Positions 1-64,000 are shown, numbered from the stretch's first letter. The stretch: 64,000 bases of DNA from Eledone cirrhosa (GCA_964016885.1 OZ024740.1:88970001-89034000), one strand, 5' to 3'. The notes: a model not told the origin generated them from the letters alone. Translations and numbers: made by a program.

Positions 1-914
1 TCATTTATTCTAGCATCAAGATACAGCGGATGTTTCTAGCAGTAACTTTGAATATAACAGACTCTACAATTTAAATATACGATACAATATGTTGCTTGTT
101 TAAATTTATTTTTTGTTTCCTACTTATCTACTTCCTATATAATTCAATTCCCTCCTTGATTTCCGCACCTTCTTTCTCTCGCCATCTTTTACTTCTAATC
201 GATTGCTTCGTAGGAACATCTGATTAAACTCATAAAACTGAAACCATTCATATTCTAAGCTGATTAATTTAGCATTTGCTTTTCCATATTGTAAGCAGCA
301 AATGTTGTTACAGTTGTCATGCATGTTTAACAAATGTTACTCAAGAATAGTAAAACTTTTTATTAAAAATATCCCAGCCATGTCAATCATGTATTTATAT
401 TAAAATTTATCTTATCTAACGTAAACTTAGTTATCATTGTTCTAAACGAGCAAAGTAGGATTTAAGAATCTTAATTGTAACATATGTAGTGCCTTCATTG
501 TTGACTCTGGAAGAAGTTGAGAAATTCATATAAATAATGACAAAGGAGGGGATGACAAATGTCTCAGCTCTCAAAAATAAATTCCTGCAGTATTCAGCCA
601 CATACATTTAAGCTTAACTTCTTTACCGAAAGATACAGATGACATGGATACTAGATGTTGTGGATAATGTAAGTTAAAATTATATCAGACCTACAACGGG
701 GTGTATCATGAAACAAGTGCCTCAAAATGCGGACAAATGGGGACAAATGAGAGGTTTTTACATAATGTAAGCTATACTAATTTTCACAAGAGAAGACATC
801 TCTCACCCATCCCAAAGTGGGTTGGGAACCTCTCCGTCGGATGGGGTGAGTTCAGAGGTCTGTATCATATCTGAAATTCAATAGACAATGTAAGATGCTT
901 GAAACAAAAGGTTG

Positions 915-1035
915 ATGTGGCAGAGTCAGTAGGACAATGTATTTGTTATAACTCCCTGCGCTCTAAGTTCTACTTCCGTCGAGATCCACTTTGCTTTCGA
1001 TCCTTATGTGCTCAATAGAAAAATTACCAATCCAG
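915..1035 (+). mobile_element. Degenerate tRNA-derived SINE copy
   Basis: Decayed match to the SINE family seen elsewhere (tggcagagtcagtag...ctttgctttcgatccttatg). Confidence 0.45.
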
Positions 1036-1311
1036 TTCTTATGCATACCTCATTATTTACAGTTATCAGTTACCTCTTCCTACATAGTATCCTGGATTAA
1101 GGAAGACAGAGTCGTCGGAGTGTTTTTCATGAATGTATAAGCATCTAAACAGATTATCGAAAGTATTGAGCTATACACGATCGCGAGTGATGTGCGTAGT
1201 TAAACATGACTGGTAGATTGGCTGACCACGCAAGTCGCTATACTAATTATACACTTCCTCAACTACACCTCTTTTCTACAAATTTATGACTGGTGCCAAT
1301 GTACATAATCA

Positions 1312-1500
1312 ATAATTGTCTCTACTTTAGGCACAAGGCCACCAATTAGCCAATGGATTACTGGTACTTTATTTTATCGACCCCGTAAGGATGAAAGGCA
1401 AAGTCAACCTCGGCGGGACTTGAACTCAGATCGTAAAGGGACGTAACTATGCTAGAAAGCATGGCGTCCGACCCTCTACTGATACTGCCAATCCACCGCC
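1312..1500 (-). mobile_element. tRNA-derived SINE, full length
   Basis: Minus strand has box A (tggcagtatcagtag), box B (gagttcaagtccc) and body ctttgcctttcatccttacggggtcgataaaataaagtaccag, repeated many times in the window. Confidence 0.85.
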
Positions 1501-4357
1501 CTTGTACATAATGTATATAATCAATAATGCTTGACAATTTTATATACATAGAACGATGTGAACAGTCAATTTCAAACGTTTCGCTCAAAACATTTCAACA
1601 CTCTAGAAAATATTGATCCCTCTCATTAATTGCTCTTTTATTGCATTAAAAATCAATGTTTGCTATATTTCAAATTCTTCTATAAAAAACTACATTTGGT
1701 CTGAATTTATAGGTAACCGTTGTTTTGTTTAGCCACGTATCAGTCTGACTGAATTGACCAATAATCAAACGCATTTCACTTGTTAACATCCCTTCTACTG
1801 TCATTAACATGGAGTAAATTATACAATATTCCCCTGTTCTTAACATTCTCCTGTGATTTAAGGTAGACTTAGCTGACAAATCTAGTATACCTTAAATCAT
1901 CATCGTTCCTTTGGCATTGCCAATATTAATATGAGATGTCCACACGTTTTCTATAATAAATAAACCATCGTAACTATATTTATTTATGAGAGACCCGATT
2001 AACTGTTTCCCACCTCTTCATTGCGTTTCAGGGAATTGCAAGAAACTGAACTACCTCGAAACATCAACAGAAAACCACACACAGTTACCGTGAACTATAG
2101 ATAAGATATCGTAATATTCATACGCACCTCTGTTACGATATTAACAAGTTATTTAAAGGAATTTGCAAAAACAGAATTCGAAAATGCGTCTAAGGAACTG
2201 AATTCACAACACTCATTGAACTTTGGAACTTTGAATAAATAATTCATTAATATGTTTGCATTACAATACAAAAAACACGCATTTGCATCCGAAGAAAATG
2301 AAATGTAGCTTTTATTTTAATTCGTTTGAAACTACAGTTCATCTCATACCATTAATAGAATCATGAATTTCTTTGCAACCCAATACAGCATGTTCATTTA
2401 ATATGAGAAGAGAGTGTGCAAAATCATCTTAATTATGCAGATAATCACTATTTCAGGATTCCCAGCGGTCCGAATTGAACATGGGTTCCTGATAATAATA
2501 GGCTTAAGCTAATTTGATAGTTACTTAACATCTTGCTTCAAGCCACATTACATCACAGTGGAATACAGATTTCTAATTTTCACTCGAGAAATGCAAATTA
2601 ATTACCCCAGAACATAAATTCTACCGAGATAATTCTTCATATTAATAACCCATCAATGAAATGGTATTTTTATATTTAGTAATCCCAAGGCCTTAGCGCA
2701 TTGTTATACGCTGGTTTTTCTGGTTAGTTGGGTTTGGCTCCTTTGATTAATGTCTGTTTTCAATTGTTATGAGATGGAAGAACGGATATAATAAAATCGA
2801 GTGAGGTTTAAGAGGTGCAGTTCTAGTGAGAAAAATATCCGATATTGCTATTGATCTAATAACAAAAAGCACTTTTTTTATTTTATTATATATGATGTAT
2901 TCTAATTCCGGGATTCGAAACTCAGTATTTAACTCTCTTATAGACACCCGCAATAATGTGATATACATGATCGATAAAATGCTAAACATCCTTGCACAGT
3001 TATAATTTCTGTTCTCTTCGTGTGTGCAGCTGTATACGATAGTTGAGAATTGTCTAATGATTGGATAATACGGAGTGATGTTACCTGGTCACAAATAGTT
3101 TCCTGTTCAAACATACGAATAAATTATTTATTACCAATAATAAAGACCTGCTGATTATCGAAACGTTAGAGTGAAAAAGAGACAGCCGAGAAATCGATGG
3201 ATCGATTTCTTGAGTGCAAAAACAATAAAACAAATCAATGGATCGATTTCCGAAATACGTGTATGCGTCTGTAACTAATACACTTAGGTGCCACGTGTCC
3301 AGTAGATTAGTTGCAGCGATCTGTAAAGTTCACCGTTTTAAATATCAGAAGGACTGTAAAAGTAGTGATTGTTTGGTTCTCTTGCATTATTTTGAGGTTT
3401 TCTCTTACCTGCTTTAAAATCTATCACAACATCTGTTGAGTGAACTTGAATACATAAAATGAGATATGAATGAATATGATAAATAACATGTTATGAATCC
3501 ATCTTTTGGCGCCATTCAATTTTAATGTTTTGAATTAAGCATCAATTGTATGTCTGATCGAAGTGTTACTAATATTATCCACAAAACCTCTTTCTCATGT
3601 CATCAATATAGGATACGAACGATCATTAGCGTCTCGGAATTCAACATGTTATGGGTTTCAATTTGTTTCCAATGACATATAGACTATATGCGAAACCAGG
3701 AAAATATCTCGCATGTTCGTGTCTTTGGCGCAGAAGGTGATCTTTAAACACCTTGTGTGATGAAAAAATAAACGTCAAATGACGGGGCATTTCATGGTAG
3801 TCAATGCGTACGTGCAAAACCCTTCATAGGTGCTCCAGCATCTCACATCTGTGAGAATGAAATCTCACATGTGCTCTAGGTGTGTTTCTATAGAAGTATA
3901 GGTATATGAGTAGCACATCACCCGACTCGTCCACGTTTGTTGATCATGCGCAGATGTTAGTGCCTTGTTTTTTCTTTGGGGCGTGTTTACGTTGTTCATT
4001 TTATTTTTTTGTATTCCTTAGCCACGGTGACTTTAATTGTTTTGATATCTTGGTAATTTGATTTATGAGTGGCAGTGACTTCTCATTTAGAGGGCACCGG
4101 GTTTACATTTTCCTGCTGTTATATGTCGGCTGATACCAAGGAGACCAAACACTTTGGTAGCGCTTAGAGAAGCTTCTCTGGTAAGCATTTGCATAATATA
4201 GATATATATGTTGTGCCATGTCTCGTATGGATAGGTGTTATATGCAACGTTGAGGCCATAATGTGCTGTTTTAGGACCCTGTTACTTGTTGGCTTGTGCT
4301 ACCTTCGACGATGGACAAAAGCAATCATTATGATTTTTTCCGTCACGAATTATTTTC

Positions 4358-4515
4358 AGCGGATTGGCTGAATCGGTAGGGCATTGGGAACCATGCCCCG
4401 CGGCATAGTAACGTCCTTTTATGTTCTGAGTTCAAATGCACTGGGGTCGATTTAATCGATTTTTCCCTCCCCACACAAATATTGGCCTTGTGCCTAATTC
4501 AGAAACCATATTTAT
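4358..4515 (+). mobile_element. tRNA-derived SINE, internally deleted
   Basis: tggctgaatcggtag...gagttcaaat then ggccttgtgccta tail shared with other copies. Confidence 0.7.
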
Positions 4516-6189
4516 TTTTACTATACACATACATATATATATAAGCATCACCTAATCCACTTAATGTGGCTCTCTCTAATATGCGAGGTATTCCCATTTC
4601 TGTAGTATTGACAAGTTTCTCTTGGAATGTTTTCTTGGTAGTGTGGTACTTTCTGGCTATGGCGTCTTTGTCAAAATATATATTCTATGATTACTATGCA
4701 TGGCTTTCTTTGTTTTCATTTGAGAAAATCTTCCAAAAGCTTGGGAGCCTTCTCTTTTATATCCCGATAAATCATTATTGTGCTTTCACCTTTACTTGAT
4801 ACATTCCGTTAGTTGTGTCTCTTTTATAGGTAGTATTACAAACTCCCAGTCAGTATCTTTAAGGCACTTTCTATACATTCTTTTGAAAATATCTTCGTGC
4901 TGTGTGACTTCATTGTTCACCACGGTAATTGGCTTACTCATTCTAATATTACTGATGTTACTGGCATTTTCAATATTTCCACTGCTTCATCTTACAGGAA
5001 CATTTTCAGCTTCCCTACACATTTTCCCGATAATTCTGATTAATATACCTCACATGATTAGTTTCTTATCTCTTCGTCCGTCTCTTGCCACACGTTACTA
5101 CACAGTTCTCTTGGTAATTCTGATCATGTTGGGGCTTCTGTAGATATTGCCTTTGATTATTCTATTAACCATGAATCTCTAATTAAAAATACATATTATT
5201 GTTACCATCGACTGGTATACTTTCTGTGAATTTCGGCGTGATGCTCCTTCAATCTTTTATTTTCCCACTGTAGATTTGTGCCCATAAGGTTCCTCCCTGA
5301 GTGAAATCTGGTAATGATTCATTTATGTCATCTCACAAATACCAGGTGAACGTTGTCATCTCCTTGGCCTAGACATGGCTGCTCAGCAGCCATTGCCCCT
5401 AGAAACCAACAACTTCCGAAATATCAGGGTGACGCTCTGATTATAACAAAATATTATTTGTTATTGCTTGAAACAGCTGACGCGTATCATAGATGAGACC
5501 AATTTTTGTTTGACAACAGAAAGAGAGACGGTATAACTTCCAAAATATTTGGCTCACGTGGCAAATTGCAGCTATGTAAGACAGCTTGAATCGAGGTTAA
5601 TCCTTAATTCCTTCTTTTTCAAAATCAATTTGAAGTATTAACATCTACTGAATGCTTCACTCAAAACCGCTTATCTAATTCATCTTTTGACACGTCTGGA
5701 ACATCGTTAACAGACTTCCTTGTAGAACTGATGCAGAAATATTCGATAAGTATAATACACCCACTATGATTTATAGTGTCGTCTCAAAACATGAAACACA
5801 CAAAGCATGTGGTCCTGAATGTATTCCGCCATTGTTCTCCTGCCTTAGTTCCTTTCCTATCAAAACTCTACTACTTTGTCTTGTGGAAGTTTGAATTCCA
5901 TCTTGCTGGCAATCCTCTTCTATCACCCAATTAATCTTCCACTTTTTGTCAAAGTATTTCAGGTCTTAATACATTCTGAATTGGTTAAGCATCTTAAATG
6001 CATTAGGTCTTTTTCAGAAGCAAAGAATATGATTCTTGTTTGCTAATGGCTAACAAAATATTGCTGAAAGAGATTGTCGTGTTTTAGATAGATCTGATAA
6101 ATATACACACACAGACATGCGACTGCAGAGACACACACACGCAAATACACCCATACCCACATCCCCACCTACACACATACCCCCACATA

Positions 6190-6195
6190 TATGTA

Positions 6196-6255
<60 letters not shown>

Positions 6256-6280
6256 TTTGTGTGTGTGTGTGTGTGTGTGT
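6190..6280. repeat. (TG)n microsatellite
   Basis: Direct reading. Confidence 0.95.
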
Positions 6281-7119
6281 TGTAAATTGTCAGGGTCGTA
6301 AAACCGACTGGTATTTTAAATCACTTAAGGTGTCTATACTATCTTTTCGCACTCTGGTTTCAAATTCATCTGAAGTCAATTGTGGCCTACTTTCCTTGGG
6401 GTTCGTTAAACGACGTACTAGTACAAAACACTGATTTAGCACAGTTATTAGCGCTCTGGACGCCATTCTCTCTGATATGTCAAACAGCACGATTGAAAGT
6501 TTTTTTTTTACTTACTAAAATAATGGATGAAACTTGAATATGATATACTCCAGCATAATTATCTTCATGTACTGAGATATTTCCAGAGTGTTGAAATGCT
6601 GGGAGAAAAGAAATATTCACATTGACTACAGTTGGACAAGTGACAATGAAGCTGACGAAAGAAAAGGACACGCGTGAATAATGAGTGCCTGGGGGAATGT
6701 GTCAAGAGTATAGGTAGGTCTTATCAGCAGCGGATATTGTTGATACCTTAGCAAGGTTAAACAGTGGGAAATGTATCGCTGCAGGCTATAGGTGGGAGTA
6801 TGTTTGTGGGTTGAAATTGTGTGAAGCTGTCAATTGGCATTTGGAAACTGCCAGGTATATTTGGTTCTATTACTGTGGTACTGTCCAGGATTTAGAATAA
6901 ATATTTCAATGTGGATTTCACCAGTCCATTATATGTGACACACACATACACATAGATGCAGACACACACGTATACACTAGTATTTGTGTGCTCCTGTGTG
7001 TGTGTGTGTGTGTGTGTTTGTGCTGCCTCACATATTCCTTTCAGTTAGAATTGTTTTGGAATTCATTCCATTCACGCTGAAACCGCTATCTCATTTCTCA
7101 TGAGATTAATATTATTAAG

Positions 7120-7311
7120 TGCTGTAAGTTGGCATTATCAGTAGATGGTCGGACGCCATGCTTTCCAGCATAGTTACGTCCCTTGACGGTCTGAGTTCAA
7201 ATCCCGTCGAGGCTAACTTTACCTTTCATCCTTACGAGGTCGATAAAATAAAGTACCAGTAATGCACTGGGAGAAATGCTGGCCTTGTTCCAAAAGGAGA
7301 AACAATTATTA
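7120..7311 (+). mobile_element. tRNA-derived SINE, full length
   Basis: Box A/B plus ctttcatccttacgaggtcgataaaataaagtaccag body; close match to reverse complement of 1312-1500. Confidence 0.85.
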
Positions 7312-8443
7312 ACAGTAGCATGGCCGTTGATACCTCCTATATACTGGCCCTACTAAAACTGCATCAATAAATCAATTACAAACAATTTCAATGTGACGAA
7401 GACAGTGTAATGGATAAACTACTGGATGATCAACCTACGAACAATTATATAACATTGTTGGATTTATTGTGGTACATTGACATTGGGCATCGGTTTTAAT
7501 TAGATTTGCACATTTAATTTATTCATTCAGACTGAGTGTTGAGTTCTCTCTTCACCGAATTTGCTGAATTGAGATTTACAACTTTAAAAGATTTCGGACT
7601 TTGATCTCAGATTAGCGTTCTTTAGATAACCTACTTGTTACAGTTTCATCCCATATCATAAATAAAAGAATTCATAAGATTTTATACTTAAATAAGATTT
7701 TATACTTAATGTATTCTGTTTGGAATTACATATAGTGTATAGTAAGTGTGAAACTACCCATGATACGCACTAATTTATATATTGAATATAAAGATTCTTA
7801 TTATCAGTACATACACAATACAATGCTCGCTACTCATGAGATATTCAAATATCTTTATGAGTCAATTGCATCGGTTACAGGTTAAATTAAGCATTACAAC
7901 TTCTTACAAAACCGTAAACTCCGTTAATACAGCGAAATTGAAAATATTTCTACCATTATGACATCACTCAATGTGTCTGTTGAAACCGGCGAATTGATGA
8001 TTATTTTCAAAACATTTCAAATTTCAGACGTAATAAAAATTATTAAGAAAGGAACCTAATTAAGATCATATTCTCAGATTGTTTCATTGTAAAATATAGT
8101 TCAACGCTGCAATTTGTGGCTCAGAAACTTGTGAAACATCATCAGTTATCGTTATCAAATCAATCTCCTGGAAAGAAATAGTAACCAAATATTCCTAGAA
8201 TATCACAATAACGTAACATGTTTAAGATACTGAGATAGGAGGTGTATGTTTGCTTCTAAGAAGATAGGCTCCAAATTCTAGCATTCTTGTTAGATCGATA
8301 TTTAGGTAGTTGTAAATAGTGTTAAAGTTACACATATGAATGCAGCATTGTGATATAAAAATTGAATAGTACCATGTTTATATGCTGTGATGAATTCATG
8401 AAATCACATGACTAGAAAACAACAAATGCATTTTTATATTAAA

Positions 8444-9358
8444 CTAGCAGTAAAGCCCGGCGTTGCTCGGGGTCGCTCAGTAGCTGTGTTAAAGTTACAA
8501 TGTTAAGTTTCTTTCTTGGCTTAAAAACTGTAGTGTCTACTGTGCAGACTTGCATGTGGTGTTTTTGATTAATATTCCCTCAACCAACAATATGCCTTAT
8601 GAAGTTAAGAAAACATAACGATAACCCGAATGTTATAACAAAAGAGGATGCTGGGGATAGAAACTGCACTGGTTATTTATTAACAAAGATCGAAAATGTA
8701 AACACTGCAACGCAGAGAAAAACATTAGCGTAACCAAATTATCAGTTATGTCTGTCTGCACGCCTATATCACCTCTCTGCACGACTGTCTGTCTGCACGC
8801 CTATATCACCTCTCTGCACGACTGTCTGTCTGCACGCCTATATCACCTCTCTGCACGACTATCTGTCTGCACGCGTATATCACCTCTCTGCACGACTGTC
8901 TGTCTGCACGACTGTCTGTCTGCATGCCTAACGACGAAATATTTGCTTGTTTTACGTAGTCTTTAAATAGACTTGTTTTCAAGTAAAAATATTGTTTTAA
9001 AATGCTTTTAAATGGAAATGAAGCAAAACGGAAGCTTAGTGTTCGAACTGATGAATTTTGCAGGTCAATATTTTGCTGGCTCGACAACTGTTAAAGCCAG
9101 CGTAATTTTTTACGTAAGACGCTCAATGTAAACAGAACAAAGGGAAATAACTGATAACTTACGCTCAAAAATCGATACATTATATTCGATTTCGTCACAT
9201 AGGGTGGGTCAATTTGAAATGTTTCTTTTTCCGATGTCTTCGCTAGGGCTCAATGTACAAGTATAGCAATTTCGGTGCAATTCCGTGAGAGATACTAAGA
9301 GGAGATGTGTGCCAAAAATCGATAGACAGACAGACAACCACAGTTTTATATATATAGA
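8444..9358 (-). mobile_element. Non-autonomous Helitron
   Basis: Minus strand starts TC(TATATATATAAAA) and ends with GC-rich hairpin cccgagcaacgccggg followed by CTAG; inserted between A and T with no TSD. Confidence 0.8.
8750..8925. repeat. 37-bp minisatellite (~4.5 copies) inside the Helitron
   Basis: Unit gtctgtctgcacgcctatatcacctctctgcacgact repeated in tandem. Confidence 0.9.
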
Positions 9359-10124
9359 TAATTAACGGTAGTGTATACCTAGTAGTAAAAATAATAAATA
9401 ATGTTCAATTCTCGAGAGAAAACTAGAGAATCTAACAAATAAATTCCTCAAATTGAATTTAAATGGGATGCGTACGTGGAATGGTTACGATGTTGGGTTC
9501 GCTATATTATGCTCCGAATTCAATCTTGCGCAAGTGTCATTTACCCTAGTCAACTCATGATATTTGAGTGAAATGATTTTAATGAAAAATATTTGGAGGT
9601 CGAAGGATGGACTGTACATGTAATTAAAAATTACAGCTTTGACACAAACTGTGTCACACTGAAACTATTTGAGAATGTTCAACCACTTACACGAAAGCCG
9701 TTACCTGATTTAACTACTAGATGATTTATTTTGAAAAAGCGACATAGGTCAATTCCATTTTTTAGAGATATTAGATCTGTATAGTTGCCAATCGGTTCTT
9801 TAGAGAGAAATATTTAAACTTTAGATTTAACTCAGTACATATTTTGCCGAAACCTTAGAAATCACATCTACCAATGACATATGAACGTAATTAAATTAAT
9901 CGACTTTATTCTTGTAGTGATGGAGCTACTATTCTCCCCGAATACTTTTCTCCTTGCAAATATTTATTGTTTTTCTACATTCATCGACAATAATTTAAAG
10001 AGGAACTTTAAGGGTTTCGATATCGCATGTCTCGGGGTGTCTTTCAAAGACATGTTTAGAGACTCCCACCAATAATTTTGGTGCGATATCATTTTATTTC
10101 TAATGGAATTATTATTCAGAATAG

Positions 10125-10262
10125 AGTTATGGCACTTTACGTTGTGAGTTCAAATCCGGCGAGGTTAACTTTGCCTTTCATCCTTACAGGGTCGATAAAA
10201 CAAAGCACCAGTAATGCACTGGGGTAAATGCTGGCCTTATGCCAAAAGTAGTAACAGTATTT
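10125..10262 (+). mobile_element. 5'-truncated tRNA-derived SINE
   Basis: gagttcaaatccggcgaggttaactttgcctttcatccttacagggtcgataaaa. Confidence 0.8.
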
Positions 10263-10399
10263 AACATCATTTCAGCCCTGCTACACAGTCTATCTGGATA
10301 CGCTAACAACTAAATTATGTTCAATGTCCTTTCATTATTTAAAGTTGAAGTAAGACAGTGGATTGGCAGAATGGTTAATGCGTGGGAAAAAAACGATAT

Positions 10400-13060
10400 T
10401 ACAATGTTTTCTGTGTGGGGAATGACAACGGGCTAGGGGAAGTAGGGATTTTGGTAGCAGAAAGAAAGGTAGACAAAGTATATTGCTGTGAATAGAGTAT
10501 ATGACAGAATAATTAAAGTAACACCCATACTGAATAGAGCAACAGTAGCAATTATATCTGCCTATGCACCTAAATCGTGACTGTTTAGCCTACTAAAAGA
10601 CAGGTTATATGAATCGTTTACACTACTTTCCAAATAAATAACAGTGACCTCATAATCATTGTAAATGAATTTAATGGGCATGTCGAGTAACACTGAGATG
10701 GCCTCGATAGATCCACGAGGGTTACGGATTTGTCGCTAGAAATGAGGGGGCTCTCAGTCTCCTAGAGTTCCGGGACGCTAATGACATATTTATCTGTAAC
10801 CCGAATTAAAAAAAGGAGACAACTACTTAATCACCTATAGGTCAGTTGACCACCCCAGAGACATAGATTTTATTCTTACCAGAAGACTAGACAGAATGAC
10901 AGTCGTGAACAAAAAGTCTCTTCCGTGTGAAGAATGCACCTGCAAATATAACTTAGTAGCTAGTGACGTTATAATTAGGACGAGAAGAACCCGGCCACAG
11001 ACGACAACCTGCAGGAGAAGTATGTTGACTGACGCTTTTGACAGTAAGGAAGAACAAATAGAGACATATGATATAGAGAAGCAGTGGCAGTTCCTGGAAA
11101 TAACGCACTGAAGGCAATAAAGGAAATATGTAGCTGTTGTAGGTCTCTAAGGGGACGGGGAATTACTTGGGTGTGGAATAGTAAGGTAAATGAAATAATT
11201 AAGGCCAAAAGACAGGCTTGGAACGAAAGGCAAAATGGTGGTAGTAGAAAATCTACCAGAATGCTAGAAGAGAAGCTAAGCGACACGTATATCTTGCAAG
11301 AAGCGAAGTGGGAAAAAAGTATGTTTTGTAGCGTGCGGACCAATGGCGTGAGTTGTTCAGGATTTCAAGGCAGTGTGTCAGGGAAAACTGTTATGAAAGT
11401 GGAGAGAAATGTGTCCGAGATGGCAATGGTGAATTTGCTATAATTGAAAAGATGTTGCATGGAAGTGTCACTATGAAATATTACAGAATGAGGAGAATGC
11501 ATGGGTAGAAATTAGTTTACTTCACGTTGGCCAAACAAAGGGGCGGGATGTACAAGTCAGCAGTATTATAGTAAGAAATAAAGAACATAAGGACAGGTAA
11601 GGCGGCTGGAACTTCAGAAGTAGCTGCCAAGATGCAGAAAGCATCTGGAAGGGTGGATCACGTATTGTAAACTAATTAATATATGTCATACCCAATGACT
11701 GGCGTAGCAGCATATTCATCGACTGCTACTAGGGCAGAGAAAACTATAGAAGCATTTTGTTGGTTGAACAGGTTATGAAGATCACAGAAAGAGGTATAGC
11801 ATAGCTGATTGAGGATGAAGTTAAACTAAATGAGATGCAGTTTGGATTTGGGCCAAATAAAACTGCCAATGATGCCCTCTTCCTTGTGAGGAAACTACAG
11901 GAGTAGGACCGGGTTAAAGGTAGACCAGTCTACGTGGCATTTGTTGATCTGGAGAAAGCTTTTAACAGAGTCCTTCGTTACAATATCTGGTCGGCTCTTA
12001 GACAACTAGGATTAGCCAAATGGCTTCTGAGGACAGTACATGCAATGTACAGTTAGCAGGGACATAATTAACAATGGCTATAGCGAAGAATTTAGCGTGT
12101 AGGTTGGTGTCCATAAGTGCTCAGCTTTTAGCTCTCTCCAGTATAATATTGTCCTGAAGACTATAACAGAGGTGTTTATGAATGGCTGTCCATGGGAACT
12201 CCTGTATGCAGATGATCTAACCCATAAAACCGAAGCTAGTGTAGAATTAGTGAATCAATTCCAAACCTGGAGAATGGCCTAGAATCGAATGGTTTTAAAG
12301 TTAAAGAAAATCAAAGTCCTACTATGTAGAAAGGAAAACAAGCCCAGATTCCCTCTGTGTTCAGAAAAGGAGTATATAGTAATTACTTATGTCCCAAATT
12401 CAAACTATGGGTACACAAGAGATGTAGTGTTATATTAGGTAGGCTAGCAAAGAACGTAGACTTCCTTCAAATTCCTTCAAATTGGAAGAGGGCATTGTAG
12501 AAGTAGTAGAGAGTTTGTGTCAGCAGGTTGACGAAATTAAACAGTGGAGGAGGTAGTTCCGAAAGTAGGACAGCCGGAGTGAGAACGGGTTGGACAAAGT
12601 ATAGGGAGTTACTGCTGCTGAAAACTAGAAAAGTCCTTTCCCTCAAAATGAAAGAGAGATTATATGTTGCATATATACGAACAGCAAAGTTTCTTAGGCA
12701 CTCTCTGAAGAGGACCTGGTTAGACCGAAAGGAAATGAAGCTTCCCTGCATCGATGGATGTGTTATAATAATATACATGAGCGGCAAAGCATAGATAACC
12801 TGTCTGAAAATTTTAACATAAGATGGATCAGGTACAATGGCAGAACAAGTGATTGCGCATCTGATGCGTATGAAAGATGACCGCTGTATAAAAATGTGCA
12901 GAGCGCTCAAAGGTGATGGAATACATGGAGTGGGAAGATTTAGAAAGACTTGGGATAAGATGATAAAAGCTGACCTTGCACATTTGCACTTCCCAAAGCC
13001 AACGACACATGACCGTGATCTCTAGCGCTATGCAGTAATAGAGAAGACCTGCCTTACAGT
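10400..13060 (+). mobile_element. Decayed RTE-clade LINE (APE + RT pseudogene)
   Basis: Broken frames give APE motifs (GVGIL, SAYAP, FNGHV, IDFIL) and RT motifs QFGF, FVDLEKAFNRV, LLYADDL (~12200); RTE-like C-terminus (GVGRFRKTW); many stops/frameshifts. Confidence 0.85.
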
Positions 13061-13589
13061 ATGCAGAGGCCCACTCATATATCTAGTATGCGGCACCTTC
13101 CCTCTCATCAGCCTTCTCATACACATCCCACATTATCATCATCCATAACACGTCCTAATACCCTACACCTAATTATACCTCCCCAGTCCCCATGCATCTC
13201 TGCTACCCAAGTCCTCAATCCACACGAAAAAATAGTTATTTTGGTGCCACGTCAATGAGCACCCAGACTATATTGTAATGTGCTGGTGCATGTGTCACGA
13301 TCAAAATCACTACTCCACACTGTAACATTGCCGCGTAGGAGTCACGATATAAAGTGCGTAGGCCACACTGTAAAGTGGTCGTGTAGGTGCCGCGACAAAA
13401 GCACCCAGTCAACATTGTACAGTGGTCTTAAAGGTGTAACGATAAAAGAAAGCACCAATAATGCAATGCGATAATTGCTGGCCTTGTTCCAAATGTGGAA
13501 ATAATAATAAGTATTATTGTGATATATAAATATATGTATAACTATCTATCTATTATCTATCTATCTATATATATATATATATATATCCC

Positions 13590-13661
<72 letters not shown>

Positions 13662-13908
13662 CGATATTAACAAATGCAAACTATATTTATAAAACCATAT
13701 TTATTTCATTATAGATATTTCAAGGACACCAAGTTAAATTATGGTATGCTTTCATCAGATAAAATATAATATAGATCAGTTTTATAAATAAATATTGACA
13801 TACCCTTCAAGAATGCAACCATTACTGTTGGAAGCTCATATAAATAAACGGAAAAAATAAAACGAAATTTCATTCCCAAACTTAGTACGGCTGTTACTTA
13901 AATAGAAG

Positions 13909-14324
13909 TATGTATACGTACATACATATATGTATACAGACGTACAGTAGTATGTATATATATATATATATATATATATACATGCACACATATATATGTA
14001 CGTATGGATTCACCGAACATTTATTATAAAGCTCGGTATGTTTGTAAACAAACATCCCATATTAAGCCGTAGTGTCAGCGTTGCTGACGATAGCTAATAA
14101 GCTTGAAACTAGTACAACGTTCCTTTGTCAGTGTTGAACAAACAAGCAACGATGGTTGCTAGAGCCTACGGCTTAATACGGGATGTTTGTTTACACAAAC
14201 ACCGAGCATTATAATATATATTCGGTGAATCCATACGTACATATATATATATGTGCATGTATGTATATATATATATACATACTCACTGTACGTCTGTATA
14301 CATATGTGTATGTACGTGTACATA
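13909..14324. repeat. Fold-back element: ~160-bp inverted arms (13909-14072 / 14166-14324)
   Basis: Arms are reverse complements including unique sequence (ggattcaccgaa...catcccatattaagccgtag / ctacggcttaatacgggatg...ttcggtgaatcc). Confidence 0.85.
14079..14119 (+). ncRNA. Minimal type I hammerhead ribozyme
   Basis: cgttg-CTGACGA-t-agc(taataa)gct-t-GAAA-ctag-TA-caacg: stem I, conserved core, stem II, palindromic stem III, GUA site. Confidence 0.75.
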
Positions 14325-14359
14325 ATTATATATATATATATATGTGTGTGTGTGTAATA

Positions 14360-14471
14360 GGAACCAGTAAGACCCCGACGGCTGAGCTCAAGCCGTTTCG
14401 ACGGCTAATTCTGGACTAAATGAAAATTTATCATGGTATTTAAATAGCCGAGCTTCTCAAGGGGTAATTCC
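14360..14471 (-). ncRNA. Type I hammerhead ribozyme (U3-A8 core variant), downstream pLTR
   Basis: Minus strand acccc-TTGAGAA-g..cggcta...tagccg.c-GAAA-cggct(tgagctc)agccg-TC-ggggt. Confidence 0.7.
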
Positions 14472-15089
14472 ATATATGGTCAAAGTGATTGTCAAAATTC
14501 AGGGGAGAAGGTGGCTAAACCTGCCAGTAGGAGAAAAGGGGAGGGGGTGGAGTAGATCCAATCAGGCGTTGGTAGTGCCAGCTACAGCTGGGCATGAGGT
14601 CAAAGAAGATACTGGGGAGGGGGAGGGGGAGGAAGTCGGAACGGTAGGTAGAACAATGAGGGGTAAAAATATATACAAGAAAGAAAAAATACTGAGAGTG
14701 ATGAAAAGCGAAAGAAATACTCAAACGAGAAAATAAGGCATAAGTGCCACTAAGAAATATAGAAGGCACGGAAAATAGTGGGAGCGGTCGGAAAAGGGGA
14801 CAAGTATCCGAGGTCTAACACCACTGCTATAAAAAGCGTAGTCCGCCAAATCTATCATAGACTAGGGGAGGGAGAGGGGGTACTGAGGCTACAAGGGGAC
14901 AAAGGGCAGCCTTGGGTGGGCGAGAAAAGACGCCGACAAAGAAGAAGAACTGGGGTAGAAGGACTAAGGAGGGATGGGGAGAAGAAGGAAATAAAGGAAG
15001 CGATAAAAGAATAAATAGATCTTACGTCTCCCTTGGCAAGCAGGGGTTACCCATTGCAAAATCGGCAAGTGGGGTGTTATAGCCCTAGT

Positions 15090-17243
15090 CTACCCTCCCG
15101 GGTCATTATGGGGTTTGAGGGCGAGGTAAGTCCTACGCAATCTATGTTTACATGCAGTCACCAGTTCATCTTTCTTGTTTAGGAGTTGGTCCGTCGATAC
15201 AGCATTTGTAAAGTTTCTTCCGAGCAAAAATTGCACGGACGGCGTCCTCCCGTGTAAGACTTGGCTCTGGATAGTAATCTCCAAGTGAGATCATAGGTGA
15301 TGTTGTTGTCCTTGAGGTCCCATATGTGGCCCGAAAGTGTAGTGGCGTGACGCCGGGCCGGGTTTCGGAAGGTATGTCTATGTTGGTATAGCCGGGTCTT
15401 GAAGTCACATGCGGTTAGTCCTATATAAGCTTTGTTGGAGGTGTCCGTCCTCACGTTGCACTGGTAGATCACATTACGGTCTCTGCATCTATTGTCGAGT
15501 GGGTAAATGGATCTATCCGGACAGTTACACCTCCTGGTCGGCTCTCCACTGCTATTTAGGTTATTTCTGCCATCGGGGTTGAGTTTTTTGTTGTTAGAGG
15601 AGACGATGTTTTGTGCGAAGTTTGGTGTAGTGCTGTAAGAGAGTTTGATGGTATTTTTGTTAATTATGTTGTGGTAGCGGTGTTGTAGTGGGAAGTGTTT
15701 TTCAATGAGCCTAAAGAATAGTTTCCCGATGGGAGTTGTCACCTCTACGTTGTGGGGAAGATTGAACCATGTTACATTGCGTGAGAGGCGGTGTCTCCTG
15801 CTGGTTCCGCTAATGGGAGCTGGACAGTAGGATATTTCCTCCCGGAAACCACTCCGCTTGATGGCCTGGTTGTAATAAGGCGCATGTTCATAGAATTTCC
15901 GCTCATTAGCTGACAAACAGGATATGCGGAGGGAGATGTTTTTGACCAGGTTGTTGGTGATGTTTCTAGGATGGTTTGATCGGCGGTGGATGTAGTGCAG
16001 GTTGTCATTAGGTTTCCTGTATGGATAGTACAGGTCGTTTTCGAGGTCGAGGGTCACGTCCAGGAAGTTTACTCGGCTCAGGGACGTTTGTAGAGTTATT
16101 TTAAATCCCCAGTCGCGGAAGAAGCTGATTAATTGTTTCCGGACCGGATCTGTACTACTGGGGTTGTACCCTTTAAGGGTAAGGAGCCCATCATCACGGT
16201 ACAATCCACCACCGAATGCAGGAAACATATCGGTGAGTTTGGCTATTAGGAATAATCCTATAAGATCTGTGACCTCCGCCGAATCCGTGGCGCCCATGCT
16301 GACGTCGAAAGGTGAGTCGGGAGCTCTTTTTATCCAATTAGAGTCGTCAAAGAGTAGGACTGTCTTCCTGGCGTGGGGGATGATTTTTCTTTCCTGATCG
16401 GTGATGTACACAAGTGTATCGGCGAAGTCCAAGGCGGCAGTAAATAGCGGTAAGGTGATTGAAGTATAGTAGCTCTTTATGTCGAACTGTATGAATTTAG
16501 TGTCTCGTCTATCCTCCATATTGCCGAACCATGAGATTACTTCTTGGGTGTTGATCCATAGGCTAAGTCGGGCGTGTTGCTTGACTTTTGGTATCACGCG
16601 GTCTAGGATATTTTTGCTGATTCTCCCTATGTCGGACTTCGTTGGGCTAATAAGCCTGATAGAGGGTTTACGGTCAAAATCGGATTTATGGTCCTTCAGT
16701 GTGAAGTATGGTGTCCGTGGGTCTAGGGGTTCCGTGCGGTAGGCGACCCCGAGGCTGGAGGTAATTTGTTGTCCATCTCGATTTATGTCCTCGATGCAAG
16801 AGTGGTTGGCCTTTTTATAGGTGGAGTTTCGGCTGCTCCTGATCAGTGTGTGGTATCTGTCAGGGTTGAGAAAGTATAGGTTCCCAGTTTTATCCGAATG
16901 CACCATGATGTCATTGCTGTTATCATACTCTGTTAAGTTGCTACGGAGTTTTTGTAGGAATCGGCTGTGTCTGGGTTTAAATTTAATGTTCTTGACCAGT
17001 TGGAAGGGGTCATTCTCGAAGGGTGAGAGCGAAGGGTTCGGGGGGGGGGGATTTGTAGGTAATAAATCCGAATCTCTCCTTGGTGCCGAAGTCCTGGTTG
17101 TCGCAATATCTGTCATAGAAAAAAGTTCTCCATCTAAGTCTTTTCGCAAATAGATCGATTTTTTGCGTGAGCATCCGAAGGTAAAGTTTTTTCGGTGGGA
17201 TTGGGATGTTCTTGGTAGAGAAGTCGATGTTGTGTTTTCGCAT
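15090..17243 (-). pseudogene. Penelope-like RT + GIY-YIG endonuclease, two frameshifts (poly-G ~17045; 1-bp loss ~15197)
   Basis: RT motifs QFDIKSYY, MGATDS, LYRDDGL, VNFLDV; CxC...C linker; VIY...YIG endonuclease; C-terminal CxxC...CKH. Confidence 0.9.
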
Positions 17244-17416
17244 GGTGCGGGTGAAAGGAATTGAGCTTAGCGGAAAAGTCTGGATACGGCGTGGTAGGGT
17301 CGCAAAGTGCTCTACTACGGGAATAGGAGCTAGATAACGAAGGAAATGTGGTAAGGAACCAGGTGGACCATAACGCACCAAAGTACTCATTACTTAGGGT
17401 AGTAGAGTGGGTAATA

Positions 17417-17528
17417 GGAACCAGTAAGACCCCGACGGCTGAGGTCAAGCCGTTTCGACGGCTAATTCTGGACTAAATGAACATTTATCCTGGTATTTAT
17501 ATAGCCGAGCTTCTCAAGGGGTAATTCC
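17417..17528 (-). ncRNA. Type I hammerhead ribozyme (U3-A8 core variant), upstream pLTR
   Basis: Same fold; predicted GUC cleavage between 17434 and 17433, ~190 nt 5' of the ORF start. Confidence 0.7.
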
Positions 17529-18609
17529 ATATATGGTCAAAGTGATTGTCAAAAGTCAGTAGTAATTCCGTCATTGCAAATTAGTAGGGGAGAAGGTGGC
17601 TAAACCTGCCAGTAGGAGAAAAAGGGGAGGGGGTGGAGTAGATCGAATCATGCGTTGGCAGTGCCTGCTACAGCTGGGCATGAGGTCAAAGAAGATACTG
17701 GGGAGGAAGTCGGAACGGTAGGTAGAACAATGAGGGGTAAAAATATATATAAGAAAGAAAAAATACTGAGAGTGATGAAAAGCGAATAAGTGTAAAGAAA
17801 AAAAAGTATAAAAGCAAGTTCTACGACCTAAGTTTCTAGCTATTGTTAGGCTAGATAAATAAATAAATAAATAAATAAATAAAGAAATAACGAAATAAGT
17901 AAATAAACTAGGTGGGACGGATTAGGCAAGGGCCCTTTTAAGAGGTATAAGCACGTAAATCATACGCTGACGGGTCAACAAATGGGGCCAAAATACTAAA
18001 GAAACTACCACGAAATAAATAATAAAGGTTTCTATCCCGGGCACAATGCCAGCAACCACCCAGTGCAGCAAAGTAAACTAGTACGAGATAATAATTCTGA
18101 GTCCCGAAAAAAATATATACGAATGCTAACTCTAAAAGATCGTATATAAGCTACATGAAAGTTCGTACGAAGTAAAGGTAGAATACGGAAAAATAAATTC
18201 AGAATCCACCCCGCCCAAAAGAAAAGAGAAGAAATATATACTGAAACGAGAAAATAAGGCATAAGTGCCACTAAGAAATATAGAAGGCACGGAAAATAAT
18301 GGGAGCGGTCGGAAAAGGCGGCAAGTATCCGAGGTCTAAAACCACTGCTATAAAAAGCGTAGTCCGCCAAATCTATCATAGACTAGGGGAGGGAGTGGGG
18401 GTACTGAGGCTACAAGGGGACAAAGGGCAGCCTCGGGTGGGCGAGAAAAGACGCCGACAAAGAAGAAGAACTGGGGTAGAAGGACTAAGGAGGGATGGGG
18501 GAATAAGGAAATAAAGGAAGCGATAAAAGAATAAAAAGATCTTACGTCACCCTTGGCAAGCAGGGGTTACCCATTGCAAAATCGGCAAGTGGGGTGTTAT
18601 AGCCCTAGT

Positions 18610-19003
18610 CTACCCCCCCGGGTCATTATGGGGTTTTAGGGCGAGGTAAGTCCTACGCAATCTATGTTTACATGCAGTAACCAGTTCATCTTTCTTGTTT
18701 AGGAGTTGGTCCGTCGAAAACAGCATTTGTAAAGTTTCCTCCGAGCATAAATTGCACGGACGGCGTCCTCCCGTGTAAGAATTGGCTTTGGATAGTAATC
18801 TCCAAGTGAGATCATAGGTGATGTTGTTGTCATTGAGGTCCCATATGTGGCCCGAAAGTGTAGTGGCGTGACGCCGGGCCAGGTTTCGGAAGGTATGTCT
18901 ATGTTGGTATAGCCGGGTCTTGAAGTCACATGCGGTTAGTCCTATATAAGCTTTGTTGGAAGTGTCCGTCCTCACGTTGCACTGGTAGATCACATTACGG
19001 TCT
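18610..19003 (-). pseudogene. Duplicated GIY-YIG endonuclease 3' part of the Penelope-like ORF
   Basis: 127-aa ORF almost identical to the C-terminus at 15090-15480 and lacking its frameshift. Confidence 0.88.
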
Positions 19004-19881
19004 CCCCTAGTTTATGATAGATTTGGCGGACTACGCTTTTTATAGCAGTGGTGTTAGACCTCGGATACTCGCCCCCTTTTCCGACCGCTCCCACTATTTT
19101 CCGTGCCTTCTATATTTCTTAGTGGCACTTATGCCTTATTTTCTCGTTTTAGTATTTCTTTCTTCTCTTTTCTTTTGGGCGGGGTGGATTCTGAATTTAT
19201 TTTTCCGTATTCTACCTTTACTTCGTACGAACTTTCATGTAGCTTGTATAAGATCTTTTAGAGTTAACATTAGTATATATTTTTTTCGGGACTCAGAATT
19301 ATTATCTCGTACTAGTTTACTTTGCTGCACTGGGTGGTTGCTGGCATTGTGCCCGGGATAGAAACCTTTATTATTTATTTTGTGGTAGTTTCTTTAGTAT
19401 TTTGGCCCCATTTGTTGACCCGTCAGCGTATGATTTACGTACTTATACCTCTTAAAAGGGTCCTTGCCTATTCCGTCCCACCTAGTTTATTTACTTATTT
19501 CTTTATTTCTTTATTTCTTTATTTCTTTATTTCTTTATTTATCTAGCCTAACAATAGCTAGAAACTTAGGTCGTAGAACTTGCTTTTATACTTTTTTTTT
19601 CTTTACACTTATTCGCTTTTCATCACTCTCAGTATTTTTTCTTTCTTATATATATTTTTACCCCTCATTGTACTACCTACCGTTCCGACTTCCTCCCCCT
19701 CACCCTCCCCAGTATCTTCTTTGACCTCATGCCCAGCTGTAGCTGGCACTACCAACGCATGATTGGATCTACTCCACCCCCTCCCCCTTTTCTCCTACAG
19801 GCAGGTTTAGCCACCTTCTCCTCTACTAATTTGCAATCACAGAATTACTACTGACTTTTGACAATCACTTTGACCATATAT

Positions 19882-19993
19882 GGAATTACCCCTTGAGAAG
19901 CTCGGCTATTTAAATACCAGGATAAATTTTCATTTAGTCCAGAATTAGCCGTCGAAACGGCTTGACCTCAGCCTTCGGGGTCTTACTGGTTCC
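19882..19993 (+). ncRNA. Hammerhead ribozyme in inverted pLTR copy (stem III mismatch, UUC site)
   Basis: acccc-TTGAGAA...GAAA-cggcttgacctcagcct-TC-ggggt; G>T change breaks the 15.2-16.2 pair. Confidence 0.55.
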
Positions 19994-20120
19994 TATTACC
20001 CACTCTACTACCCTAAGTATTGAGTACTTTGGTGCGTTTTGGTCCACCTGGTCCCTTACCACATTTCCTTCGTTATATATATATGTATGTATATGTATGT
20101 ATGTATGTGTGTGTGTGTTA

Positions 20121-20362
20121 AGGCTCATCGCTTAGTGCTTAAAGCATCGGGCTTGCAATTGAAAGGTTGTCAGTTCAATTCTCGGACCGGGTGATGTGTC
20201 GTTTCCTTGAGCAAGACACTGGAGTTTACTCATTTGTAGGAATGACTACCGGCCTGCCAGCCCAGCCAGTGAGGTGGCGTTATATTATGGCTAAAACAGC
20301 ACGACGTGCTGTGACCAGCGGCGCCGACTGGCGCCCGACAGACTGGTTGGTCAAGATCAAGA
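20121..20362 (+). mobile_element. Second tRNA-derived SINE family (CORE/V-SINE-like)
   Basis: Box A/B-like head (gcttagtgcttaaagc...agttcaattctc) followed by ccttgagcaagacact. Confidence 0.55.
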
Positions 20363-20404
<42 letters not shown>

Positions 20405-22399
20405 GCTGGTAGTAAAAAACTCAGTCAATATGATCATGTTATATATTATATACCATTACCATGATAAAGGTAAAAACGCCGTGTAAGTAAGTAATCCGTG
20501 AGCTAGTTTTAAAACATATAATGTCTCTCACTTCTAAACTATTTTCAATTCAACTTATTCATGTTCCCTCCTCTGCCAGTTCATATTCAGACTGGCAAAT
20601 ACATGAACATATATTTATATGTATATGTATATTTCTTTTCTTACATTTTTTGTGTATTGACCATTAAACTGTCTAAGATATTGGTGTGAGTGGTCTTAAT
20701 TTTGTTAAATTTCAAATGTGATACGTAAATAAAATTTCATTTGAATAAATTTCCTGGAAGAATATAACTGCGCCAGGATATTAAGATTGAAATATAATGG
20801 CATTCAACGGGAAATATAATATTGGTAAGTAGATACATATATTTTAACACAGTCAATCAGAATACAAAAGAAAGTCGGCAGTCGATTTATGGATAAGCAA
20901 GCGCAGATGTATAGTAAAACTAATAAAAAGCGTTCACCCTGTGGGAAAAGGACTATCAGAAAAACGGAATGTATACGTTTAGATAACACTCGTGGAATTG
21001 GTTTCAAGGCAGTCCATAGCTAGTAGATAAAAACTGAAGGCGATAAAACCCAATCGATTATTCAATACAGCAGCCATAATCATTGGCGTGCTCTAGGGAA
21101 TAACTATTGATACATCGGCGGAAATAAGAGCAAACATCATAAAGAGCAATAGATTTCCAAGACATATAAAATGAGGTGAAAATGACCTCTTAAACTTTAA
21201 GATTAGAGCTCTATACAAAATATATTGGCTAAAAAAATAAAGAATGAAATGAATTAGTTGTAGTTAGTGGGTTAATTAAAATTCAGAAGCGAATCGAAGT
21301 AGCTGGTAAATGAATCCCAGGTGTCACATAACTTGCTCTTTATTTAAAAGATTGTAGCAAGAATATTAGATAGTCCGGAATAGAAAAGATGGCTTTTAAA
21401 CTTGCAACGACATCTATAAAATGTAATCAGACACAAACAATTGTTAAACGGTTTCTGTAAATACGTTACACCTAGTTCTTTTTTTCAAACTCATTCTAGC
21501 AGGAAAATATATGCTTGAACCAACAAAAACGATTTCAGAAATATTAGAAATCCATTCCAAATCTCATGGTAATTGTTTATTACTTTGTCAAGTTATATCA
21601 GAAGCAGAATTCATGTTAATAAACCGTTTATGATATATTTACTTAATACCTTAAACTGTTGTCTATTGTAATAGATAAGAATGTATAAGTATATACTGAG
21701 ATATTGTCTATTGAATATATTACCGTGTAGCCAATAGCCCGATGTTTGTAGAAGTAACAGACCCGGGGGCAAATCACAATTGTGCCGATCACACATCACC
21801 ATATAACTCCATAGATCGTAGCATTGATGAAAATAAAATTATTTAGCAATTAATGAGTAATTTTCTTCATCATAAAAGGAAATAATCAGTGACGATAATA
21901 AAGCAGCTGACTTCTTGCTATTATTGAAAAAAAACATATTGTGGGGAACTATCTTCTAATGGATTAAACACTGAAAAGGTATGCCATTGAATAAAGGACA
22001 TTGTGCATCTATCTGTTCATTTTCATGAATTCGTAACCTGCTTCCCCAGCTAAAATTCCTCCTCTGTAAGCTGGTACTGCAATTATCCGCCGGTCAGAAC
22101 ACAAATATAATTTCAAAGTTTCAGATTGCTTCCATGTATAATTTTATCTCATCTAACTGTAAGAAATATCTGGTCATACTGATTATAAATACATCTCATT
22201 CATAGATATCTATCGAACATCAAGTAATCGTGTATACTAAATATCTTGAATTGGAGTCTGCCAGTGGGGCTCCAGTTATTTTGTTGTTTCAAGTAATAAT
22301 AATACATATACAAATGAGAAAACTCATCACTAGAACACCCGTTAAAACAGCTAAATGGTGCCAAAGACAGTGATGGGTAAAATTGCCTCTGTACATTGT

Positions 22400-22970
22400 C
22401 ATTATTTCCACTTCCGTTCATTTCTATGCACCAACACACTTCCCCCTGTCCTCTCATATTTCATCTGACTGTCATCAACATTGGGGATTGTCTCTCTTTT
22501 GACCATTGGCTGCTGTTCTCTGTCCTCTGTGGCGTTTTTGGCTATTGCTGTCTTTGAAGAACTGGTCCAGGACGAATCTCGTTGGGTGCGATGCATTTAG
22601 TAAATGCCTCTTCTAGTTTTCTATCTAGATCTCCCTCTACTCTAGTTGTCTCTTTCATTTCAGCCTTACTAAACCTTCTCGATTCTGCTCTAGTACCCTT
22701 TTGGGGGGTATAACAAATACCAGCAATAGTCGGCGAACAAGGAATGATAAAAAAGTGTATTGAAAAATATTTGGACCAGATAACTGAAAAGCTATCTCTG
22801 CAAGAGATACAGAAAATAGAGCTGAGTGGCGATGCCCATGTCGTGAGAAGGGCAATATCAATTTCAAAACCTTGCAAAGTATTTTCTGATGGTGTGCCCT
22901 CATGGCATCATCTCTAACAATTCCTTGTAAAATGTATATGTTTCAAATTTTGCTTCAGGTGTCACCCTGC
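22400..22970 (+). mobile_element. R4/Dong-like REL-LINE 3' remnant, possibly with an inverted 5' piece
   Basis: 22710-22865 reads IPAIVGEQGMIKKCIEKYL...LQEIQKIELSGDAHVVRRAI, like the C-terminus at 36160-36309. Confidence 0.55.
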
Positions 22971-25478
22971 CACTCAGCATGGTTTGGAAAATAGGCAGTA
23001 TTCGAAGGAAGATTCAAATAAAAATAATAATAATAAACATTAGTATTATTATTACCATTTACATAACTATTTTAATGTTGAACTTTATACAGAATAGTAA
23101 CAGTAATCTGAACCATAGTGATGGAACACCGTATTCGGTTTTGAAAACATTTAACGTCATTTAAGCTGATAAACAAACTAAGTATAACGTCACACTCTGC
23201 CGATAAATTCGTCTGAAAGAGGTAGACAGCTGAAGTATTAGAAACAACAATTCACATTTAATTCTTAATTGCTGAACTTTCTTATGTTGATAATATATCT
23301 CTTACACACATCCGATAGTATTATTTCTTATCTGTAATTCAGTAGCTTAAAGCTTAATTATAATGCCGAATTATTATGAATAAATTATACAATCGATTAT
23401 TTGAGGATTATACTAGTATTGATAAAATAATACAAACGTATAATTAAGCTGCTCTGCCATGGTAAATATACATACGGAAATACTTACGATGATCACGAAT
23501 TTCTTACGAATAAGTATTCATAAATGCAGAGCCTATGGCGTAATTACTTTGTTTACTTTTCACAAAGAGGCTTCATTTGAAATAAATATTCATATGTATT
23601 TAATCTCGAATGTATTCGCAAAATACCAATTCACACAAGATCAATTTCTTATAATTCGACAGCTGAACAAATATATACGACATTTGAACAAACGAATTGA
23701 GTTTATATATTTTATGTGTAGACGAAAATCTAAATATATAATATATGTACAAAATAAATAGGAAAATAAAGACAATATATCAATTTTTCTCAGTCATCCT
23801 CTAGAGATTGATATGATTTTTACATCGTTCAGTCCATTGGGACCAAGCACAATTCTGGCTCATCTGAACATACTGGTAATTTATTATATTTAAAATATAT
23901 CACAGAATATTGTTTACTAAATCAAATGACAGTTGTATTTTCTATCAATGAAATCATATGTATTGATTTCTGTGTTTGCTTGAAGACATTCTATATTGTC
24001 CTCAGATATAACTCCACCAATTAGTGTGCTTATCCGTAGTTACGACGACAGATATAGATAAAAAACATTAAAAGAAATTGGTACCCACTCCAGGATAGGA
24101 TAGGATTTATTTCACATTTATTAAATTTTATAGAAATCGTATCTAAGTATACTCTTAAACATCTGTTGGAGATAATTAACCATATATTCTCCTCGAAATT
24201 TCACTGACGAAATACTGTAACTGCTGGAAAATATGAGTAGAAAATATGTTAATGATGTCATATAAATATAACGTAGTGCGAAATTATAATTTAGAATCAA
24301 TACCTCACTATATGCACCATTTACTGTCACGAATCTTCGTAATGCACTAATCCTGCATTCATCTCCGAACTTTCTAGCATTGTGAATAAGAAACATACCT
24401 TCCATATGAAAGCCAACCAATCAATCGGAGCTAAACTTACTGATCTGCAAGATTAAACTAATTATTACAAGATGCTGCATTATTCATAATATTATGCGAG
24501 TAGTAATGACGATCTTCACTGTTTTAAACAATGTCTCATATATTACGTATACGTGCAGCTAGATGCGAGTCACTAAGGAGTTATTGTTATTTTTCTGAAG
24601 CTCAACCCTGACTGGGAAAATATATGATAACAATTATACCTGCCTTAACCGTCCTATATGTTCGGGTTATGATGATCTAGATTATTTAATGTGTTCTTCA
24701 TTGAACACCTTGTAGTATGATGTAACAGAAATTTGACAACTATTTATATCAGCTCGAGTGTCTGTGCTGAGGCGCCATAATTGGTTAGTGTGTTAATGAT
24801 TTGCAATGACAAGTAACGAATTACCTACCCTCCAGTACATTTTCCACTTCAGTCATCTGAAACAAACTATATAGTGCAGTCATCGGAGCTGTCAATGTCT
24901 AATTATAAATATTTCAAAAGTATTCCTTGAATGGGAAAGAAAGCTCGTGACATATTGTTCAGGTGAAATTGCAGAAAGGTGGATAGTTTAGACAAATAGA
25001 GTCTACGCAATATACCATAATATCAATCTGCAGTATATTACATTCAAATTTATAAAGTTAATAGAAACAAAAGCATTCATGCAATTTGCAATGCATAGTC
25101 CTATATTCAACAATTCAGCAAAGAATTTCTATATGGATGTTCAGAATAGCACTGGAAGGAAGTCATGGAAAATATTAGATTGCACCAAGGTTTAACTTTA
25201 CAAAACGGTTCCATGAAATTGATATTGGAATAAAACAAGCTGTGTTGTCGATAATTTCAATATAAGGTCAATAAGACCTACAACTAAAATAACGCAAAAT
25301 ATGTGATTGAGTAAAAAAGCTTGTATTGCATAGAAATGAAACTATTATTTTCTAAAGTGAATATTCGCAACTGAAAGATAATACTACACTTTATGTTTCA
25401 TTTCTCTTATTTTGGAATGGAATGTATCTTAAACTACCGAAGGTAAGTAGCAGGTTATATGTAATGATTGTTTATCAC

Positions 25479-25743
25479 GTTGCCAGGAACCCAAAACGCA
25501 GGGGCGAGGTTGTTCAGGCGGTTGAATCAATACAATATTCATTCAAAAATAGGTGGATGTAAAATAATGTTAATCCAATTGAAATAAACATTTAAGCTTA
25601 CAAATAATGAGTACGTCACTCATCTCTTCAAATACTTCAAATACTTCCCTGCACGTGTTCACATTGAATAAACAATCAACGCAAGCTGCAACGCTCTCTA
25701 AGGAGTTTCTACAAACACAGTAACCATCGACCTGAACCCGCAA
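25479..25743. mobile_element. Possible degenerate solo LTR
   Basis: Short inverted ends (ttgc...gcaa) around a segment compositionally distinct from its flanks; weak. Confidence 0.2.
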
Positions 25744-28619
25744 TTTGAAAAAAAAAAAGAAAAGAAAGAAAAACGGTCCATGTTATTTTTCTTTCAGAAA
25801 CAAACTTTGGGAATTCATTTTAAATTCTACGACACTGCATGTGAGAAAATGTACATCTCATCGATGGGATTGCATTCACAAGTCCTTATTTGATGTTGGC
25901 TATAGTACACAAAAACCTTCGAAATCTGAAGCTATACATTTAAAATTATAATATTTAATCTTCACACTGATTGCAGAGCAATATACACCACATTTCTGGC
26001 GAAAAGATAACACCTCCACATTTATTCATTCCTCGTGTATTAATATTGATAAACGCTTCTCTTAGTCGACATACTATACTTCAATATAGAGTCTGATTAA
26101 ATATATGTTCTTACCTTCAAATGAACATAACTATCACTGCTCCAATTAAATATTCGCCACATTCTTATTTCTTTCAGGAAAATCAATATTTATCTAGTAC
26201 ATGTATTATAGCACTTACTTCGGCAAACATGGGTGGCATTTCAGGACGTGTTTCTATCTCATTAAAATCTTACCAGAGAACCCTAAAGACATCTGCATTT
26301 ACTGAAGGCGTGATTGGAGAATTCCCTTGTAAATGCATAATATTTTACACTCATAATCTTAATAATTTAAATTGTTTAAGGAATAACACCTCAAGCGCTG
26401 CTGAACCCTAGTAGTTATATAATTCCAGACGAAGTGCCAATTATGATAGAAATTAAGATCTTTAATCTTACATAAAACCTCTAACAATATAAAAAAGAAT
26501 CTCAAGACAAAGCTGTTGCAGCTGCCATTAAAATCAAATAAAACCATTAATTTTAAAAATATTCATTGGTTTCCTATACCTTGTTGTGCAAAAGATTATA
26601 AGTGCACCATAATTCATACAAATATATACAAGAGCATTGTGTCTTCACATTGTTCTTATTATTTTAACAGATTCATGCGAGTCCGTATTGCATCACCTGG
26701 TTCACCCCAGCGTTCCTGACATGTGTGCAGCACTGTGCCTTGTAGATTGATAGGAATGTACACGCATTTTCTTTGTTTGTTTTGGGATATTGTTCACTGT
26801 TTTGGTTGTCACTTGTGTGAACTGTTTTATAAAACGTGTTTGATGTAAGGTGCCTTATGTTATTGAATGTTAAATATGTTTCGTATGTGCAGTGCAATCT
26901 ATTATGTGTCTCAGTGTCGGTTATATGGTGTGTGGTTTATGTAGTGTTAATTAGTTGCATCCGTCTCGAGTGGTGCTTGTATGGTTTATTAATGTTTCTG
27001 TCAGTCATCTGGCAGATCGCTGCAGGTGACGTGTGCAGATATTTTATTATTTGTGTTTTGCAATTGAATCGATAACGTCTTGCGTAAGAGGGAAGGTGTG
27101 CCTAGTAAACAATTTATCGCTGTGTGGTTCATTTCTTGTATATCTGCTCGGTGAGATTAGTCTTTATTTACCTGTTACTAAAACGAATTTGTTGTTGAAA
27201 ATTCTTCTACATTGTTTGCAGCTAAATTCGATCGATTTTCCTCTATCTATCTTCCATCCTCTAGGTCAAAGTATGTGTTTGAATTACAAATAAACCCGTC
27301 AAATAATTGATAAATCCTATAGCGAAGATGGAAATGTGTACGTTACTCGCTGAGAAGAACAGCCGCTTATCTACTGAGTGGATACCTAAAGTCCAATTCA
27401 AAGTCAGACCACTTCAGAAAACAGCAACAATATTATATTTACAAATAATGTATAGTAACGCATTTTCATTTTTTTTATGCGACAGCAAAAAGAGCCAGCC
27501 AGCCACATAGCTAGCCTGTCAGCTAGCCGGCTATATCCTGTCAGCCAACTAATTGATTATCTACCGAGTAAGCATACAATTTGCCAGCTAGACATTCAAC
27601 CGGTTCTTTCGCAGATGCCTCCGAAACCGGGTAGCTGTATCACACTCCAGACTCTATTGCAGATGATGGGATAAACCTGTCTTTTGACAGTAAAGTAAAG
27701 TCAGATAAACACGTTGTTGTGGAGAGTCGAACGCACTATTAAACCAATTATAGAAAAGTTTGTGTGTTTGTGAGAGAGAAAACGTTTGGAACAGGGTAGT
27801 CAATTTTGCCATTGTGGAGGTAGTGAAAGTACACTTCCTAACTGCTTTGAGGAGCGAGGAGGTAATACTCCTGCCGTCTTCGAAGAACTAAAATAGCCAA
27901 GATCAGAGAGAAACGAGCTCTGTCCAATAGAGCTATTCATTGGATAATAGCAGCCGTCATAGCTAACAACAAAAATAGAATAACGATCTTCGACGCCCGT
28001 AGGATGTGGAAGGTGATCTGGTCTGGAATATAAAAAACAAGGTCCTCATTCTAGAAACCAACAATCATAGCCTTCAAGCTGATGTGAAATACTTGTGTTG
28101 TACGGAAGGTAATAACTGTCGGCCCGAGAGTTTGGATGGCATGTATACATGCTAGATTATTTTGGGTGACACTTTGGCATATGTCTGCACCAACTTGCAG
28201 TAGAACTAGAACATTCCTTGTTCTTTTGGCTGAGTGTGTGAATGTGACTGTTCAGAGACCCGAAAAAAGAGAAGCGCATTAAAACATTCAAAATAATCAC
28301 TCTCATTGAAGAGAGTTCAAGAGCTTGCCCAAGGAGTTATTTTACTGATTGGAAATTGACCTCATTCCTTTGACTTTAGAATAGCAGAGATCTGGCACGC
28401 AAATTAAATCCATTCACAACAACCCCCACCACCAGTGATCTATCATAGAATGCGTAAGAGCATGTGAAAGAGTATGTATGGCCCTGATCTACTTTGTCAA
28501 TCGAATGCATTCGATATTATCGAACATCACTACCTTGCGGTCAGTTTCTACATTATCTTCAGTCGAAAAGGAATTTCAGGGTGGACAGGAAATACTCCAC
28601 CTCCAGAAAATGTTTAGAA

Positions 28620-28895
28620 ATGTTGATGGAAGTGGGGCGCATTGTCCAATAAAACGGGTCTACTCTGTGTATGCATCAGTAGATTGGAGGAGGAAAGCTT
28701 TGATGTTGCACTTTCCCTAGAGCTGAGAGTGGCCCTGGCATTTTGTGGGTTTGTTCTCTATTTATTTTTTTACATATTTGTTGTCTCTGTTATCGTGCGA
28801 TATACACGAAAAACTTCCCATTGTATTGTCCTCTCCTGTTCTTAATATTTTGTTCATGTCCAAGCTCAGAAGCTAATAAAGCGATCATTATTATT
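28620..28895 (+). mobile_element. Old Tx1-family 3' end remnant
   Basis: Resembles the 3' UTR of the Tx1 copies (tacacg...cccattgta.tgtcct...aataaag..atcattattatt). Confidence 0.5.
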
Positions 28896-28898
28896 CTT

Positions 28899-29005
28899 CA
28901 CTCAAATCCCGCCGAGTTCAAATCCCGCGGGGTCGATAAAATAAAGTACCAGTAATGTACTGGGTAATTGATGGCCTTGTGCCAAAAGGAGAAACAATTA
29001 TTATT
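28899..29005 (+). mobile_element. Truncated SINE with target-site duplication
   Basis: SINE body flanked by direct repeat attattattcttcactca. Confidence 0.75.
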
Positions 29006-29049
29006 CTTCACTCAGCTTCTAACGCTGGAGATGTATTACAGTGTTAACT

Positions 29050-30400
29050 GTTCACTACCAGTGAACTGAGGTAGCAATCCTTTTTTTTTGCGAGTAACCT
29101 GCAGAGTATTTGAGCTGGTCCAAGCAATGCTGTTTTGTGTATGCGTCCCATCCGTATTGCAATCCCTATTCGTTTAATCTTCTTTTCAAGACCTTTAATA
29201 ACTGTCCCCAAGACTCCAACTATTATTGGTATTACACATTTTTCAGTGACCACAACTGCTTCACCTCCCAAGCTAATCTGTCATATCTATCAACTTTTCT
29301 TCCTTCTTTATCGTATACATTGTTATCAGATTGACAGGCTTGTCTATGATCGAACACTGTTTGCTTTTTTTCTCAAATAATATATCTGGTCTGATATGCT
29401 CAATCTGATGGTCTCACTATATCAAAGTCCTACAGGATTGTGCATCGTTATATTCGATAGCGCCCTCAGAATTACGTTCGTACAAATGTTCTGCTCTACC
29501 AAGTGCATATTTGCTATAAATTCCCAATGGACTATTCTTGCTATGTTGTTGTGACGTCTCTTACATCCTTTCTGAGTTAGTGGTGTACATTGACTGATAA
29601 TATGCCATTCTGTATCTTCATTCATGCCACAATTTCTAAAACATCACTTTCTGCTGAGTGGTCTACTGTATGCTTAATGTAGTTAGATCTTAGTGCTTGT
29701 TCTTGAGCAGCCAAGATTAAAGCTTTTCTCTCCGGTTTTAGATCACTTTTAGCCATCCATAACCCCCTTTTCCCTGTCGAACCTATCTTCAGCAAATCTA
29801 TAGAATTGTCAATACATTCTTTTTTCTGTCCATCTACTTTCAGTTTCATCCATCTCCAAATGCTTGTACTGTGTTTTTTTCTTTACAAGCTTCTATATTG
29901 CATATCCCTGACCTTCTTCCAACAACAGCGGTTCTGTGGATGTTTTATCTACCACACCATGTTATTTATTTTCTTCTGCTCAATGCTTTATTTGCATTGT
30001 CCATTAGTCCTTTTCATCCTCTTTTTCTTACATATAATCTGTACCTGTCGCTGTTTAGGTTAATACCCATATATTGTCAGTATCTTTCTTGATTTCAGTC
30101 TAAACTGTTTAGCTCTTCCACTGTGGTCAATATCACTGCATGTCTAAGGAGTGATACAGCCCATATATTGATAGCTTCCATCTTATTCCGTTCGTTCAGT
30201 TTCGACTTAAGAATAAGTCTCACTCAGCGCACGTATTCCACCTTAAACCTTCTTTCATTTCCTTCTGCATTATCTTATCAACTTCCAACATCCCTTCTAT
30301 TTGCTTCATAACGTTTCCTGATGGCAGCACCAGACGCTCAATACTTTTAATTCTTTTTAATCCGAAATTCATTCGGTTGTCAACACTAAATGTATACCCC
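29050..30400 (-). mobile_element. Decayed R4/Dong-type LINE (RT end, CCHC region, REL endonuclease)
   Basis: Fragments LILAAQEQALRSNYIKHTVD, HIISQCTPL...RRHNNIARIVHWE, VIPIIVGVLGTV. Confidence 0.8.
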
Positions 30401-30499
30401 GTTTCATGTATAATATCTACTACATGTGTTGCGTTATAATAATGAGGTTTGTAGATTATGAATTATTTATTTGGTTTTGTTAAAATGTCGTAATTCAAT

Positions 30500-32200
30500 A
30501 ATTTATTAGAATATGCTCCTATTATTTTATGGGAAGAGTTTATTATAGCCTAGCTTTGTAAGTTTCACGAAGCTTAAGTTTCGTATCGTATACTTATATT
30601 TCTATAGAAATGAAAATATTAAATGGAAACTACAAATTTATTGGAAATAGCCTATATATCCTAAAGAAATCAACAAGAAAATTGGACATTCATTTTAATT
30701 TACTTCTTGAGCCTGATGCGGAGAAACTAACGGTTGAATATCTAATCCGATATTCATAAGGAACAAAGGAATATCTCTGTAGCTACAATATGATTTATAA
30801 CACTAAAACCTGATTCTATAACATATGAAGTAGTCATAGATAGCAGTTAATGAAATATCAAGTCCATATAGTTGAACATAAAACAGCCATATTGTTTTCC
30901 TCCTCATATGTCGATTCGTACTTTCTTCATGTGTAGGTTCTAAGCGTTTACATTTACATGTAAACTCAACAGAAACATGATTTGCATTAAACGTATTTAT
31001 CACCCATTCAAACGTTGAAGTTCAAAATGTCAAAAGATTATTTCTTCCTTCCTAAATTAAGTTCGTTGAGATGACTACGGGATATCTCAATCTTCTTTGG
31101 GGTTATAGAAACCAAAATTGAGAAGACTTCTTCAAACAATTGACATTCATACTTCAGGATAATATGACGCAAAATATCAATTTGTTCATTGAATAATGAA
31201 ACATTTTTTCCACATATAAGTGTCATGTTTGATCATCGAAGCTGCATATTAATTTCAATAACTTTATTTAAAATGTCAGCCAAATAAAGTACCATGCATT
31301 ATTATTTTCAATGTTGATAGAAAGCCAAGCCATATTTTCAAAAATACTCATGACATTGTTATATAATGTGAGACATCTTTTCAAACATGCACCGTCTCAG
31401 ATTGCTGCTACGATCTTCATTAAAACTTGCACATTAGTATCCTCGCAAAGATTTTGAAACTTCCTATAGTTTCCTAACATGACCAACGAAATTGTTCAAT
31501 GCTATAATAATTTTTGCAAACGTTGACTTCACAGCCGTAAATATTGAAAATATTTTTATCTCTAAATAGATTGTAAAAGGAATAGCTTTTTGTCTTACAA
31601 ATCAATGTCTTAAATAATATGTTCATCCAACAGTAGATTATAATGAATTTTAGTGAACAGTTATACGTATACTTTTCCGTTAGACCACATTTCGTCAAGC
31701 CGTAGCTTTGTTTGCGTTATCATTAATGGGAAATGCTATAATAACTTCAGTTGTCTCCTGATTCCTTAGATCTGTGATGAATTCTATGATACCAGGTGAT
31801 ATAAACGTTTCACTACCATTAAGGTTTTGCAATAAACCACCATGCACGATAAACTACAGTTTATCAATTTCATTCTTTGTTTTTATTTCTTGGATACTAT
31901 AGTTATTCTACAATGGTTTCTAAATCTTTTCATGCAGTTCCTGAAGATATTCAAATACGTAATAAAACAGATCTTCAGAGTTCTCTACATTCCATTAAGT
32001 AAGCTCAAGTTTGGATTTTGTACAATATTTAGTGTTATAAAGTGTCAAAACGTCTCGAGAAGATTAAACAGTAATTTAATCGAGAAATCAAATATGTAGA
32101 CTTACTGAACAGTGGAAAACTATTACCGTATCATTATACAACGGGCAGCATCGAAAACGTATAGATAACATGTTGCTATCTATGTATAGACTCCTCACCA
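30500..32200 (-). mobile_element. Possible highly decayed DNA transposase (piggyBac-like)
   Basis: Only faint similarity (RRKTIWLF...LDISLTAIY resembling the piggyBac C-terminal block); no termini found. Confidence 0.22.
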
Positions 32201-33611
32201 TCAACAGATATCTGCTTCACAACTGGAATCTCAAATCACCCTTTAGTTTGCGGTACTGTCTACGTAAACGCACGTTAGAATTAGCTTTGTAGTGTTATAT
32301 TGTTTTATTATGAATCCGTAGAAGAGGTATTTTAAAGGTTGTGTTATATATGGAATGGATATTTATAAGTTATCTTCTGAGAATGTACTTCTTGATTAGT
32401 GCAGCCGGATTGGGTTTAGGCTGTGTCTCTCACCGGTATAGATTGGACTGAATGTAAAATATTGGGCCCTGGTATGTACTTATATAATATTGAATATATC
32501 TTTTAGAATATCAATTTCTCGAATCGTTATGGGATCCATTTTCTTTGAATGCCTCTTATTCTGCTTATTTCAGATGTTAAGATGTGTATTAGAATACAGA
32601 AAGTTACTTTTTATTTCGTATTATATTTAAATAGTTTGCCTTTATCTTCTTGTCACGCATAGCAGGCAGATCATGGATGACTGTTACTAACTGTTGTCAT
32701 ATGCTACACAAAGCACATTTTTACATTGCTTTCTCTCCGTTTTGCGTCGAAGTTTTGTCATACTACCTACTACATAAGGCATTCGACTCAATCATGTTTT
32801 TCTGTATCATATCTGCTTGTTTAATTTCCCCAATGTAATTAGTGTCCATTGAGCATATTATTATTGAAATAACAGCATTGATATCCTTCATTTTATCTTT
32901 CTTTTTTTTTGTATTAACTTCGTTAATAATATAAATGTATAATATTCAAAGCCACTATAAGATTTAATCAAACATAGTTTTCTGTATTATGTATGTTGTA
33001 TTCTATCTATATCATTAATTCTTAAGCATTTCTAAATCTCTGTTTGGTTTTACATTCTTATCTCTTCTTCCTCACATGACATGGTATTAGTGTTTTTAAT
33101 TAATTTTACTCTCTTCGATTTTGAATTGGTGCAGTTTTTGCAGCTTCATTTCTATCTTAGATATTTACTTTTTCACATTTCCAGTTTCTGTCTATTTGTT
33201 CTCTTATACACTTTCTCATTTTGCCTCTGTCTTTGTTCTTTTATACATTGGTTTCCTTGACGATAGGAAACAGTTTTTCTTGCTTTGTTTGTGTTTTGTA
33301 ACTAATTGTATTACATCATCATTATTCTTTACAAGATACATTTATAGTCCTACTTCAGATATTTTATAATCGTTTTCTAGTTACATTAAGCGCTATTTCA
33401 CTGTGTTTCCTAGTAATTATAATCTTTCTATGTCATATTTTTCTGTGTAATCTTCCGAATTCATTTAAAGTCCATTAAGAATATTATTCTTGAAAGAACA
33501 ACAGCATCAATGCGTATTATCCTATGTTTAGGAATTTATTTATTTCTTCTCTTTAGCTCGGTTTTAAGTATTAATGTAATGCCACTATAATATACGATAC
33601 TGAATGTCTTC

Positions 33612-33650
<39 letters not shown>

Positions 33651-33653
<3 letters not shown>

Positions 33654-35440
33654 GATAACAAAATATCGTTAGAGGTAATCCAGTTAGAGGTTGTGAATAC
33701 TTCTTATTATGGATGGCTTTAGCGTACTCAAAATGAGGTTTACGTAGATGGCGAGTTTATGATTTCATTGTATTCCTATATAAGTTTATCTTGGAGTAAT
33801 AAAATTGAAAAAGTGAAGAATAACATGGTCAACAGTACAAAAAAGGGATTTATTTACAGTCGCACAATTGTTTCGCTGATTAAATTGTCTAAAAATTGCT
33901 GAACACTAGAAGCAGTGCTACTCAATTTCAAATACGATGTTAGCTTAATCAGATCATCAGAGAAAACTACAAAAAATCTAGCCGGTAAATTTACAAATTC
34001 AAATTACAGCATCATTAATAATAATAATAATAAAGATAGAGAGAGAAAAAAAAAGTGTGATATGTTAAAAGAAAGAAAGATATATAGAGAAAAAAAGACA
34101 TAGAGAAAGGAGGATAGAAAGAGGAGAGAAAGGGATAAAGGAGAAATAATGGTAGAGAAAAAGAAAAATTAAGGGAAAATAATGATATCAACAATAAATG
34201 AATAAATGTTAATACATGAATAAATGTAAATAAATAAATAAACAAGTTACATCGAGGATGATACAAAATAATACAACATATGAAAATAAATAAGTAAAAA
34301 TGTGCGAAGAAATTTAAATATTATTGAAAGATTATTGAAAGTGGTTATTGAGAGTGGCTAAAATATAAAGAGATACGAAGGTATAAACATGATAATGTTA
34401 AATATATTTATGTGTGTATTAGTTATTTTAATAAATTAATTATATAATTAATAAATTATTTGATTAATCAGTTGTAAGTTATATTAAAAGTGAAAATGAT
34501 ATGATAAGATAAAACAAGATAAAATGCCAGAGATGAAATAAATTTAGGGAGAGATATAAAAAGATAGAAAGTGAAAGATAGAGATATATAAAATAAGAAT
34601 GTAAAATATAAGAGGTTATGATCTTGGTTCATTGATAGATGATGACAATTATAATAATAATGATGATAATTGGATATTATAATAGATCTAACTGGTACAA
34701 TTTGTGCTCTAATTTTAACTTCTAATATAACTTAGAACTAATTAATCAAATAATTAATTAATTTATTAAAATAACCATTACACACATAAATATATTTAAC
34801 ATTATCATGTTTATACCTTCGTATCTCTCTATATTTTAACCACTCTCAATAACCACTTTCAATAATCTTAATGTTTATATTTCTTCGCACATTTTTACTT
34901 ATTTATTTTGACATTTTGTAATATTTTGTATCATCCTCGATGTAACTTGTTTATTTATTTATTTAAATTTATTCATGTATTAACATTTATTCATTTATTG
35001 TTGATATCATTATTTTCCCTCTATTTTTCTTTTTCTCTACCATTATTTCTCCTTTATCCCTTTCTCTCCTCTTTCTCTCCTCCTTTCTCTATGTCTTTTT
35101 TTTTCTCTATATCTTTCTCTGTTTTCCTTTCTCCTTTTTCTTTTTCCTTTTTTCTTTTTCACTCTTTCTTTTATCTATCTCTCTTTCTTTTTTCCTACCT
35201 CTATCTTTATTATTAATATTATTAATGATGCTGTAATTTGAATTTGTAAATTTACCGGGTATATGTTTTATAGTTGCCTCTGATGATCTGATTAAGAAGC
35301 TAACATCGTATTTGAAATTGAGTAGCACTCTTTCTAGTGTTCAGCAATTTTTAGACAAATTAATCAGCGAAACAATTGTTAGACTGTAAATAAATCCCTC
35401 TTTTGTACTGTTGACCATGTTATTCTTCACTTTTTCAATT
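33651..35440. mobile_element. Non-coding Penelope-like inverted pLTR structure (~700-bp arms 33803-34498 / 34712-35440)
   Basis: Long imperfect inverted repeat bounded by (TA)n on both sides; each arm carries a CTGATGA...GAAA hammerhead-like core. Confidence 0.65.
35268..35389 (+). ncRNA. Hammerhead-like motif with long stem II
   Basis: ttatagt(tgc)ct-CTGATGA-t-ctgattaa...ttaatcag-c-GAAA-caattg-TT-agactgtaa. Confidence 0.45.
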
Positions 35441-35655
35441 ATATATATATATATATATATACATATTGAATTCGATCCACATTTTTAGTTCCTCAGTATT
35501 ACTGAATCTCTCCTTGATATAACACTATTATCAATGTTATTTTAACAGATATAGTGTTGAGAATTTTAATTAAGTTTCATCTCTACAATGTTAACTTGAC
35601 GCATTTCGAAAAGGCAACGTTCAACTGATTCAAACACCATAGAATACTATAACGA

Positions 35656-35846
<191 letters not shown>

Positions 35847-36407
35847 GATCCACTGGCACCTATGCAAAGTAAACAATTTACCACATTCTGAGAAGTGGTA
35901 TGAGCATAAGCCAGAGTCGGTGATAGAAAACGATCAGGTGAAGGTGCTGTGGGATTTTAGGATACAGACGGACAAGAAACTGGAACACAATAGACCTGAC
36001 CTGGTGGTTTTGGACAAGGAAAAAAGATCGTGCCTGATTGTGGATGTGGCCTGCCCATTCGACACGAGAGTGCAAGAGAAGGATAGGGAGAAAATTAACC
36101 GATACCAGGACTTAAAGAGGGAGGTAAAAGGGATTTGGAACTGCCATGAAGTCAAAGTGGTCCCGATTGTCATAGGCGCACTAGGTACTATCTCAAAAAG
36201 TTTCCAGGGATGGTTAAAGAAAATTGGCCCCGCTACGCTTTTTGGAACGCTTCAAAAGGCATGCTTGCTGGGAACAGCAAGAACCCTCCGATACGTCCTG
36301 AATATCTGAGGCTGCAGGTAGTGGCTTGATATTCATTTCAACAAACTTTCCAGTTAACTAACATCAATGACTGAGACTCAAAGAACAATAATAATAATAA
36401 TAATAAT
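35847..36407 (+). mobile_element. 5'-truncated R4/Dong-type LINE: REL endonuclease domain, 3' UTR, (TAA)n tail
   Basis: Open frame LWDFRIQTD...RPDLVV...IVDVACPFD...EKINRYQDL...VPIVIGALG (PD-(D/E)xK REL domain), stop at 36309. Confidence 0.9.
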
Positions 36408-36657
36408 GATTTCTTTCTTAACCACAAGGGTTTACATAAAGTAGACATTAAGGACAGTGCAGAACAATACAGGGCGGTACAAATGGGCATTTCTGCGTGT
36501 AAAAAACAAAAACAGAGGATGTAACAAAAAATAACAATGAAAAATTCCCCAATAGGGGGCAGACTTCGGAGGGACATTTGTGGAGAAAGCCCAGTAAAAG
36601 GCCACAGTGACCCTGACCACCAAGGCAAGTGCCCTCTCCCAGTTTTCCACCTTTAAT

Positions 36658-39487
36658 TTACAGATATATACTCAGAGTAGGCCCATTCACTCGGGCCATT
36701 CTTGCTTCTCTCACCCATCTTTCAACAAAATGCTGGGAAGATAGCACTTCCCTCTCTACTCTGATTTTCCTTTTCAAATGATATTTGAAAAAGTCAATCA
36801 GAGCATCACCGAAGAGGTAAGTGCTCGTTTTCAGCCCTTTCAAACGTGTCCACCATACTATCTCTTTCGCCATGGCCACCAGACAGATAAAAACTGCCTG
36901 CCCTTCCCGGCTAAAGGAGGAGAGCGGGGCAATCCTCACGATGGACTCAGATGATAGCCGGATCAGTCCTACACGCGACAGCAGGTGTTCGACATAAACC
37001 CACAAGTCAGCAATTTTCGGCCACTGGACGAGTGCGTGCAGGACGGTTTCGTCGCCCTGCGCGCATCTCGGACATGCCCGGCTGACGGCACCTCCATGCC
37101 TGTAGAGTTTATACCGAACTGGCAAGGCTCCTCGGTAGCACTGCCAGGCCAGAGATTTCTGGAAGTTGTCCATAGGCCCTGGCCCGAAAGTTCTTCCGAA
37201 GAGATTGGCTAGTTGATTTTCGTCGACGCCTAGAGTTTCCCCAAGTACGTCGTCGCTCTTCCCCTCCACTAATCCTTTATAGAACACCGAGGTGGAGTTT
37301 CCACCTATCACATTGCCCGATTGGTCGAGGGCTGTGAGTGCCTGAAGACATTCCAGTCTCCAGGCGCTCCCTCTTGGTCTCCGCTTGACCCAGGACTGCA
37401 GCACCGTCAAGGAAACGAGCTGGGGAAATACGTGTCTAGCAAACGGCGACCACACCTGCTCACCGTCGAGGAAGAGGTGGAGATCTCGTAGCCTGAGCGC
37501 GTACCTGCGCATCATCAGCCACGACATGCCCAGCCCTCCACGTAGCGGGTGTTGACAACAGATGGACCGCCTGACCATCGGAGCGCGTCACTTCCACAAA
37601 AAGCGAAAGAGCAAACGCTCCAGCGCAGTCAGGCGAGGCTTAGGACAAGGTACGACAGTCAGGCGGTAGCAGATGACAGATGCGATGTACGCGTTAGCCA
37701 CCTCCGTTCGACCTTTCAGGGATAGCTTCCTTTCCGCCCATTTCCGGGTGAGAGAAGCCACCCTGCTCGTCACCTCGTCCCAGTTTTTGTTCGTCTGGAG
37801 GTCCGGACCAAACCAGACCCCTAGTAATTTGACGGTCCGTCCGTCCAGCGTCCGGTGACGCTGTTGGACGTGCCTCTCCAGGTGCCGAGCTGCAGGCCCA
37901 CTGACTTTTCCTGGTTGATCATTGCTCCTGTCACCGCTTCGTATTCTCTTAGTGTAGTGTCGATCGCCTCGATGTGTTTGGCGTTCGACACCACTACGGT
38001 GACATCATCCGCATATGCTGACACGGATCTTCCGCATCCTAGTTGGCGCGGGACGCCCGTCAACATCTCCAGTTTGTGCAGTAATGACTCGAGATTCAAT
38101 ACGTACAAGAGGGACGAGAGGGGACATCCTTGGCGGACTGAGCGCATGATGTTGAACGGTTCCGACCGGTGACCATTCACTCTCACCACAGAGCAGATGT
38201 CGCTGTGCATGGCAGCGATCCAGCGATCCAGACTAAAGTCCATCCCTCGACCCGGCCCACCGCTGCCCCCGAACAGCTAAGCGAAGTATCGATGAAAAGC
38301 TTCACACATTTGCCCGGGATCGAGTAGCATGCGCCCGTCGTGGTCAACCAAAGACCGGATCGTGGCTTTGTTGCCACGACGCGCCTCCGCCACTCGGGCC
38401 CATTGAACGGCTTTCGTCCCCTCGTGTTTGAGAGCAAGCACCCTTGCTCTGACAATGCAGCCTTCATGCTTTGCATTGAAGAATTGGTCAAGGGCCAATT
38501 TCGCCGCAAGCACGTCGGTCGCAATGCCTTTGCTAAGCGCCTCGTCTAATGTTCTAACAGTTCTCCCTCTGCTCTATTTTTCTCTATTGCTAAAGCCTTA
38601 CTAAACCTAATCGATTCTATTCTAATCGCTCTTTTCAGAGCAAACCACCACTTGTTGTTGATGATGGCCCTCGTCAACGGCGGCTTAACTAGTTCGCTAA
38701 TCCGATCTCTGTAGGCCTTGCGCGCTGGTAAGGACGCGTTTAGCTTCCAGTAGCCGGTACCTCGTCTATGAAGCCTATCTAAATCAAGCACACAGATCAC
38801 GAATTTGTGGTCCGTGTAGCTGACTATCTTGAATTGTGGACAGCTTATGCTAGACCTATCTATTTCCCTACAAAATACTCTATCCAGATATGATCTGGAT
38901 GAACCTATGCGATTTGTTCAAGTCCACATTGGCACATTCGGGAAATCCAATCGGTACCTGTCAGACAGTTCAAAACGCCTGAGCTGGTTGGTGAGGCTCT
39001 TGCACCCTCCACCCCTATCCGCTAATCCCACACAGTCCCAGCGTGCATCTAAGATCCCGTTCCAGTCGCCCACTGACACTAAAGATCGGGACGTTCCAAG
39101 AAAGGTCTCCAGACGTCGGAAGAAATCAGGCCGCCCTGCTCCTGTCGGGGCATAGACGGCCACTAGCCTGAAAGCTTGCCCGTCTTGTCTGGTCACGTCC
39201 AGCACCACCAGCTTACCCTCTGGGTCCAGGAAGATGGCCCGTATGGCGAGATCCAAACCTCTCCGAAAAAGCACAGCAACTCCTCCCCCCGATCCAGGCC
39301 GGCTGGGAGATGCGTACACATCGTAGCCGCCGAAGATCGGTGCGAAGGCCCGTGCTTCGGAGATTCTGGTCTCGCTGATGGCCACTACATCTATGTTTAG
39401 TGACCTGAGGGCGTTGAGCAGGTGACCCTGCTTCCATGACGACCCCAAGCCACGCGCATTTATGCTGCCTATTCTGAGTGAGGTCAT
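36658..39487 (-). pseudogene. Tx1 ORF2 (APE endonuclease, RT, C-terminal zinc-binding motif), disrupted
   Basis: SINARGL, ISET, VYAP, GDWN, YLDRVF; RQGCPLS, AYADDV; CPRC...H motif. Confidence 0.9.
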
Positions 39488-39522
39488 GTTTAAAATAGAG
39501 TGGAAAAGATTGGAAAGACCAC

Positions 39523-41400
39523 TTACCGTACTTTTCGTAGAGGAGGGATGGTTTTTCCATCCCTTTTCACTTGATCGTCTGGTGAAGGGACCGTTGAATC
39601 GTCCCTTCGGCTGGTAGTCGGCTCTTCTATGAGTATGTCCGAATATACTCTTCGGTTGATAATGCCTCCTAGGTCTCTGAAATCACCAACTGCGTTGGGG
39701 AATTTCGTTTTAAGGTTTGTGTATTGTTTCTGTGCTATTTTTATCATTCTTATGTTAGTTGGCGTTTTGATTGGTGCTGGTATTATGTAGTCGTGTTGTG
39801 AAATGTCTGTGTGTTCAATTATGTAAGTCATTAGTTTCTTGTTGTGTGTATTTATTGCCGTGCATTTGTTTTTCTGGGGGTGGGGTGTGGTTCTGCTATT
39901 TTCTTGTCGTTGTTGCTGGGTGTGTGTGTTTTGTTGTTGTGTTTGCGATGTTGGTGCTTGTGGTAGTGGTGTTGAAGGTGTTGTTGGCGGTGGGGTTGTC
40001 ACCGGTGGTGATGGTGGTGCTAGTGTGGGTGGTGATGGTGTTGGTGGTGTTGCTGCTGTGAGTCTCTTTGCAGTAGACTTTACCCTTTTTTCATTTCTTT
40101 CCTCCCTTTTAAAAGGCGACGATGCGCTGCTTCTGCGTTTGTGCTTTCTTACGACCTTTTGCCATCCCTCTCCCACCTCACACTCCATGTCTGATTCTGT
40201 GAGGTCGGGGAGGGGTACCAGCTCCACTCTTTCACTTGTTGTTGTTGGTGATGTTTGCAGTGGAGTCTCTGTTGGAGCTGCATTTGGTATTGCTGTTGTT
40301 GTTGTTAATACTTCCACTGCTGCTGCTGTTTTTGATTTCCGTGGCGTGGGTATGGGTGCCATGGACCTATCGTTCCTGGTTGCCGCTTGTCCTGTTGCTG
40401 GTAGCCGTGGAGCCGCTTTTCGGAAGGAGGGGGATTTTCTCCTTTCTCAGGGTCTTCTCGTTGCAGAAGTCGCTGAGGTGATTCTTCGATCCACAGCGAA
40501 AGCATTTCGGGCGTTTGCCCTCAACACTTATGGGCAGTTGAGTGCCGTTATCCAAGTCTATCACATCCGGGATAGCTTCGATGCACTCCTGGTTGGTTTG
40601 GATTAACATCTCAATGGAGGTGCCGAACCAATCTTCTCTTACTTTTGTCTGTACTTGCAGTACAGTTGTTTTGTCCTCGATTCCGACGAGGACAGACGTG
40701 GCCAGCCAAGAAGGGGCCACCCCCGGGGGGGGGGGGGGGCAGTTTGACCCTCACAATTTTTTGCCCGCAGTAGGAGGGCACCAACACCATTTCCTCGCTC
40801 CTTAGGGTCACTACGGATTGAGCCTTTGCCTCCTGGGGTGTGGCAAAAAGTAAGTCTACGGTGGCATATTTCTTGCCTCGGTTGATGTGCCTTTTCCGGT
40901 TTCACACAGACCCCAAGGCTTTTTGTATTTGAGCCTCTGTGGCTCTTTCAACCCTACAGGATTTTGTACTTACTGTACGGTACGTGACCGTACAGTGCTC
41001 TTGCGTTTCGAAAAATTTTTCCGCTGCCTTGCGGATTGCTCGGTGTCCAGTTTTTGTCACCATCTTCTTCGCTTCCACTAATTCCTCATTTGTTATGAGG
41101 ATTGTTTCCACGTTCTTCGCGAAACCTGCAAACGAGATTGGTATTTCTTTGCTGCTGGTGTTGTTGTTGTTGTCGTCAGAGCTGCTGTTACTTTTGTTGC
41201 TGCTGCAGGTACTACGACTACTGCCGCCGCCGCTGTTGCTGTGGTTGTTGTTGTTGCTGCTGCTAATGCTGTTGTTGTTTATGCTGCTGCTGATGCTGTT
41301 GCGGCTGCTACTGTTGTTTTCATTGTCACTGTTGCTGTTGTTATTACGGCTGCTACTGCTATTATTCCTGACGTCAGACGAATGAAATGGGTTTTCGCAT
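39523..41400 (-). pseudogene. Tx1 ORF1 (gag-like, CCHC zinc knuckle), frameshifted
   Basis: CFRCGSKNHLSDFC knuckle (~40500); N/S-rich N-terminus and P/T/Q-rich C-terminal half; stop 35 nt before the ORF2 ATG; start position uncertain. Confidence 0.75.
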
Positions 41401-41892
41401 TTCCCGCACACCTGTTTCGTCGTTGTCGTCGTCGTGGAGAAATATTGCACGCTTTGCACGAGACTTTTCTTTTCTGTCGTCGCTTGTGAAAGAGAAGGAA
41501 AACGAGAGAGACACATTTAAAGAAGGGAGGGAGAGAGACGATCTTCTCTCAGCTGTAGTGACAATTGAGGAAGAAGAAGACGGAATGAGTGAGAGTGACC
41601 TATGAACATTCTTTTTCGTAACCATGTTGTTTTTTTTGTTTAAAATGTATATTGGGCACAAAACCCCAATAAGCAGTTATTTAACCCCGAAGGGCCAAAT
41701 AACGGGCAGAAAGGCCACTCTCACGAGGAGGAGGGTGTTTTTGTCTACAAGCTGGTTAAAGTTTTAAACAATTTACAATTGTTATAGCGTTCAAAATTTA
41801 CAATACCTTACAGAGCCGAGCCTCCGTCAACCATAGCATTCAATAATAATAATAATAATACTATTACAAATCACGTGAAGCAACAGAATAAT

Positions 41893-43973
41893 GATTTCTT
41901 TATTAACCACAAGGGTTTACATAAAGTAGACATTAAGGACAGTGCAGGACAATACAGGACGTTACAAATGGGCATTTCTGCGTGTAAAAAACAAAAACAG
42001 ATGATGTAACAAAAAATAACAATGAACAATTCTCCAATAGGGGGGAGACTTCGGAGGGACATTTGTGGAGAAAGCCCAGTAAAAGGCCACAATGACCCTG
42101 ACCACCAAGGCAATTGCCCTCTCCCAGTTTTCTACCTTTAATTTACAGATATATACTCAGAGTAGGCCCATTCACTCGGGCCATTCTTGCTTCTCTCACC
42201 CATCTTTCAACAAAATGCTGGGAAGAGAGCACTTCCCTCTCTACTCTGATTTTCCTTTCCAAATGAAATTTGAAAAAGTCAATCAGAGCATCACCGAAGA
42301 GGTAAGTGCTCGTCTTCAGCCCTTTCAAACGTGTCCACCATACTATCTCTTTCGCCATGGCCACCAGACAGATAAAAATGCCTGCCCTTCCCGGCTAAAG
42401 GAGGAGGGCGGGGCAATCCTCACGATGGACTCAGATGATAGCCGGATCCGTTCTAAACGCGACAGCAGGTGTTCGACATAAAACCACAAGTCAGCAATTT
42501 TCGGACACTGGACGAGTGCGTGCAGGACGGTTTCATCGCCCTGCGCGCATCTCGGACATGCCCGGCTGACAGCACCTCCATGCCTGTAGAGTTTATCCCG
42601 AACTGGCAAGGCTCCTCGGTAGCACTGCCAGGCCAGAGATTTCTGGAAGTTGTCCATAGGCCCTGGCCCGAAAGTTCTTCCTAAGAGATTGGCTAGTTGA
42701 TTTTCGTCGACGCCTAGAGTTTCCCCAAGTACGTCGTCGCTCTTCCCCTCCACTAATCCTCTATAGAACGCCGAGGTGGAGTTTCCACAGATCACATTGC
42801 CCGATTGGTCGAGGGCTGTGAGCGCCTGAAGACATTCCAGTCTCCAGGCGCTCCCTCTCGGTCTTCGCTTGACCTAGAACTGAAGCTCCGTCAAGGAAAC
42901 GAGCTGGGGAAATACGTGTCTAGCAAACGGAGAACACACCTGATCTCCATCGAGGAAGAGGTGGAGATGTCGTAGCCTGGGCGCGTGCTTGCGCATCATC
43001 AGCCACGGCATGCCCAGCCCTCCACGTAGCGGGTGTTGACAACAGATGGACCGCCTGACCATCGGAGCGCGTCCCTTCCACAAAAAGCGAAAGAGCAAAC
43101 GCTCCAGCGCAGTCAGGCGAGGCTTAGGACAAGGTACGACGGTCAGGCGGTAGCAGATGACAGACGCGATGTACGCGTTAGCCACCTCGGCTCGACCTTT
43201 CAGGGATAGCTTCCTCTCCGCCCATTTCTGGGTGAGAGAAGCCACCCTGCTCATCACCTCGTCCCAGTTCTTGTCCGTCTGGAGGTCCGGACCGAACCAG
43301 ACCCCTAGCAATTTAACCGGTCCGTCTGTCCAGCGTCCGACGACGCTGTTGGACGGCATGGACCTGCCTCTCCAGGTGCCGAGCTGCAGGCCCACTGACT
43401 TTTCCTGGTTGATCATTGCTCCTGTCACCGCTTCGTATTCTCTTAGTGTAGTGCCGATGGCCTCGATGTGTTTGGCGTTCGACACCACTACGGTGACATC
43501 GTCCGCATATGCTGACACGGATCTTCCGCATCCTAGTTCGCGCGGGATGCCCCTCAACGTCTCCAGTTTGTGCAGTAATGGCTCGAGTGTCAATGCGTAC
43601 AAGAGGGACGAGAGGGGACATCCTTGGCGGACCGAGCGCATGAAGTGGAACGGTTTCGACAGGTGACCGTTCACTCTCACCACAGAGCAGATGTCGCTGT
43701 GCATGGCAGCGATCCAGCCTCTGAAGACCGTCCCAAAGCCAGCCGCCCCCAGGACTGCCGCTAGGTAACGATGGTCGACCCTATCGAAGGCTTTCGATTG
43801 ATCTAAATTGATCAAAGACCCACCCTTGCCAGGTTCCCTAGCTACCCTCTCTACGATGTATCGCACGAGGTGGAGGTTGTCGTGGATGGATCTGTCGGGA
43901 ATTGCGCATGTCTGCGCCTCTCCCACCAGACCACCAACGACAAGCGCCATCCTCTTTGCTAGCACCTTGGCCA
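41893..43973 (-). mobile_element. Tx1 LINE copy B, 5'-truncated in RT
   Basis: LDQSKAFDRV, RQGCPLS, AYADDV; 3' UTR highly similar to copy A. Confidence 0.92.
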
Positions 43974-43974
43974 G

Positions 43975-44320
43975 TGATTCTGGGCGTGAGAAAAATATAT
44001 TATCGATTATTGTTCGGGGGATCTTGGTCCAGGGTCCACGGAGAATTCCTCGAGATCCCTAACCTACTCTAAAGACATGGAAGTGCCGTCCGCTGGGCCT
44101 TTTTGAGACCCGCAAATGGCGACGAAATCGACCAGCTGTCATATGTGCCTTGTTTGAACTTTGCTAACTTGTGGGCTTATGTTGAACAACGGCTGTTCGA
44201 CTATGTTACATGCTTTTTGCTTTATATTTATCACGTTTTGCACGCAAACTCTCATTTTCTATCTTTCTGTATCGACTTTGACATTTCTTTAATATAGCCA
44301 TGTGTGGCTAATAAAAAATC
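43975..44320 (+). mobile_element. Old Tx1-related 3' fragment
   Basis: FANLWAYVEQ similar to IADLWVYVEH; tail gctaataaaaaatcatt. Confidence 0.55.
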
Positions 44321-45289
44321 ATTTTCATTGAAGAACATCGGATGGCGAGGTTAACCTCCCAATTAGTTTATTGAAAGCTGGATTTAATTTGCAAGCAGGG
44401 TCCGAGCGACAACATCTGCATTGAGTCTGCGTGCGCCTGTAAAATCATCACCATCATCATTATCATCATCAACATAAGGGCAATGGATCTGGCAGAACTA
44501 CTAGTTCAAATCCCACTAAGTAATTTTACAGTGATCGATAAAATCGTCCTTCCCTCACTGCAAATTGCTAGCCTAATTTCAAAATTGGGAACTATAATGA
44601 TCATCAGCATTAACCTCATCATTAGCTTTAATTCGGATAATATGACTTGCGGTATTTGTTTATTTTTTATCAACTTTGCCTCTCATCTTACTGCTGTCCT
44701 TGGAATCGTGTACTAGTGAATTTCATGGGCTCTATATTTTCCTCACCCAAATCAATGCCATTATACTGAAATTTGGAAATAATTCTCATCAATATCATCA
44801 TTTATGTCAAATTGGATTCCCGTCTACTCTTACGCTAACATAAAGTACACATCAATTAATCTTGTCGGTTAAATCACTTTCAAAAGTGTGATTTTAACGT
44901 ATGTTTAAAATAATAATTATTGTTGTTTTTGCTGCATCCTGAGTGATATCTAGAAGAAATACAAGATGTATCTGTTGTATTTGTTTTCTCTAAAATAATT
45001 CAGATTTCTTGTGTTTATTATACTGGAAGTTAGAAGGGCTTTATTTAATGGGAGAAACATTACTAATTGTTGTTTATCACTAGTTTCTTGACGGATTAAT
45101 TTGAACTTTGTTAGGCTGATGGCAGTATGAGATTAATTTCCACAAAAGCGGCAGCTAAATTCCTCCTTCTGAGGTTAAGAAAGATACTAGTATTTCATGC
45201 ATTACGAACCTTATTGTAATAAATCTTCCATGATTAAGGATAGCGTTTGGAAGCTGTAATGCCTCCAATTGCCCACAGCCTTTTACCAG

Positions 45290-46210
45290 CTGGCCACTAG
45301 TATCGGTGGAAAATCCACCTAGGCGTTCTGTAGAGGACTAGTGGAGGGGTAGAGTGACGACGTTCTCGAGGGGACCCTTGGGCGTCTAAGACGATCAGCT
45401 GTTTGCTCTCTTCAAGAGAACTTTCGGCTCGGGGCCTATGGACAAATTCCAGAAATCCCTGGCCTGGCATTGCCTGCCAGAGAGAGTGCCGGTTCTAGAT
45501 AAACTCGAGAGGCACGAAAGTGACGTCGCTGAACCTGTGCAAAATGCGCGCAGGGTGACGAAACCGTCCTGCATGCACTCGTTCAGTGCCCGAGCATTGC
45601 TGACTTGTGAGGCTATGTCGAACAGTTGCTGTCACATGTAGGACGGATCCGGTTATCGACTGAGTCTATTGTGCAGATAGCCCCACCGTCCTCCTTCAAG
45701 GAGGATGAAGGGCAGGCAGTTTTCATCTGCCTGGTGGCCATGACGAAAGAGATTGTATGGTGGACAAGGTTGAAAGGATTGAAAGGGATACTTACCTCTT
45801 CGGCGAATCACTTATTAACTCATTCATGTTTTACTTGAAAAGGAAAACTCAGAGTGGAGAGGGAAGTGCTGTCTTCTAGTAAGTTTGTTGAACGGTGGGT
45901 GAGTGTTGCGAGTCTGGTCCGAGTGAACTCTGAGTAGTGCCCGTAGACTGAGGAGCGGGACAACTGAGAGAGGGCGCTTGCGCTGGTGGTCAGGGTTGCC
46001 GTGGTCTTATGTGTGGTTTTCGCCACGCATAACCCTCGGAGGTTTCTCACCTATTGGGGATTTTTGTTGTTTGAAATTTTTTGATTTGTTTCACATTTTT
46101 CTATCTTCTTGTTATCACCCTTTTACACGGACAAAACCCACTGTGTATCGTCTGTACCGTTCTGTGGCATCTTTAACGTTTTTCTCCCTTTTGGCCAATA
46201 AAGAAAACAT
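45290..46210 (+). mobile_element. Diverged Tx1-family 3' fragment
   Basis: MDKFQKSLAWHC, GRIRLSTESIVQIAPP, KEIVWWTRLKGLK match the ORF2 C-terminus. Confidence 0.85.
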
Positions 46211-46414
46211 TACTAACATTCAACGGAAATAACTATTTCATGGGTAAAAATGTTTTTATCTTTATATTTGTTACATGGGAAGAAAGGTTTGGGACTAAAT
46301 TGTAGCTTGGGATTACGTAGATGCTCGCTAAATTTGTGGTAATCCTCGATAAACTAACCAACAAAACCCAGTTGTCAGTAATAATAATGATTTTTCTGCT
46401 AGTAATAATAACAA

Positions 46415-46416
<2 letters not shown>

Positions 46417-46470
<54 letters not shown>

Positions 46471-46496
46471 ATAATAATAATAATAATAATAATAAT
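46417..46496. repeat. (TAC)n(TAA)n microsatellite
   Basis: Direct reading. Confidence 0.95.
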
Positions 46497-48668
46497 GATT
46501 TCTTTATTAACCACAAGGGTTTACATAAAGTAGACATTAAGGACAGTGCAGGACAATGCAGGACGGTACAAATGGGCATTTCTGCGTGTAAAAAACGAAA
46601 ACAGAGGATGTAACAAAAATAACAATGAAAATAACAATGAAAAATTCCCCAATAGGGGGGGAGACTTCGGAGGGACATTTGTGGAGAAAGCCCAGTAAAA
46701 AGCCACAATGACCCTGACCACCAAGGCAAGTGCCCTCTCCCAGTTTTCCACCTTTAACTTACAGATATATACTCAGAGTAGGCCCATTCACTCGGGCCAT
46801 TCTTGCTTCTCTCACCCATCTTTCAACAAAATGCTGGGAAGACAGCACTTCCCTCTCTACTCTGATTTTCCTTTTCAAATGAAATTTGAAAAAGTCAATC
46901 AGAGCATCACCGAAGAGGTAAGTGCTCGTCTTCAGCCCTTTCAAGCGTGTCCACCATACTATCTCTTTCGCCATGGCCACCAGACAGATAAAAACTGCCT
47001 GCCCTTCCCGGCTAAAGGAGGAGGGCGGGGCAATCCTCACGATGGACTCAGATGATAGCTGGATCCGCCCTAAACGCGACAGCAGGTGTTCGACATAAAC
47101 CCACAAGTCAGCAATTTTCGGACACTGGACGAGTGCGTTCAGGACGGTTTCGTCGCCCTGCGCGCATCTCGGACATGCCCGGCTGACGGCACCTCCATGC
47201 CTGTAGAGTTTATCCCGAACTGGCAAGGCTCCTCGGTAGCACTGCCAGGCCAGAGATTTCTGGAAGTTGTCCATAGGCCCCGGCCCGAAAGTTCTTCCGA
47301 AGAGATTGGCTAGTTGATTTTCGTCGACGCCTAGAGTTTCCCCAAGTACGTCGTCGCTCTTACCCTCCACTAATCCTCTATAGAACGCCGAGGTGGAGTT
47401 TCCACCGATCACATTGCCCGATTGGTCGAGGGCTGTGAGCGCCTGAAGACATTCCAGTCTCCAGGCGCTCCCTCTCGGTCTTCGCTTGACCCAGGACTGC
47501 AGCTCCGTCAAGGAAACGAGCTGGGGAAATACGCGCCTAGCAAACGGCGACCACACCTGATCACCGTCGAGGAAGAGGTAGAGATGTCGTAGCCTGAGCG
47601 CGTGCCTGCGCATCATCAGCCACGGCATGCCCAGCCCTCCACGTAGCGGGTGTTGACAACAGATGGACCGCCTGACCATCGGTGCACGTCCCTTCCACAA
47701 AAAGCGAAAGAGCAAACGCTCCAGCGCAGTCAGGCGAGGCTTAGGACAAGGTACGACGGTCAGGCGGTAGCAGATGACAGACGCGATGTACGCATTAGCC
47801 ACCTCCGCTCGACATTTCAGGGATAGCTTCCTCTCCGCCCATTTCTGGGTGAGAGAAGCCACCCTGCTCGTCACCTCGTCCCAGTTTTTGTCCGTCTGGA
47901 GATCCGGACCGAACCAGACCCCCATCAATTTAACTGGTCCGTCCGTCCAGCGCCCGACGACGCTGTTGGACGGCACGGACCTGGATCTCTAGGTCCCGAG
48001 CTGACTTTTCCTGGTTGATCATTGCTCCTGTCACCGCTTCGCATTCTCTTAGTGTAGTGCCGATGGCCTCGATGTGTTTAGCTTTCGACACCACTACGGT
48101 GACATCGTCCGCATATGCTGACACGGATCTTCCGTATCCTCGTTCGCGCGGGACCCCACTCAACGTCTCCAGTTTGTGCAGTAATATCTCGAGAGTTAAT
48201 ACGTACAAGAGGGACGAGAGGGGACATCCTTGGCTGACTGAGCGCATGATGTGGAACGGTTCCGAAAGGTGACCGTTCACTCTAACCACAGAGCAGATGT
48301 CGCTGTGCATGGTAGCGATCCAGCCTCTGAAGACGGGCCCAAATCCAGCCGCCCTCAGGACTGCCGCTAGGTAACGATGGTCGACCCTATCGAAAGCTTT
48401 CGACTGTTCTAAATTGATCAAGGACCCACTCGTGCCAGGTTCCCTAGCTACCCTCTCTACGATGTATCGCATGGGGTGCAGGTTGTCGTGGATGGATCTG
48501 TCGGGAATGGCGCATGTCTGCGCCTCTCCCACCAGACCACCAACGACAAGCGCCAACCTCTTTGCTAGCACCTCGGCCAAAATCTTGAACTCTGTGTTTA
48601 GCAGAGTTATGGGCCTAAAATTATCTATGTTATCCCCCTTGTTCGGATCCTTTCTCAGCAGCGCCACA
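46497..48668 (-). mobile_element. Tx1 LINE copy C, 5'-truncated in RT
   Basis: NFRPITLLNTEFKIL through the C-terminus; 405-aa open segment. Confidence 0.92.
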
Positions 48669-49033
48669 GACAAATTTAAAATATTGCTACTGCTTACAAT
48701 TCCAGTGTTGGCAAACGTAGCAATATTTACAATGGTGGTGTCGGTGTGAGGTGTTGGATTGTGAGGAAGGAGTGACTCTGATGCATCCATTATTGTTCAA
48801 AGAAAAATTGTTGTTTCATAATTATAAAAAGTTTAAACTTTGGGCTCAAGGCCCCGATATTTTTGAGTGTCCTTTTCAGAAATCAATGTATGTGCACTTA
48901 TATACAGTTAACAATAAAAATTTTCCATGAATGGCAATTTTAAACAACTGAAAATAACAAACCTTTGCGGAGGTCACGATGATACGATTTACTACGTAGG
49001 TCACCAATAATAATAATAAAATTAATAATAATA

Positions 49034-52000
49034 CTTTCTTTATTAACCACAAGAGTTTAGATAAAATAGACATTAAAGACAGTACAGGACAATACAGGAC
49101 GGTACAGATTGGCATTTCTGCGTGTAAAAAAAAGAAAACACAGGGGACGTAATAATAGAACAACAATGAAAAACTTCCCCAATAGAGGGGAGTCTTCCGA
49201 GGGCCATCGTGGAGAAAGCCCATTAAAAAGCGAGAGTGACCCTGACCACCAGGGCAAGTGCCCTCTCCCAGTTTTCCACCTTTAATTTACAGACACATAC
49301 TCAGAGTAGACCCATTTACTCGGGCCATTCTTGCCTCTCTCACCCATCTTTCAACAAAATGCTGGGAAGAGAGCACTTCCCTCTCTACCCTGATTTTCCT
49401 TTTCAAATGAAATTTGAAAAAGTTAATCAAGGCATCACCGAAGAGGTAAGTGCTCGTCTTCAGCCCTTTCAAACGTTTCCACCATACTATCTCTTTCGCC
49501 ATGGCCACCAGACAGATAAAAACTGCCTGCCCTTCCCGGCTAAAGGAAGAGGGCGGGGCAATCCTCACGATGGACTCAGTTGATAGCTGGATCCGTACTA
49601 CACGCGACAGCAGGTGTTCGACATAAATCCACAAGTCAGCAATGCTCGGACACTGGACGAGTGCGTGCATGACGGTTTCGTAGCCCTGTGCGCATCTCGG
49701 ACATGCCCGGCTGACGGCACCTCCATGCCTGTAGAGTTTATCCCGAACTGGCAAACTCCCCGGTAGCACTGCCAGGCCAGGGATTCCTGGAAGTTGTCCA
49801 TAGGCCCCGGCCCGAAAGATCTTTCGAAGATTTTAGCTAGTTGAATTTCGTCGACACCTAGAGTTTCCCCAAATACATCGTTGCCCTTCACCTCCACTAA
49901 TCCTCTATAGAACGCCAAGGTGGAGTTTCCACCGATCACATTACCCGATTGTTCGAGGGCTGTGGATGCCTGAAGACATTCCTGTCACCAGGTGCTCCCG
50001 CTCAGCCTTCGCTTGACCCAGGACTGAAGCTCCGTCAAGGAGACGAGCTGGGGGAAGGCGCGTCTAGCAAACGGAGACCACACCTGATCACCGTCGAGGA
50101 AGAGGTGGAGATGTCGTAGCCTGAGCTCGTTTCTGCGTATCATCAGCCAAGGCTTACCTAGCCCTCCACTTAGCGGGTGTTGACAGCAGATGGACCGCCT
50201 GACCATAGGAACGTGTCCCCTCCACAAAAAGCGAAAGAGCAAACGCTTCAGCGCAGTCAGGCATGGGATTAGGACAAGGTACGACGGTCAGGCGGTAGTA
50301 GATGACGGACGCGATGTATGCGTTAGCCACCTCCGTTCGACCTTTCAGGGATAGCTTCCTCTCGACCCATTTCTGGGTGAGAGAAGCCACCCTGCTCGTC
50401 ACCTCGTTCCAGTTTTTGTCCGTCTGGAGGTCCGGACCGAACCAGAACCCTAGCAATTTAACCGGTCCGTCCGTCAAATTCGCGACGACGCTGTTGGACG
50501 GCATGGACCTGCCTCTCCAGGTGTCGAGCTGCAGGCCCACTGACTTTTCCTGGATGATCATTGCTCCTGTCACCGCTTCGTAGTCTCTTAGTGTAGTGAC
50601 GATCGCCTCGATGTCTGTGGCGTTCGACACCACTACGGTGAGATCATCCGCATATGCTGACACGGATCTTCCGCATCCTAGTTCGTCGGGACCCCCTCAA
50701 CGTCTCCAGTTCGTGCAGTAATTGCTCGAGAGTCAATACGTACAAGAGGACGAGAGGGGACATCATTGGCGGACCGAGCGCATGATGTTGAACGGTTCCG
50801 AAAGGTGACCGTTCACTCTCACCACAGAGCAGATGTCACTGTGCATCGCAGCGATCCAGCCTCTGAAGATGGGCCCAAAGCCAGCCGCCTTCAGGACTGC
50901 CGCTAGGTAACAATGGTCGACCCTATCGAAAGCTTTCGACTGTCCTAAATTGATCAGGGACCCACCGGTGCCAGGTTCCCTAGTTACCCTTTCTACGATG
51001 CATCACATGAGGTGGAGGTTGTGGTGGATGGACCTGTCGGGAATGGCGCATGTCTGCGCCTCTCCCACCAGACCACCAACGACAAGCGCCAACCACTTTG
51101 CTAGCACCTTGGCCAAATACTTGAAATCTGAGTTTAGCAGAGTTATGGGCCTGAAATTATCTATGTTATCCTCCTTGTTCGGATCCTTTCTCAGCAGCGC
51201 CACTGCTCCTCGGCTCACAGAGCTGGGAATTCTCCAGTTCTGTTGCCAGTTGTAGTAGACGTCCGCCAAGTGGCCTCCGAAGAAGTCTGGCATCTCTACT
51301 TAAAGTTCCTAGGGCAGACCATCCAAACCAGGCGAATTACCCCTTGTGTAGCCAGTCATTGCCTCCCGTACTTCAGCGGCTGTTATCGGCTTTACGCAAC
51401 ACTCCGCCTCAGTGGCCGAGAGCCGCGGCAGTCCGTCGAGGTAGACACTATAGTCCATCCCTCGACCCGGCCCGCAGCTGCCCCCTAACAGCTGTGCGAA
51501 GTGTCGCTGAAAAGCTTCACACATTTGCCTGGGATCGAGTAGCATGCACCCGTCTTGGTCCACCAAAGACAGGATCATGGCTTTGTTGCCACGACGTGCC
51601 TCCACCATTCGGGTCCATTGAACGCTTTCGTCCCTTCGGGTCTGAGAGCACGCACCCTAGCTCTGACAACGCAGCTTTCGTGCTTTGCATTGAAGAATTG
51701 GTCAAGGGCCAATTTCGCCGCAAGTACGTCGGTGGCGATGCCTTTGCTAAGCGCCTCGTCTAATTTTCTAACTAGTTCTCCCTCTGCTCTATTTTTCTCT
51801 ATTGATAAAGCCTTTCTAAACCTAATGGACTCTATTCTAATCGCTCTTTTCAGAGCAAACCACTACTTGTTGTTGACGATGGCCCCCGTCAACGCCCGCT
51901 TAACTATTTCGCTAATCCGGTCTCTGTAGGCCTTGCGCGCTGGTAAGGACGCGTTTAACTTCCAGTAGCCGGGTCCTCGTCTATGAAGCCTATCTAAGTC

Positions 52001-52850
52001 AAGCACACAGATCATGAATTTGCGGTCCGTGTAGCTGACTATCTTGAATTGTGGACAGCCTATGTTAGACGTATCTATTTCCCTACAAAATACTCTATCT
52101 AGATATGATCTGGATGACCCTATGCGATTTGTCCAAGTCCACATTGGCACATTCGGGAAATCCAATCGGTACCTGTCAGACAGTTCAAAACGCCTGAGCA
52201 GTTTGGTGAGGCTCTTGCAACCTCCTCCCCTATCCGCTAATGCCGCACCGTCCCAGCGAGCATCTAAGATCCCGTTCCAGTCGCCCACTAACACTAAAGA
52301 GCGGGTCGTTCCAAGAAAGGTCTCCAGACGCCGGAAGAAAACAGGCCGCCCTGCTCCAGTCGGGGCATAGACGGACACTAGCCTGAAAGCTTGCCCGTCT
52401 CCGCTGGTCACGTCCATCATCACCAACTTACCTTGTGGGTTCAGGAAGATGGCCCGTATGGCGAGATCCAAACCTCTCCGAAAAAGTACAGCAACTCCTC
52501 CGCTCGATCCAGGACGGCTGGAAGATGTGTACACATTGTAGCCGCCGAAGATCGGTGCGAAGGCCCGTGCTTCAGAGATTCTGGTCTCGCTGATGGCCAC
52601 TACATCTATGTTTAGTGACCTGAGGGCGTTGAGCAGGTGACCCTGCTTCCATGACGACCCCAAGCCACGCACATTTATGCTGCCTATTCTGAGTGCAGTC
52701 ATGTTAAAATGGAGTGGAAAAGATGGGAAAGACCACTTACCTTATTTCTCGTAGAAGAAGGATGGTTTCTCAATCCTTTTCACTGCTTGCGGCCTCATTC
52801 GGAAGGATGTCCTTATATATCCTCCTACAGAGTGTTTGTTGGAAAGATTC
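49034..52850 (-). mobile_element. Tx1 LINE copy D (whole ORF2 pseudogene, truncated near the ORF1 end)
   Basis: APE 51863-52702, SPGLDGLP, RT fragments, 3' UTR; more diverged subfamily. Confidence 0.92.
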
Positions 52851-53241
52851 TGCGTGGAAATGATATAATTATAAAGTCTAGAAGCAAAATCAGAAAACAA
52901 ATAAAGAATTACAGCACATCAATGATAAACATCCGAAACACTTTCTGAAAAATCAACACCATCATTCACAAAAACCAAAGGCTAATATTTTTGTCTTGTA
53001 TAATAAATATCTGGGGCATTAACTAATTACGTCGAAGAAAATCGCAATTTAAATTGGGGCAAAATAATAGAGGCATTGACTTTTGCGAAACATTACGCTG
53101 TTGGGGGAACTACTGGTGACCATTGGTATCGCTTTCAGAAGAGGTGCCTTGTCTAGTATTTTGGGTCGATGCCATCGATGTGGTTTGATATTTTCCATAT
53201 CTACTCAATATATGAGACAGAAAAATAGACGACTTGTCACT

Positions 53242-55093
53242 ATGCCTCCTGCTCGCAAGAGAAAGAAGTCCGAGGAAGACCAGCAGCCTAGTACGTCCAA
53301 AAATCAAAAAAAGGAACCTACAAAAGCGAAGGAATATACTGTACCAGGATACGACTTTCTAGGTCCTGGGACTAACATAAAAAAAAGAAATGTTGGGTAC
53401 CACGAAATCGGTTAGATCAGGCAGCCAAAGAACACGATCTAGCCTATGGAAATCCAGATATACAAACCTGGTACGCTGACAAGAAATTCATCGAAGAGGC
53501 AGTTAAAAGTGGACCCACAGGTATATTGGCTGCAGCAGCAATCACATTGAAACATTACGCATGCCTTGAAACATACTTTCGGGATAGTAACACCGACACT
53601 GTTGATAGTGGTGGGACTGCTAATATGGCTAGCATGGAAACGGATGAAGAATCTCAGAGAGTGGATGAAGGAGGGGGTTGGCAGGGTAGACAAATGGGGC
53701 ATCAAGAGGACACTCCAACACCCAGTGGACCACATCGAAGAGAGGTCACATTTACACGGAAGTTCCACAACTATGTAAAAGCACAGATATGAATGCTTCC
53801 ACTGGGAATTTTGTCACTTTAAAAATGGAAGGCGAAAATCAACCTGCTAGCCTAAAAGACTCAATGACAAGAGGTAACTGTAGATCAAAAGATTATATAG
53901 TACCATACTGGCTAACCTCATGGATAAAACCAATAGAGTGGGAGGTACAGGTCAGAATGGCAACAGCATATCGTGTGAAAGAGGCTGGTTTCAAGATTTC
54001 AAATATAACCTGCTCTGAGTGGATTGTTTCAAGAGGTGAGGATCAATTCATAAATAATCCATTACCTTATCTTCAAATATATGTTGATTGAGAGCGATAT
54101 ATCGGATATAATAATCTCAGAGGTATAACACAAATACCCAATAACGGATTCCAAAGAACACATCCGACCAATATGAACGAACTATTGTTACCACAATATG
54201 AATACTGGTACATGGCAAACAAGAAGATGCTTATCGACCACGGCGCAACATTTACAGACGATGTGGCGGAATAAGAAATGTATAAACTACATGACTGGAG
54301 AGGATTTTACGATGTTGAGGAGATAAGACAGGGTGACAGTTTCGTACACAAATGGAAAAATCACTCTCGTCTAACAAAACCACTCACTAACACTGTATGG
54401 AACGGAGGGATAATACAACATGGCGCTATACTTAATAGTGGAGTATGGTCACAAGCACACCACCAAGGTGCTGGATCATTAGAACTAATGAATGGCTGTA
54501 TCAATATATCATCAGCACCGTATACTGGTACTGCACTCTTACAGGGAGCACAATGGTTAGACTATCACAACCACAGAAGAATAACAAGATTGGGATGGAT
54601 GGAAGATCTAGCAATGGAAGAAAGAAACGAATATGGACTGAATTATCAATGCATTCGTGAATCAAAAACTGCGACAGGTGAATTCGAAACCACAGGAGGA
54701 TTATACACAGTCGCAGATAGAACACTGATAAACAACGTATTGTACACGTCAGAAGATCTTCCTGATATGGTATTAATAAACGTGCCATTGAAAATAAATG
54801 GAAATAATTCACAGCAAGTCTTGCTGTTCGCCTTTGAAATTGAATACTTTCTAACTTTAGAAGTAGATTACGATCAGTTGCATCATCCTCAAGTAATACA
54901 AACGTGTAACTACCTAGCATCAAACAGCACGATGTCAGATTCAAGCTTCAGATTTGATGTACATTGTGTAACTGATCCTGGTAGACACCTACACGGTCAC
55001 GCAGTTAAAATCGTGCAACATGGGCGGACTTTACATGTTAAAGATAGGAACGAACCTTATAAATACAAGAGCGAACATTTCGTCAACAAGTAG
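53242..55093 (+). pseudogene. VP1: Endogenous parvovirus-like capsid VP1 with PLA2 domain (frameshifts/stops near 53385, 53790, 54090, 54275)
   Basis: N-terminal basic NLS-like PPARKRKK; Ca-loop VPGYDFLGPG; after a frameshift LDQAAKEHDLAY...YADKKF (parvoviral PLA2); capsid-like blocks TFTRKF, IVPYW...KPIEW...YRVKEAGFKISN. Confidence 0.85.
55022..55065 (+). promoter_or_regulatory. Putative internal promoter for NS1 (GC box + TATA)
   Basis: GGGCGG at 55022-55027 and TATAAATA at 55058-55065, 45 nt before the ATG at 55111. Confidence 0.4.
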
Positions 55094-55110
55094 GATCTCG
55101 ACTGCTCAAG

Positions 55111-56442
55111 ATGATGATACCAATTAACGAAACACCAGGCGGCATGGACGAAGACTTCAAAAAAAGATTCAATGAAGATTTCTTCAATGGTCCTACGAAT
55201 ATTGAAAACCTAATAGCGTATACATGGGTATATCGCTGGAAAGAAGAAGATGAATTCACATGGAGGGAGCCGAATTTATATAAGCACCCAAACCAAGTTA
55301 TCGAGTATAAACCTTATAAAGAAGAACATGTCCTCCTATTCCGACTCTTGTGTACTTTCTCGTGTATAATTGTTGACCATCCAAAGGACCCTCTCGAATT
55401 AAACACTTATGGGTGCGTTGAATGCCATCATATCATGGCATTCAACGCACCCATCCGACCAGCATACGTTTCAAACACCTTAAAAAACAATACTCAAGAA
55501 CGACCCGATCAATGGTTATGAAACAGTAGCAGTCAAAATTAACTCACCAGCAGGATTTAGTGAATACTTACAAAAATACAGATTAATAGCCTGCAATAAC
55601 ATAAAGACTACATCACAAAGAAGAATGTTATCGACAATAGCCAAGGAGGATCTGACACCAGCCCACAAAGAAGACAGTACTATCAAGATAAAAACGAACG
55701 ATACTGTTAGAGGAAACAAGTTTAATTTTGTAAAGGATCTAATGATACTTTACGTGTACAACAGGAAAAGATATTTATGGTGCTGCGTGGGATGCTGTCT
55801 ACAGAAATACATCTAATCTCTCCCCCCTATTACAACCAGCAGCCACACAATTACAAATCCAAAACAGAATTAGTCTTATCTGGGAACAAATTCAAGAAAA
55901 AAGGCTGATGCTAAGCAGTGATAGCAATAGATATTGGTCAGTAAACACCAGTCTGGCGATATACGAACAGTGGACAGCCTTTCACTGCATCAGCCATATT
56001 AAATTTGCAAAATATTTATTTGATGTGTGCCATAAGGTTTTACCGAAAATAAATGCACTACATATAACCGGTATACCAAATAGCGGCAAAAGCTACATAT
56101 TACGTTCGGTACTAAAACGGATTGATGAATTGCGGTAGAATGCGATGCCAGGCTAGTGACAATTACATTCGGTACCTGCGTTGATAAAACATTAATATTT
56201 ACGGATGAAATGTGGTTCACGAACACGAATATTGAGGAGGCCAAATGAATCCTAGAGGGTACCGAAACCTATGTAAACATCAACAAGAACGTATCATGTA
56301 TAGAACACCGTGCATTAGTACGGGGAATAGCGATCCTTGGGACCGTGTTATGCAGGACGAAGCAGCTTTGAGGGCCAGAATGTTCATATACAACACGAAC
56401 AAGCCAATGCCGACTATTGGCAGACCATTGAAGATGTGGTAA
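55111..56442 (+). pseudogene. NS1: Endogenous parvovirus-like NS1/Rep (rolling-circle nickase + SF3 helicase), frameshifted
   Basis: Motif II-like CHHIM, motif III-like EYLQK; Walker A GIPNSGKS, Walker B LIFTDE, EEAK.ILEG, motif C CISTGN, Arg finger ALRARM. Confidence 0.85.
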
Positions 56443-58884
56443 ACACAACCGCGATAGTAATTACTTGTCTCTCTTTAGCACAGCTACAGTTAGAAGATTC
56501 ACTGTCGAACCGCCAAATCCTTTTCTGCATCGAGTTGGAAAACATATAGTTCGAAGCACACATGACTCGTCTCAGATAGAAAGGAATTTACATATGTCGA
56601 AACTCAGTTTTTTTGAAACTGAGATTTTAAAAAATTAGTTAGCGGCTGGCGATATTTGTTTACTGACAAAATGTAAAGAATTGACCAAATGGAAAATGCA
56701 TTTCTGCAAAATACTGAGAATATCTCCAACAATTTTCAAATATATAATAGTGTATTCTTTGCTTTGTACTGCCTTGTATTCGACCAACATTTTTTAAAAC
56801 TTTTTTTTTTCTCAATCTGAATACCATATCCAAGTGTATCTATACATGAGGTGAGATAAAGCTTGTCATTCCCTAGCTGATGATATATGCGCATTAACAT
56901 CTAGAGATATAGTTGGGTAGTGAGGCCATGTTTATTAGCTGTAATCATAGGTCAACTCAAACGTGGTCATATTTACATGTATTCTGTTTGAGAAAAAACT
57001 CTGCTAACAAATAAATAACACCAATCGAATATGTCTGAGAAGCTAGGAAAAAAAGAAACTACCCTTCAGTCTCCACCCATGTTTGAATTTGGAATTATGA
57101 TGAACAGCATATATCGTGTGCAAGTCCATTATCAATGTGTTGAGCACAGCTACTTCATAAGAAGTATTAGATTGGTGTTTCATATATAGTGATTATGGTG
57201 AGTAGGTGAGTGGCAATATGTTAAATGATGTTGTTAGTGCAGTGGAGTTGTTTTCTCGCCCCAACCAAAACATCGTAAAATTTCTTAACATATTACTTAT
57301 GGCGGATGATGGTTTATTCGCTTATATGAAATACGGTAATTAGCATTTTGCAAGCAAAATAATGATGTTGTTATTGAAGATTCCACTTAGAATGCGCGAG
57401 ATATATTACCTATTAGCATCACTAACTTAGCTAATAGATTCAAATATATGCTCGGCACTCTAATCTACCGTATATTAACACATGCAGCTATTAGATGTGA
57501 TGAGAATATCCATTCGTTAGTTAGTTGCATTTTATACTGATTGCTCTATTCTATTGACCAATACCATCCTTATTGGTTTACACAATGATTCCATCTAGAA
57601 AATGAAATAATCTACGTTAAATGGCTAATAGCACAATATTTAGATTAAAACTGTAACGCATCAGGTTGTGTAAAAGGTGAAATGTACTCGTTAAATTGAA
57701 TGACCTAATGTTCTAGCCATGCAGAAGAACAATTACTAAATGGAGGGCAGAGAGACATGGACATTATTTGAGTGGGAGAAAGAGTGAGTGAGAGAATAAG
57801 ATAAACGGTATGAAGAGACATATACAGAGATGTAGTGAAGTGATGAGATGTGTCTTAATAGATACGTGATAACAGAATTGTTTTAAATCACGGATGTGGG
57901 TAACAGCTGCGTTAACATTAAGGAGTGTTTTGGAGGGAATAGCGATAAATTAAAATGAATAAAGAGAAGTAAATTAACTTAATGTTGCCTCATAACAACT
58001 ATACACAGTTTAAAAAGCACTCAGCAGTATGCACACATTCAAAACATAGAAACATATAGCATACACACACAGGCGAGGAAACACATACATCCGAGCATAA
58101 TCACACAGGCGCACATTTGCAACCCCCCCTCACACACCACCACCACCTCACACGCAGAAACGTCCATATCGTGTAATTAGTTTTCGTTCTTTGTGATAAT
58201 ATCTAATTATACTAATTATTTTCTTGTACTATGGTTAATTAATCGTTTTTTTAATGATTATTCTAAACAAATACACTTATATAAATGATTTAGCAGCAAG
58301 ATATATATGTTAATTTTTCAAAGTCAATCTTGTATTTTGTTATGTTTAATACTCATATATTCCCAACAAATATTATTCTTTATAAAAATAAAGTGAAATA
58401 ATTAGAAGTAATATTAAACTCGGGAAAACAGTAACAAATTTAGAAAGAGAAAATTGAAGTCTGTAAACAGAAATTTGTGTTATAAAGTGTTTCTCATTAA
58501 AATGGATTTCTTTTTCTATAGTATGTTATTTTATTTTTGTTGTTGTTTTGAGCGGCCCTAATCCAAATTACCTATGCTTAATCGCATTTTGACATCGCTT
58601 GATGTACTTTTGTATTTTACTTTTGTTATTGGATCGGCATTTGGCTATTAATTCACAAACGTTATAATAAAAAAAAAAAACTGCCTAAATTCTTGCTTTA
58701 TGGACAAGGATTTCTATGAATTAATATGCTGTTGTATCCTGGGTATAACTAAATATACCTTATTATTATATATTAATATACCTGATTATTGTGGATTATG
58801 CTCAAACATAATTCCGCATTCTCTACACTTATTATTTACTAATAATCCGAAGTAGGTTATTATCATTAGGTTTTTGATAATATT

Positions 58885-58968
58885 ATTCATCCTTACGGGG
58901 TCGATAAAATAAAGTACCAGTAATGCACTGGTTAATTGCTGGCCTTGTGTCTAAAATGGAAACAATTA
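58885..58968 (+). mobile_element. SINE 3' half
   Basis: ttcatccttacggggtcgataaaataaagtaccagtaatgcactgg. Confidence 0.8.
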
Positions 58969-59310
58969 TGTATATAAGACACCTGGATTAGATGAAAATA
59001 TGAAATTCCTTGCCTATGGCAGAATATGACTTCGTATATAAAATACTCCTTACTATGATGTTTCATTATAAGAAACAATACCTCGAGTCATTTGGCGACA
59101 ATGTAAATATATTTAGAAAAACGTGCTCCTTGGAAATGATGGTTAAATATTCAACCCAAAGTCGACTCTATAGTTAAAATATACTTCAATCTTAGTTAAG
59201 AACACCTTCCCGAAATTATTTAACGAGATCCTCAAGTATTGCGGATAATATCAGTTACACTATAAGAAAAATAATTTTAATCTTTTAAATTTGAAAATAC
59301 CCGAAAACAT

Positions 59311-59506
59311 TATTATAATTGTTTCTACTTTTTGGCACAAGGCCACCAATTACACAGTGCATTACTGGTACTTTATTTTATCAACCCCGTAAGGATGAAA
59401 GGCAAAGTTAACCTCGGCGGGATTTGAACTCAGATCATAAAGAGACGTAAATATATGCTTCAAAGCATGGTGTCCGACTCTCTACCGATACTGCCAATCC
59501 ACCGCT
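59311..59506 (-). mobile_element. tRNA-derived SINE, full length
   Basis: Close match to 1312-1500. Confidence 0.85.
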
Positions 59507-62439
59507 CTATTATAATGACCTCTCGTTTATATGGCAACATTTTGTCGCGACTTTGTCATTCCAGCCGGGCGAAAAGGGTTTCCCTTTCTGTTTGTTTCTT
59601 TTAATATATATATTTTTTAATCTTAACTCGGATTTGCTGTTGCTTGAGCTGTTGAAAAATGGGCTTTATACAAACGTTCTCACTTGATTCACTATTACCC
59701 GTATTTGTATTACAGTATTTCTCTATTTAATTCATTAACATTATTTGAACACTTTCTCTGTAAATTAAACTTATCAATATTATTATTTTCTCATCTAATA
59801 ACAATTTCATGCTTTACTGTATTAGGCCATTACTCATTATATGCAACTCTATAGCATATGTGGCATTAAACACTGCAACGATAAACATTTCCATTAAATT
59901 TACCCCACATTTCATGCGTTATTACCATTGTAAAACACATGGGTATCAAGAAGAGAATGTTATATATAAGTATTATTGTATAGAAGGCACTGCGCGTTTT
60001 GGAACCCCAGTAGTTGTTGCGCGTTTAATGTTTTGATTAGTGAAATGTCTAAATATCACGTATAATAGTGACATATCAATATGAAGACTATGATATATTC
60101 CAGAGGTGTTGTCAGCGATTGCGAAGCAGAATATTTGTACAGAGTTAAAATTAAAAAGAAATAAAACATTGAATTAACAATGTACGTGAATGATGAAGTG
60201 AAGCACACATTGTCTTTCCTTTGCATGCATTTAATTAACTTCAGATGAATGTTTTTATTCATATAAATTGTATATGGGTGAAAACATATTGACGTTAGAA
60301 TTTAAAGAGCATTAAATTAAAATTCTTTTGATCATAAGTACTTACATAAATAACATTACAACATTAATTCGTTTAATAATATTTTACACAATATCTTGGT
60401 TTAAAAATTATCGTTTAATATTTGTCTTTTGTCCATCATCCGTACAATAGCTCTCTCTTTGTTTCCTTACTTTCATAAACATATATCACCTCTAACTAAT
60501 TGTTAGAAAACCTCACAATACAAATATACTTTTTAAACTCGTTATATTTTCCATGCTGCGGGGGTACTAACAATATTATCTCATGCGTAACTTCCGACTA
60601 GAAAAAGTGAGACTTTCAAACGATGCTCCAACCGAACTGTGACAACGGGACAATGTTGCTTATTTATAATAGTTTGCAAGTCCATTTCTTTAATTCCACA
60701 AAAAGAACACACCAATTTTTAATAGAAAATGTATTATCGAACTCAGCAAATGTCATCACTTGTTTCACAGAAGCCATTGCGTTGGTCGACTCCTCTCTAT
60801 TATTTACTTTAATACTGTACTCATAAAGCAGAGTGATTAGAAACATTGCAGGTGACTAAGCTTAATAATTTCATTAATGGAATATGAGACTTCACAATTG
60901 ACGTTGATATAGCCCACAAGAAGTGTTCCCGTATTATTTGAACTTTCTAGCCTAAGGATATTATTGACATTAGCCTTGCGTTTCTTTCTTTTACCTTTAC
61001 CCATCTTCAATACCATTGTATGCTGTCGTCTCCCCAATTGGAAAAAAAGTATGTAAATAGAATAACATAATAGTTTAATTACAAAAAGAGTAGACTGGGG
61101 TAGACATAAATGTTCATATTATAGATTGAACAACACCAGTATGTGCACTACAAAATGTTTATGTTTTCGACGATATTCCCTGAATATTGCACAAATGATG
61201 TTGGTATTGACTGTAAATACCCATAAAGATTGGAAATCATGCTCTTCAGCCCTACATAAATCAAGCTTGTAAAATGTTAAACGTTGTTACACAATAATTT
61301 CATCTTAACCGGCTATGCTTTGTGTATAGATTCAATTCTGCTTTTATAAATTACTGACCGCACTTCAATACACATTCAGCCTCTTAACTAAAGTGACCCA
61401 TATACACACAAGCGCAAGCACACTTATATAGCTACAAGCCCTTACAACAGCAAATTAAAGACAACCAATCACGAAACCTACCAACAGTCTCATGCACCCA
61501 AACATATGACACCTCCTCACCACCACATTCCCTAAATATTGCCCCATTAAACCTGCCCGACATAAAACCCAAACCACGAGGCAGGCACATGTGGACACCA
61601 TATATATATATATATATTGTGGGACTTTATTTATCGGACACACGGAACACGGTATGGCGAGCATTTGAGGAATCGCTGATAAGTTACAAACAAAGTGTGA
61701 TGATCAATGACATGGAAGCTGGCTTACCATGAGATTAGTTCGAACCCAAATCCTATGTTAAATCGTATGTTGACGAATATTCGTACGCCCGGCATGTTAA
61801 TTGTAATATGCCGTCTTTGAGAGTAGAGTTTATTTTGTCGATATTTTGAGGTGTTGGATCGTGGGAAGATTAACACGAATTAAGAAGATGTAACTTCTCC
61901 CCCATTATTGACACTTTGCAACAGTGAACGTTTCAAGGCCCTCCTTAGGGCCAACAATTCTGATTGTTTATCCGACTTGTTATGGTGTGTCTACTCTAGG
62001 GGGAAAATGGGATCGTTTTATTGAATGGCTTCATTCATTCGAAGGGTTTTACAATATTCACTCTGTTATAATTTCTTCAATAATTGCAATGACTTCCTCA
62101 ATTGTTCTGTGTTTGTTCTTGAGCGCTAAGGCAGTGAGTTTGCTATTCTTATACATAAGTTTGTTGAACAAGTTCGATACGTTTGGAACTCAAACTTCCC
62201 CGGCTTATTCACTCTGAATGAAGAAAGCTGGATGGCAGAAGAACTTATGATTTAAACAGCTATTGATCGTTCCACAAAAAAAATTGATCTGCCATAAAAA
62301 CACCTAGCAAAGGTTGCTATTGAAAATCCAGTATTGGCACCGATGGTCACTCGCATTTTCAGGCGCACTCTGGGAACTGCGAATAATCCCATTTTTCCTA
62401 GGTCAAAAATTTCAATGGAGTTGTAAGATGATTAAATCT

Positions 62440-62560
62440 ACGCCAGTGCGTTACTGGTACTTTATTTTAGTCGATCCCGTAAGGATGAAAGGATTAAACC
62501 CAGAACCTACAGGGCCGTAACAATATATCGCAAAGCATGTTGTTTGACGCTCTACCGATT
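62440..62560 (-). mobile_element. SINE, internally deleted
   Basis: ttactggtactttattttagtcgatcccgtaaggatgaaagg. Confidence 0.7.
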
Positions 62561-62612
62561 ATAATAAACAATGTCTTAGGTAGTTTCCATGTGATTTCGT
62601 AGTCGCTAAAAA

Positions 62613-62746
62613 AGTCCATTTAAAATATGCTTGTGTGTGTGAGAGTTCGGCAATTTCTGTAATGTACGGAAGAATGCCGAAAACACAGATACATACACAC
62701 ATACAAATAGTTATATAAATACATAATAAATACTAACGCAGATGCA

Positions 62747-62819
<73 letters not shown>

Positions 62820-63100
62820 TGTCTATAGAATCACAAGATAAAATATAATTTTCAACTGTCGAAAATTGCAAACTTGACGGTCACCACATATTATGAACCT
62901 GAAGATTGCGAAAGCATGAAAGTACTTGTTCAATTAACACTTAGAATTTAATATTCTATCATACTATTTCATTATAATGCCATTATAAATTTTAAACGAT
63001 TGTAAATAAAACGAGTAAATCAGACAAAGTTGGAATTCCTCTTATTAATATTAATATAATCTTCTATACACAATCATACACACCCGTGTATATTTATCTA

Positions 63101-63181
<81 letters not shown>

Positions 63182-63185
63182 GCGT

Positions 63186-63237
<52 letters not shown>

Positions 63238-63582
63238 GTGGGACACTGGAAGGCAATATCCGTAGTGGTAGAGCACTCAGTCCAAGGGACGAGTTAGATA
63301 GAAGTGGTTACACAACAGTTAGTTCACCATACCGAGAACAATTGTTTCAGCTTCGCGGATCTTCAGCTCGGGATGTATATGGTTATAGGAACAGGAAAGA
63401 CAACCGTACGAACGCGCATGCGCAGAAACTCGGTCACTTCACACAGGCAAGAGTAGACTGCGTGCGGGGGGGGGGGTTATTAAGTATTTGTATGTGTGTA
63501 TGTATCTGTGTTTTCGGCATTCTTCCGTACATTACAGAAATTGCCGAACTCTCACACACACAAGCATATTTTAAAATTGACT
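62613..63582. repeat. ~97-bp inverted repeats (62613-62709 / 63485-63582) enclosing microsatellites; MITE/fold-back-like
   Basis: gagagttcggcaatttctgtaatgtacggaagaatgccgaaaacac and its exact reverse complement. Confidence 0.85.
63332..63371 (-). ncRNA. Minimal type I hammerhead ribozyme
   Basis: Minus strand ccgag-CTGAAGA-tccgcgaagct-GAAA-caattg-TT-ctcgg; perfect stem I, palindromic stem III, weak stem II. Confidence 0.6.
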
Positions 63583-63746
63583 AAACAAATTTAAAGTAGA
63601 GTGAGACTGTCACTACTCTAAAACAATAGCGTAAGATCTTCGAAATGCTTTTAATTAAGCATACATGTATTGCAAAATACACTATATATATACATTCATA
63701 TATATATCGCTATTTCAGAGCACCAATTCTAATTTATATACATACA

Positions 63747-63786
<40 letters not shown>

Positions 63787-64000
63787 ATATATATACAGTA
63801 TTTAAGCGCAGACCCAGCCTCAGACAAACAGATGCGGCAAAAAAAAAAAAAAAATTGTCCGGGAAGGACTGCCGTAACACCGGCCAGAGTTACCTCCCTT
63901 GACCTGCTGCAAAATCAACACAAGCTATTTTTGCGAGCAATGAACCTTGATGTGGATTTAACCCCCAAAACTCTTTCCGAGCAATATAAGGAACACTTTT

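Follow-up and report, generated by a model that had tools for sequence, protein, structure and literature searches.

The monosense Parvoviridae (Parvovirinae, Hamaparvovirinae and the iteradensoviruses) share with the virus lineages described here a genome of 4–4.4 kb with terminal hairpins, an NS1 combining an HUH nickase with an SF3 helicase, and a jelly-roll capsid with a phospholipase A2 (PLA2) domain in VP1 (PMC6537627). Their gene order is NS-VP, whereas the order here is VP-NS. The accessible text of PMC11357303 gives all parvoviruses a left-hand NS and a right-hand VP, in the same sense or ambisense, and that of PMC9896142 reports a left-hand NS for each of 170 new genomes. Other odd layouts, with extra ORFs, bipartite genomes or splicing, appear in the accessible portions of PMC11125579, PMC8964545, PMC10267136, PMC6631224 and PMC6085071, none of them VP-first. 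The chaphama-, ichthama- and penstylhamaparvoviruses resemble the present lineages in heavy splicing, small upstream exons and large introns; in the available part of their description the skipped portion contains NS and VP forms the downstream exon, whereas these roles are predicted to be swapped here (PMC6631224).

Penaeus monodon metallodensovirus (Metalloincertoparvovirus) is likewise a parvovirus from a marine invertebrate and falls in none of the three subfamilies, and its capsid matches our VP profile (E 4e-10) and fold (E 1.5e-7). It probably has the NS-left order. The accessible text of PMC11357303 calls its genome organisation unique. It differs from the present lineages in its homotelomeric 416-nt ITRs and in the absence of PLA2. 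Unclassified parvovirus-related sequences from marine molluscs, branching outside known genera, were described by Francois et al. 2016 (PMC5013282); the available part of that source gives no gene order, termini or splicing, and the sequences are set beside the VP-first lineages by description only. The circular Cah-bearing contigs of Buck et al. (10.1101/2024.03.25.586562) also combine NS1 with a parvovirus VP in a non-canonical genome. In the accessible text they exceed 5 kb, are circular and carry an extra gene, in contrast to the hairpin-ended genomes of about 4 kb here; they are set apart by description, and their supplementary maps may include VP-first contigs. A narrow phrase search of papers open without subscription returned no account of parvoviral elements in cephalopods, of a VP-first parvovirus, or of an NS1 intron holding the capsid gene.

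The window, the whole stretch of 64,000 nt that was analysed, carries an element in which the capsid gene comes first. We put a probability of about 0.88 on its being a decayed copy of a linear VP-first parvovirus-like virus, likely a single-stranded DNA virus with rolling-hairpin replication. Its lineage is labelled e1, and a sister VP-first lineage e2. An earlier note on this DNA had placed a PLA2-capsid gene ending at 55093 and an NS1 starting from 55111, 17 nt apart on one strand, and this arrangement is confirmed. The features, in window coordinates, are these.

53086..53150, + strand: remains of the terminal hairpin on the VP side, comprising its inner arm and some of the loop; aligns to the hairpin arms of copies L030 and L026
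53209..53214, + strand: decayed TATA-like box about 33 nt 5′ of the VP start, a predicted left promoter
53242..55093, + strand: decayed capsid gene (VP1) encoding PLA2 at its N-terminus, 51–71% identical by piece to the VP of copy L021
53329..53530, + strand: parvoviral PLA2 domain split across two frames (PF08398, E 0.013 and 0.022; alignment)
55058..55065, + strand: TATA box inside the VP tail, a predicted internal NS1 promoter and the sole such word in the 3172-nt coding part
55094..55110, + strand: 17-nt spacer from the VP stop to the first NS ATG, free of hairpin and poly(A) signal and spanned by contigs
55111..56413, + strand: decayed NS1 (HUH nickase and SF3 helicase) with its C-terminus missing, 53–75% identical by piece to the NS1 of copy L022
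55409..55454, no strand: fold-back palindrome of 46 nt (20-bp stem, 6-nt loop) over the nickase motif, a private lesion of the window copy
56070..56209, + strand: SF3 helicase Walker A (56070–56093) and Walker B (56195–56209), from six-frame translation and weak PF01057/PF00519 matches

The VP gene runs from the ATG at 53242 to a stop ending at 55093, with two frame changes and 2 stops against a relative. FLGPG and DQAAKEHDLAY, its two PLA2 motifs, are in different frames, each with one of the weak PF08398 matches listed above, and an open-frame relative is above the PF08398 cut-off (E 6e-10). The window capsid also matches AAV capsids weakly (E 0.005). NS1 has three frame changes and 5 stops against a relative; its first ATG is at 55111, and homology to relatives begins at the ATG at 55144. 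Its fragments match Parvo_NS1 weakly (E 0.068), and the NS1 of L022 is above the PF01057 cut-off (E 1e-16). The nickase-like motif reported earlier is only partly original, because the palindrome at 55409–55454 coincides with the nickase region. The palindrome is missing from the translations of the relatives, which read HFHII at that place. The SF3 helicase motifs reported with it are present.

The extent of 53242 to 56442 given in the earlier note holds for the core and shifts at both ends. On the left, the element starts from the hairpin's inner arm at about 53086, and viral homology stops at 56413; the stop codon at 56442 reflects read-through into the flank. Thus the window copy has lost its right end and about 90 residues of NS1, and it also lacks the outer hairpin arm. 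The right flank past 56413 was scored as viral sequence and rejected (35–37, against a shuffled mean of 36). Inspection of the sequence bears out that there is neither hairpin nor poly(A) signal between 55093 and 55111, and reads support this junction: it is covered, together with the right flank, by one 5.28-kb short-read contig per run in all three runs (depth 8–11), the runs being of one sample from one study, which may be the source of the assembly. A RAD tag from a different individual maps to 53560–53810, in the capsid gene. Directly upstream of the element, a single LINE family (endonuclease PF03372, reverse transcriptase PF00078) has left several decayed copies at window 36658–52844. 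Elsewhere in the window, at 15179–17266 (−), lies a 695-aa open frame, which we take to resemble a Penelope-type reverse transcriptase with a GIY-YIG tail.

The protein features of the Parvoviridae are found in the better preserved relatives. The SF3 helicase of NS1 is above the PF01057 cut-off in open-frame e1 and e2 and in the stand-alone contigs L064 and L065 (see below), the window copy matching weakly by fragment, and the best PDB match of NS1 is AAV Rep. The N-terminal HUH nickase keeps its HFH-hydrophobic motif in e1, e2 and the related protein P0202, and is partly overwritten in the window copy. The capsid is of the parvovirus type, a single jelly-roll often accompanied by a VP1 PLA2, as judged from PF08398, profile and fold. 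Profile matches of VP include the capsids of AAV, goose parvovirus and P. monodon metallodensovirus; the top Foldseek matches are all parvovirus capsids, the query being the e2 capsid model (pLDDT 55), while the AlphaFold e1 capsid (pLDDT 36) was left out. Profile and modelled fold point to parvovirus capsids with no clear subfamily. Judged from these sequences, the VP-first virus would work like a parvovirus and have the family features tested, but its gene order is that of no described genus.

Phylogenies of NS1 and VP, proposed in the earlier note, support the lineages and leave the position of e1 variable. The helicase tree holds 88 rows of at least 400 residues plus chosen close relatives, and the full-length trees 31 and 26 chosen rows, all without ICTV type species. 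In these trees e1 and e2 each have a support of 96–100, on a backbone without resolution. Lineage e2 falls with L064/L065 in one tree (support 89); e1 is a long branch that joins e2 loosely in one tree (87), not in two others. Holding all VP-first lineages together as one clade gives a p-AU of 0.098, which neither rejects nor establishes such a clade. The named proteins among 30 relatives looked up are from Turdus hortulorum parvoviridae sp., Pot worm parvo-like virus 2 and a Mactra antiquata gene, none of them close. The genus criterion stated in the accessible text of PMC11357303 is an NS1 identity of 35–40% over 80% of the length; the best named NS1 match here reaches 35% over 35% of the length, with type species outside the comparison. 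The mollusc-like host suggested earlier agrees with the host genome (3.0 Gb), which carries molluscan haemocyanin (39 PF14830 matches). The haemocyanin genes lie at C1:173.74–173.91 Mb and C26:21.93–22.02 Mb, and those on C1 have seven units each, presumably the octopod pattern.

The gene order was compared across copies in the same genome, where a DNA search gave 32 matches and family searches at least 29 NS1 and at least 28 PLA2 matches. Forty stretches around a part of these matches were mapped, with the window, against four open-frame proteins, adjacency being defined as less than 1.2 kb apart on one strand. The 41 stretches contain 30 VP-then-NS adjacencies (28 of the same lineage, 2 mixed) versus 6 NS-then-VP adjacencies, three of which are mixed-lineage and three between truncated pieces. 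The VP end is joined to the NS start in 19 of the 30, five in e1, window included, and 14 in e2. Eight further stretches contributed 2 full e2 junctions, 1 mixed-lineage chimera and 5 VP-only pieces, bringing the full VP-end-to-NS-start junctions to 21, in two lineages and on many chromosomes. Identity between e1 and e2 is 23–26% in NS1 and about 25% over the N-terminal part of VP. The genes are on one strand in all copies, unlike the opposite strands of ambisense densoviruses.

Several copies are rearranged. At L021:5655–5788 a fold-back inversion stands in place of the VP tail, and therefore the last residues of the 614-aa frame of L021 are not viral capsid. In L029, L034, L036, L063 and L068, e1 pieces are joined directly to e2 pieces; L068 has a cut e2 NS1 fused to an e1 hairpin arm and VP. 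Such joins could result either from co-infection or from repeated insertion at one site. Elements of both lineages stand in same-strand tandem at C12:9072000–9092000 (L022, L023), at C25 7.43–7.46 Mb and on C841. Viral insertions can be trapped in piRNA clusters, and these arrays could be a trap of that kind; piRNAs derived from endogenous viral elements are described for starfish in the accessible text of PMC6085071. A small Cys-rich frame, partly of local repeats, is found at L022:3822–4124 (−), 5′ of the e2 promoter region.

Relatives were also sought outside this genome. Protein searches of Logan returned 11, 6 and 4 relatives of e1 and e2. For the e1 lineage itself, stand-alone genomes did not turn up; its Logan relatives are known as proteins (VP 39%, NS1 46–60%). 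A profile search gave 1218 matches; among the best 150 listed was a clade of P0069, P0073 and P0074, with cluster member P0202, whose nickase domain matches best against e1 (E 1e-10) and e2 (E 1e-19). A metagenome scan with this P0202-type clade identified 2 loci from 193 candidate stretches, L064 (3471 nt) and L065 (4079 nt). The first metagenome scan, with the e1 alignment, gave 0 loci, as did viral-contig scans with each of the seven queries A1, A2, P0202, P0163, P0021, P0083 and A4. In L064 and L065 an open NS1 frame comes directly after an open capsid frame, both on one strand, with no host flank and no terminal direct repeat, and L065 terminates in a 72-nt hairpin. They are likely unintegrated viruses, short contigs not being proof.

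The L064/L065 capsids are without PLA2 and match the IHHNV capsid family PF16530 weakly (E 7e-5 and 0.005). In these respects they are like the chaphama-, ichthama- and penstylhamaparvoviruses, and the best fold match of the e2 capsid model is Syngnathus chapparvovirus. The L064/L065 capsids are 31–35% identical to the PLA2-bearing e2 capsid, and PLA2 may have been gained or lost within the VP-first group. P0021 (an e1-like capsid) and P0202 (an L064-type NS1) both have 3807 nt as the length of their longest contig, which may be chance or may indicate a capsid/NS1 recombinant.

The search for further VP-then-NS loci, which the earlier note had advised, was thus productive both in this genome and in metagenomes: the 21 full junctions and the two free contigs are VP-first, in contrast to the NS-upstream, VP-downstream order of monosense genera of the Parvovirinae, Hamaparvovirinae and Densovirinae. 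A standard NS-VP parvovirus with a local reversal of its gene order, through a deleted concatemer junction, a host rearrangement or misassembly, had been raised earlier among the objections to the observation, and the frequent rearrangements, fold-backs and chimeras among the copies would suit it. It is refuted by the independence of the copies, and its remaining probability is close to nil. The junctions are spread over many chromosomes and two distant lineages, both flanking genes are complete, the junction signals are conserved, and the free contigs as well as the contigs across the window junction have the same order. The capsid-first order is viral, not local. Since it recurs in about 20 copies and two stand-alone sequences, it likely marks an undescribed linear, hairpin-ended parvovirus group.

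The ends of the copies reveal the form of the genome. In e1 a hairpin precedes VP, with stems of 39–63 bp in L026, L028 and L039; it is partial in L021 and L030, and L022, L068 and the window retain its inner arm only. Some 580 nt beyond the NS stop, L022 carries a second hairpin, unlike the first and rich in G+C, whose 23-base core has 3 matches in the 3-Gb genome, all in the cluster of L022 (control 0). The e1 genome in L022 measures about 4.3 kb from hairpin to hairpin. The e2 copy L044, about 3.9 kb, runs through VP, NS1 and a hairpin and back into NS1, 1.4 kb in all, as a tail-to-tail dimer, while L045 (e2) is a head-to-head join and L028 (e1) a fold-back. The e2 left loop occurs in two orientations, one in L044, L047, L048 and L052 and the other in L045 and L023 (flip/flop), and one motif is common to both e2 ends. 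Inverted dimers and flip/flop ends are the kind of footprint that rolling-hairpin replication leaves. The mechanism is set out in the ICTV profile (PMC6537627). Only terminal palindromes were used as a replication signature; non-terminal fold-back palindromes were dropped because they are found in host flanks too. The linear, hairpin-bracketed genome of 4–6 kb that characterizes the Parvoviridae is seen in L022, L044 and L065.

The earlier note had left two forms open, a linear genome with VP-NS order and a CRESS-like circle opened at integration. In such a circle VP would come first by chance. Circular parvovirus-like contigs are reported in the accessible text of 10.1101/2024.03.25.586562, and one Atlas PLA2-capsid cluster is mostly Cressdnaviricota (score 0.89). 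The copies themselves speak against a circular genome with one stem-loop origin, as in Cressdnaviricota or circular parvo-like genomes. A full NS end joined to the VP start of its own lineage, the wrap-around joint, occurs in none of the 49 stretches, and copies share the start hairpin. The two end hairpins differ, flip/flop forms and inverted dimers are present, and the free contigs have no terminal direct repeat, one of them ending in a hairpin instead. The circle is largely refuted already and very improbable. The genome is linear, as many independent copies, terminal hairpins and two stand-alone contigs indicate. From the least damaged copies, its layout would be VP-side hairpin, promoter, VP, NS1, poly(A) signal and a different NS-side hairpin, in about 4.0–4.4 kb, and its virions would contain single-stranded DNA.

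One e2 strain is found, 98–100% identical, at four sites: L044 (C998), L045/L046 (C10), L047 (C14) and L048 (C5). These copies include inverted dimers and deleted forms, and their depth in the sample is 7–20 (single copy 8–11). RAD runs of other individuals have stray reads only at these sites. The four near-identical sites suggest a very recent germline entry, by a virus that would have infected this host. A high-titre infection was considered as the source of the young copies and rejected, the depth being near single copy. A parvovirus-derived mobile element that spreads in the host genome via NS1, in place of repeated captures of infections, could also bring one strain to C5, C10, C14 and C998 at such low depth. 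We consider it improbable, as the copies end raggedly, bear deletions and form inverted dimers, all typical of replication intermediates, the older ones are 65–75% identical with intact-looking capsid constraint, and relatives are found as stand-alone contigs.

In e2 a leader of about 18 codons lies 5′ of VP and is conserved as protein in 13 of 13 stretches. A donor closes it 7 or 10 nt ahead of the VP start, canonical in 11 of them and with one substitution in the remaining two; a copy of 3941 nt has this donor word a single time. Downstream of the VP stop, all ten stretches have a pyrimidine tract with CAG, in frame and at exactly 15 nt from the NS body, and the apparent NS start codon is Leu in six of the ten. 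L064 and L065 follow the same plan of leader, donor and acceptor, with donor and acceptor both in phase 2 and an NS frame without its own start codon. Because the leader donor precedes VP and a phase-matched acceptor follows the VP stop, VP would lie inside an NS1 intron in e2, L064 and L065. In e2 and the two stand-alone contigs, NS1 is very probably produced by a splice that joins the short leader exon to the NS body and skips VP entirely. The e2 genome would have one left promoter; splicing would remove VP and make NS1, and unspliced RNA would yield VP past the short leader.

The signals of e1 are different. A TATA-like word at the distance seen in the window, about 30 nt, stands 5′ of VP in L021, L022, L026 and L030, and a leader exon or donor before VP is absent in all seven e1 stretches inspected. 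The junction TATA box is present in 7 of 8 copies, canonical in five, as a variant in L022 and as TATATATA in L055; L039 has none, and its NS start is deleted. In L027, L034 and L055 the box is 3′ of the stop codon, and therefore it is kept there, outside the VP frame, without codon constraint. In the window, L030 and L032 the word overlaps Tyr-Lys-Tyr codons and could be retained for protein reasons. A poly(A) signal follows NS1 at five of the six right ends checked. These elements argue that e1 NS1 is probably expressed from a promoter of its own within the VP tail, both RNAs ending at the poly(A) signal 3′ of NS1, which would mirror the usual parvovirus plan.

It is less likely that e1 NS1 comes from the left promoter, by splicing or re-initiation. 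Splicing is predicted for the sister lineage, and L022 has an AG-ending, pyrimidine-poor word before the NS ATG. However, the e1 stretches have neither leader exon nor donor, the acceptor is not conserved, e1 NS1 keeps its own ATG, and the TATA word persists outside the VP frame in three copies. A plausible history would be that VP entered the intron of an NS1 leader and that e1 later swapped the leader for a promoter.

Taken at its widest, the analysis would point to an undescribed, subfamily-level branch of Parvoviridae in marine invertebrates, still circulating and with the gene order reversed, a reading to which we give slightly better than even odds. Its older plan would be a capsid gene nested in an NS1 intron, one splice choosing between replication and capsid proteins, and the lineage of the window would have exchanged the intron for an internal NS1 promoter. 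The branch would have entered the germline of an octopod-like mollusc dozens of times, the latest entries being those at the four near-identical sites.

Reviews present the NS-left, VP-right order as universal among parvoviruses, and the programme of early NS and late VP expression is deduced from it. A VP-first group that is linear and hairpin-ended breaks the rule, with two different predicted ways to make NS1, one of which would have the capsid gene nested in the intron of the replicase. Gene callers truncate these NS1 proteins, whose main exon has no start codon. In a mollusc group with poorly known viruses, the copies offer a fossil record of DNA viruses and targets for their detection by PCR.
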